The notes under the pieces: model-generated | What the model was told of the DNA's origin: nothing | Seen by the model: only the letters and a program-made list of their open reading frames with translations | Databases searched by the model: none | DNA from: Perna viridis | Taxonomy: Eukaryota | Length of the DNA: 64,000 nucleotides | NCBI GenBank assembly: GCA_037379345.1 | Contig: CM074511.1 | Coordinates: forward strand, 49,234,862 to 49,298,861 | Direction of reading: 5' to 3' | Shown: positions 1 through 64,000 of the stretch, one piece after another | Numbering within the stretch: position 1 is the first letter of the stretch | Layout: every line of letters begins with the position of its first letter | Translations under genes and position numbers: made by a program

Positions 1-79
1 CTTAGATTTACATCTTAGCCTGTAATTAAAGTGAAATCCTACCAGATAACCAAGTAAAATTGCTTATCGGTGATCAATT

Positions 80-114
80 CGCACCCCCATCCAGAAAACC
101 TGGCTACGGCCCTG
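80..114. mobile_element. Terminal fragment of a small non-autonomous DNA element
   Basis: gcacccccatccagaaaacctggctacggccctg resembles the CAGGG...CCCTG ends of common invertebrate hAT-like MITEs. Only one end is visible. Confidence 0.3.
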
Positions 115-2135
115 CTTCATTCAACACATACGAGTCTGAGAATTTGGGTTTTTTATCCGGGATTCTAAAGAATCTATGTCTGATAGTCATTTCGTTCAAG
201 TCTACTAGGTCATTTTCTGCTTTTATTCAGTAAGTTAAATAACGAAACAACTGTTGCTAATATCATGTTATATCGTGAACTATACCGTTGATACACATAT
301 TTTTGACATCCTTGTTTAAATCTTAACGGTTCAATCTTCGGTCGAGAGCCTAGCCGAAGTAGCACGAGGTTTCTGTTTTATACGTACGTCGTCATACACA
401 TTGAAATCATGCCTGAGCATGAACAAGTTGTGATAAAACCATAATTTACTGGCAATCATTCGTACTGTTTGGTTAGTATTGGTTGCTGTTTTTTTTTTTA
501 CTTTACTTACTCATGTTAAAATCACTTTACACCCAAGTTTTGTGTGTGTCAAGACTTTAGTATATGTACTGATATTTTATACAACAGTAGTTGGGATATC
601 AACAAGCCGTACCCATATTATGCTGTAAGGCAGCAAAGATTCCGAGGTAGTCTACAGGGATTGGCTATATCAGAACTTTGTTGTTTGTCAATGCCGAAAT
701 CCTGCTAAACCTTATTACAATCAACCACATAGTGTGAGAATGACGGATTTGTCACAATCACTTAAATTTTTTTCTTGACTGATCTTACACGTGACACTTC
801 GCACTTAATCCTGCATATCTGTTTATTTTATTAATTACCTAATTGACCAAGCATAATAAGTTATTATTAGGAAACCGTGGAATTACATGACAGATGGACG
901 AACAAGTGCCACGACCCCTATCAAGCACCCTGGAGGGTATGTAACACTCTCTGACTGTGTGGCAGGCTTACAGTTGTCAGGTTGTATGTCTAATCGTCTT
1001 TCCCTGTAGTATATCTAAGTATTGATATTTTTATCAAGATTTTGATAACTTTTCTGATCCTACTTTCCCTGCAGTTATCTGTAGTTAACAACCATACTAT
1101 TTGTTTTCTCGGGGTTTATGTTTATTTACTACATCTTATTCCGTGCATCAGTGCAACAAGACATTTTGTGGCGTCTGTAGGTTTTTGTTTTGTTTGTTGT
1201 TTTTTCTTCTGACAAAGCCCGGGTCAGTTTTGTCGTGGAGTTCCTGTTTTCTTTACGTAATCAATCTACATTATGCTTGTTGGTGCATTATTCTTCTGAA
1301 TATAAGTTTCAGTTAAAAATAAATGTATAGTTGTGTAAACATGTCTCATTCTTTGAGCGGGAATAATAAGAGGACGCTGTAAATAGATGTGTGTATTTAT
1401 TTTTTAGATTTAATACTGTGTTATATTATGAATGAGCCATGTATAACTCGACTTCAATTCGGAAAAACCAGATTTTTTGTTTGGTAAACCTGTTTCATTT
1501 ATATCGTCTTTGTTGAACATTTATAAATTAGATTTTATCGTAAATGTAAGTTTGTTTCAGTATCTTCATGACTTACCCATATCCGTATTCACAAAATAAA
1601 TCATTTATGAAATCAAGCAAATTTCGTGGCTAGACGTTCGAGATGCCTGTCTGAAGGGTTAACTTGTCTCATTTTACTACATTTTGATGGCTTACTAAAG
1701 GCAACGAAAGGCAGATGACTCCTTGTGACCTCGCAGCATTTGAAAAATACACTGACGTGCATTTCTTGTAGATGAAGATCACTTCTGATTTCATGATATT
1801 TTACACTTATTCATGTTTAAAAATTTTCACAGAAGACATCATTTCTGATACATTTACGTACGGACTTATTTACGACAAATACTCATTTAATTGTAATGAA
1901 AAAGTGTAGGTGAAATTTAAACCATTCCTCTTAAATTTGTGGGTTAAAATTACTAAATGCACTGATCAATGTCATGTCTTTAAAATTTATCTGATCTCAC
2001 TTCAGAACTATAGAAGTATTATTTATGAACTTCCGATCCTGCTGTTTGACACGTAAATGTACATAAACATGTATTCATGTTTGTATATTAGATCGCTGAA
2101 CCATAAGTACATAGATATATCAGAAATGACAAGTC

Positions 2136-2177
2136 TGATTGACAGGCCCATGGGCGGGGCTTGTAAATGTAAACAAT
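2136..2177. promoter_or_regulatory. Compact motif module just downstream of SoxC
   Basis: TGATTGACAG (Pbx-Meis/Prep decamer, 2136-2145), GGGCGGGGC (Sp/KLF, 2152-2160), and GTAAACAA (Fox) overlapping AACAAT (Sox, 2172-2177). Confidence 0.45.
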
Positions 2178-2224
2178 ATGCAGACTAGGTAAGCGTGTTC
2201 GAGGATAAAAATAAACAAGAGAAA

Positions 2225-3088
2225 AACATTTGTATATTATAAATTGTTGTATTTTTTTCTACAACATAACATGTAAAATGACATACAAATAAAGAATTTG
2301 CGAATGTCATCATGTACAAAGTAATATTGGCCTTCGATGCCGGATATTTCCATCATTTTAAATCGTTGGTAATGGTATCAAATATAGATTAAGTAAAAAC
2401 AATCGCGAAAACATTTATATTATCAACAAATAAGTCACTTATATATAGCACAAATAAATAATCACTTTCTGTACAGTCTGTCTTACACCCTATACAAAAA
2501 TCTATCTTCATGCAAAACGTTCCCACAAAATACTTTACTGGCGTCTTTATACGATTTTTTAGAAAAAAATATGGCATAAATTGTTCAATCGCTTTGCACT
2601 GAGGTCAGGTAAAATCTCATACGTTCATTGCAAAATTTACAAAAAATGGAAGGGTATTGTAATACTTCGCTGAAGAAAAAATATGTACAATTTGAGTCCC
2701 TGCATTGAATGGAATAATTTGTGATGAATTTTGAATGAATGACCAATGATGTGATGATAGAAACGCAAGTTGAAAATGAAAATTATCTCTACCTGGGTTA
2801 GTCGGCAAATACCGATGTAATATCCAATGCTGTGAGAATGCCTGAACTGATATGCATAGACAACTATATAATGCGGTTATATATGATTTCACACCACTTA
2901 TTTACATTTTCACAACTCGTAATTTCAAGAAAAATGATTATAAAATGATATAAATTGTGTTCAAACACACTAAAATATATACTGGTCCTCATTAAATTCT
3001 TCCGACAGTTATTCCTCCCATGAACATATTTTCATCACTTTGCTTTTAAGTAATTTGCACATCGTCCCGTATAAAGCACATTTTCGTG
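2225..3088 (-). other. Probable SoxC 3' UTR
   Basis: U-rich on the minus strand. Variant poly(A) signal AATACA (minus 2253-2248) is followed by a GT/T-rich tract (tgtttttctcttgtttattttt). Two Pumilio elements TGTAHATA at 2682-2689 and 2899-2906. Confidence 0.5.
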
Positions 3089-4111
3089 TCAATGAGCAGC
3101 AATCGAACTTAGCACACCAATGTCCATCCACTCATTCTCTAGTCCAATGATTTCGGAAACTTCTGGCGTGGAATAATCTGGGAATTCAAAATGTGATCCG
3201 TTGCTGGAGGTTGAAGAAGCACTACTTGAAACATTGTTATTCTGAATGTCACCAAAATTTGGAAAGTCAGCATCAGTAAGATTTCTCAAGTCCAAATTTC
3301 CGAGTTCCATTTGCCAATTTGTCGGTAACTGTAACACATCAGTTAGATTGTCCAGATCAGCAAGTGAAGATCCGTCTCCCTGAGATACGTTGGAGTTTGT
3401 TTGATTCACGATATAAGGGGTTTGTGGACCCTTTGAGGGTTCTTCCTGAGGTGAAGCGGCTGGCGTGTCATAGATTTCCTCTGGATAAAAGCTGGTGGAT
3501 TCTGGAGTGGGTGGGGAATAAATGCTGGGACTGGACGGCACTTTTGCGGGTGGAGTAAGCTGACACGATGATACTGGTACAGCTCGACTTGCTTTAATAC
3601 TGTCTTTGAACTTTTTGTCAATTGTGAGTCTGAGTTTAATACGATTTGGCGAGTTATTGTCCATTTCAAATTCATTCTGAATAAAGTTCTTTGCAGCAAT
3701 TTTCTGCTTATTTCTTTCACTACGACTTTTTGAGAGAGATTTAGAAATCTTACCGGAATCAGTTTTGGTGACAGGCTTAGCCTTTTTCCTTGGTCTATAT
3801 TTATAGTCCGGGTATTCTTGCATGTGAAGCAAGCGTAGCCTCTCAGCCTCCTCAATATAAGGCTGTCGATCAGCTTCATTCAATAACTTCCAGCGTTTAC
3901 CAAGACGTTTAGAAATCTCGGCATTGTGCATGTCTGGTGACACTTCTGCTATTCTACGCCTCTCAATTTGAGACCACACCATAAATGCGTTCATAGGTCT
4001 TTTTACGTGATTTGATGCTTTTTTGCACTGAGTTGCGTCTGAGTATGGTGTATGAGTGTTAGGGTCAATCATCTGGGACCCGAATACCGTATTTCCGTTC
4101 TGAGGCACCAT
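3089..4111 (-). CDS. SoxC: SoxC-group HMG-box transcription factor (Sox4/11/12 orthologue), single exon, 340 aa
   Basis: HMG box [20 protein letters not shown]...[13 protein letters not shown]...[23 protein letters not shown] (~3782-4009) with the SoxC-type WSQIERR. C-terminal [18 protein letters not shown] matches the Sox4/11 transactivation motif. Start placed at ATG 4111 (context CAAC-ATG-G, MVPQ...) rather than the GTG at 4144 used by the ORF track. No introns. Confidence 0.97.
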
Positions 4112-4269
4112 GTTGAAATAAATAATATCACAAAAATATATCACTAAAAGTATGAAAGCGATTTATAGATCCAGTGTTAATCCAGTTTAACGTGAAAGCC
4201 TTCTTTCGAAGACTCGCACAGAAGTTTGACAATACCTTACAAGCTGAACACTTTTTAAAATTCTGATTT

Positions 4270-4372
4270 CAAAACTGAAGCTTATCGGTTTTATTCGACG
4301 TATGGCTCTTTGATCTTTTCTTAACCAATCGATTTCGGTAATATAAGTCCCTCCTTCTTGTGGGCGGGACTT
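4270..4372 (-). promoter_or_regulatory. Putative SoxC core promoter
   Basis: GC box GGGCGGGAC (4362-4370), CCAAT box AACCAATC (~4323-4330) and initiator-like TTCAGTT on the minus strand (4279-4273). The ~165-nt leader from there to ATG 4111 contains no ATG. Confidence 0.55.
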
Positions 4373-4689
4373 AAACAACCATGTGTTTATCAGACCAGAA
4401 ATAACACAAAATTTATCAAGTTTGATCATTAGAGTCGACTAGTCTAGGAATATCAGGTACTACGACCGTATTCATGTATGACAATTAGACAAGTAGTTGC
4501 CATTTTGTAATAAAAACAAAGATGTACAATTAAAATAATCTCTAATTGTTAAGAAAACATACCTGTAATTATAATATTGAAAACTGAAACGTAAAGAATA
4601 CTTTATATTTCTGTGAATTTTAGCATACTCTATATAATGAGTCATATTGTGAAAATATAGAAATAAAATTACTTCTAGCTCGTCTTCGA

Positions 4690-5510
4690 ACGCGTGCATG
4701 ACTCATTTATTCTATAATTTGTGATAAGTTGCAGAACCAGAACACTCTCAACTCATCCAAAACCTTGTATATTTTGAGTAGTTGATAATGCTACAAGTCT
4801 GCGAGCACGTACTGGTTGAACAAATTATTTAGCTAGCTGACACCAGGTTCGTGGGAAAGGTTTGAATACACCTAGATTACAGCAGCAATTCTATCCCTAG
4901 GCAAATTACGGCACGCGACTTGTTCTAATTTACATTTCAAAGAGCACACGCAACGCATTTTAACGCACGTGTCTATTTAAATTGAAAAAGGGCTTCCAAC
5001 AAATCAAATGTCATTTTCTTTCCATTAAATTAAAATCATGTGATTGAATTTATTAAAATCAAGACGCGTGGAGGTACCTATTTTGTTAACCAAATAAGAA
5101 AATTCGATTTTCCAATTGATTTTGGTAGGTAAACAGGGTTCTCAAAAGAATTTGGGTACGACAGATGGTACTGTTTTTATGGGAAATGGAGGTAAGATTT
5201 AAGTTAGGGTCGCAGAAATTATCAAGAAATATAATTTCACGACAATCTATTTGAAAATTTCCGAGGTCTTTCGGGCATCATTTTTGGTAGATGAAAGAAG
5301 TTTCTGAATTTATTTAATGAAACTCACTTTAACTTGCAACTCGTAAGTAACCTTGTCTTCATGCAAAACATTCAAAATATTGGTAAATACTCCTTCAAAG
5401 GACCCTTGTGACGTCACGAGCAGGTGCAGGACTTGGTGTCAATTTTCTTAATGAAGGACCCAGGGCACGCGACTCTGGTGACAGCTGTAAGTTTAATCGA
5501 CCAATCACAA
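4690..5510. promoter_or_regulatory. SoxC proximal upstream regulatory region (Su(H), Hes class-C, proneural E-box and CRE sites)
   Basis: CGTGGGAA 4850-4857; GGCACGCGAC 4910-4919 and 5464-5473; further CACGCG at 4691 and 5065; TGACGTCA 5409-5416; GCAGGTG 5420-5426; ACAGCTG 5481-5487; ACAGATGG 5161-5168. Confidence 0.55.
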
Positions 5511-7203
5511 GACACTATTGCAAATGACAGATTTATCAAAATATTCTGAAATAAATCTTTTCCCTATGATATAAAAATATTTAACATTAAAAAAAAATAA
5601 GTGATAAGGTTCAACTGCTTTTTCCATTAGAAGGGTCCAGGGGGTTGAGAGTTACACGTTAATAAGTGCAAAGTCGGCCGACGACACCAAAACTTTCTTT
5701 TAAATTTACAGGGGTTTACATTTTTTTCGTTCAAAATGACTTGTAGTATATACTAGTCTAAACATACAATAAACTTTTGCTGAGAAATAATAGAGTGTGC
5801 ACTTCATGAATTGTTTACGTGGTCATCGTCGTTCGGGTTTATCAAAGAGACGAGCATTTACATATTAGGAAAGTTGAACAAGAGGCACACGACTAATGGT
5901 TCGCGACTAATACCCATTTTTGGAAATAATAACCAGGTAACGGGACCGTTTATATTTCATAACTGTCGAAAACACCTGTCGAAAAACCACAGCACGGCAC
6001 TTACACAAACACGAATGGGCTTCAATTTTGACTTATTTGTCTTATCGACCATCTGTCGCCCCCATTACAAATACTTTGATTTAGACGAAAGTTTTTCACG
6101 AAAACATGAGTAAATTGTTGAAAACAGATGTCGGGTGGACGTTTGATCTGAACTGTATGTAATTTACAATTCGAGATAATTTGTGAATATTTAATGAAAT
6201 TTTTATAATGGTAAATAGAATTTTATTACCTATACAGTATCACGTATTGTCCCCGAGTACAAATCACAAAATGTTACCGAGGTATGTGTCGCCTTATATA
6301 CCAAGAAACGACTATAAAATTGTGTTGTAACCTGATGCATTTCGGTACGGTAACATATGGTGCTTGTATTATAACTAATGTGAAAATATCGTCCCCCTTT
6401 TGAAGTGTTTTCTGTCAAATTGCCATTTTGGAAAAATAGTGATAACACAAGGTGGTATGTACCCACAACTAGGCTTGAACGGTCAAATTTCAACGCGTGG
6501 CAAATTTGCATATTTCTGGTTAATTTGCATTTTCTTGAATGGGTATATTTGGTTACCCAGTTTATTACGTGAAACAATTATACTAGTATATCATCGCACA
6601 TCATACTGTATTTGGGAAAAAAAGGAAATTTTATTTTCCCAGTACGTTTCCGACGACTGCAGTAAAAAGGGTGATTGGGTTGAATCATCTCAATAACTCA
6701 TCAAGCAGTCTTGCTTTGGAAAGCGTTGTACTGATGTAAATATATACTGGGTATACATCTTTACTAATTCAACTTATTGTGGTGTCCATATGCATGTAAG
6801 TACCAACGATACCATACTTTTCTTTATTCAAGTCAGATACCAAGTCCACAAGATAAGTGTAAAGAAAGATAGTCCATGGTGACCAAGTAAATGAGACTTA
6901 GAACGATGAGCTAATCGGTCCTCAACCCCGAACGATCAAGCGATGAACTAATAATGTAAGGAAACCAATTACTAAGTCGATTTTCCATCAAAGTTCCGGA
7001 TAAACTAAACAATTATTGATATTCTTCAGATTGCCCTTATAGCGTACTGTTCAACTCTACCAATAATTAGAACAATAGCCGATTTCTACAAGTTAATGCG
7101 ATATCTATCTGTATCGGATCGGTTAACCGACCTTACGATCATTTACCAAATCTTTATATTATCTACAAATTCATCATAGATTGTGGCCACCCCTCCTCCC
7201 CCA

Positions 7204-7285
7204 GAAAAAAACCAAAAAAAAAAAAAACCAAAACACAAAACACAAAACACAAAAACAAAAACAAAAACAAACAAAACCAACTAAA
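7204..7285. repeat. A-rich (CAAAA/CACAAAA)n low-complexity tract
   Basis: Directly visible. Confidence 0.85.
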
Positions 7286-7943
7286 CGTCACAGTGAGGTC
7301 CATAAGTGAAAATTACTGATATTTTCGGACATCAAAACTCATCTTCTGAGACCCAGCTGTCTGTGTACTTTACTTCAGAGACAAGCAATAAACGGTCGCT
7401 GCTCTAAGTTATAAACTTCCTCCATATGTTAAACATTAAACATCAAGTACATTTCTAGTTTTGCTGATATTATCAACATCTTTGTCATCCGATATTTGAT
7501 TTAAAAAGTAAATTTTTTGCTGTCGACGGCATGAATTCGCGTGCCATATGCTATTTGTTGAGGAAGTACGTTCCGGTTATTTGTGCGAAGAGGAGCGGTG
7601 TAGGTTGCACTTCCACTGTTAAGCAGGAGAGTTTCATTGTAGGCTAATGTCGGTATGTTTCTTGCGGACAGATAGAAAGTCTAATATATTAATATTAAAT
7701 TAAACGCCCAAAAACATATTCAGTTGACATATTTAGTTTTTTACAACACTTAACCAAACTTATCTAAAGCTCAGTATCAAACCTATCATTATAATGAGAA
7801 TAGGTATGGTGTATATGTCAAAGCAACAACAACCTCATCAGCATGAAAATGTCAACCCAAGGAATGTCTCTTTCTAGATATGCTAAGCAGAAACTCAGAA
7901 AACGATTCGTGACGGAGTCAGCCAAATGGTTATAGGAAATGGA

Positions 7944-7969
7944 ATATATATATATATATATATATATAT
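7944..7969. repeat. (AT)n microsatellite
   Basis: About 12-13 AT units. Confidence 0.95.
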
Positions 7970-10900
7970 TTTTATTAATATTATATAATTGAAAACTACT
8001 TGCCCTCAAACCTTTCCCAAGACTAATGAAATTGCAATTGCAAATTTCCCCTTGATGCCCCACTATCTTAGCATGAAAACACGCGACTTTATGGAACATG
8101 TCATGTGACTGCGGCAGGAAATTACAAATATTTTGAAGGAGATAAGAAAAGTCAATTACTTGGTAAGAAACGACTCTAAAATTTTTGGTACTTGCCCTTA
8201 ACAGCTGGTCTTGATATATTTCGTTGAAATAATGATCCCGTTCTGCACTGACACAAGACGGACCGACGATTAGATTCCACTTACAGAATTACAAACGATT
8301 CCTTGTGGCAGGCGAATAAACAGCCACGTGTATGAAATTTTACGAAGAGTTTTGATGTTTTGTAGATGCTTTAAAAGTTTTCATTCTCGATTGTTGAGCT
8401 ATTTTTTCAGAACGACCCGGAACTTCTTGAAGAGTCAGCAACCGACCTTGAATTAATAAACAAGTTTGTCGAAGCCTAATAGCAAACTAATTGTGTACAT
8501 GTTTTCAACAAAATCGATGACTCTCTTACGTAAACGCTGCGACAAGTTAAACAAATAAATTATTCTAAATCAGTGCGAACGTAAGACAGTAATTGGGGTA
8601 TTGACATGTCTTTTCTTAGCATGGGACTTACATGACACCGAATAGTGATGTTTTGGGGAAAGATCACACGCATACCCTATTGAACAGTTTAATGGCCCAG
8701 AACGGACATCGTTGTAAATGGACATCAGCCTATTGTTAACTTAATTCATGCATGATAAATCGTCTATTTCAAGTCACATGTGATTAAAGGAAGCGTTCAT
8801 GGAATATTAAAATCTGGCTTTTCTTCTTAACCCTTTGACCGTTTGAGGGCAGTTTGATGAACTAGACAGCTGCAATATGAACGTAGTTAGAAACCCTTTT
8901 TATAATCGAATCGTTTTTCGTGGTCATTATTGTTAACGCCAATTCCACAGTATTTCGGCACTACAACAACCAGATATTATCTACACATTTTTTAAGTAAA
9001 CGTGGTCAAATAATTCAATAAAAGACAGGCGATACACGCATAAGTAGTAAAATGGAATAACTTTATTATCTAATAGAATTTAACGCATTTTCTAAGTCAG
9101 GCATGTCGATAAGATGGATCAGAACTACTGCACGTTGCCCATTATTTTGCAGTGATACATCAAACTTGCATAATCAGCGCGTTATCGAACACAGAAACAT
9201 TAAAAAAATAATGGGCTTATACTGAAAAGTCACAAAAATGAAGATATTTATTTTCTTCAAAGCTATAGAAATCAGGACCGACTGAATTCAACGGGAAGCG
9301 AAATTTTTAATTGTGCTTCGATCTTAAAAAGGGCTTAGATGGTAAATTATCTTCACGGTGGACATTGACCTGCTTGTCTAATGTTAACTAAAGATTGTAA
9401 TCAATTTGTTCGTAGAGCTAAACGTACGTCAAACCAGAATCTACACACATGACATTCCAGTATTTAGATACATTACACCGGATATCCATCCAACCTGCAT
9501 GCATTGCGTTCGACCTACTTTTCGAATCGACTGTGGAGTTCGTTGCTCTTCCATGGCTTGTTAATTGATAGGGATAACTTGGCATTTCTTTTTATTATGG
9601 TAGGTCAACATCTATACCACATCTTCGCCAATAAAGTAATAGATACTTACGTGTTAAGGGTATATTTATTTGTAAATATATTGTACTATTTACACCTGAA
9701 AGTCAAATAGTTTGCCAAATGTTAACTGGCGGTTGCCCAAACAGGTTAGTTAGTTGCGTAAATCAACTGCTGTGCCCAGTCAATGACCACTTGGACGTTG
9801 TCAATATACAATAACCGAGCAACCATTTTGGGCATATATAGTAAGTATCTAGGAGTTATATAACTTATCATGCAAAAGAAACCAAACGAAACGACGTGCA
9901 AGTTTCACTTCTCAATCTTAACCCAGTCCCAAATAGTGTTGACCTAAATTGCATCCTGAGTAACTCGTCAAAACTATCTTTAATTCAAAATATCTTCAGT
10001 CCCCCGATTGGTACTGAATTGGTTTCACATAAGAGGGTCGTTCTACCAAAATCACCGGAAGCCGCAAAACATCTACTTGAGAATTGGAACAATGCGTGGA
10101 ATAAAGTCTTCGATCGGAGAAGTACACACTATGCACCGATCCAATCACATGTACCCCGGTATATTAGGTACATACGCAATTGATTTGAACGAGAAAATAG
10201 TGCAGATATCTTATAAAATCAGCGCCTAGACAAATATTGATTTAATATCCAACGGATTGTAATGCAAAAAGATGGGACACTACAGTAAAATAGTTATAAA
10301 AACTTCATAAACAATACTAATTATTCTGAAGTAAGCTTAAATTTGACAAATTACATCATAAACATCACCGACACGGATTTCTTGCCCTCTGAACCAGACA
10401 CATAGGATAGTACTTGGACCTTTTATGGTCATATTTCTAGACATACGTTCTCACTGCTGTCTTACTGTCTCTAAATGTCTGTAGTCTAAGTTATATTTAA
10501 AAATTACTATGAGTTACTAGTCTGCCTTTTCCTTAGTCTCGTCGTTGAAAGATTTTAAAAGTTTACACTTTAATTTTTTTCTTCCGTGATACAGCGTGTA
10601 AAATAAGTTTTGATGCTGAAAATTGAAGAAACGGTCACATGACCCTGTTGGGTTGCTGTTATTAATGACCTACCAAAACAACAGAATTTCTTCTAACCAG
10701 TAGAATATAATCAAAGACTGAAGTCTTCAAAATAGTTAATTGTTAAATATTTTATGCCACTGATTTTGGCTTGCTTTCAACATTCGAAATGGCACAAATA
10801 TAATATGCTCTAAAATCGGGTGACTTCCGCTAGAATCTTCGTTTCCTTGATATGATTACTCTCTCGTAACCGTGATGACCGGAATGTTTCTCAATCAAAA

Positions 10901-13122
10901 CAACTGGTTGCCGGGAAGTGCGGGTTATGTTTCCGTTCCACAAGTTTATCTCAACTTTTTAGCGATCTTTGGGTGGCTTGTGATATTGACCAAAGAACCA
11001 GATTAGGAACTAGATAAAACAACTGACAATGACTATTTCGGGGTCCTGGTAATGTTTATGACCTATATAGTCAATTGTAATGAGCCCATGTGTCTGAATC
11101 GGAAACTGGGTAATATTACATTTAGTTCGATGCTAACCGATCATTTAATCTTTTAATGTAAACTTCCCGTTTCATACAGGCAAAAACACACGTAGAACAC
11201 ATGTGAATGATATTAAAGATGTATACATTTTGATCTCGTATGAAGTTAGAATAGACGGTAAACACGGCTCTGATCAGCAGCATAATGTGGAGTAGTAATA
11301 TATAATTATTCGAATGTTAAGTGCAAGAAGTCGCTAACAATATTAGAGACTTAAGCAGTTCTCAGTATGGAATACTTTCACTCGTTGAATTTCGGCTACC
11401 CAATTTAAGCAGCCACAGCTTTCAAACCACAACAAAAACTGATAACGAATCATATCCGCGGTGTGAAAAAAGGCTACATTTCAATGCCCTTTGAACTGTT
11501 TGCGGACATTGACGGATGGGTCACACAAATTCACCAAAATTAATAAAATTTACGCCTGTGCACTCAACTCTGATGCTTTTATCGCTCAAGAATAAATAAA
11601 CGCGTTTAAATACAAGGAAACAGACATTTTATGTCTCTTAATTACTGATCTACTGGAAATGAAATATATGTATAAATAGTCTTTGTCTGAAAAGGTGCAA
11701 GATAGAAAACTATACATTTTTATTTGCATAAGATATAAATATGATAATAAAAAATACATTACATTGCGTAATGTCTCGAGATTGACGAATTCGTGAATCT
11801 TTCCCATTTTTTCAAGAGAATCATGCACGAAAAGTATATTTTTGAACTTCGTGACTCCAGTAAAAGGAAAAACAATCTGTCACTCAATCAGTACAAGATC
11901 GAAGTATAAAAAATAAGAAGGGTTAAAGGAGAATAATTTACTTTTTTCATAAATACAATTAATCTTTATAAAATATCATCTGATATATTACCGAATCTAC
12001 ACTTCACAGCCAAACATTTGTACATGAAAGAGAATATATTTGTCTACCTGTCAAAATAAAGAGCTATTTTTAATGACTTTAAAAATACGAGTTCTTATAA
12101 AAATAGAAAGTAAACATGCACATTTTTACAATTTTAAGCTGGAATGTGCACGATTTGAACAGTCATCTTTAAGAGGCATTATATTTCTATTATATTCGGT
12201 AGTCATTTTTGTAAATGATGAATTCCAAACCAATATCAGGATCGTGAGGAATTCTGAAAGAGATATCTAGAAAAATAGTGAAAATTAGGTTGAGACCTTC
12301 TGTTATCATATTAATTAAAAGCTGACTATAAACATGAACCAATGAAATGATCGAACCCAATGCTATGACTTCTATCTAGCTTGACCGGTACATACATGAT
12401 ATGATTACTTGTACCCATAAATAACAGTAAGTATAACTGCTGGTATACTACCATTTTGATTATTAATATTGACAATATTCTGTCAATGAATATATCTAGA
12501 GATTGTTAACGATTGTGGCCATACTTAAACTCCCTCCTCTGATCATAACAATTATTAGAAAATATTTGTCAACACTACCCCGGGCACTAACACTTGTGTC
12601 CTCATATTTATGGATGTGATAGAATCATTAAAGGCCAATAACGGCAAAACACTGTACGTTTTGGTTGATATCAAACACTATTAAAACATACGTGGATAAA
12701 AGCAAACAATTCTTACAAGTTGTTTTCTTATTATTTGGTTTTTTATCAAAGTGAAATACATATAGTCCATGATATTTAAACGACCATTTCACGTTTATGT
12801 AAAATGACAACGTCCTGTGGGTAGTTGGCGAATGTTCAAAAATCTGTTTGGTTGTACTTGGTACTTAAAGATCATGGGTCGATATCTCTTGACTTTGTTC
12901 AGACAGTCTGTTTTTTTTTTCTTCACTAAGACCAAGTGCTAATAGAATGCCAACTAGCAAAAGAGTAAGATTGCCTAAATGTAAATATGCTAATTGAGAA
13001 GCAAGTCAAATAAGCATGTAATACCTCCGGAATGGGATATGTATTATCAGCCCTTAGGCTGTAAAAGTGACAAATTAGTCACATTGTCTTTGGTGGCAAG
13101 TTGTGGAAGAGGTTTCATGGAC

Positions 13123-13233
13123 AAATAGAAAGAATTATCAATGGTTTGCCCAAACTAGGAAATAGAAAGAATTATCAATGGTTTGCCCAAACTAGGTAAT
13201 AGACAGAATTATCAATGGTTTGCCCAAACTAGG
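13123..13233. repeat. Tandem repeat, 37 bp x 3
   Basis: Unit aaatagaaagaattatcaatggtttgcccaaactagg starting at 13123, 13160 and 13197. Confidence 0.95.
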
Positions 13234-14475
13234 AAAAGAAACGTCTTGTATAAGTAAACGCAGCCCTGATAAAGGGATAATCATTTGGAGTTCGTACTTA
13301 ATATTTCTCCTGGTTAAAACTAAGATAAGAAAATGTTCTTGATTGCAAAAGCTTTCAAATGGGAACAAGAATTTGACAAGGACTATAAAGACCATATTTA
13401 AGTTCTTATCCTGATATATCATGTAAATAATGTTTCATGACAATATGACGATCTTTATATATATATATATTACCTTCCGTGGGAGATCCGTAAGGGCAGT
13501 CAAGGACGTTGAAACTCCCCATTGTAGTAGACTATCTCGTAACAACGCCAACCTAAGACTCAAATAGACCATGGACTTAAAATTTACATTCCAATACTAA
13601 CAAGTGGATATCAAGATTGAAAATCAAATTGCTCTGATCTTCACCAGTTTCTCCAGAGTGTGTAATATAAAACAAACAATACTGATCGAACAAAACTGAT
13701 CACCAATCACTAATCGGTCACAAATCAAATGGTAACCGATTGAAAAGCTCTATTAGTCGAACATATACCGATGATTTTGATGACTTATAGTGATCGATAT
13801 TTACTGTTTCGTGACCGGTTGTTACCACATCGTGCAATTCATTAGTCAGGAATAATTTAAGATGTCTGAAAAATACCTCTTCTCCATTTTAATGCAGTTA
13901 AATTCAAATATTTTGTTAAACCAATCAGTAATCAATCAGATTTAGAACAGGAAATTCTGATCAAATTCAAGGATCAATCTTTTTCATGAGTTAGATCGAC
14001 AAGTGTTCGAATAACAGAGCTTACCTATCAATTACCCGGTGATCGCATCGATCGATTCGACATGTCGGGTATAAAGTCCCCGTTTTTTTAATTTTAAATC
14101 TAAATCACCTATTAGTGGTAGGTAAAGCATTTTAGCATCATCTGAAGCCAAGCCAAACTTGTCTACAGGAAATGACATCAGGATGGTGTATTTTTTTTGG
14201 CCTTCTGGCACTGCTGAGTTAAATACTGCATCACAACCATAAAACCAAGAAAGTTCACTCACTAATTAATAATTTTCATTTGACACAACATGGGATTAAT
14301 GATATTAAGTACAGTTGAATTAGACAGAGTTAATTTTTGTGAGAAAATTTTCTTCTGCAGCTGTTTCTGACTTGTGTGTTTTTATAATTAAGTGCTATTT
14401 AGGCTAAGCTACAGTATATTGCCAACACATTCCTAATGGAATGTAGAAAATTAAAGATTGTCTTCACCTTGATCA

Positions 14476-14574
14476 TTAAGGATTGTTGTTCGGACAGAGG
14501 CATGTTGCTTCTTTCTGAACCATAACATTTCGTTTGGTGTGTTTTAATGTTGATTTGAAGCCCATATCTACAAC
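14476..14574 (-). CDS. Candidate terminal coding exon of an unidentified large-intron gene
   Basis: Acceptor gttttgacag|, phase 0, VVDMGFKSTLKHTKRNVMVQKEATCLCPNNNP* followed by a second stop (TAA TGA). It is in frame with the 21250-21306 exon and sits ~400 bp inside the CpG-depletion boundary. Confidence 0.4.
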   Translation of the reverse strand, partial: VVDMGFKSTLKHTKRNVMVQKEATCLCPNNNP

Positions 14575-14900
14575 CTGTCAAAACATGTTTATTTTGGCTG
14601 AGGTTTGAACATGCACTGGTACCAGCATTTTAGGACCAGGTGATCTAGGGCAAGTAGATTTGCCCTTGGTGGTATATTGTACCAGTACATTATGTAGTTG
14701 TTTCATCAAATGATTGCTATATAAGTAAATTGATGAGTCCTTTCTTGTTATCCCTTTATGTCACGTTTAAAGGTTTTGATCTGGCTATCCCATTATGCCA
14801 AGTTTAATATTCAAACAGACAATCCCATGGTTCCTTGTTTATAAAGCAAAACCTAGCTATCCCACTGCACCGTTCAGGAGATACCCAGCGTATCCTTTAA

Positions 14901-15111
14901 GGAGGTAGACCTAGGGTAAGGGCATAACTCATGAAATCAGTGATATGTTTGTATCATATTCAATTTCACCAAAGCCTCTCAAGCTTTTATTTGAAGCAGA
15001 ATAAAATGAATCCAAGTTAATAAGATGCTTACATAAAATTGATGTTAAATGCAGAATACAAACATTTCAATAATTTTTAAGAGTTGTGTCCCTTACCCTA
15101 GGTCTACCTCC
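14901..15111. mobile_element. Intact 211-bp MITE with TTAA target-site duplication (Kolobok-like)
   Basis: Perfect 22-bp TIR ggaggtagacctagggtaaggg / cccttaccctaggtctacctcc, with TTAA at 14897-14900 and 15112-15115. The 5'-RR terminus fits Kolobok better than piggyBac (CC). Confidence 0.9.
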
Positions 15112-17288
15112 TTAAGTGCATACCAAATGATGTTTTGACAGAGGAAGAATGTTATTAGGTTGGTAACTTTGTTTCTATATTTTAATTTATCTCTGCTGTT
15201 TTAACCATGACACCAACCTCTTCTTACAATACCAGAAACTAATGAGCTTAATAGAATGAACCATAATATTTATGTATACACAATATCATCATTTCACAGT
15301 GAACGGACAGTTTCATTTTATTCTTCTAAATAATCAGATAACAAGTACCTTATATGTATTTTTTTTTATGGAAAAATACGTCTTTGTTAAATATCGCCTT
15401 CCAAACACAGAAATAAAAAAGATGACTTCTATACCGGACAGATAAATCCATGGAAAGGGAAAGTACATAGATAATAAACATAGTCCACTTGACTCTGACC
15501 ACTGTTTAAGTATTTATATAAGATTGGCCAGGATGTGGTCTATAGATATGTAATAAATAAAGGATACTAATATCTGACCGATATATATACATTGTGGGAA
15601 CATGATTTGTATTAATGATGCGGAAAGAAATACTACATCAAGCCTACATATGAAAATTACAAGATTTTCATGTAAACCTTTATTGTCCACATTTTGTACT
15701 GGATAAGCTAAAAAAAAAAGGAACAGTTTGATGTCATTAAATTTTTGTGGAATTAGTATGAAGAGGTGTCAGAAATTACACCAATATTGGTATGGTTGGA
15801 AGCCAAAAAGAACCAAAAAGAGATGTTTTTGTAATTTTATCTCAAACTCAAACTTTTTCTCTATAGTCACCTTTATTTATAAATAAATCAAATACACTGA
15901 AAATATTACTGAAGCTGGTACAATATTCTGACACAGTTTTCTAACACATTTATACATAAACCATCTACCATCTCATTCTAGTCACAGCAGCTCTCAAAGA
16001 TTTAAAATCATAAGACTCCTAAATAAAAGTCTATATAACCTGATTACAACAGTTTGTGTAAATGCAAATCAAGCCAATTTTTAGTTGAATTTAATGGAAA
16101 AAGATCTTAACCCTACATTGATGGCTTGTCACCGACTGCAGGGGATTACATACTGGTTAAATATTGACATCTATCACCAAGCTTTAATCCCACAATCATT
16201 TTTCACCGATATTTAAGTTAAGTGTACTGTTTGCAGCGATGGCGTTATTTCATTTACATTGTTGACGCAAATATACTTTTGTTGTTCAATTTATGTTTTG
16301 TCAATTATAAAATGATGACATAAAACTTTCAAATGTCAAGGTTGAATTTTAACTTTCGGATGACGTCTGCTAAGGCCTGATTTTCATCAGATACTGGCAG
16401 TAGACAACAACCTTTGAAGTACCACTGAACAGACCGCATAGAATGTACAGCACATCAGCCTATAAACATAAAAAAAGATAATCTATCAGGATATATGCCA
16501 ATAACCAACATTTTTTTCCTGTAGCACAATTATTGATCCATTTTTCATCAATCTCGATAACCGATAACTGTGGAATAGGAGAAGTAAATCTACAGATTTT
16601 TTTCTAATCTGAAGATAGGTTTAATCCCTGCCAAAAGATACAGACATGAAACTCACTCCTATCAATTGTTCAAAAATAACAGAATTTCTCTTTTACTAGG
16701 GCCAGGTCCTGCTTTCATTTTATTACACCAGATGAACACAGCTAAGGGGGAAATTAGAACAACTGTTGAGGCCAAGGTCACAGTGTTAAGTACAATTGAT
16801 CCAGAAGTCAACAGACTCAGTCAATTACTTATCTATTTCTATGTTTTTAGTATCATCTGCTTAATCATGTTGTCTATTAAGATTTTACAGAACTGGTATT
16901 TATGTTTTTGATAAAAAGGAAAAAAAAAGTTGTGAAACTGTTTGATGTATACCATATTGTTAAAAAAGCAATGAATTAAAACGTTCAACCATATTTTACA
17001 TTTCAAACAGCCAAGCCTTTAAGATACTGTAAATGTCAGTTTTGGTGGTTGATAATTTTCAAGAATTCTGTTAAGTGGAGATATTTGTGAGTATCAATTT
17101 TGGCAGTCTAAAAAAATGTGTCAAAGATTGAAATGGTTGGGTTGCTGTAAAGTCAGTTATCAGGAAGTAGAAGTGTGACAGATCTAAAATCGCATTCCAC
17201 AATATGGGTTTCCATACTCAGGTTGCCTACCAAATATATAGTGCTTGTGATTTATAGCAGCTGAGAAAAAAAAAACGTTATGAAATTG

Positions 17289-18179
17289 AAGAACCTTAGT
17301 GAGCATGCTCAAATACCCCACACGTCCCCATGTTGGATACTCAAGTAAATTTGTTTGTAAGAGAAATACATGTAGAAGGACCCAAATAAAAAAGGAATAA
17401 GAGTGTTTTTTAAGCTTTAGACTTTCATCTTCTAACTAAATTCTGTTACTCAGAATGGTAGTTTCAAACTCCAGACTGTGATTTCTTTGAGTTTTAGTTA
17501 ATCCAAAGTAAATATCATTGCAGTGGAACAAAACATACACCTAACCTGTAACTTATCATGGTGAACTTATATACAAAAAATCATATCATAATCTGCAAGT
17601 GTTTAGAAAAAAAAAGTCTGAAAAACGGTTATTTCTGTGAATTTAGTTAAGTTCAAGGCCCGTAATTTTGGTAAAAATCATCGAAGCAGAACCAACTACA
17701 AACTTGTCCTCCAACTTATCATGCTGAATTTCTGTACTAGAAATCATGTCAACATCCCCAAACATTTGAAAAAAGTCTGGAAAACTGTTATTTCTGTGAA
17801 TTTTGCTAAGTTCAAGGCCTGTAATTTCGGTAAAAATCATCAGAGCGGAATGAAACGTACACTTAACCTGTAACATATCATGGTGAACTTATATACCAAA
17901 AAATCATGTCAATATCTGTAAAGCATTTATAAAAATAGTCCGGAAAAGAAAACTGTTATTTTTGTGAATTTTGCTAAGTTCAAAGCCCATAATTTCGGTA
18001 AAAATCATCGGAGCAGAACAAAAGTTATACTGACCTGTAACTTATCATGGTGAACTTATATACCAAAAATTATGTCAATATCTGCAAGCGTTTAGAAAAA
18101 AGTGCAAAAAACTGATGATGGACTGACGGATGGGTCAAAAACATTATACCCTTTGCAACTTTGTTGCATGGGGTATAAA
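17289..18179 (+). mobile_element. Helentron-like non-autonomous element (HINE) with an internal ~160-168-bp satellite array
   Basis: About 3.5 units beginning ~17541, 17703, 17862 and 18030 (ctaacctgtaacttatcatggtgaacttatatac...), followed by a gatggactgacggatgg microsatellite remnant and a terminal hairpin ataccc-tttgcaac-ttt-gttgca-tggggtat. Confidence 0.75.
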
Positions 18180-21100
18180 TATTTTCCCTGCCTGCCCGCC
18201 CAACCAACATTCAACAATCTATAAGCTGATTTGCATGAAAGCAACCTGGCCAAAAATGATTACAGTCATATAAATGAAGTGTAAAAAGTAAATTTCCACT
18301 GTACTATTGTTTGTACTTTTCTGTCCATCACGAAAATAGAGAGAATTAGTAGACTGCAAAAATTAATAAGTTTACAGTATAAGGCACTACAGTCCTGAAA
18401 AGAACAGAGTAGAAAGTATCTTGAAACAGAATAGGGCTACATATTAAACTTACAGGTTAACAATGTATAATTGGAAGCAAGAAAAAACTTTCATGAATAA
18501 TTGTATGAAAAATGGATCAATTGTTAATTGCAAGTATAATATTTCACATTTTCCATCAACTGGGAAAATATGGAATAAGTGCACCCCAATGATAACTATG
18601 TTAGACAAATTCAGCATTATATAATGAGTCTTTGATCAAAGCTTTCTGTATTCTTACAATTTTTATTCATTACTTAATTTGATACCCAATTCCTTATGAT
18701 TAATACAGCTTTTATCAATACCATAAGATCAAGTTACATTGGCCTTAGAATATCAAAATACAAATCCAAAATGCCACCAAATGTCAAAAAACATAGCATT
18801 TTACGTCATATGCACTGCTGTTAAAAATAATAAAATAAATCAAGTTCTACACATCTGTGCAAATAGCAAGTATCCTTAAAAGTACCAACAGTACTCAATA
18901 GCCTTTCAATATGGCAACACTATTGTTTATCTCTAATATAAGTTCCTAATTAGAATGTCTTAACTACAAAAGTCTGGTGATTTCTGTAGAATTGTATGGA
19001 AACTAGGAGAAAGATTGGCAAAGCTGAGTACTTAATATTGTTATAATGTTCTAAGTTATATTCTATTTGTCTCTGAGGTGTTACTTGACAATGCTATATG
19101 TCTTCATGACTTGAGGTTACAGATATTTACCAAAATATCCATAAAAATTGTTGATCTCCTGAGCAATAAAAAACACTTCAGAGTTCATCGACTTCATAAG
19201 TAAATGGGAATTTGAATCAATCATTTTAATAGGGACAAATCTTGTCTATTCCCTGTACTGTGGCCTTTCTATTCAATGTATAGGGCCAATTTAATGCATG
19301 GATATTGATGGGGACTTTTCTTTTGTACCATGTGCTAATTTTTGTTTTCAGACTATACTCCAATTTCTGAATTATGAACTGGGACTATTTCTTTCCATGA
19401 ATGATTTGTAAGTTCAATGTTCTAACCTAACATACCAGGTGATTCCCTGGTATGACAATATTACATGTCTGGGGACTTTTCTATGTGACTTTTACTACCT
19501 AACTCTAAGCAGGTCTATATAATAAATCAAAGTTCCCATCCATCATTCAGACCTATGTACATCTACCATTCTATCGGGAGGCCAATGTTCTTTAAATTTG
19601 ATGCCAAGTAGTAAAAACTTAAGACTTTGTGAGGACTGAGACCATTGCTGGTTGAAGTCAATGATTGTAAGGCCTGTCATTGCTTTAGAATTTTGCCAAT
19701 TTAAAACATGGAATCTCAAGTTTTCTCCCCCATAAGGATCTTGATACTGTCAACTGACCAACAAGGAAGGTGTCAACCAACTCTAGCCACTAAATATTTG
19801 AATAAATCTTTAAGCAGATCTCGGTTACCAGTTTTAATGATAGGAACTTATTTAGTACCAAGGAAACAGATTCACAATATAATATCAGCAAGTAAAGAAG
19901 AAGCCTTAATCTCTGAAGAAGCCACATTAGTACAACAAACTCTATCTGACCTTGAATAAAAAACCCAATTTGTTTAACATTGATGGAATCATCATCTAAA
20001 ACATTTAAAACAAACGAAATCATTTGGCTTAGATAGAATGAGATAACACATAAACTTACAGATTAAATGGTTTTATCCTTATCCAACATAGACAATACAT
20101 TGTACCCTGCACCTGAGGTAACATGTCTTTATCCTAAAGTTTGTTGAGCTTTCTGAAATTAAGAAATATGGTTAGAAATGGTCCTTCAATACAGATTATG
20201 GTTAATGACTGGCTAAGTAAATTGTGTAAGATTTCAGGGGAGGTTTCAGGAATTCAAGATCAGGAAGGTGCCCTGACTGACTCAAGAGGGGTGAGCACAG
20301 TCACTCCTCATTTCAACCAATATTATCAGCAACAAAAAATGGGATGGGGCATGCCTGGTATGACAGTCCTAAACACTCCTTTGGATATCTGAATATAACA
20401 GAAGACTAGAACTATAGTCTAGGGTTGCATGAATGATACCATCAATACTCTAAAAGTTAATTTAAAGGCATGTAGTCTACTGAGGTGATCTTGCATAAAT
20501 ATGTCTAAAATGTTTTGTATTCATATACCATGTCTTCTGTGTCACATTATAAAAAGTAAAACACCTTCATAAGAAAATCCTTAAATGAATCAAAAATCTT
20601 TATAGACTGCCTAATAATAGAAAAAAAATGAACAACTCCCCAAAGTTAATTGATGCTTTGATGAAGTTATGAAGACAGCATTCTACCTGTGTCTATAAAA
20701 ATAATTAATAGATACATAATCCTTCCAGTCAAATGAGATATAAATATACTTAAATTGATATTTATGGCTTCTTTATTATCAAAATTACTGTAATAGCTTT
20801 AACAAAGTTGGAATGAAACATAAGTTTTATCATCTTAGTTCTGTAATGCCATAACTCCTTATCTACTACATGTAACCATGTCAGGAATATTAAAATTTTA
20901 TTGTAGCATCTTTTACCTCTATATTGCCTTTTTTTTAATTTTAACTCTATAAATTCTTGTAAAAAAACAAAGGGTTAAGTGATCTGTGTACATTTTTCAT
21001 GTAACTTATAAAACTATTAAAGATAGGTGAAGACCTTGTAATACAAATCCACCAGTCGTGTGCCAGAGCACTTGCTATTAGACTATAGGTTACACCCGAA

Positions 21101-21249
21101 GTTATGTTGGAATTCCTAGGTGGAATACTACAGAAATGACTAATTTGCAAAGTCTGATAATTGACCCAACTCTTACATAGTACTTTTATCTGGTACCACT
21201 AAAATAGCTCTTGGCTGCATGCTTCATGTGAAATCTGGCTCTGACTGAC

Positions 21250-21306
21250 CTTGACTGCTTGTTTGTAGGCTTCAGACATTTGATGCTTTCTTTCATCTTT
21301 TAATAC
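21250..21306 (-). CDS. Candidate 57-nt internal coding exon of the unidentified large-intron gene
   Basis: Strong acceptor attttgtaatttttccag|, only phase 0 is open: VLKDERKHQMSEAYKQAVK, then donor AAG|gtcagt. Read-through past the donor gives ...VSQSQISHEACSQELF* (stop at 21199-21201). Confidence 0.5.
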
Positions 21307-24300
21307 CTGGAAAAATTACAAAATCATTGTCTGCATTTAAAGGTGCTAACTTGGCATTTTAAAATTTTCTGATAAGAGTCTTCACCCACTTTTCGACTAA
21401 ACATCAAATACTCCTTTTGCAACTTATTTTTAGAGATATTTCAAAAGGATTCAAAAAGTCAGCTGTCTTAAACCAAAAAGGATGTGATTTTGCTTCAGGT
21501 GTAACTTCTGAATGAAGACATGGCAAGCATTGACTCACAATTAGCACATTTTTCATAGGAAACTGACAAAAATCATTAATTTTCTCACAGTATATTTGAT
21601 TATTTGTTTTTTCAAGTCATTTGACCATATGTTCTTTCTCAATTAGGCAAAGAACCTGTGTAAAGTGAATATGAAGCCACTGCTTATTACAATATTGCTG
21701 GGATTTAACCCAGTTAGAAAAGACAGATTTACATAGTAATTCATACAGCTGCCATTACAAGAGGTGCACTCAGATTTAAACTGACAGTCACTGACTTTAA
21801 GCAACACAGATGTTCTAGTCACATGGAGTCGCAAAGCCTGCAGCTATGAATGGTGCAATTTGTGAGAGAGCAATTTTTTTTAAAGCATGCATTATTGAGC
21901 AGAAAACAATGTTTGGAAAGGTCTTTATTTATATCACATATTCCAAACTGTTGGAATTGCCATAAATAATTTGTGGAACAACAATATCATGAATAGAATA
22001 GGAAATCCCCTTTCTAAATCAGGATACAGTCAGATTTAATTTTATTCCTGATGAAATTTATATGTACTTCCCCAATAAACTGATTATATTCTTGCTTTAC
22101 ATATACATTATGTGTTTATTTGATAGGTACCGAAGATCTTTCATTAAACTGATTAACACATGTGTAAAAGTAGATAGAGGACATGAGAGTAGGCTGTGTA
22201 GTTACCCCCATCTATGATTGAGGGAGAAATAAATGATTTGGTATAATGTCAAACCTAATAGCCCAGGAAGACCCTCATTCAAATGCCCCCCAGTAAGGAC
22301 ATTTCTACAGCCACCCCTTTGGTATGATGTACTTGATGAGCTTATTACAGAGATAAGCCACCATGACACAGGTATTTGTCATGATACTTGCAAAGTACTT
22401 ATAGTTACATGAAACACATCCAATACAAGTACATTATGGAAAAAAAATCCACATGTGGCATGTGGAGTTCCACTGAACAAAAATAAAACTGAAACCTACT
22501 AAATTCACTACCTTACTGTTAAAAAAATTCAAGTAAAAATGTTGTTCAATGCACAAAAGGAATGTTGTGTTTATTAATTTGAATATTAAACAATCACATG
22601 TAACAGGACTCTGACAACATAACATATACATACAATGTTCAGGTACATGTATAACCCAGACCATGATGCAAGGTGGTTGGCACAGAAACTGCACAGATAG
22701 CACTTTTATCTGATAATAAATCTTTGAACATCTTTAATCCAAAATCCTGATAGAAAGTTTATAGCCAGCTTTATAGCACAATCAGTTAAGTTTTATTATC
22801 CAAGGGTGTAAAATGTTTGAATTATGTTATATGGCATTAAGATGTATTTTTGGATATAAATAACTTGACCTACCATCAATTTTATCTTCAGACAGGCATT
22901 AGGTGGTCTTAAAATATTTCATTTTATGTGAAGGTATACAATCATATCATTGTGTATTCTTGTGTAGTTTAAATGACAGCCATTTAAGGACATGTTAGGT
23001 TTTTGACTGAATGCCCTTTCAGTTACCTTGACCTTTGACTTCTGACCATAAATGTGCTTTCAAAAATGTCTGTTCTTTTCATCCAATAAATAGGAAGCTC
23101 ATACATTAGCATTATCTTTGTAATTATTGAAAACTAAAAAATGTTTCCTACATTAAACAAATAACAGATCATTACAATGATCAGATATCTTAGGATGTTA
23201 GGAAATGAAAACTCTGGTAAAAATTCTCCTGGAAAATAACCACACTGATTGCCTATTATCGTGTAAAAGAAAAATTCATAATTAAAAGCCTAATTTGCAT
23301 ACTGCCAATTAAGCCATTACACCTCATAAAGATATCTTAATGGCAATCTATGATGAATATGGAATGAAATCTATGTTTTGAAGATTCTTTGAGGAAACAA
23401 AATTTACACGTACTTTACCATTATGAACTGGTATAAAGCTAGCTTTTATGATTTCTAGGATATTGGAACTTTATATTAGTCTGCAAATAGATCATAATTA
23501 AGATTGTCAGATCAAAAAGCCAACTTTTAATCTTCAAATAACAAATGACAAATGTGTAGTGGAGCGAAACCCCACAAAACTTCAGTTTCCTTTCTTGATG
23601 AATCCAAATTTGCATGATGAGCTTCAATTATATGACAAATGTTGGTTACTCATTGCCAATCGGTTTCAGTATTAACCGAGTGTGACCGTCAGAATTGACA
23701 GTCATCCTGAGTATTGAGTTGCCGTTAGCTATCCAATACACATAATTTTATCAATATTTGATGAAGGGCCTGCATTCAAATGAATCATTCTTAAAACAAC
23801 CAAATTCGTGATTTTCTCTTATCCATCTAATTATTCATAAAACTTGTCTTCTTTAGGCTAAATTCTGGAATTGAGGTATATAATTGACAAAATTTGATCT
23901 TATCCTGCTGGCAAAATGATTAAGTATAGTGCTTTATCATATATCTTAGGTTTAGACAACTTTTTAAATATTTTTTGCTTGTTTTATATTAGTACTAGAA
24001 TGAACACGTCTTCTTAACCATAACTAATTCTGATGAAGAGGACATAGTAATTATAACCTCATAAAGTCAACTTATTTCTACATTGATGTGAAGAATATGC
24101 TTTTCAACTTTGTCAGTATGTTTTGTTCTCTTCAATCATAAAAAAACCAATTAATTCATAACAATTCATAATAAGTCATAAAATATATAAAAGATTAAAG
24201 GCCAAGGGCATAAGGTTTTAGGCAGAAAATGACATAAGGTGAAGGCCATTTGCTTATGTCTTACAAAATAAATTACAATAGATATCTACTGGATAAAAAT

Positions 24301-26146
24301 TCTGATCCACTTTCAGACCCAGCATTAACTTAACAGTCACCTGACAGAAAGTGCTAATTATTTTAAATTTTGGAAATAAACACAATCCTGTGATAAGCTG
24401 AGAAACAGCATGAGACAGCCATTTATAATGATAGGAATCCTTGTTAAACAGATGCTCTTATTAATATTTCATACTTTGGATGACACATTTACTGTTTTGA
24501 AGAATTTTATCAGTTGATAATTTGAAATTGTTGAACAAATATAACTTTTTTATCAATTCTTCAGAGAATAATACATGGTTTTGACTCAAGGTTATCATTT
24601 CATAGCGGTATTAGCAAATGCCACCCAAATATATATTGAATTGGTGGATCAAATGATCCTTATAAAGCTTACAAGTATGTAACTGTAACATTACCATGAC
24701 AAAAATGGACATTTCCATTACACAGCCATATTTTAGTTCATTAAAACTTCACCACTACTTTACATAAAGCCTGTTTAATTTGCATTGTTTCCAATAACTG
24801 AAGTCATAACTTTGATGTAAATCTAATTGCTGCCTTTGACATGTAAGATATGACCCAGTTTTTTCCACAATGATGTTTTTTTCAAACTGAGTCAGCCATA
24901 CATTGTATCTTGTCAAAGTAAGGACCAGACAAGAAAACCAAACCATTATCTACAAACCCAATAATCAAATACTGAAAGGATGAAGACGACACAAGAAAAT
25001 TTAGGGGGAATAAAGAACTAACCAGAACATAAAAAGGGGGTGGGGGGTGGGTGCTTCAGCGATTTCCAGTTTCTGCTGCTATGTAATCAACTGAAACTTT
25101 TCAAACATAAACGGATGGTGGTTGCAGTGGGGGGTGGGTGGGTGTTGAATCAGTCTATGGTTATTGGTGAGAAGATGGTCATATTATTACATCTGAAGAA
25201 AGTGAGATTGAAGTAATGGAAGGTTAGTGATAGAATACTTGATACCTATAGTGCAGATTTACCATAAAGTCGATATAAAGGTAGATAGAAACATTACTAC
25301 CAGTAAATAATATATAAAACTTTCCGATCAACCATAATCATTACACATCCCATTTTGACTTAAAATTCATCTAATATTCAAAAAGTAATAATGGCTATTT
25401 CAATTACCTCACCTGAACCAAAGAACACATATATAAGAGAACATATACAATTATCATATGTAGGGGTCACATAGAAGTCAATTGTCAACATTTATATTTA
25501 AAGGATTATTTTCTATTAGTTCAATGTGAATGCCGATTGTACTAAATAGGCATCAGTAACTGGTCGTAAAAAAGTCACCGATTGTGTTCAGCTGTCGATC
25601 GCCCTAATGCGACACAGACCATTCATAAAGCTATGTGCTGACTGAGAAAATTTGGGGATAAAAGTTCATAAACCTGCTGACCTGTTTTAAAATATCAACC
25701 CATTCAAATTAAATTGATGATCAATTCTTGTGATAATAATCTAAAGAATTCTGCAATAATTGCCCCATACAGCCTATTTACAAGAATAATTGAAAGTATT
25801 TTTTATTAGTCTGCACGACATTTCTAAAGTGTTTTTTTTGTTTGTTAATGTATAACAGACAATTTTGAGTAAAAAACATTTACAATACATACAGACTGTA
25901 GAATTAAGAAAAAAACAACACACAAAATACCAATATCAATATATAATACAGCTAAGATCTGTCAGATCAATAAAATGGTAACAAATTGAACAAAATAAGA
26001 TTTCATTGGCCCATAATTAGAAGTGTATCATTCTCTAAGCTATTTAAAAATATCCTTCAACCTTGGCCACTAACATATCACACCAAAAACTTACAGGGTT
26101 TTATATTTTGAATGTGTTTGATTCTAGCCTGCTCACTAAAGTGTTA

Positions 26147-26169
26147 CAGACAGACAGACAGACAGACAG
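26147..26169. repeat. (CAGA)n microsatellite, probably a HINE tail remnant
   Basis: cagacagacagacagacagacag. Confidence 0.8.
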
Positions 26170-29100
26170 TAACATTTCCATAACTTATTGCCACTTTTAA
26201 AATTGTCCAAATTGTTTATCATAACCCCCTGTTTCTGGTATATTTTAGATGATCAGTTTTACAGTCTGCCATGAACATTCAAGTTTGCTTGCCCTTAAAT
26301 GAAATACATTTGATAAAAATATCAATGAATAAAAAATATTTTAAATAAATATATTAATTCTAAGTGCTATGTTACTGTAATCACAACAATGGCAACAAAT
26401 CAAAGACATTTTTTCATAAAAAAAAAGAATCCTTACTTCTTAACAGAAAATTTGATAATAATTTACCATAATATTACTACAATTAATCAGTTTATATTCC
26501 TAATGTAAACTCTTTGATGTTTCCAATCCGGAAATGAAATGTTGATAGAATCAGTGACTTATTATCCAGTATCTTGAATAAAATGACTTTTTCCATTTTG
26601 CTAGAAGCGTGATCATGATTCCAAAAGAAATATTAAAAAAAAAATAAATTGTTTGATCCTTTGAATCAATAATTCATTAGGATATGTAAGACGTGTAAAA
26701 AAAACATTTATAACGGCATGTATCTAATTTCTTCTGTGTGAATTATCAAAAAGATTGGTGAAAACCTATAACAGAAGGAGACATCTTTAAGTTTTCTCTC
26801 TGACAGAACATCAAAGGCAAACTTCATGATTCTTGATGGTCTAGGTATATACACAACTTCCAAAGTGCAAATCAAATGTTTCTTATCTGTCAACTGGCTA
26901 AGTTAACATCTCTGGTTTGGTGCATTGATATCTAAAACAAAACCTATCCAAAGCTGATTGACTCTTTCCTGTCCTCGATTCCAGATAACAGTATTTATAT
27001 CTACTTCTCAAAACAACTTTTTTTTGGCTTTTAAGAGATGACATAAATATATACTTTGAAATTGTTTTTTTCAATTTAAATAAAAGGTTTCAAGACAGTT
27101 GAATGCCATCAATAGATCTACAGTATGGAGATAAATGGTTTTCATCAAGTAAGTTAGCTTTATAAGTAAGTACATTCTTCAAGTACATCACATTGATAGC
27201 TGCCTTCAACTCCCAACAGTTACTTCTATGTAAGCACAATGACAATTTTGAAATTAAAATACAAAATAATGCCTTATATCACATTAGTTTACATGGATAT
27301 TTTCATTTAATATTTAAGACAATTTCAAGGGGCAGACAGACAGCTAACATCCTGTTTGGCTCCCTAAGCATCAGACAGAAAGGATAACAGTATTTGGGAG
27401 GGATTAATGCAAGGCCAGATCAAGAAACTTTGAAAACGAGGGGTGCCAGCTGAGGCTCTTCAGAAAATGCAGGGTGCGTTTGCCATTTTTTGTCAATTTT
27501 ACACAAGAAAATAATGAATTTTCCTATAAAAGGGGAAGAGGGGTGCATTAATTTTATTGTTACTAACTTGTATAAAATTTAGTTCAAGGGGGTGATTTAA
27601 AGGAGAAAACTCAAGGTCATCTAAGAAAAAATCATAATGAAATCCATATTTATTTGAAACTAAATAATATCACATTTTTGTTCCCTATATGCAATTACAA
27701 TTTTCATTAAATTTTTATTCACCTGAATAATTCATACCATTTATACAAAATTATATCTAAATTGTCCTGTAATCATTTTAGCGAAAAATACCTATATATC
27801 AAAGTAGACCATGAAAACATCAAAGTGTATGTATTAATTATGAATTATCAGTTATAATTATGTTATGGTTGACATAAAACAAGTATCCTCAAAGCTATAA
27901 CCTGGGATGACTGACCATTAGAGAGGTCAAGTCTCTGGTCAGACCATGTTCTGGTCAATAGTGCTGACCCCAAAATCAACTTTTAACCATGCTAATGACT
28001 ATAGAAAAATAGCAGAAATAGAACCAGGGCCTTGGTGCCTAACTCCTAGCTGACAATGATATTACAATTGATTTCAACCCAGATTGACAGTTTTCTAATA
28101 CACAATCAGTTCCGACACAAAACAAATTGCCTCAGTTAAAAGGTAAATAAACAAGACAGGGAGATTTAAAGTGGAATAAGGATTTGAGGAGATCTTTTGA
28201 TTTTGTGAGAAAACGACAGATGTGGCTGTGTACCCTGCTAATCTTTTCCACTCACAACAGACTGGAGGTATTATCATAATGAATACTTCAATAGTTACCC
28301 CCCTCTAGCAACATCCAAATACACTAAGCTAAAAAAAATTAATGAAAATGTTTCTCAAAGACTTAGCAGGAAATCGAAAATATGTTACACTAATCTTAAT
28401 TCACAGGATAGAAGATAAAATGTAAACATAAAAGTATTCATTATTGTGTTCTAAATAAAATTTTCAGGTTTGTGCTTGTCTATCTGTTTCATATTCTTGA
28501 TTCTGTTCAGGAATGATTAAAGTAACTTCAATACCCCAAAAATGTTTTGTAGATTAGAAGACTAAATCTTTATTAGAACATATTTATCAATAATTCATTG
28601 ACAGTAGAAAATGGATGAAAAGCAATTGTTCCCTGTTCACAGATTGAACAGAAAATCTGTCCACTTGAGGAATTAGTACTGTAAAATCTGTCAAACAGAA
28701 CCACTAGACAGTAATATGATTTCAGACATTACTTGCCATTTTTTGTTAATTTTACACAAGAAAATAACAAATTTTCCGTCACTGTAATGTAGCATTCATT
28801 TTATTGTTAAGTTTGCAGTTTATTAGTAGTTAAGCTTTGAGAAGTTTCACTATAATTCCTGAAAATGACCATATTCAATTTGATCTGACCAAAGAAATGA
28901 TATCGCTAGTTGGAAGACAAGATCAATTTCTACAGGATGTGAAACAAAAAATGATAAAATACATGGAATGAATGTAACACAAAATAACCTACTTCTAGTT
29001 AACTAACAATAAGTGTGAAGAAAAAGTGTCATTTTTAACCATATGTTTCCCATTTCAGCAGTAGAGTACCTCAAGTGAGAAGCTTACATATCAGAATAAA

Positions 29101-31469
29101 TTAGCAAGCTCAGTAAAACACAGATGTCTTACAATCAGATATATTCAATTTTAAAAATTTGAAATCCACAAATAATGGTATAATAAATATAATACAACAT
29201 TCTCACTCTACTTTAACATGAGCTGTTTGAACTAATGTTTCAAGTATAGTTACTTTTGACATTATCTTTTCACAACAAAAATACAAATGGATAAAAACTA
29301 TTACTAATTTTCTTATTGAAAAGACATTAGAAAAAGAGAAGCTGAGAACTATGATCATCATCTATAACATTACTGACAACAAATTGTCTTAATCAAATAA
29401 AAAACCAATTTCACTAGAATTTCTTCTATGTAAGTATAGCCTTGACATCCTGTAGTCTGTAATCAGTTTTTAAGACATCTAAATGGAAGTTTTAATATTG
29501 CTTGAAATATTGATTGTGAAAACTTGCACAGAAACAAATTTCATTTACCTACCAAAATCAATCCATAAAAGAATAATTGTCAATTTGAAACCTCATCGTT
29601 ATTTACCGATTGAGCTAGAAAAACCTGTCACGACTCTATCAAAGATTTGAAGTTTTAACATTAATATCTAAATATAATAGAGATTAAAGAAATAATTGTT
29701 GACTGTGTACCAGTAATGTTTCATTTAAATACAACTGACATGCGACAAGGATTTGCCATTAGATGATTTGGGTTCAGGTGAGATCTCGACAGATGGCTCT
29801 GGTACCGCTACCCACTTATCACTTATCAAACAACAAGCCCATCCATCTGCCTAACTGTAAACCAAAGGCCATAATAAAATAATTTTGGAAACAAATCTGT
29901 TCCCCAAATGAAAAGGTAGATTCAATTTATGGAAAGATCTAAGGGTGCAGAAAAGCCTTCAATGACAGCTGTGCAACTGTATATGGTATTATGGAGTTTG
30001 AACTCTAACCTTTAAACATGGTCATAAATATCAGAAGATTTCTGGTAAATATTTGAGACAGGTGCAATAAAGGAAGGAGGGTTATTTCTACATCAATTAG
30101 TATTTAACTGGTCCAATATTGCATGCCCCTTAAAATCCATGTCTCTAGAAAAATGGTCTGAAAAGATTTTAACATTACTCACTGAATCTGACACACAAAT
30201 AAAGATCTTATAAACCTCAAATCCAAACAATTTAATTTTCAAATATCTGTAGATAACTATAAGGCTTTACATAAAGTACACCAGCTTAAATATTAAGCAG
30301 AGGCATTTTTTGTCCTTATATACTAAGCTTAAAAGGTATCCTAGATCATAAATTAAATTTTATCATTATGTATCTGTGACAAGGCAGATTTTCAATAACC
30401 ACATTTTCCACAAAGTTTGTTCAAACTTATATCATGTTTTTCTATTAAATGGTTTGTTTTTATTTTTGTTTGAAATTGAGTTGTTATAGGTGAATTGTAA
30501 CTGTGAGTGTTATCGCATCGCTGTATGAGAGGAATGAATGTTAGGATTAAGGAGTATTAGGACTGGTCACTTTGCACTGGTCATAACCTTATAATTATGT
30601 TGACATAGGGATATATACCTGTTCTCATTGTAACATTTAGTCTCCGTCCTGTCAAAATGCATAGCATGGATCTTAGGATGGTATGAAGGACCTTGGCACC
30701 ATTCTATATACAGGCTTCTATTATAATCTTAATGTTTGTCGCTTGAAATAACTCAAATCCTGTAAAAATACAAGAAATAATTTTACATGTGCTGAAAAAA
30801 TACTGATATGAAGTTATTGAAATTATTGAAAGCAGTATAAAATGAAATTGCCACAGAATGTAAAATAAGTCACAATGGCAGATCTTTGGAAAAGGGGGAG
30901 GAGGGGTGTGGGTATGTGAGGGTGGTGGTTCATGGATTGAAACCCCCTTTTCTGAAAATGCCAAAAAAGGGGGCAAATAATAGCCAGGAAATCCCTTAAT
31001 CCCTTTTCTCATGATCTCTGAATTTGTCCCTTGGTAAATAATGGTCACAGTTCAAAATATACCATAATACATCAATTGCTCAAATTCACTTTCAAGACTT
31101 TTTAGCAATCTTAAGGAAAGGTTTTTTATAAGAAAGTGAAAGGTTCTCAATTACAGTTAGAAAAAATATGGTAGGTTTAGAACCTAGGCCAATGGTATTT
31201 TAAAGTTCCTCATCAGAGTCCTGGACTTCAGACCCCTGTATATTTATAGTGTAATAAAGATAAACAGCTGGTTTATAAATCATTACCTAAATTTGTAAAG
31301 AACTACATATAATAGGACTTTAATTTTGTAATATAAGGGAAACTAAGACAATTGTACTGAGAAAATATTCCAAAATCAAGAGTTTTGATCAATGCAACTC
31401 TAACTCAGTGGCAATTTAAGCAATATTTCAATGCTTTCTTAAGTTCTGTAACATTAGATGATTCCAAAC

Positions 31470-31677
31470 TACTGTGAAAGTACTATTGTTTGGGGGTACC
31501 AATTTTCGTGGTTTTCATGGTTATGCCAAACCACAAAATTTGGTCCCCAATAAAAAGGAGATTTCCATTGATGTGTATACTAAACACCTCAAAACAACAA
31601 ATCAAAAATTCATGAACTTGTGTCTCTACCCTAATCCATGAAAATTTGTATCCATGAATTAAAGTACTTTTACAGTA
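31470..31677. mobile_element. ~208-bp TA-flanked MITE (Tc1/mariner-like)
   Basis: Termini tactgtgaaagtact ... agtacttttacagta (15 bp inverted, 1 mismatch), plus subterminal inverted ccaattttcgtgg / ccatgaaaatttg. Confidence 0.8.
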
Positions 31678-34600
31678 CTTGATCATTTTTAGTTTCGTTA
31701 CATGTACTAATATTCAAGAATCAGTGAATTCAGATGATTACCTCCCCATTTAACAATGAAATGATGGAAACTACCAGATGTAGATGTAAATCCAAGTATA
31801 TTAAAATTCTATAGAGCTCTATAAGACATTTAGCTGTGCGAAGATTTTTTCCTGCAAGCTGATTTTATGTTATATAACACTCTGGTGACATTAAACAACT
31901 ATACATAAGGAAGCATACCAAATTGTATCAGACAATTTTCTTCTTTAAACAGCTTTAGAAGAGAACCCATTAATGGACGGTTATATTGTTTTCCTTATCG
32001 TTTTCTTAGATGAACATATGTAGAGTATTAAGTTTTACACTGGTAATTATGTTGATAGCATACATCAATTTACAGCATGTTTTCGGAATGTGTTCCAGAT
32101 TTTTGATAAACCTACTCTCTTCACTGAAGATTTCCTGCTTAGACAAACCAGGATGTCAGTAAGGAGTGCCGTCTCCGTCTCATAATAAACTCTGATGTAA
32201 ATTTATCATGCACATCATTTATCTTAACATATCTATACCAGCAAGTTTCCTTTTTACACAACTGTAAGGATGCTTTTCAAGTGCTTTCTTCTGTTTTTAA
32301 TTTAGCATTATAATTTTTTTATGTTACCAAAGCACTCAAAATTAATACATTTCAACTCTTTCTCACAATTTCCTGCTTTGAATAAAATCCATCAATACAC
32401 ATGTCAAGTGTTTGTGTATTCAGTTGGGATTAACTTAAAATATCAACATCCATGCCTCACAAGTTCAAAGTCTTTTCACCTACAAGTTTTCCTGTTTACC
32501 CAAAAATGTGTGACAGGAGGTGGGCCAAACATGTACTGCTCTCTTGGGATTATCACCTGGACTTTCAAATTTCATATCTTTTCAAAATGTCCTGTATTTG
32601 AGCCACTTGAATTTCTCACGATTTCCTGACAATTAAAGGAAGTACTGTTCCTGTTTTTGTTTATGAAAATGATATAAAATAACAAAAATTACAAAAATAA
32701 AAAGGCTATAAAAAGAACAAAGTAAGCTAGATTAGTAATGTCTAAAAAACACCATGTGAGGAGCTATGGACTGAAGACATATGACCTTGATCAGATTAAA
32801 GACTATAAGAAAGCAGGGGAAAAGGTGACCTTAAAAAGAGTTCATAGAAAAGAAAAGTGTAGGTATTAGAGAACAAAAAAGACTAGAAATAATCTGGGAG
32901 AACAAACAGCCAAAATTCAATTACCTTTTAGCACTTAATTTATCACTGACTTATGAAATTGTGACCTTTGACCATAGTGGCTTGTACATGTACAAATAAC
33001 ATACTCTCCCACTGACCTGCACTGCATGTATGTAGTTTTCCCATGATTATATTTGTTACAATCATGACCAATTATGTTCATTCAAATTACATCAAAAACC
33101 ATTACATACAATTAAAAACAACTAAGATTTATGACTTCATGTAGAGTTATTGTAAAGCATGATTATTTTTTAACAGATTATAACACCACGTGCAGCCTTG
33201 GGATACAAACCAACAGGAAATTTGTATACAAACAAATGTGACATCAGCAATATAAATAACCTAGTCTATGATTACCTGAAGATCTACTAACCTACATCTA
33301 TTTAAAAGAACACCAAGATCTTATCTCTCAAGTGCAGTTATTTTCACATGGATACAGTTCATATAATATTTTTTAGTCAGCAAACCGGGCATTCAATTAA
33401 CATATCAATCATAGAAAAATACTGATTAGATTTTGATGCGGAGACCTACAGGAAATAAATAGTTTTTTTTTCAATGTTTAATTTTCATTGATTCTCTGTA
33501 GAAAACTGCTGAAGTCATTTTATGTATAATTAGTTCCTTATATAGAGTCCTCTTAAATGTATCAACAGTCACCTCTATGAAAGGTTTTTGTCTGGTGGAA
33601 CTGGTAATGCCACAACTTGGGAAATGATATTTGGTTATTAAAAATAAAAAGATTATGAATCTGCAAGGTGTGGACAAATTCAACATTGAATTATACAGCC
33701 AAAGAATGTATTGACAAAACCTTTAAATTGAGCCTATGAATAAAAAAAAATCAAATAATTAAATCTTCTAGGCATGCCTGTAAAAAATGTAAATAAAAAG
33801 TATGACATCATCCTTTCACTGATCTTATTTTGTTGCTTTAATTTTTGTACTTTTTCTAGATCAGTAAAAGGACCACTTGAAATTTCCTAAATCGTAGACT
33901 ATCTTTGGACCTTGTCACGCTTTGCAAACTACAGTAAGTATTTAACAAGCAACTCAGATAAGATAACCAGCGTACTTCTCACATTTCAGCTTCAGGGTAG
34001 TGAATTTAAAAGGGTGTTACAACAAATGGAACATCTGTCGGGTAGCCGACACATTATTTATGGGTATAGATATAATAATCAGGGCAGGTGCCCCGTCTTA
34101 TGTATATAGAAATAATGAATCTAATAGGCACAGAGTTTGTCCCATCTATGTACAGTTGTAGCTACTTTAACAGACACAGAGTTGGCTTGAATTTCAAGCA
34201 ATTAATTCAGATCTACATGAAATGAGTGCATGTTGATGGATTTGAAAGTTTCTTCAGACTGTCACACACAGGAATAGCCAAAGTGGGAATATTTCCAATA
34301 CACCATGAGCTTTAAACATATATATATAATGTAATTATTTCTCAATAAGATGCATGTATTTGAAAATTGTAATTAAGTGAACTGTCAGATAACATTAAAG
34401 TTATCTTAATCGAAATAAAACTTTCTTCAAATTCTATACTTAAAGGTGTTACTGACTGTATAACTGAGAAATCTTAAAACATGAAAAATGGCATAATTTC
34501 AACAACTTACAGGAGTAATTCATTAAGTTGCTTTTAATTTCAAAAGAAATAAATAATAATTAACTAGTAATCATTATAAAATGATCAATTTTCTAGGCGA

Positions 34601-36193
34601 TTAGGATGCAAGTTCAGGTAGAAATATTACTTTATACAATACAGGTGGTTTCTGTTATGTAATTGATGCCAGGTGAATATGTTTTTCACCTGTGCTATAA
34701 ATATACCTGACTGCACTTTGATGGATTAATTAAAGTTTCAAACTTTATGTTAATTACCTATAAATAAATGATGAGCTTGTGTAAACAACCATCAAATCCA
34801 AGGTGATATGTGGGGGAACCTCCAAGTTGTTAATTGACTTGTTTTTAGACATTGGTCCTGTTTTTGCAGATCTGATTTCACCAGGTCAATTAACAACCCA
34901 AAACCTGACAACATCCTAACTAAATTTAAGATAAAAAATGCAGAATTCAATTTTAAACCAGAAGAGAATCAGGTCTGTTCTTTGCTGCAGTGTAGATATC
35001 CTTTGCAGCTAGGTCAGGTAACAAATAATTTAATAACCTGATAATTAAATCCTCAAAAGAATTTAAGATTCTGCTAATAGTCTAAGACCAAAATGACTAA
35101 CCTGGGGAAATAAAATTAAGATTTGCTATGACCATCCACAGTCCTTAAGATTCCCACTTTCAAAATTGGCTATAAACTAACTCTGCAACTAATCACATTG
35201 TACACATATGCAACAAAATGTTTTCAGCACCTGCAAATGTATTAAAAAAAGTATGGGAATAGACTAACATGTCCCATATGGTGATGCAAGTAGAATACTA
35301 ATTAATTAAAATTTATTTCTCCCTACATTTCCCATTTTTCCAGGTAAATCAAGTTGTCCTGATGAGACAGTTAACATGTCCCCCTCCTACACAAGTCTCT
35401 AGTGCTCCCAATCCTATCATTAAAACCATACATAGTTACATAGCTACCATTAGACAGCACTCACATACTCAGGATATCATTTTATTATCCTCATGGTCTC
35501 TTTGATGATCCTATTAAGTTTAAAATATTTATGACATATTTAGATATCTTTGGGTATGAAATTAACATTTATTAGAGTCTATTTGTAGCATGTTAACCAG
35601 TTTATTGAGGTTGTATTTGTTATATTAAAATTCTATTGGGCTCTGAACATTCATGATTCTTATGTTAATCACAGTCACATCTAATTCTGAAGGACATTAA
35701 AAAACCCCATCATCATAATTCTTAAACAAAAAACACACTGCCTTATTGAGATTTGTTCATGGAAGTTGTGATGTTCTCTCAATAGCCTTCATCTTGAAAC
35801 ACATTAAATTATGGATGAAGTTCAAGCCAATGACCCATTTTATTTCTTGTTGTGGTACCAACATATTTCAGTAACATTTAAAGCCCATCAAGAGCTTTCC
35901 CCACTCAAAAATAAGAATTTAAAGACTGACAAAAATTAACCCATCTGATCAGAATTATAAACTGAACATACTAGGTAACTTATCTTAAAAAAAGGCTGTT
36001 TGGAAACAATTGAACACCCTGATCTGTAACCTATCAAAAATTTAAAGTCCACTTAAAACAAATTATTAGCTGAAAATCTGAAAGTAGTAAGGAAATCTTT
36101 AAAAGAAATCTTTTTTTTATGATTTCCCATTAACTTTCAGTTAGTAATGTAATTCATTATGTATATTATTTTAGGAAAAGACTAGACACTAAG

Positions 36194-36428
36194 ATTTATA
36201 TTGTAGAGCTCCGTACATATCATTGAGCTCTACGCTGAGCTAGCTTTTATATCATAGCGATCCAAACTGACTCTATTATTTATACTATAGGGCTGCACAC
36301 TGACCCTATTTATACTGCAGAGTTTAATGCTAAACCTATAGAGCTCCATGCTGACCCATCATTTATATCATAGAGCTCCAATGACTATGTTGACCCTATC
36401 ATTTGTATAACAACTATGTCACGTTGAC
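36194..36428. repeat. Degenerate ~33-bp tandem repeat
   Basis: Recurrent tttatatcatagagctccatgctgaccctatca-like units. Confidence 0.65.
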
Positions 36429-38633
36429 TTCCCTCTAAAGGACTAAACACCTGGGTCATACCTTACTATCTATACATTTTTTTTTATTGTTATACATTCT
36501 TTAATGACATCCACCTTAGAATATACTACATGTAGGAGTTAATGTAGGAACATTATATATATGGTATCATTAACACATTTATATTCCACTTAATACTGTT
36601 GGTCACGATTACAATGTACATCTGAAAAGGTCTCGGTAATGACTGGAGTAGATTCTCATACATGTAAACATTGATTATTGTCTTATATAACTGTGCAAGT
36701 ACTGTCCAAATTCTAGAGCATAACAAATGTAACAATTTATCAAAGATGGTCTTTTTAAAACTTTTTTGAATACCAAGATATTACATCTGTGTATGCCTGG
36801 CATTAATTTTAGGATAATCAGTAAACAATATGAATCACTGAGTTATTTTCATAACTTGAGCTGAGGAAAAAAGGTATATGCATATTGATAGCGATAGATA
36901 TGGTGAATACAAAGTAATGCTTGCCATGGTTTCCCATGTGTCTTGATGAACAGGCACAAAAAACTCATTTTTTCCATCTTAAAATGAACTGTGTCAAAAC
37001 AATGCAAGGGTTAAAAAAAAAAGAGCAACAATGCAGTTCTATAAGAAAATTGTAGGTAGACAATAATTTCTGCCATCACAATTAATACAAAGACTCTTCA
37101 TGCTGATACGAAACTTCATGAATCTATAAGTGAACTACAGATCAGGTTTTAATGACTATTGCATGTCTAAAACCTGTACAAACATTCAAAGTCATGTACA
37201 TGTCAGGAACACCTGCATATAGGTCAACAGGTGAATAAGTCATATGTGTATCAGAAGAAAACCACCTATAACATAACACACTCAAAAAATATTATCTCAT
37301 GAACATTACCTCAAAAAAAAATATTCACATTGCTAAGGTTATCAGTAAAATGATAGTATCTTCTGTTAAAACAACATTCAAATATCACATTAATTTTCAA
37401 TTGTCAAACTAATTTAGATTGTAACCTGGCATTTAATTCTATAAATAACCCTATATGGACATGATGAAATTGACAAGTGAGTCATATTTTGACTCTTCCA
37501 AAAAAAAAGGAGGAATTAGTCTACTGAACTAATTACTGAAGTACATACTTCCACATACTGTTACAATATCATTTGTACAAAATGGTTTGATGAATAACTG
37601 ATTTAGACCAGAGCCATATTGTCTCATTCTACCTATGTTTGATGAAAAAAAAGACCACCTACTTTTCCATGGCTCTTTTGAATTGACTACATGTATTCTG
37701 ATGTAATAAACATACTACACATATTCATTTGATGGGGGATATAAGATAAAACAAAAAATAACAACCCTGACAAAAAATACACTAATGGTACACATGTACT
37801 TTTCCCTAGTCAAATTATAAAATCTTTAAAAGTTTCCAAAAACTCTTTAAGTATATTAAATTGCTACCCTAAGGCACATTGCTTACATAATTCCTATCTT
37901 TAATTTCTATAACAATCAGTCTAGTGGTATAAACATTGTCTGTTTATGATCTTCATAAATCTTCTTATAAGAAAATGTTTGCCTAATACATGTTAGATTA
38001 TGGATAAGAATAGACATATATTGGATTAAAGAGGACAATTTTGGACACAATTTAATCTACCTTTTAAATGAATAGGCTGATGGTATCTGTAGAAGATTTA
38101 AATATTCTCCCATCCTCAAGTTCAGAGTTTTTTTCCATGGTTGTTGTGTAGTTGCTGACTTGCAGAATGCATTATGTCACATAATTCACCAAATCAAAAG
38201 GGAATGTTTTCGAAAGTATTTGCAAAATGCAGACAGTTAGAAATTTTTGTCTCACCTATAAAGAGCATTTACTCAGGAGGCAACAATCATATGTGATCAT
38301 GAATTGTAACTGTCTAATACATCAGTAAACAATACATTCTAAAATTCTAAAACCTTTAATTTTTACTGACCTAAGTTCATTCTCCAAAATCTACCACTGT
38401 GATTCTGTATTTGTGTACATCATTCTCCAGATAGTCCAAAGTATACAACAGAAATTATCTGTAAAATTATCTGCTTCTTCAAAATTCTGACCTACAAAAT
38501 ATATCAAGATATAAAAGAAACAGGCATTAGATATAAAAAAGTTCAGAGATCTTTGAAAGTACAAGTATTTTTCATGTGAAGAGATAATAAATTGTGTACT
38601 GGATGCAAGACACAGCATAAAACATTTCACTGC

Positions 38634-38958
38634 TATTGGTACTAACACCCTCAGACACAACTGTATTGTGGTTCCCTCCAATATTACAAGATTACCCTTA
38701 ATATGTCCTGGAACCATCGCTGACAGTGACCCATTGGTGCTTAAACACCCTCAGACACAACTGTATTGTGGTTCCCTCCAATATTACAAGATTACCCTTA
38801 ATATGTCCTGGAACCATCGCTGATGGTGACCCATTGGTACTAACACCCTCAGACACAACTGTATTGTGGTTCCCTCCAATATTACAAGATTACCCTTAAT
38901 ATGTCCTGGAACCATCGCTGATGGTGACCCATTGGTGCTTAAACACCTTCAGACACAA
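38634..38958. repeat. Tandem repeat, ~98-100 bp x ~3.3
   Basis: Near-identical units aacaccctcagacacaactgtattgtggttccctccaatattacaagattacccttaatatgtcctggaaccatcgctga... Confidence 0.95.
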
Positions 38959-41900
38959 TCATGAAAAGTTATGACTCAGATTAAAGAAGGGTGGGTCGCC
39001 ACAGCCTAACTAGCCTACCCTTAACCTTTTGACAGCTGCATCTTAACAAACTCAAGTAACTTTCATTCCCGAGATAACCTTTTCACTTGACTTCCTAAGT
39101 ATCACAACATGAAACGTTACAATTTTAGACCAATATCTCTTATCTTAATTGAAGCGTTATTAAGTGAAAATCGCTTGACAACGAATATCTACTGTAATTA
39201 TAAAACTAACAATGGTTCTTAGTTATTTTATCCTTATTTATGGATGCATTAACTTAATTTTTTTTATAAGGTAAAATTTTATTTTAGTATAAAAAAAGCC
39301 ATCCATAATACAAAAACCCCGACCTAAAAAGACCTAATTTCACAACTAATTTTCTGGTTATCTTGATAATGTCACGTAGAGGTTGACATAATGTTCAAAC
39401 CCTGTGGTGTGAATACACATAATATTCACTGCATGCGATTTATAGGTTATATTATATTACTCTTAATTGGTCTGTAGATGCACCTAAAGGTTAAATTTGG
39501 CAAGGTAGACACAAGTGCAGTGTTTTATCTATGATCGGTACTTGATGGATGAACTACGCTAAACATATTTTTTTCAAGAAAAAAAATGAATTAGTACAAG
39601 ATGTAATTTGTTTTGATAAAGTATGATTAAATGATAGAATCTAAAAAGTTACGTTTACAAATGATTTTTGAAACTGATACATCAAAATCTGTAATGTAAA
39701 GGTGCAAACACCAGAGAAAAACAGAAATAAATGCCAATATACTGTCTCTTTTTCTTTGATGTCCTCAAAATTTGTGTAAGTTTTAAAAAAGTTTGAGGAG
39801 GTAATGAGAGACCTTATAATGCAGCTCTACATTGATAATGTTTTGGGTCAGATGTATTCATAGTGCACAAATATATTTTGAGGTTACTGGTAACTTTGAC
39901 CTGACGAGCGAAGGACAGTACTTGTATTAACTCCATTCAATCATCAATAGTCAATGACTGACTATAAGATCTTATTTATACTGGCTAACATGGTTCTTCT
40001 ATCTATGGCATACAAAGGACAACTCTGAGTTAAGTAAGGCAATCTTGACCAAACACCACATCAATACTAGAATGGTATTAAATTCAATAGCCTTTTACTT
40101 AGTGTCACTTTCAAACAACACTAAATTAGCATTTTTCGATAAACAAATTCAAGTACAATTACTTTTCATATACACCAAGTACTAGAATCCTATTGAATTT
40201 AAGAGTATCAGAGTACACCATACTTCCGGAATCAACACTTCTGGCTAGCATGTGACTGGGTCATGACAGCCCTTGATTTTATATTAAATCCACCCATACC
40301 TATAAATTTCTCAGCTTTATAGCTCACTTTTGATAAAACTTCTGATAAACTCAACTCTCTATCAGTATTAATAGCTGAGATTAAAGGGATAGAAAAGCAA
40401 AGGGTATTTAATGTAAAGAGGATTAAACTCCCAGTACTCCATGTTTTTTTGTGTCAGATTTCAAAGAAAAAATGATAGTGTAATATCTTATGATCTTTTC
40501 AAATTAAGTTAAAAAGGCATAGTATGCATTCAAGCTTGTATGACTGTTTGTACGACAATATGCAGTATATTAATCGTTAAAAGCATCATCATTTCTCCAA
40601 GAATTATTAATTGGAAATCTAGATATGACACAAATTTACTATCAGAATTCAATATCGATTTATCATACATACATATTGTTTTAACTGTAACTAATGAAGT
40701 ATCAAAATAAACCTATATATAGTACACAATAAACTGTGGAAGTTATATTCAGCTCCAAGATCATTTCAAATCCATTCTGTAAAAGGTTGTTACTCAGATA
40801 TACATCGAGTAATAAAATTGAGATAGCACATTAAATTGTTGTAAAGCAAATAATTTAAGGTAGGAGTTAAAAGGTTCTGCTAAAAATAGTCAGGGAGATA
40901 TATTGGGGTATATATAGAAGGATTAACCAAGGCTGTGGAAACCTTAAAACCCTGAAATAGGCAAAACAAGGAAACACATGTCCAAAGTATTAGCTTTTAC
41001 CCAATGTGAATCAGAAAGTGCCAGACTAATGTACACTACACCTATACATCAGCAGCCGACAATATATAGGATTAGTTCCATTATTGACTCAACATCCTAT
41101 TTTATTCTTTTTTTAATATTAAATTTGGTTGATAATCCTAGGTCTTCTAGTGCATGATTGATTCTTCATTAAATGAGTTTATATTTTTGAATCTGACTTT
41201 AAATGGAAACCACTAAATAGGTCAAAATAATAGACAGTGGTTAGAGTACATTTAATTCTCTTCATTTTCATAATTATAATGGAGAAACTAGGCCTCCTGG
41301 CGGGAATTATAAGTCATTGGATCTCATGACCAGCAGGTATAGTGTATTTATACCTCCCAAACTCAATCTCTTTAACAAGCTATGAAAAAATCAAACACTG
41401 TATTTAAAAGGTTCAACACCCCTTTCATATAATGCTCCAAAATTAAAAAGCCATTTAAATAAATTAAAAGAACAGAAAGGTCATCTTTTTGCAAAACCAA
41501 TTTATGATGTGATCATATGACCTCAAACTGACCAAAAATGGGGAAGGATTTAAATGGACATTTGATACAGGTCATAATAAAATTTGTCCTGATTTGAATG
41601 TAGGCACCCTAAAGTGGTCATCATAGTGATTAATGAGGTATCAGCCCTATAACCCAAGGATTTCAACAGATGCAAATTAGGGCTTAAGTCACGACCTAAT
41701 CCAACAATTTATTGATACTTAGAAACATGTACAAATTGAACCAGTTTAGAAAAACAGTCCATGGCAGGTATATGCTCAAGGTTTAAGAGATGACACTACT
41801 TTCATGGAATGTGGGTCTATGTGGGAAAGTGTTGACCATTATAAACACAACAGAGTTTGCAGTGAATAATGATACCAAAGCCTATTCTGTATAAATATGC

Positions 41901-42120
41901 AAATATGTGTTTGTCTCGCATAAAATAAAAGACCAATCCACAACTGCAGTATTACAACAAACCAAAAAGAAAATACTTATAGTTCAAGACAACCATTGCC
42001 TATTGAATGCACCCCCATCAATCCAACCTTAATCTGGTTTAAGTACATTGACTGGAACTGACTCAATCTGCCTAAGGCACCTCCTTCAACCTTTATTAAA
42101 TCTCTTGATCAGTTCTACGT

Positions 42121-42500
42121 AAAACAACTCCATCAACCCAACTTAAACTAAACTAAAACAACTCCATCAGCCCAACTTAAACTAAACTAAAACAACTCCA
42201 TCAACCCAACTTAAACTAAACTAAAACAACTCCATCAGCCCAACTTAAACTAAACTAAAGCAACTCCATCAACCCAACTTAAACTAAACTAAAACAACTC
42301 CATCAACCCAACTTAAACTAAACTAAAACAACTCCATCAACCCAACTTAAACTAAACTAAAACAACTCCATCACCCAACTTAAACTAAACTAAAACAACT
42401 CCATCAACCCAACTTAAAACTAAACTAAAGCAACTCCATCAGCCCAACTTAAACTAAACTAAAGCAACTCCATCAGCCCAACTTAAACTAAACTAAAGCA
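42121..42500. repeat. Minisatellite, 34 bp x ~11
   Basis: Unit aaaacaactccatcaacccaacttaaactaaact; the plus strand is almost G-free. Confidence 0.97.
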
Positions 42501-45500
42501 CTCGATTAGCCCAACTCAATCTACCTATCGCAACCTCTATCTTACTAAAAGCATCTCAGTCATCCTTACAAGTATCATATCAATCTAGCAATTATATTAC
42601 TTAGAGAATTTATAAAGTTTTATATCAGATATTTCAAGAATTAAAAATTTAGGTGGCTCACTAACAACGAAGGATACCATGCCTCTTAGCACAATTACAA
42701 TTTGTTTTAAGTTTTCCAGTGCCAGATAAATGTGGCCATTATACATGTACTGGTAATCTAAAAAAAGCTCAAAATTACTTGCACTTAATTCACCTGTTCT
42801 ATTGTGGTGAATACGTCAAAAGATGAAATATAGTAAACAGAACTGACAGAAAAAAACAATTCCTAGTGTCAACAACCTAGACCTATGTTTTGTTAAATAT
42901 TAACTGTATTTCTCCTTTTGTAGTGGAAACCAATCATATAGGTATCAGTCTTGTATTACATATTCCTGAGCGGGTGCACGTCAAAACATGGAGGCTAAAA
43001 AGTATAGTGGCTTCCTTTTTGCCTTTTCCTGTTTTTGTTTCTTGGCAAATGACTATCATTTTTCATCAAAAGTACAGTGTAAATATCAAGCTATGACACA
43101 ATAAACTTGTTTTTTCAGGAAAAACAGTATTTTCATGAAAAATAATGCTTCAGAAAAGGGGTCTATTTTATGAACTCAAAATAAAAGTGAAAGTAGAAAA
43201 AGTCTATTTTTAGTTTGGCCTGTCCTGGTATACCAAAGTTTGTGCCTTTTTTTCTAAAATGGACCTAAAAATTATTTTTGACATTTCCTTAATTGAAAAA
43301 CATGGTTAAAAGTTAGATTGAAACTCCTTGTATATCTTTTAAAAAATCATGAAAATTTAAGGTATACTATAGAAGCCTATGGGGCAAAGAATACAAGACT
43401 GAGACCTATAACCAGAAAGCTTTCAGTCTATTACTACCAATTAGGAACATTCATTTGTTGTTAAAGTTTAAAACAGTCTTAACTAGGCTAAATATTTTGA
43501 AAAGAATTTGCATTCACTTCAAGATGTCATCTTTAATATTTAATAATATTGTCACTAGAACTTGGAATCTAAAATAAATTGTGTCCTCTGACTCTGATTA
43601 CAGAGATCCTAAACCAAACACTGACAAATGTCCTGTCTGGCAAATTTCCCAAATACCAACCATTGTTGGAAAACTATACAGCTTGGAGAATATCTAGACA
43701 GCTTGGAAAATATGTAAACTTGTTCATTACTAGAAAATCTGTTGAACTACAGGCCATCCTTACTGCCGCATTAAAATGACAAATTAGGGAGATGTCATCT
43801 GGGTTATGGAGAATGTTATCTCTTAACAGGGCCTTCACAGATATTAACACATATCAATGCTAGAGTAAGATAGAGATGGAGGATTTAATATTGAAACAAT
43901 ATCCTGCCTTGGATCTATAACTTACTAATTATGTGGGGGAATAACTGCAAGTATATCCCAAATTAGGAGAATCCTACAACAACAGGAAATTCTCAAAAGG
44001 TCAAGGTTATATTTAGGATTTCCCAGTGATGAAGAGGGTATGGGAATCCCACGGATCAGATACTTAGATAACGAATAAGAAATTAACGGTGCTAATTGGA
44101 AGGTTGGTTCCAATCTAAATGAGTATTTTTTTTTCTGGAATATCCTAATAATACAAAAAGCGACAGCCCTGTTAGGTTCCATTGTCTACTTCCAATAGTT
44201 CATATAGCTATGGAATGGAAATTCCAACATTTATTGCAAATCTATAATATTTAGAATTAATACAGAAAGATATGAATCAAAAAGTACTAATCTCTATATT
44301 ATGGCCTGAATTTTTTGTCTTGATAATGATGAAAACCTAAAATTAAAATGTTGAAAATGACATGATGATTAACAATATGGAATTAAAATTTGCATTTACA
44401 ATGATCAATTTACAAATACAAAGACAGGTGCAATGATGCACTTTTATATGGTAATTGGTATTTTCTTTCAAAATGACACATCTCGAGTAAAAATCCCCAA
44501 AAGATCAATAATAAAAAGGCATTTGATAGATGAGTAAATGGATTGTCTCATGCTAATCATCAGTTTCAAAACTGTGATAATTTTTCATTCAAAGTGTTAC
44601 TGAAAATGCATCAAGTTCTCCTGACATATAAGAAAAATTGTCTGGAATGATTAAAAAAAATTAAAAACATGGTTGATCATTTAATAAAGAGACTTGAAAT
44701 GTGTAACCTATATCAAAAAAGTTTCCAAGTACATAAAATCTCCTTTAATTCCAACAACTCCCCATGATGTTTTTAGTGCATATTTGAAATAAAAAATGTT
44801 ATTGCTTGTTTACATATGATTTAACTCATCAGTGTACATAAGAAACATTAAGTTACTTCATAAAGAGAATTAGATGTTTTTAAAGAACTTATTTTGCCAC
44901 GCTGTTGGTAGTCCATGTAAGAAGTTTCCTCTTGGTCTTTGATGAATACAAGTTTATTGAGAAGGCATGCACCAATAGACTTTAATCACTTTATAATTCT
45001 AGTGCATTATGGGAAAGGTTTGTAAGTGATAATTACCGTATCACACTTACAGAACCAGTAGAAAATTGTTTTTAAAAGATGAGTTTTCATGGACTTCAAA
45101 GGCAGGGGCTGTCCTTCTGTCCTCATAAAATTTCTCAGGCAACAAATTAACAGTGAAATTATGCTTGCAGTTGTTGCACACAAATTATATCTAAGTATTT
45201 CTTAATAATTAAGAACCCTGATGGAAATAAGATACGAGATGTTATGACGGGGGTTAGCCTGTATATACAGTCAGCATATGTTGTTCTTCCGTTCACTCCT
45301 ACAAAAATCTAAAAAAAATAAGGTACAGAACTAGGATACACACAAACACTTCTTTGCTCACATTTGACACAATCAGGTCTACTCAGACTCTTTACACAAG
45401 GGATTAACCTCAAATGCACTTGATGGAAGAATCTACCTGGACCAGAATTTGTCTGATTTGATTCTAAAACTAGAGCTAAAGACGTTGAATTTTTCCCATT

Positions 45501-46894
45501 ACTTTATTCTTTCTTCATGCCAAATTCTTGTAAGAGTGAGTGTTATATATTTCTAGTGATATCTAACTAAAATTCTTAGTGCCACCTAGTGAATGGAAGT
45601 ACTTCTTCAGTGTAACACTACAGTTCTGGCAAATAATGCAAGAAACTCTTTTCTGCATCTGAGGTTATTTCTTAGTGCAGCAGAAATGGCCAAGTAGTTT
45701 TGATTGATGTTGACACTGTCTGCTCAAACAACCCTGACCCTGAGTATCATGAAATAGGGAACATCTACATCTTTTACAGTTTCAGTCTATCTTGAGTTTC
45801 AGTCTATTTTGTACTAACTTTTGATAGTGTACAATCTTATAGCAAATCTAATGATCCTGAAGACTACAAGGGAAATCCCCACTAATAATACAATATATAT
45901 TGTGGCTTTTATCCCCCATGGTTAACCATGTGACAACAAGTTTCTAGCCTAAAAACAGACAGACTGACTGAAATAACAACATTCAAACACTGGTCAAAAA
46001 CAAGAGCAAACATTTGCATAGCACTATATAATCTATTTAAACAAAATAAACAAAATCCAGAGCAGGGTTTAGGAAATGGGTTCTTTGGTTTATCACAGAA
46101 TTCTATATTCTGGAATAATATTACAATAACATATTCTTACTTAATCAAAATATTTATGTGACCTTTTGTATACTGAAGTGAAGTGTTGTATAGCTAAGTC
46201 TAGACTAACATGATACTCCAAAATTAAAAAGTTGAACTTATTCCAAGGAGAGTACATCCAAAGATGATCCACCCAATAAATACAAGTACTAAAGTTTCAC
46301 GGACCATTACCTGATCATATCACCTGGTACCTGACTGGTACATGTATCATAAAACCTAGTCAGATATTAATCATTTCCTCAGCTAAGCCAAATGTTTTTT
46401 TACTTGATTAACCAAAATGATATTTTTACACTCCATTGCATGTAAACACTATTTAAATATATAACAAATATAATATCTATTTCTACTTACAACAATTTTA
46501 TTGCAATCATTATATATGTATGGTGATGAGATAAAACTGAAGTGTCAAGGTCTTCAGTAGAAGGACATGATATGAGAGTTCACATGTTCAATATCATACT
46601 TGAATTCTATCATCTGGTTGGCAGATTCACTAAGAGATTTCTATACATAAAGCATCAGAAATACTCAATACAGAGCACTCGCCAACTTCTTTAAAGAGGA
46701 GATAATATCAAGTAATCCCTTCTACTTACAATCCTAACAAACATTGAATTTTGGGAATGTGTTATGCAAGATATTATAATTTTATGCGTAAATAAAAATA
46801 GGACATTAATGGAACATTTAGTGATACCCCATCACATAATGGTGACAAAAGGGGATGGCATAATGTTCCATATAGCCCAACATGAAAACTATAT

Positions 46895-47077
46895 TTTGGA
46901 TTTTGCTGAACATTAAACTCAATTTGTGAAATTTGATACCAAACAACTGTACAAAGTTTCAAAAAAATTCAATGATCTATTCTCAAGTTATCATCTGGAA
47001 ACTGTCAGGGAACGGACATGCAACTGTTTAAAGGGTATCACAAATATCTCATCATTTTGTGTGGTGGGAGGATAAAA
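46895..47077 (+). mobile_element. Decayed HINE-like fragment (3' part)
   Basis: tgtacaaagtttcaa...ttctcaagttatc...ggaaac...acggac followed by a degenerate hairpin and ataaaaa. Same layout as the 17.3-18.2 kb element. Confidence 0.5.
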
Positions 47078-49587
47078 ACTACTTGTTTCATTCTATTTGG
47101 AAGCAGTAACACTTGCTTTTACAGATCAATGCAAACTTTATACACTGATAAATTGACAAATTTTTTAAATTATATTTCCCCTATTCAATAATTTTCAACT
47201 ACAATAGTCATAATTCTTTTTTTCCAAACAAGTTGTCCATATTCTGTCAGCATATTGTAATGTGCTTATCTCCAAGTTACAATTTATATGGTACAGACTA
47301 TAAGTCAAATAAAAAAATTAAAGAATATATCATTTCGTGTTAACTACTGGGTAGTCAATGAGCATTCATAATGAGCATTCATGACACATTCTTCTTCAAC
47401 CTCAAAGTAGAACAAACAAATGACCATTATTATTGCAGAAGTGTATATGAAGCATGTTTATAACAACCCCACAGTTAACATGAAAGGGTCTATTTTCCAA
47501 AAATAAACTACTAACCTCTGAGAGCTACATCATCAGAGTAAAAGAACTTTTTATCTGTTTTCTAAGATCATTCTACAATGAATATGTTTTGGTTTATCCT
47601 AGAACACAATGATTTATTTTTCATTCTCTAGTAGTTTATTTAATCATCGTTTTCCGGAACTTCTCGTTCTCTAGTACTCAAACGTTCTCCAATACTCAAA
47701 CGTAGTAAGTATATTTCTAGTACAGCTTCAGTTTTATTGCCCGTCTTGCACTATGATGTAATTACATCTACATATATTATTGATTCATACAGATGATGCA
47801 GTTTTTGGAATAGATTTTCCAGACCTGACGTAAAACTGGAAGAAACCTTACATGCTTAAAAACACTTGATACATAAATCAATGTCCCAGATTCATGTCAG
47901 AATTAGGTCTTACTAACCTATAAGAAACCACCTACGCCTCAATCAATATAGTTCAATAAAGTGGGTCCAGAACTGTAAAAGACAAAAGTCTAAAATGTCA
48001 ATACCATGTGACAATTTCTATTTGATACTGTTTTGTACGAAAACCAAAACAAAAAGAGTTGTCAATACAACAGCTTGGATCTATAGATCCACGGAATTTC
48101 CTTTCCAACCAGAATTCCCATTGTTTACTCTATTCTTGAAAATATACCTAATATGGTAATTCCTTCAGGAACTGTTACATTGGGTGTTAGTTATAATTTA
48201 TTATTTTAGTGCCTAAAAATTTTAATCAATTAAATCTAGAGAATCTAAGTCTGACCCATTTTTCTTTTCCACTGATAAGAATTTGACCCGAATTATTTTA
48301 CATTTTGCATTTATCTTCATAGTATTAGAATGCATTTAAAACATTAATATCTGTTCTCAGTTTCACAGATCTGCTAATATAAATTCTTTAACTGTCTATT
48401 GAGGTATAAAAAGCTGTGTTCTGTCATTCCATTTCTAAAGATATATACACTAGGGTGATGATCTTTGGTGCAGTTTTATTAATCACATTTCTATATATAT
48501 ATGTCAGAATCGATACACAGAGAACTATATACCAGTAAATTGAGTAATAAGATTAATGACACCCTCAGATCTCCCTGATCATTACAGAGAACCAGATTTC
48601 TAAACATTTTGATAATTATCTAGTTGTTTGCCCTTGAAATATTAACACAAATTGAACCCAAATTCGAATCACGGTGTGAAATTCACCTATAGGACACTGA
48701 TTGCATTCTAATGACTAAGTAAATCTGTCAAATTATTAGCAGTAACTCTAACTTTTTGGCAATAAGTGTATATGTATATAACCTTAAGGCCTCAAGGTAA
48801 AAAACAACTTAACAAAATAAATTTTCTATAAAAACACCACTGGTCAATGAGGACATATTGACATAGTAATAAGGGTTAAAATTACATGATTAAATACTGT
48901 CTGGATAAAAAACAAGAGCCAATCATTAAAGTGTCAAGGCTGTATAGAGGTTGTAAAGGTGCAATACAACTATTTACTCCTATCATTTATATTAAATATT
49001 GTCCTGACATAACTTGTCTGTCGCGACAGGATGCTAATTCTGTGTTTTTTTCTATAACACGACAATCTACAAGAATAGCAACAATACATCAGTGGCTATT
49101 TGAATTTTAAATGAACAACTGTATTACAATCATGACTTTAATAATAAGTCCCGCCTTTCTATATTTTGCATTTTTAAGAAAAATTTTGTTAACAGGTAGA
49201 TACTTTAATATTCAAATATCCATTCAATAGACAGATTTATACAAACATGTACCACCGGTATATAACCAATATATGGCTGTGGCTAATACATGAGGTATCA
49301 AAGCTGCTGAACTAGTTCATGTGTCAAGGACATAAATAGTTTCTGATGAAAGTCATAAAAAATTCAAATGTCCACGGACATCAAGGTAACCAAGATATAT
49401 ACAACAGCCAACATCAGAGAAATCAATTTGGAGAAAACGGCCATGACAGTTTGAGGGTAGGCAGTGTAGACATGGTTTTTTTTTTTGGATGAAGGTCTAT
49501 TTTCACAATCTTAGTCAAATGTGTGAAAACCAAATAATATCTGTGAAAATTATCAAGAAGTCATACATTGTATTACCATTCCTTTAC

Positions 49588-49726
49588 AGGGGCGCTAATT
49601 GAATTAAATGCAGTGCAAAGCAAGGCAAAAAATATTATGGGGTGAAACTTGCGTAAATTTTTTTTTTACTGATTTGGGAGGGAGGGGGGCGTATGCCTGG
49701 TATGCCAGCCCTTGGATCTGCACCTG
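49588..49726. mobile_element. Decayed small hAT-like MITE remnant
   Basis: caggggcgc ... gggaggggggcgtatgcctggtatgccagcccttggatctgcacctg end. Related G-rich remnants at ~27410-27548 and ~30873-30980. Confidence 0.35.
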
Positions 49727-50663
49727 CTTTAGCCTATTTCATCTTTTGAACAGTCAGTATACCAACACATCTGAAACTACAAAACCTAAGTGTTATAGAG
49801 TTATTACATACATACAGGATCTGAAGTTGTGAATTTTTTATGTACTGTATCTTATATCATGCCACTAGTTTCATTGAAATGCCTAATAAGTTTAAATGCT
49901 TACCAGTACAGGGAATGGGTATTAAAATGCTAGACCTTAGTTGTATCAAAATTTCTATAAAAACCTTTTATGAGGATTCTGTACTGAAATAATGAAATGA
50001 GGATTTGGATAACTAACACAGTGTACTGATATAGAAAAAAGTCATTCAATATTGGCTTCAGGAGATAATTCTTATTGCCTGATTTCATAGCACTTAGTAC
50101 ATAAATCTCATTTGAGTATGAGTTTAACAGCATTAAATTCAATAAATATTTCAATCTATGGAAGAGAAAGCATTAAAACACTAGGCAAGCTAATGATTTG
50201 ATTTCTGTGTCAAAGATATAAGTACTAGTTTCATCTTCAATGACCTACTTCAACATTGAAATTTTATCAACCATTTAAACAACAATGATATTAATAAAAG
50301 ATTTCAATATGAACATTGATTTTTAAAAATACCCGGTAATTAAGATAATTTTTTCCAATTTTTAAGTCTTAAAGATGATGATTACTGCATAGACTAATGA
50401 TTTACTTTCCTTGCTATCAACTATTCTGTGTTTTCTATGATTTTATAGTGGCATACAAGTAACAAGGCTTGCAATCAAATGTTTTAAAGTGAGGAAGGCT
50501 TATCCATGAAGAGGGACCAAAGGCGTCTCTATGTTTCAGTAAAACTTTTGTTCTGAACTGACCACCTCTGGAATTTCATATTAGCATCATCTTAAATATG
50601 TCAAGTAAATCATCCCCATTTTTTGCACAGTACCCTGAAATATTGTTTCAGCTGTACCCATGC

Positions 50664-51527
50664 ACACACTGACATTATTTACTATTGATACAAGAATATC
50701 GTACAAGCTGCAACAATGGACACACTGACGTTATTTACTATTGATACAAGAATATCGTACAAGCTGCAACAATGGACACACTGACGTTATTTACTATTGA
50801 TACAAGAATATCGTACAAGCTGCAACAATGGACACACTGACGTTATTTACTATTGATATAAAAATATCGTACAAGCTGCACCAATGGACACACTGACGTT
50901 ATTTACTATTGATACAAGAATATCGTACAAGCTGCAACAATGGCAACAATGGACACACTGACGTTATTTACTATTGATACAAAAATATCGTACAAGCTGC
51001 ACCAATGGACACACTGACGTTATTTACTATTGATACAACAATATCGTACAAGCTGCAACAATGGACACACTGAGGTTATTTACTATTGATACAAAAATAT
51101 CGTACAAGCTGCACCAATGGACACACTGATGTTATTTACTATTGATACAGGAATATCGTACAAGCTGCAACAATGGACACACTGAGGTTTTTTACTATTG
51201 ATACAAAAATATCGTACAAGCTGCAACAATGGACACACTGATGTTATTTACTATTGATACAGGAATATCGTACAAGCTGCAACAATGGACACACTGAGGT
51301 TATTTACTATTGATACAAAAATATCGTACAAGCTGCACCAATGGACACACTGACGTTATTTACTATTGATAAAAGAATATTGTACAAGCTACACCAATGG
51401 ACACACTGACGTTATTTACTACTGATAAAAGAATATTGTACAAGCTACACCAATGGACACACTGACGTTATTTACTATTGATAAAAGAATATTATACAAG
51501 CTGCACCAATGGACACACTGACGTTAT
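50664..51527. repeat. Minisatellite, 56 bp x ~15
   Basis: Unit acacactgacgttatttactattgatacaagaatatcgtacaagctgcaacaatgg, with one internal 9-bp duplication (caacaatgg) at ~50935-50952. Confidence 0.97.
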
Positions 51528-54500
51528 TAAATACACCAGAATAACTTCTATGATGCAAATAATAGATTATCTTTCCATCTTCTGATTTTATATATACACC
51601 TTTCAATATATAAATAACATCTTACCCATTGACCCCCTTTAAGTAGTATTATTTACTGTTGGGTTAATTTGTTGCCTGATTGTAACAATACTATGGTTTG
51701 TGTGTATACATATCAGGGGTTGTCATCGAATGCTGACACCTCTAAGATCCAGTTAAAGTATACAAGGAGACATCCTGGATGTGTCACAAGCCTCAGACAT
51801 ATGTACTTGTATCCAATACATATCACAATACATAATGGCTGTTTTCCCAAATCTTCAATGTTGCTAAACAAAAATAATCACTCAACTGAATAGTCATAAA
51901 AGCCTTCATTTTAAAATCATTTATGCTTAACAGGAATTGAACAATACAGAGTCATTTTATAGCTGAATTATCAGTTTACCCAGTTAAAAAAGGAATTTAC
52001 CTAAGTGTAAAAAATAATGTTTTTTGTTATGACATACATACATACGACCCATTTACTGATCTGACAGGAACTTTAGTAAGGGTATATTTTTTACCAAAAA
52101 AAATAAATAAATAAATACATAGTAGGATGAATACTTATAACTGACCGAATAGTCAATATGTATGTCTCAAGAAGTAAGCTACCTGGATTTTTTTTTTTCA
52201 AGTTGGATAATTACAGGAAATGACTTGACAATATCTAGGCTGGTGTTCTATCTATAGCTTGAGACGATAATGGCACAAAAAAAGGGCCACTTCATTTGAT
52301 TGAGTTTTTTTTTTTAAAAAGGCAAATAAACTACTGTTATCCATGACCATGTTCTGCATTAAAAATCAAAATAAAAATGTCTGATTCAGGATAATAACAA
52401 AATGTTTGACTTAGACAGAGATTTGTAGTTGAAAGAGTTAATTAAACTCTTTCAGTCATTCCTCCATGCTGTTGATTCCTCTGAAGCATATTTATGTAGC
52501 TTTTGTGAAAAATTCTGTCACTAATCAAATGAAACAGCGCAGTCACAAAAAAAAAAAAAAAATGAAAATGAAATATTTCAACAGAAAGTTAATTACCAGA
52601 CAGCATACATTTTCAACATGCTTGATTAGGAGACCTAATCAAAACATTGTAAATACTTGTCATAGAAACCTCTTCAGTGTGCTAGAACTTAAAATTCAAT
52701 CCCACCTCATAATTTTGTTATAGAACATTTCAAATTCCATCCAAACAAAATTAACATCAGGACATGAAGAGTTCACTCAACTAAAAATTTGGAATTTTAG
52801 CAAGAGAAGTGAATGAACCTCAAGTCATGACTACCCACATACTGCTATATTTGATAAACAATAAGATAAGTAAATATCACAGTAGAAAAGTATTTTAAAA
52901 ATCGATGATCAGTTACGATTGGTCTGAACAACTCCAATTATTAAATCTATCATAATCACTACTGATATTTCACTCTGACGTGGGGTGATAAGTCATCAGA
53001 ATCTGTAATTGTATTTACATACATCTTTAGTACAAGTGACAATGCCCTCAACAAACCATTTCTTGATTAAATTTACATTTACGTCAATAGCTTGTGTAAC
53101 ATACTCCATGAAAAATATTGGTTTTTTTTGCATAAAAATAAACTTATTGTGTACATGGCTTGATTTGTAAGGTTTGTGACCCTATCAAATATGACATGTG
53201 TTTTGGATGGGCTTTAGCAAGATCATTCACCTGGAAGGACAAACAGACATACAGACCAGTACCTGAGAACTCATCAATTTAGACCTTGACATATATTAAT
53301 ATATGTTATAACACCACAATAACCTAAAACAAACTCTATACCATTCAAGCCAGAATTTACAAACAACTAAATTAACCCACTGTTATTGGGCTACTTTTGG
53401 AAAAAAAAAACACACTGGCCTTACAAATGAAGTATGGGGATTTAAGTACCATTCTGTGTGGGCATCAGGCAATGGGTGGCACATCACATTTCTCAATCTG
53501 GCTTTTTTGCCACAAATATATTCAATACATCTAGAAAACAACTTTTTGACTGCTTATTTAAGGAAAAAGTATGGGGAAATTTTCCTGCCATTTTTTCATA
53601 ATGCACTTCAACTATTTTTGACTTATCACTATTTTAAAAAGACAAATTCTACAAACACTTTGATGGTTATTTCTGGAGGTTATCGGGTACAAATACTTGA
53701 TTAATGCAATAAAATCTCTGTGTTTTTTTCCTTCATGTGCCACACCATATACACATTTTGCCTGATTCTTAGACAGAGATGTACTTAAGAACAAGAAGTA
53801 TTCAGCAGTAATGAATAATTTAAACAAAAAAAAAGATCAGTTAAATCATCTGTACTTAGATATTATTTTATAGAACTAAAAACATTGATAGCTCAATTGT
53901 TAGCAGTAAATTTGGAACAGTATGACTAAATCAGTATGTCTATCTGTATCATCTGACTATGGACAATGACCTAAAAAGAGACATGTACATTATTATGACC
54001 AGTGTTATATATGCCAAAAATCATTATCAGTTCTCCCATCAACCATAATACAGGACAGGTCTATTAAAATGGGCCTCAAGATATATCATGGTCAATGGCC
54101 TTACAGATAGAAGTTTATAATGTAAATGAAATCCAATATTATATATAAATCCTTGAAAATTAAAACTAGAAAAGCAAAATTTAGGAAGAAAATAATGTTT
54201 TTTTTCCTTGTATCCTTCTAGCATAATAAATCAAACAATATAGCTTCAGAGAACAGAGACCGACAGTTATTGAATTTACATTAAATTAAAAGGCATATCA
54301 TTTTAAAAGAAACTTCCATTATCAGTGCAGTGTTATGTCAATAAACCAATGCCAATGACCAGCTATATACTATTTAACCTCTGAGATCAGATTTGTAAAA
54401 TAGTTCAATAACCGAGTGTCAATGTTACTTCATTCAGTCCATGGACATGACACAGCTTCTGAAGGAAACCTACGTCAGACTCTGATTGTGTCATAACGCA

Positions 54501-56295
54501 TTGATAAGTAATGTCATGAAAACGGCAGTAGTCCTAAATTCAATTATGAACTTGGAGTATTTAGGCCTTGTTCACTTAATGGATAGAGAAGGGTTTATTG
54601 AACTTCACTGAAAATAGAATGACCATGCTTCTAGTATAGAGATGTAAATTAAGTTGTCAGTAAGTCAGCATCATGGCTATCAGAGAGAGATCCATCAATA
54701 GTGATGGGATTATAACCCTGCTACTATTCTGATAAATAGATTGCATGTTAAGAGACAGATACGGCTGCAGTTAAAGACCCTGGTGGAAATTTTCTCCTAG
54801 GACAATATGGCTTTTCCATAGTTCCAATTTTTATAACAATATCATGTTAGCTGACAATTATTTCTTTAAAGATATTATCCTTCAAAAAACCTAATTAAAT
54901 GTGACTTATCACCATCTCTCTTATACTTTACTTGCTATTAAAACTAATCCTCCCTAGTTTTACCTTGGCAAAAACTTTTGATCTACTCATTTCAATTGTC
55001 AATACATGCAATTATTGTTTGACATAGAATGGAGGCCTAATTAAATAACATGAATGTATTTTTTCCTAACAGCAGAGATAAAAACTTCAGTAGCATTAGC
55101 TGCTATTCATCTCAAGACAATTTTGTCTGCTTCAGCAACTGTACTTCACATCTTTGGAAAAATCTTTCCGGCATCTCGCTACTGTGGATCAATATTTAGA
55201 CAGCTTCAAGTGCAAGTAAAACCATCCTCTGGCTTTTAATGAAACTGAACTAATTTGACATACCAATCTCACAAAACATGTTTGTCGATTTCCTTATTTT
55301 TCGTAAATGATTTGGAAAACATGTTGACAATGCATTAGTAGCAGTGATAGATAATTTATACAATATCACTGGTGATCTATTTACTGAGTGGTATTGGTAG
55401 TACTAAATGACTTATTCCTATACTAGACCAACACTCCTTGTAAAATGAGAAATTGAGTAACAAATTTACCTATACCACTGGTTATATGTGATTTAGTACA
55501 GTAACTAATCAAAGTACAATTACACCATTTTTTTTTTCTAAACAAATCAAATGAAGTGGGAAAAAATTGGACAAGTATGACTACATTAGCCTGCTTCTAC
55601 TTATAATCCCTAAACCCATGACTGAACCCGACACTATGTACAATTTTTATTGAAAATGAATCAAAGCAGATCATATTGTATTTAAGTATGATATTGGGTT
55701 CAATGTGAAGGACAAACAGTTCGCTATCATAACAATATGAATATCGTATTATTAATACCATTTTACTAATTTACAAACAGAAAAGCATTATCAACTTAAT
55801 ACCTATCTTAATGGACACTTTGATTAAAAAAAATGTAATTCTCATTTCAATAAAGAAAAAAAATCAAAATTCTTTAAAGTGAACTGAATAAAAGCATCTG
55901 ACAATTTAATCGGAGATTTACTAAGTACATGAATTATGGGCTATGTTTATAAATGGCTGCATCTTTGTAACAACACCTGCCGCTGTGGTTTTGGAACATG
56001 AATAACAATAAAACTACCTCTTTCTTTAAATGTTAATAATAAATTTCCAATCTGAATAAATTTTACAGTTATGTTCAACTATGAAACAGGGGGATATTAA
56101 TCTAAATATCTATTATTTTATATTTTTGCAGAAGTCTCAAGGGCCAGGAGTTCACATTAATACAAGTCGCAAAAGAATTTCTGATGACAAGAATATTGTT
56201 TAACTTGATCATTTGGAGTTTGAACAATCTAACAATAAAATCTAGTTGTTAAATTTCTTGGAATCTTTCTTAGGTATGGAGAAAATTTACACCTC

Positions 56296-57316
56296 TGGGC
56301 CAACAAGGGCAGGGTCACTTAGGACAGAGCTAACAATGGCTGGGCTAAAAAGGGCTGGGCCACTTGGGGCAGAGCTATCAAGGGCAGAACTAAGAAAGGC
56401 AGAGGTAACAAGCAAAGACCTAACAAGGGCAGAGCTAACAAGGACTGGGCCAACAAGGGCAGGCCGAGGGCAGAACTAACAAAGAAGAGCTAACAAGGGC
56501 AGGGCTAACAAGGACTGGGCCAACAAGGGTAGGCCAACAAGGGAAGAGCTAACAAGTGCAGAACTGACAAGGGAAGAGCTATCAAGGGCAGAACTGACAA
56601 GGACAGAGCTATCAAGGGCTGAACTAACAAGGGAAGAGCTAACAAGGGCAGAGCTAACAAGGACTGGGCCAATATGGGTAGGCCAACAAGGGCAGAACTA
56701 ACAAGGACAGAACTGACAAGAGCACGCGAACAAGGGCAGAGCTATCAAGGGCAGAGCTAACAAGGACTGGGTCAACAAGGACAGGCCAACAAGGGCACAA
56801 CTGACAAGGGCAGAGCTATCAAGGGCACAACTGACAAGGGAAGAGCTAACAAGGGCAGAACTAACAAGGGCAGAACTGACAAGGGAAGAACTAACAAGGG
56901 CAGAGCTAACAAGGACTGGACCAATATGGGTAGGCCAACAAGGATAGAACTAATAAGGGCAGAACTGACAAAAGCAGGTGAACAAGGGCAGAGCTATCAG
57001 GGGGAGAACTACCAAAGGCAGAGGTAACAAGGGCAGAGCTAACAAGGGCAGAACTAACAATGGAAGAGCTAACAAGGGCAGAGCTAACAAGGACTGGGCC
57101 AATAAGGGTAAGCCAACAAGGGCAGAACTAACAAGGACTGGGCCAATAAGGGCAAGGCCAACGAGGGCAGAACTAACAAGGGCAGGCGAACAAGGGCAGA
57201 GCTAAAAAGGGCAAGGCCAACAAGTGCAGAACTAACAAGGGCAGGCCAACAAGGGCAGAGCTAACAAGGGCAGGCCAACAAGGACAGATCCAATGAGGAC
57301 AGGGCAAACAAGGGCA
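56296..57316. repeat. Degenerate 14/15-bp purine-rich minisatellite with a ~252-bp higher-order period
   Basis: Unit aacaagggcagagct. Diagnostic variants recur 252 bp apart (aatatgggta at 56671 and 56923; gcgaacaag/gtgaacaag at 56726 and 56978). Confidence 0.95.
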
Positions 57317-58509
57317 TTCTGTTCATATCAATATGTTCATATTGTCACAGGCTGAACTGATACAATCTTGATGAAAATAACACTATCATGAACATTTTAC
57401 CTTTATAATTTTCCTTCTACATGTAAAATCCTATTATCTGATTTCAAACAAATATATTGAAAATAAGATTGTAGTGTAACAGAGAAAAGTTACATAAGAG
57501 TTAATTTAAAAACCCAATACCGCAAACAGCAGGTATTGACATAATTTGGTGTAAAGATACTCAAATGTTGAACATCTGTGTAAAGTCATTACGAAACTCA
57601 TTATTTATAGTTTTTACCTGTTAAAATGAGATAAACAAATTTAGAAACAAACAGTCGATTATGCAATATCCTTGTGCTTTATTGTGGTAACATTTTATTC
57701 TTTTGACAACAAATAATTTTATTGGACTTGCAGAAAAAACAAACAAGTTTAGGTGTGCATGAATGAGTAATTAACATCCCAACATAATCCCTGTTAGCAC
57801 CTAATTACATCGTTTGTATAAATAATTACTAATTACACACAATGTAATATGATTTACACATCTAAGGACATGCAAAGTTGGTACAAAAAAAAAAGAGAAA
57901 GAAATGTGACACAAAAATTGTCAAAAATTAAGTACAAAGTCATCAGATAATAATTTATCTCCTAAAACTGGATAAAACAGAAATAATTTTTAGTAATGTT
58001 CACCTAGAAGAAACTGAACTTAAAAGCAGTTTTATGACCACAGATATTTTTTTCATCTATAGTGAACCATTATTCCAGTGAGTATCATCTCCAAGTTGTT
58101 TGAGAACCCACAACTACACCAACAACCAACATTTATTTAACAAAGGCCTATGCATGATGAGGAACTAATTGAACGCTCATTACTGCTAATTATCCCCTCC
58201 TATTTACAGGTAATTGCAGATTATTTATGAAGAATGTTTGTTCCTGCTTGCTGATTTGTGCTTTCTTGTTTATATCAAAGGCTTTATGTCTGTCAATCAC
58301 ACCTGATTTGACAGGTAAGAGGCTGTCAAAACAATTCCAGAATCAGAATGAGGCCTAGTAGATATAATAACAAGCAGAAGGACAATATTATATTCCTCTA
58401 TAAATATGGGTAATTCAGATTTAATTTCCCTCAAATAATTCATAATGCATCTAATATAAAGGCTATCCAGAGAGTATATTGGGCTGGTGGATTGTATCAT
58501 CAGACTCAC

Positions 58510-58569
58510 CTTTGTGCACTGTCTAATGATCTGTTTCTGAGACTTGATCTGTCACCAGCTTTATGACCT
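58510..58569 (-). other. Candidate 60-nt exon
   Basis: Acceptor atttgtttccttttgttatag| and donor AAG|gtgagt. One open frame (GHKAGDRSSLRNRSLDSAQ, phase 2-2). Confidence 0.3.
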
Positions 58570-61500
58570 CTATAACAAAAGGAAACAAATTACAAGTCTG
58601 AAAATATCTATCTTTTAATATGAAGGATGCATTAGTCTAAGGTAAAATAGAACCATAGCACAACATGTATTTTTCTCAAATGTAACATACAAGATTCAGA
58701 CATGTATAGGTGACATTACCTTAAATCTAGAAAATTTGTCTGATCAATTTTTTAAGACAATAGCAGAGATGATTCATGATGTAGAAAACCCCACATAACA
58801 TACAATGCTTTTTGGACCTAAATACCCCATATTTTAATGTAATAATGTCATTTCTTTTTTCAGATCAGTATTTTTGAGAAAACCATACTCTTATCTCCCA
58901 CTTACATCAACCAAATCAAGAACAATAACTCTTGCAAAGTGCCAATTTCATGTACAATCTATAGAGTGCAACAACAGAACTAAGACTGGTTTATGTGGTC
59001 TGTTAGTGTTTCTGGACAAGAAATAAAAGTGAACTTTTAGGTTTTTTTTTTACATGCAATTCTTGTCTGATATTTTATTTTTCCCTACAGCAAATATGAA
59101 TGACTATTCAAGACAATTACTGTGTGTAATTTCATGAGAAAAAAATCAATGTTCATCTAATCAATGAAAAATGAAAACGAAAACTTGAGATAAAAAATCC
59201 TAATGAAATAGGTATTAAAATACATGTATTGCTCATTAACATATTAAAATAGGAATCACGCTATCAAACACAAACATCAACAACCATAATTCATCACTGC
59301 GACACACACACGGAAATTATTTATACATGGTAATTACAAAAAGGTATCAATTTAAACCCATCAATAAACTGGTTACTGTACTTATTGAGTCTATAAATGG
59401 CAGTACTTTTAAAGCCATGTAAAATCCAAGTTAATCTGAGTGTGTAATTATCCCACACAAATGACACTGCAGATAAATTACAAAGTTTGACATAATTATT
59501 ATTTTTAATGAAAAGAATTAACCAACTTAAACAAGGTGGATATAAAGATAGCACAAAAAGGTTATGAAAAGGTTTTTCTTGATTCATATACAACCCAGAG
59601 AATGACTCGGTTAAATCAGCCAACCTAACGAGTTTGTTGACAATTTTTTTAAGTTTATCGCCCACTTCTGTTGACTAATTCTACCCCTAACATGGAAATA
59701 ATAACACAATATCTCAAGGTTGAATTTTGACCAAGTTAATATTAGATATTTACTGGGAAGATTTTACCACGTAATGTATTACTGGCATATACATAGGGCA
59801 CAGAGTACATAGATGAAAGTGTTGCAGTGCAAAGTCATTATCAATACTTGTCCTTATTGGCAATGTAAGATCAAAACTTCATGCTTGTAATCTTAATTGA
59901 ATAAAATTTGGTAGGAATGATGCACAGCAAATGCTGCAAGGTTAGTCAGCCTGTTCCGATTAATTTTTATCCTCTACAGGCCTTATTTAGTCACAGGGAT
60001 TAGTAATCAGTTTAAAAATTATGTTTCTTGTTATGGGCCGACAGCCATGCTTAAATCACTGGAACATCTAATATTTTCCAATGTTTGCTGCGACATGACA
60101 GATTAGAGTCCTTTAACAAGCAATAGAAAAAAATTTATCTACATAACACAAAAAAAAAACCTGAAAACATTGGAATAACAATGATTTGTATCAATCATCT
60201 TGGTCTGTCTGACCTTGAATTCAGCAAAGCATCCATACAGAATAATAGTCACTTTAAAATTTGATACTGTCAATTTCGTGTTGAATACTTTGACTAGAGT
60301 ATCATTACAAATGATATTATCAGTATCAAAATTGAAAGCAAATATTTATCTGTTTATTGGTTATCCAATTTTGGCCATATTTATCAGTTTTGATGTACAT
60401 TATTCTTGGACTATTCTTGTCATGTAAAACAAAATTCAGCAGTGTGCAAACACGAAACATCCCTTAATTTAAAAACTCAATTGAAGATGACAGAAATATG
60501 TCACAACTGCCCCCAATATTTTAACAGATATTTTCTAGAATATCTTTTCATATACTTAATAGAGAAATATTCATCCACAAGATAAAAGGAAAAAAGTACA
60601 GATTACCGATAAATAAACTTGTTACATAAATAAATGCAATAAGGAAGTATAATAAAAATATACGAGTTCTACAATTCAACTTATTTCTTTACCTTTTACA
60701 AAAACCAGTGTGTTTATACGAGGTAATAAACCTCTCATGACCCCATTTTCACAAACTATGCAACTTTTACAATACCTTTCATGCTCACATCATGTAATAA
60801 TGGTCCTTATCAAAGTTTTTGCATAAATAAATATTCTCAATAAATGAAGCAACTAAATAAGCACTTGATGGTGTCAACTGTCATATAACTAGAAAGTTTA
60901 CAATTAAAATATTACACATTTTGTCAATATAAAATGTTTACTCTTACTTATCTATCTCTGACATAAAAGAGCTACTTCAGTTTACAATTTATAACTAATA
61001 CAATAAATTTGAGAATGAATTTGCAACTATGTTATATCTTATTGGCACTGAAGTGGGTTGTGACTTCAGTAAAATTCTCTACTCAAGCTAGGGGGTAAGT
61101 TACTTCATAGACCCCACATAGGTTGACAATGAATAGCCTCCGTGTGAAGACAGTGTTGCAAAACTTGCTATATTTTGTCTATTATTATAAGCTATAAATC
61201 ATTTTGCATTCCTTGACCTATAATTATCTGTTTGTCGAGGTATCCCAGTGCTATGTAATTACAACTCTGGCACTTAGTCTACAATGAACAACTTTGACGG
61301 AAATCGATTTAGGTTCACTTTTTATCGATTCAAATGTCTAGTCATTATGTTGACAAAACTTGGCGTTATCTTTCATATTTTTTTTTCTATCAAGATAGAA
61401 GAGTTTTGTGTATTGTCAAAGAATTTTATAACTTTCTTTTGTGTGGTTAATTTGCAATCAATCAAAATTTGATAAATTTCTATGATTGGCCTGCCAAACT

Positions 61501-61824
61501 AGACTGTGTTCAGGGAGGCCATGTTAAGACCAAAATTTGAATGACAAGGTCTTGAATGGTATTAAATGAGACATTTGCCAAATCATTTTGTATTTCTAAT
61601 TTATAGTGATCAATGACTTTATTATAGGGAAGACCAGACTTTAAAGGTATAGACAAGGAGCCTTGTGTATTTGAAACAGTTTCTTAGCTTATTAAAGGGA
61701 CCAACTTGTCTAAAATAAAGACTAAATTGTAGGCAATGTGCTAAATGAAGGATATAAGTCAACTAATGACTTGTCAAACATGCCTACAGAGCATAGTCTA
61801 GTACCTCACTGCACATACCAGTCA

Positions 61825-62252
61825 CAACCCCCAAAAACAATCCAGTCTTCCTACTGCAGTATGACATCTTGTAATACAATTCCAAAAAGATTCATTCACT
61901 GATAGTCAAGTTATTGTCTGGACAACAGAAAAATGCATGTTTGGCCCCTAATTTCTGAAAAGTTCAAATCTTTGCTCCAAAAATCAATCCAAGTCTGACT
62001 ATTTTGGTATGGAGTACTGTGGAACAATATCTTAGACATTATTATCCTTTTATTGGTGTTATGTACTTAAATTCCATGAAATGCTTGTTTTAGGCCCCTT
62101 TTTGACCCTTAATTCTACAAATATTGAGGCCATTCCCCGAAAAATCAATACTAACCTTCCTTTTGTGGTATGGAATATTGTTCTAAAATTTTATAAAGAT
62201 CAACCAAATAATACTTAAGTTATCATATGAAAACCAAGAGTCTAAGGACGAC
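61825..62252 (+). mobile_element. Decayed HINE/satellite-like element (2-3 degenerate ~150-165-bp units)
   Basis: Repeated ttggcccctaattt...aaaaatcaatcc...ttttgtggtatgga...aagttat blocks ending in ggacgac. Confidence 0.55.
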
Positions 62253-64000
62253 CTATCATAATTAGCAATTTGTAAAATGACATATTTTCGAAAATTGCAC
62301 TATTTTCTGTAATTTATTAAAGAGCTTATCAAGTTTTTTTTTTCATTATTGTTAAATTCTAAAATACCCTACTTTTTTATACAGCAGTTGAAATGCTCAT
62401 ATTTAGGTCAAGCATGCCAGGACTGACTTGACCTCAGTTATTGCAGCAGGTATTATTTAGTTAAATTGTAGTCAGCATCAGAACAACACTGAAAATGCCT
62501 TAAAACTAAGGTTTTATACCTCTTTTATGTATTTATTGACAGTATAGAGATCTTGGTATCAAAATGATTGGAAATAAAATGGTACAGGAATAATCTTAAC
62601 TGCTACGGGGGATGTGTAATAAACCTGACCAGTAATAACCCTAAAACCATCAATCGACAATCCTCAGATTAACAGGGTCAAGCAAACAATCATTCATGCC
62701 CACCTCTGTCATATCACATGCCTTCAATGAAATGACCACTAATTCAACACCACAGGGAACTTTATCAAACAATTTCCTGTTTCATTCAATGTAAAGATGC
62801 AAGGTGAATGCTGGACGCCATAGTGTCATCAATTATGAAGTCGGCCTGTACTCACAAGACAAGGTTAACATGATCAAGACTTTCCCATGTCATTCTAGGA
62901 ATGACCATCAAATTACCCTACATGCAATATCTAATTTGTCAAATTTCAAATCTAAGATTTCAAGGACGACATGTAAACTAAATTAAACAGGGAAAAGATT
63001 GCACCAAAAGTCACAGCCATAGCTGAGGATAGGGTTTGACAAGAACTTTTCAAAGCTTGGCTCCCAGTGGAATAGGAATCAGACGGCATTAGCTAGAGTT
63101 GGGATAAAATCCCTGAAAATCTCCAATATCTTAATTAAATATCACTAGCAGCATAAAGGTTTAGGTTCTTAATAGTACACCAAGACATGCCATCAGACCT
63201 GGAAAAGTCATTTATTTATAAAAATCCATCATCCCCAAGTCTTAAATAAGCCAGATCCACAAATTCCATTTATTTATTTATCCTGAGTTAGCTCTAATGC
63301 CTGACCTTGCCTTCAACCTGAAAAACCATCAGGAAACTAGAATAATTGCTTCTTCAGAGAGCGAGCCCCAATAAAAGCTGAAGCAAATCATAACCTATAA
63401 CTGTATCATGCTCACAGCATATTAAATAGGATGGATAAGAGAAGACTGTTATTGGAGAAACAATAAACTCAAAGCCACTTTCTATATTTACAACATGCAC
63501 TAACTGGAGACAAAACATGCAAAATATTTAAGTTTAATGGTAAAAGGAATTTTGTATCTCCCATTCCATTTATCATATATTTTTGGTTTGATATTGATTT
63601 TTTGATTTAGTCAATAAAGAATATCATTACATCATCCTAATGTACTTTAATATATCCGATTGAGGTTATGTATGCAGTTCATATATAAACATTTTGTAAG
63701 TTCATGTACCATGCTTGATGTAAACAAATTATTAATATTTATTATCTACACACAGTGTCCAATCCTGATAATTCAGTGATTAAGTAGTTTACATGAACTT
63801 AAATATAATATTCAAATTTTCAATTGAGTGTATTAGCTTAGAGTCATTTAAAAAAACAAACAAATTGTTTTTTAAGTGATGGAATAATTTAATCTTTTCC
63901 AATTTAATGATTATTTAGACTTATCATTGACTGCCAATATTTCACACTTATGGTTATGACATAATCGTAAATTTGTCACCAAGGTTGGCAGTCTAATCAA

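Follow-up and report, generated by a model that had tools for sequence, protein, structure and literature searches.

The 64-kb window analysed here (the whole stretch of 64,000 nucleotides of Perna viridis DNA) holds a SoxC gene preceded by a dense array of CACGCG, the core of the class C sites bound by Hes repressors. In other animals, SoxC is a regulator associated with the precursors of nerve cells. Is this gene a direct target of Hes repression, and do Su(H) and proneural factors act on it as well? The initial annotation proposed all three inputs; we find that they fare differently.

The SoxC gene and its upstream motifs

SoxC is encoded by a single-exon open reading frame on the minus strand (3089-4111, 340 aa). 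Its HMG box (residues 36-104) has SoxC-type flanks and is accompanied by a C-terminal tail, and the closest named relatives are SoxC/Sox4/Sox11 proteins, the best in sequence comparison being bivalve Sox11/SoxC (74% to Pinctada Sox11). The gene is expressed, with stranded reads in both raw RNA runs (X21 and X22), as an unspliced minus-strand transcript at 2233-4244, all of which is spanned by the X11 contig. The read 5' end lies at about 4244 (seven molecules end at 4243 in X22), and the real transcription start may be some tens of bases further out, below 4306. In the motif map, two putative proximal promoter elements occur about 80 bases (CCAAT box, 4323-4331) and about 120 bases (GC box, 4362-4367) upstream of the read 5' end. 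An Rfam search of positions 1-14,000 gave no match. A low-level spliced RNA (5128-6931, plus strand) heads away from SoxC, with exon pieces at 5128-5189 and 6831-6931 and a GT..AG joint; a single contig from one run (X13) contains it.

The window contains eight copies of CACGCG. One is at 56723; the other seven lie 0.45-3.8 kb upstream of the SoxC RNA 5' end, at exactly the coordinates given by the initial annotation (4691, 4912, 5065, 5466, 6494, 7538 and 8080). Counted from the read 5' end, the corresponding class C sites are TGCACGCGTT (4691-4696, minus strand, -447), GGCACGCGACT (4910-4920, plus, -666), TCCACGCGTC (5065-5070, minus, -821), a second, identical GGCACGCGACT (5464-5474, plus, -1220), GCCACGCGTT (6494-6499, minus, -2250), GGCACGCGA (7537-7545, minus, -3293) and AACACGCGAC (8078-8087, plus, -3836). 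The identical pair, which is of the high-affinity type, and the minus-strand GGCACGCGA had likewise been described correctly. Missing from that earlier count was a class B site, CACGTG (GCACGTGTC, 4966-4971), which is also a bHLH-R core. The 10-mer GGCACGCGAC, discussed below, has a further copy with one mismatch (GGCACACGAC) at 5884-5893 on the plus strand. The RNA runs give no coverage of the class C sites.

Enrichment of CACGCG

The background was trained on positions 1-13,000; CpG observed/expected is about 1 in 1-12,000, and the rest of the window is CpG-depleted. A whole-window background was rejected as misleading because of the CpG depletion past about 13 kb, and an order-3 model trained on the array span itself (2.5 CACGCG expected) was discarded as circular. 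With Markov orders 0-3, the expectation is 0.25-0.70 copies per 3.4 kb, which bears out the earlier estimate of well under one, compared with seven observed (probability of at least seven, 1e-8 to 9e-6), and CACGCG ranks first among all hexamers in the 3.4-kb span. The enrichment also holds when the region is fixed as the 4 kb preceding the RNA 5' end (7 observed vs 0.42 expected).

Among 59 control transcription-factor loci, the gene-adjacent 4 kb contains no CACGCG in 35, one copy in 17, two in 6 and three in 1. The best count in any 3.4 kb is 7 at SoxC. It does not exceed 4 at any of 80 transcription-factor loci, or 3 in either of two further sets of genome stretches, one of 60 (55 of which hold GGCACGCGAC) and one of 14; the maximum over all 154 other stretches is 4. 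Ranking next after SoxC are NeuroD, a bHLH gene with five Su(H) sites, achaete-scute-like genes and Hey. If any hexamer may be picked post hoc, some word has a smaller P in 7 of 140 repeat-masked loci (20 of 140 unmasked); the weight of the enrichment therefore rests on CACGCG being a known motif.

The flanks were also compared. GG precedes three of the seven SoxC sites vs 2 of 57 control sites, while the 3' AC flank (3/7 vs 12/57) is not above controls. The two perfect copies of GGCACGCGAC lie 554 bases apart, with about 0.0006 expected per 3.4 kb, and form the closest-spaced pair among the 63 copies in the genome. Genome-wide, 23 copies would be expected; as 23 of the 63 are in repeat families, this excess is partly due to repeats.

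Hes repressors as candidate readers of the array

Cognate repressors are encoded in the genome: three bHLH-Orange Hes genes with the basic-region proline and WRPW, and one Hey with YRPW. The repressor core is CACGYG (PMC6070291), and the Hairy consensus, ggCACGCG(A/C)C, is matched near the promoter by the sites at 4910 and 5464; the Hairy/E(spl) site of Drosophila achaete, used as a Hairy probe, is the same 10-mer GGCACGCGAC that is found here twice, within 1.3 kb of the SoxC transcript start (PMC449821). In this genome the exact 10-mer also lies upstream of three of seven achaete-scute-like genes, and the motif upstream of NeuroD, Hes/Hey and Delta/Jagged-type genes. Unlike in the achaete system, the target here belongs to the HMG-box Sox genes and has more class C sites (seven in 3.4 kb vs at most three at any achaete-scute-like locus examined). 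Among 119 open frames close to 10-mer sites, a Pfam scan gave hits of mixed kinds, with no one class standing out.

Judged by its motifs, the SoxC upstream region is a strong candidate for a Hes-repressed control region. In the explanation that we prefer, and to which we give roughly even credence, Hes/Hey repressors would bind the dense single-copy class C array in the 4 kb upstream of SoxC, the WRPW of Hes would recruit Groucho, and SoxC would be off in Notch-receiving cells and stay on in cells selected as neural precursors. Notch would most likely act via Hes, not directly via the lone Su(H) site. By analogy with echinoderms, the setting would be neural lateral inhibition. Hes repression is the part of the proposed wiring that is well supported, by the enrichment, the flanks, the word specificity and the 10-mer upstream of achaete-scute-like genes.

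Such logic is familiar, which makes the array a moderate surprise. In sea urchins, Delta/Notch restricts soxC in apical neural precursors, DAPT blocks the restriction of soxc to single precursors, and SoxC activates ac/sc, not the reverse (PMC9629743); in euechinoids, HesC represses soxC in the double-negative gate, a skeletogenic, non-neural setting (PMC4709884). The predicted outcome is the same, with Notch/Hes turning SoxC off in non-selected cells. The sea urchin link differs in that it comes from perturbation in another phylum, and the available portions of these papers give no soxC binding sites. No mapped sites for Notch restriction of SoxC were found in the literature searched, nor any mollusc description of this wiring, of which the initial annotation had known none.

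The HesC example also favours a reading in which the Hes/Hey sites act in patterning processes other than Notch lateral inhibition, through hairy-type or HesC-type repression in the mesoderm, the shell field or early lineages. The motif cannot separate the three Hes proteins and Hey, and the tissue is not given for either RNA run with SoxC reads. We nevertheless think this rather unlikely, since the motif gathers at neurogenic genes in this genome, Su(H) sites abound upstream of the Hes genes, and the 5464 site is flanked by E-boxes.

Proposed proneural and Su(H) inputs

RCAGSTG E-boxes are present at 5420 and 5481, as first described, and at 5973 and 7354. The 10 kb at SoxC contains six, a number equalled by 4 of 60 controls, and the 4 kb upstream holds three CAGCTG (0.36 expected) and two CAGGTG (0.96 expected). 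The count is mildly raised and not clearly above background; the exception is a tight E-box/Hes/E-box module at 5420-5488. Here, the E-boxes at 5420 and 5481 flank the 5464 site; two E-boxes within 60 bases were found at only 2 of the 82 GGCACGCG sites examined. Elsewhere, 6 of 38 non-repeat 10-mers have an E-box within 50 bases, compared with a 3.3% background.

In the motif map, the compact candidate module at 5400-5510 comprises TGACGTCA (5409), an N-box CACGAG (5415), the E-box GCAGGTG (5420), the second GGCACGCGACT, the E-box ACAGCTGT (5481) and a CCAAT box (5499). Proneural E-boxes are here near repressor sites, and the P+R sensory-precursor enhancers of Drosophila neur, phyl, nvy and sens likewise have CACGYG beside RCAGSTG; those enhancers were established by 12-genome conservation, EMSA and mutant reporters (PMC6070291), and the SoxC module is a sequence-based candidate. 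At SoxC, unlike in P+R enhancers, repressor sites outnumber proneural ones. The module is our best candidate for a "proneural plus repressor" enhancer. Of the proposed proneural activation, then, input is possible only at 5420-5488.

S+P Notch-target enhancers and Su(H) paired sites (SPS) are features of E(spl)/Hes genes. SoxC shares with them E-boxes and one optimal Su(H)/CSL motif, CGTGGGAA (4850-4857, plus strand), present as first described, unpaired and the only copy in the window. Three WRPW Hes genes carry 4-6 Su(H) sites per 10 kb, compared with one upstream of SoxC, where the several or paired sites of direct Notch targets are thus lacking; the paired pattern was equally absent at the Hes genes, so its absence upstream of SoxC comes without a positive control. 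At least one YGTGRGAA occurs in 27 of 60 control loci. The Su(H) site is real, near background and not clearly above it, and the direct input drawn from it is not well supported. A full three-input code with Su(H) directly on SoxC (acting, e.g., as a default repressor or as an activator in Notch-on cells) would fit the rarity of the exact CGTGGGAA (found at 1 of 60 control loci, with 0.04-0.07 copies expected per 3.4 kb), its position 60 bases from the 4910 site, and the presence of Su(H) within 50 bases of three 10-mers that precede a Hes gene. With a site that is single and unpaired, and Su(H) activation that would oppose Hes repression, such a code is unlikely.

Specificity and single-copy nature of the sites

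Related words are preferred by other factors: Myc/Max-type bHLH-ZIP proteins take non-canonical CACGCG, AhR/ARNT takes TNGCGTG and CAMTA the CGCG box. TNGCGTG fits four of the seven sites, and ACGCGT lies inside three (3 vs 0.36 expected). Only CACGCG, however, covers all seven, and it makes up seven of the eight CGCG cores in the 4 kb upstream. Its sister words are not enriched there (CACGCA 1, CACGCT 0, CACGCC 0, CACGTG 1), which points to Hes/Hey; CCGCG and GCGCG are absent, and vCGCGb misfits four of the seven sites. That one of these other factors reads the motif is decidedly unlikely.

The class C sites are single-copy, and none is overlapped by a repeat. A repeat origin of the cluster was rejected: genome searches, one scoring 40 of 1709 candidates and another all 19, matched only an A-rich simple repeat (7187-7293) and a dispersed repeat of about 80 bases (7779-7872), which overlap no site. 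Neither blast against 170 stretches of the same genome nor profiles of three 10-mer-bearing repeat families gave a match over the sites. The excess over the CpG-matched background thus lies outside repeats, with a short likeness at 7537-7545: 13-14 bases there also occur at the terminus of an inverted-repeat element located elsewhere. This site may be a repeat relic, although its 300-base surroundings are single-copy. A functionless chance cluster in unmethylated DNA, partly of decayed transposon ends, could draw on this likeness, on the genome's repeat families that carry the 10-mer (one begins exactly at it) and on the equally enriched hexamers of other masked loci, but is improbable given that the top word, CACGCG, is an established repressor motif and carries the GG flank expected of it, that two perfect 10-mers so close together are rare, and that no repeat match covers any site.

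SoxC loci of other species

A conserved Hes-to-achaete-scute link was reportedly described by Rebeiz et al. in 2005. We tentatively suggest that SoxC, like achaete-scute, might be an ancient direct Hes target, with class C arrays maintaining the link across molluscs, annelids and echinoderms. SoxC would then rank among the core outputs of lateral inhibition and, in this bivalve, be under heavier guard than the proneural genes themselves. Hes control of this SoxC, if borne out, would extend the Hes-to-proneural link to a second gene class. Few spiralian neurogenic enhancers have been mapped; the SoxC upstream region offers exact candidate sites (4910, 5464 and 5400-5510), and its array yields a straightforward prediction that can be compared in any mollusc genome.

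The cross-species set comprised 80 SoxC-type loci without a mollusc, including 30 non-redundant metagenome loci with at least 1 kb upstream, none clearly mollusc. Over these 30, CACGCG shows no excess (28 vs 33.5 expected), and alignment of 15 upstream regions to the window gave short matches only (best E 0.033). The longer motif RCACGCGMC, picked after seeing the data, occurs 7 times vs 2.0 expected. The annelid-like SoxC locus L031 has five CACGCG vs 1.22 expected (P 0.008, which does not reach significance across 30 loci); at L058 two are present vs 0.18 expected.

The SoxC gene and its upstream CACGCG sites

A minus-strand frame at 4111-3089 codes for an HMG-box protein of 340 aa; among named relatives, the best are bivalve Sox11/SoxC. 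Its RNA, covered by two stranded runs and two sets of contigs, has no splice joint across 2233-4244, and raw RNA reads have zero depth from 4306 to 7581. With the read 5' end placed by this RNA coverage, seven copies of the class C motif CACGCG, the type bound by Hes/Hey repressors, lie 447 to 3836 bases upstream (4691, 5065, 6494 and 7538 on the minus strand; 4912, 5466 and 8080 on the plus strand). All motif positions in the initial annotation were correct. A CCAAT box and a GC box stand between the read 5' end and these sites. The next CpG-rich, promoter-like spot, judged by eye, is near 14,050 and points away from SoxC, making SoxC the closest candidate target of the sites. From about 14,050 to 64,000, the window holds the CpG-depleted, probably methylated body of a further gene.

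We also observed spliced, low-level plus-strand RNA (pieces 5128-5189 and 6831-6931) heading away from SoxC across the array. It is represented by one contig from RNA run X13, with a GT..AG joint and good donor and acceptor, and may be a divergent non-coding RNA that begins close to the 4900-5100 sites.

All but one of the eight CACGCG copies in 64 kb fall inside 4691-8085. Since CpG is not depleted in roughly the first 12 kb but is depleted further on, the background was drawn from the first part, using order 0-3 Markov models fitted to positions 1-13,000. The enrichment proposed earlier holds against this CpG-matched background: seven copies were observed where 0.25-0.70 would be expected per 3.4 kb (P from 1e-8 to 9e-6), and CACGCG ranks first among all hexamers there, with a lead exceeding two orders of magnitude. 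So that the sites themselves did not define the span, we also counted in a fixed 4 kb running upstream from the RNA 5' end, which gave 7 copies vs 0.42 expected.

As an empirical background, we took 80 10-kb stretches adjoining bHLH, Hes, Sox and homeobox matches, which start at the domain match rather than a mapped transcription start; their best count per 3.4 kb was 0 (33 stretches), 1 (28), 2 (11), 3 (6) or 4 (2), vs 7 at SoxC. The maximum was 3 both in 60 more stretches, 55 of them with the perfect 10-mer GGCACGCGAC, and in 14 further stretches that included Delta/Jagged-type loci. The runners-up are NeuroD, a separate bHLH gene that has numerous CAGGTG and five Su(H) sites, achaete-scute-like genes and Hey. 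When the choice of hexamer is left free, 20/140 loci unmasked and 7/140 repeat-masked contain some word of lower P, and hence the case depends on CACGCG being a known motif.

Which factor reads the motif

Of the CGCG cores in the fixed 4 kb, 7/8 are CACGCG, while related words do not exceed expectation (CACGCA 1, CACGCT 0, CACGCC 0, CACGTG 1, CCGCG 0, GCGCG 0). GG precedes 3/7 SoxC sites vs 2/57 control sites; the 3' AC flank is not above control sites (n=7 vs 57). Compared with the motif preferences of AhR/ARNT, CAMTA and Myc, this word specificity and GG flank suggest Hes/Hey as a better fit. Three Hes proteins that have both the basic-region proline and WRPW are encoded in the genome, as is one Hey with YRPW. 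PMC449821 gives the Hairy consensus as ggCACGCG(A/C)C and has GGCACGCGAC within its achaete probe.

The 723-Mb genome contains 63 copies of this 10-mer, vs 23 of its reversed control, and the SoxC pair, spaced by 554 bases, is the closest among the 63. Other copies lie upstream of Hes/Hey genes, and four are in the achaete-scute-like cluster on contig C6, upstream of 3/7 achaete-scute-like genes, which we take to be such by reading their bHLH sequences for characteristic signatures rather than from database names. Of the 297 9-mers listed, the first 100 (contigs C1-C4) contain a single triple within 3.4 kb, that at SoxC.

Three repeat families, distinguished by their flanks, account for 23/63 copies, so mobile elements may scatter Hes-type sites. 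Repeat searches over the class C sites upstream of SoxC found no repeat overlapping them; only the 7537 site, a possible relic, has 13-14 bases in common with an inverted-repeat element's end. An inverted-repeat element carries GGCACGCGA at each end. One repeat family starts exactly at GGCACGCGAC, and perfect Hes-type sites occur in repeat families in the fetched stretches L201, L245, L228, L239 and others (at about 4996) and L257 (4801-5191).

Proposed Su(H) and proneural inputs

The initial annotation proposed that SoxC may be wired into lateral inhibition through Hes, Su(H) and proneural E-box inputs. Of this code, the class C excess stands, direct Su(H) input is not well supported, and proneural input may apply only at the arrangement at 5420-5488. 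Upstream of SoxC there is one, unpaired Su(H) motif; YGTGRGAA is present at least once in 27/60 control stretches (exact CGTGGGAA in 1/60), and Hes genes have 4-6 Su(H) motifs per 10 kb. The search pattern that found no paired site upstream of SoxC also found none at Hes genes. The count of six E-boxes in 10 kb is reached in 4/60 controls. At 5420-5488, a GGCACGCG has two E-boxes no further than 60 bases away, a pairing found at 2/82 sites examined (some fetched stretches overlapping). This E-box/Hes-type site/E-box layout matches the 'P+R' arrangement of PMC6070291. Elsewhere, non-repeat 10-mers have an E-box within 50 bases in 6/38 cases vs a 3.3% background.

Near SoxC, only one hexamer is more enriched than GGACCC (5400, 5456 and 5633, also 3426, 4076 and 11041), of which three copies (AAGGACCC, TGGACCCT) stand round the 5400-5510 module. 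NF-Y-type CCAAT boxes occur at 4323 (promoter) and 5499 (the same module).

Other species and proposed mechanism

A metagenome scan gave 80 SoxC-type loci, none clearly molluscan, of which 30 were kept after leaving out 45 with less than 1 kb upstream and 5 near-duplicates. Together they contain 28 CACGCG vs 33.5 expected. L031, whose closest relative is Paralvinella SoxC (59%), has 5 vs 1.22 expected, two with the CACGCGACT tail as in the window, and L058 has 2 vs 0.18, one being GGCACGCGCC; neither excess is significant after correction for 30 loci. By our reading, many remaining loci are divergent paralogues, or sponge- or arthropod-like. No metagenome upstream region examined aligned with the window.

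The class C sites, their excess and the trans-acting genes are features of this genome. Hes binding, repression and a neural context are inferred, and the most likely route is Delta-Notch-Su(H)-Hes, which would turn SoxC off. Delta from a chosen precursor would activate Notch in neighbouring cells, where Su(H) would switch on the Hes genes, which have many Su(H) motifs upstream. Hes dimers on the class C array would then recruit Groucho via WRPW and silence SoxC. In the chosen cell, SoxC would stay on through activators acting at the 5400-5510 module, namely E-box factors, NF-Y and a CRE binder. In sea urchin, according to PMC9629743, DAPT stops soxc narrowing to single precursors, and SoxC activates ac/sc. 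Alternatively, the sites may serve Hes repression of SoxC in a non-neural setting; the best ground for this is the repression of soxC by HesC in the sea urchin skeletogenic gate, as described in PMC4709884. In an acoel, PMC11260127 reports soxC driven by NF-Y and progenitors marked by soxC, hes and a notch-like gene. Searches of paper listings and abstract openings, covering few subscription papers, gave no account of Hes sites at mollusc SoxC and no mapped Hes sites at any SoxC; the regulatory logic is known, and the mollusc SoxC instance appears to be new.

Similar site sets at other genes

Upstream of a WRPW Hes gene (G000:C12, 4.03-4.06 Mb), GGCACGCGAC occurs three times at a spacing of 13 kb (L125, 2439 from its end; L237, 4996; L238, 4996). 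Each copy is accompanied, within 100 bases, by a Su(H) site and an E-box, forming a repeated Hes/Su(H)/proneural module. Among the loci examined, the richest Notch/proneural code is that upstream of the bHLH gene at L127 (G000:C1, 35.12 Mb), where 3.4 kb contain 10 CAGGTG and where 5 Su(H) and 4 class C sites also occur. NeuroD has four class C sites in 430 bases, at about -2150 to -2570 (L121). At two Delta/Jagged-type genes, GGCACGCG sites lie about 0.5-1.3 kb before the MNNL exon (L251, 9508-9519; L253, 8680-9093, which additionally holds 7 RCAGGTG). Finally, five achaete-scute-like bHLH genes cluster at G000:C6 15.57-15.79 Mb, and in four of them a class C site precedes the bHLH by about 0.3-0.5 kb.
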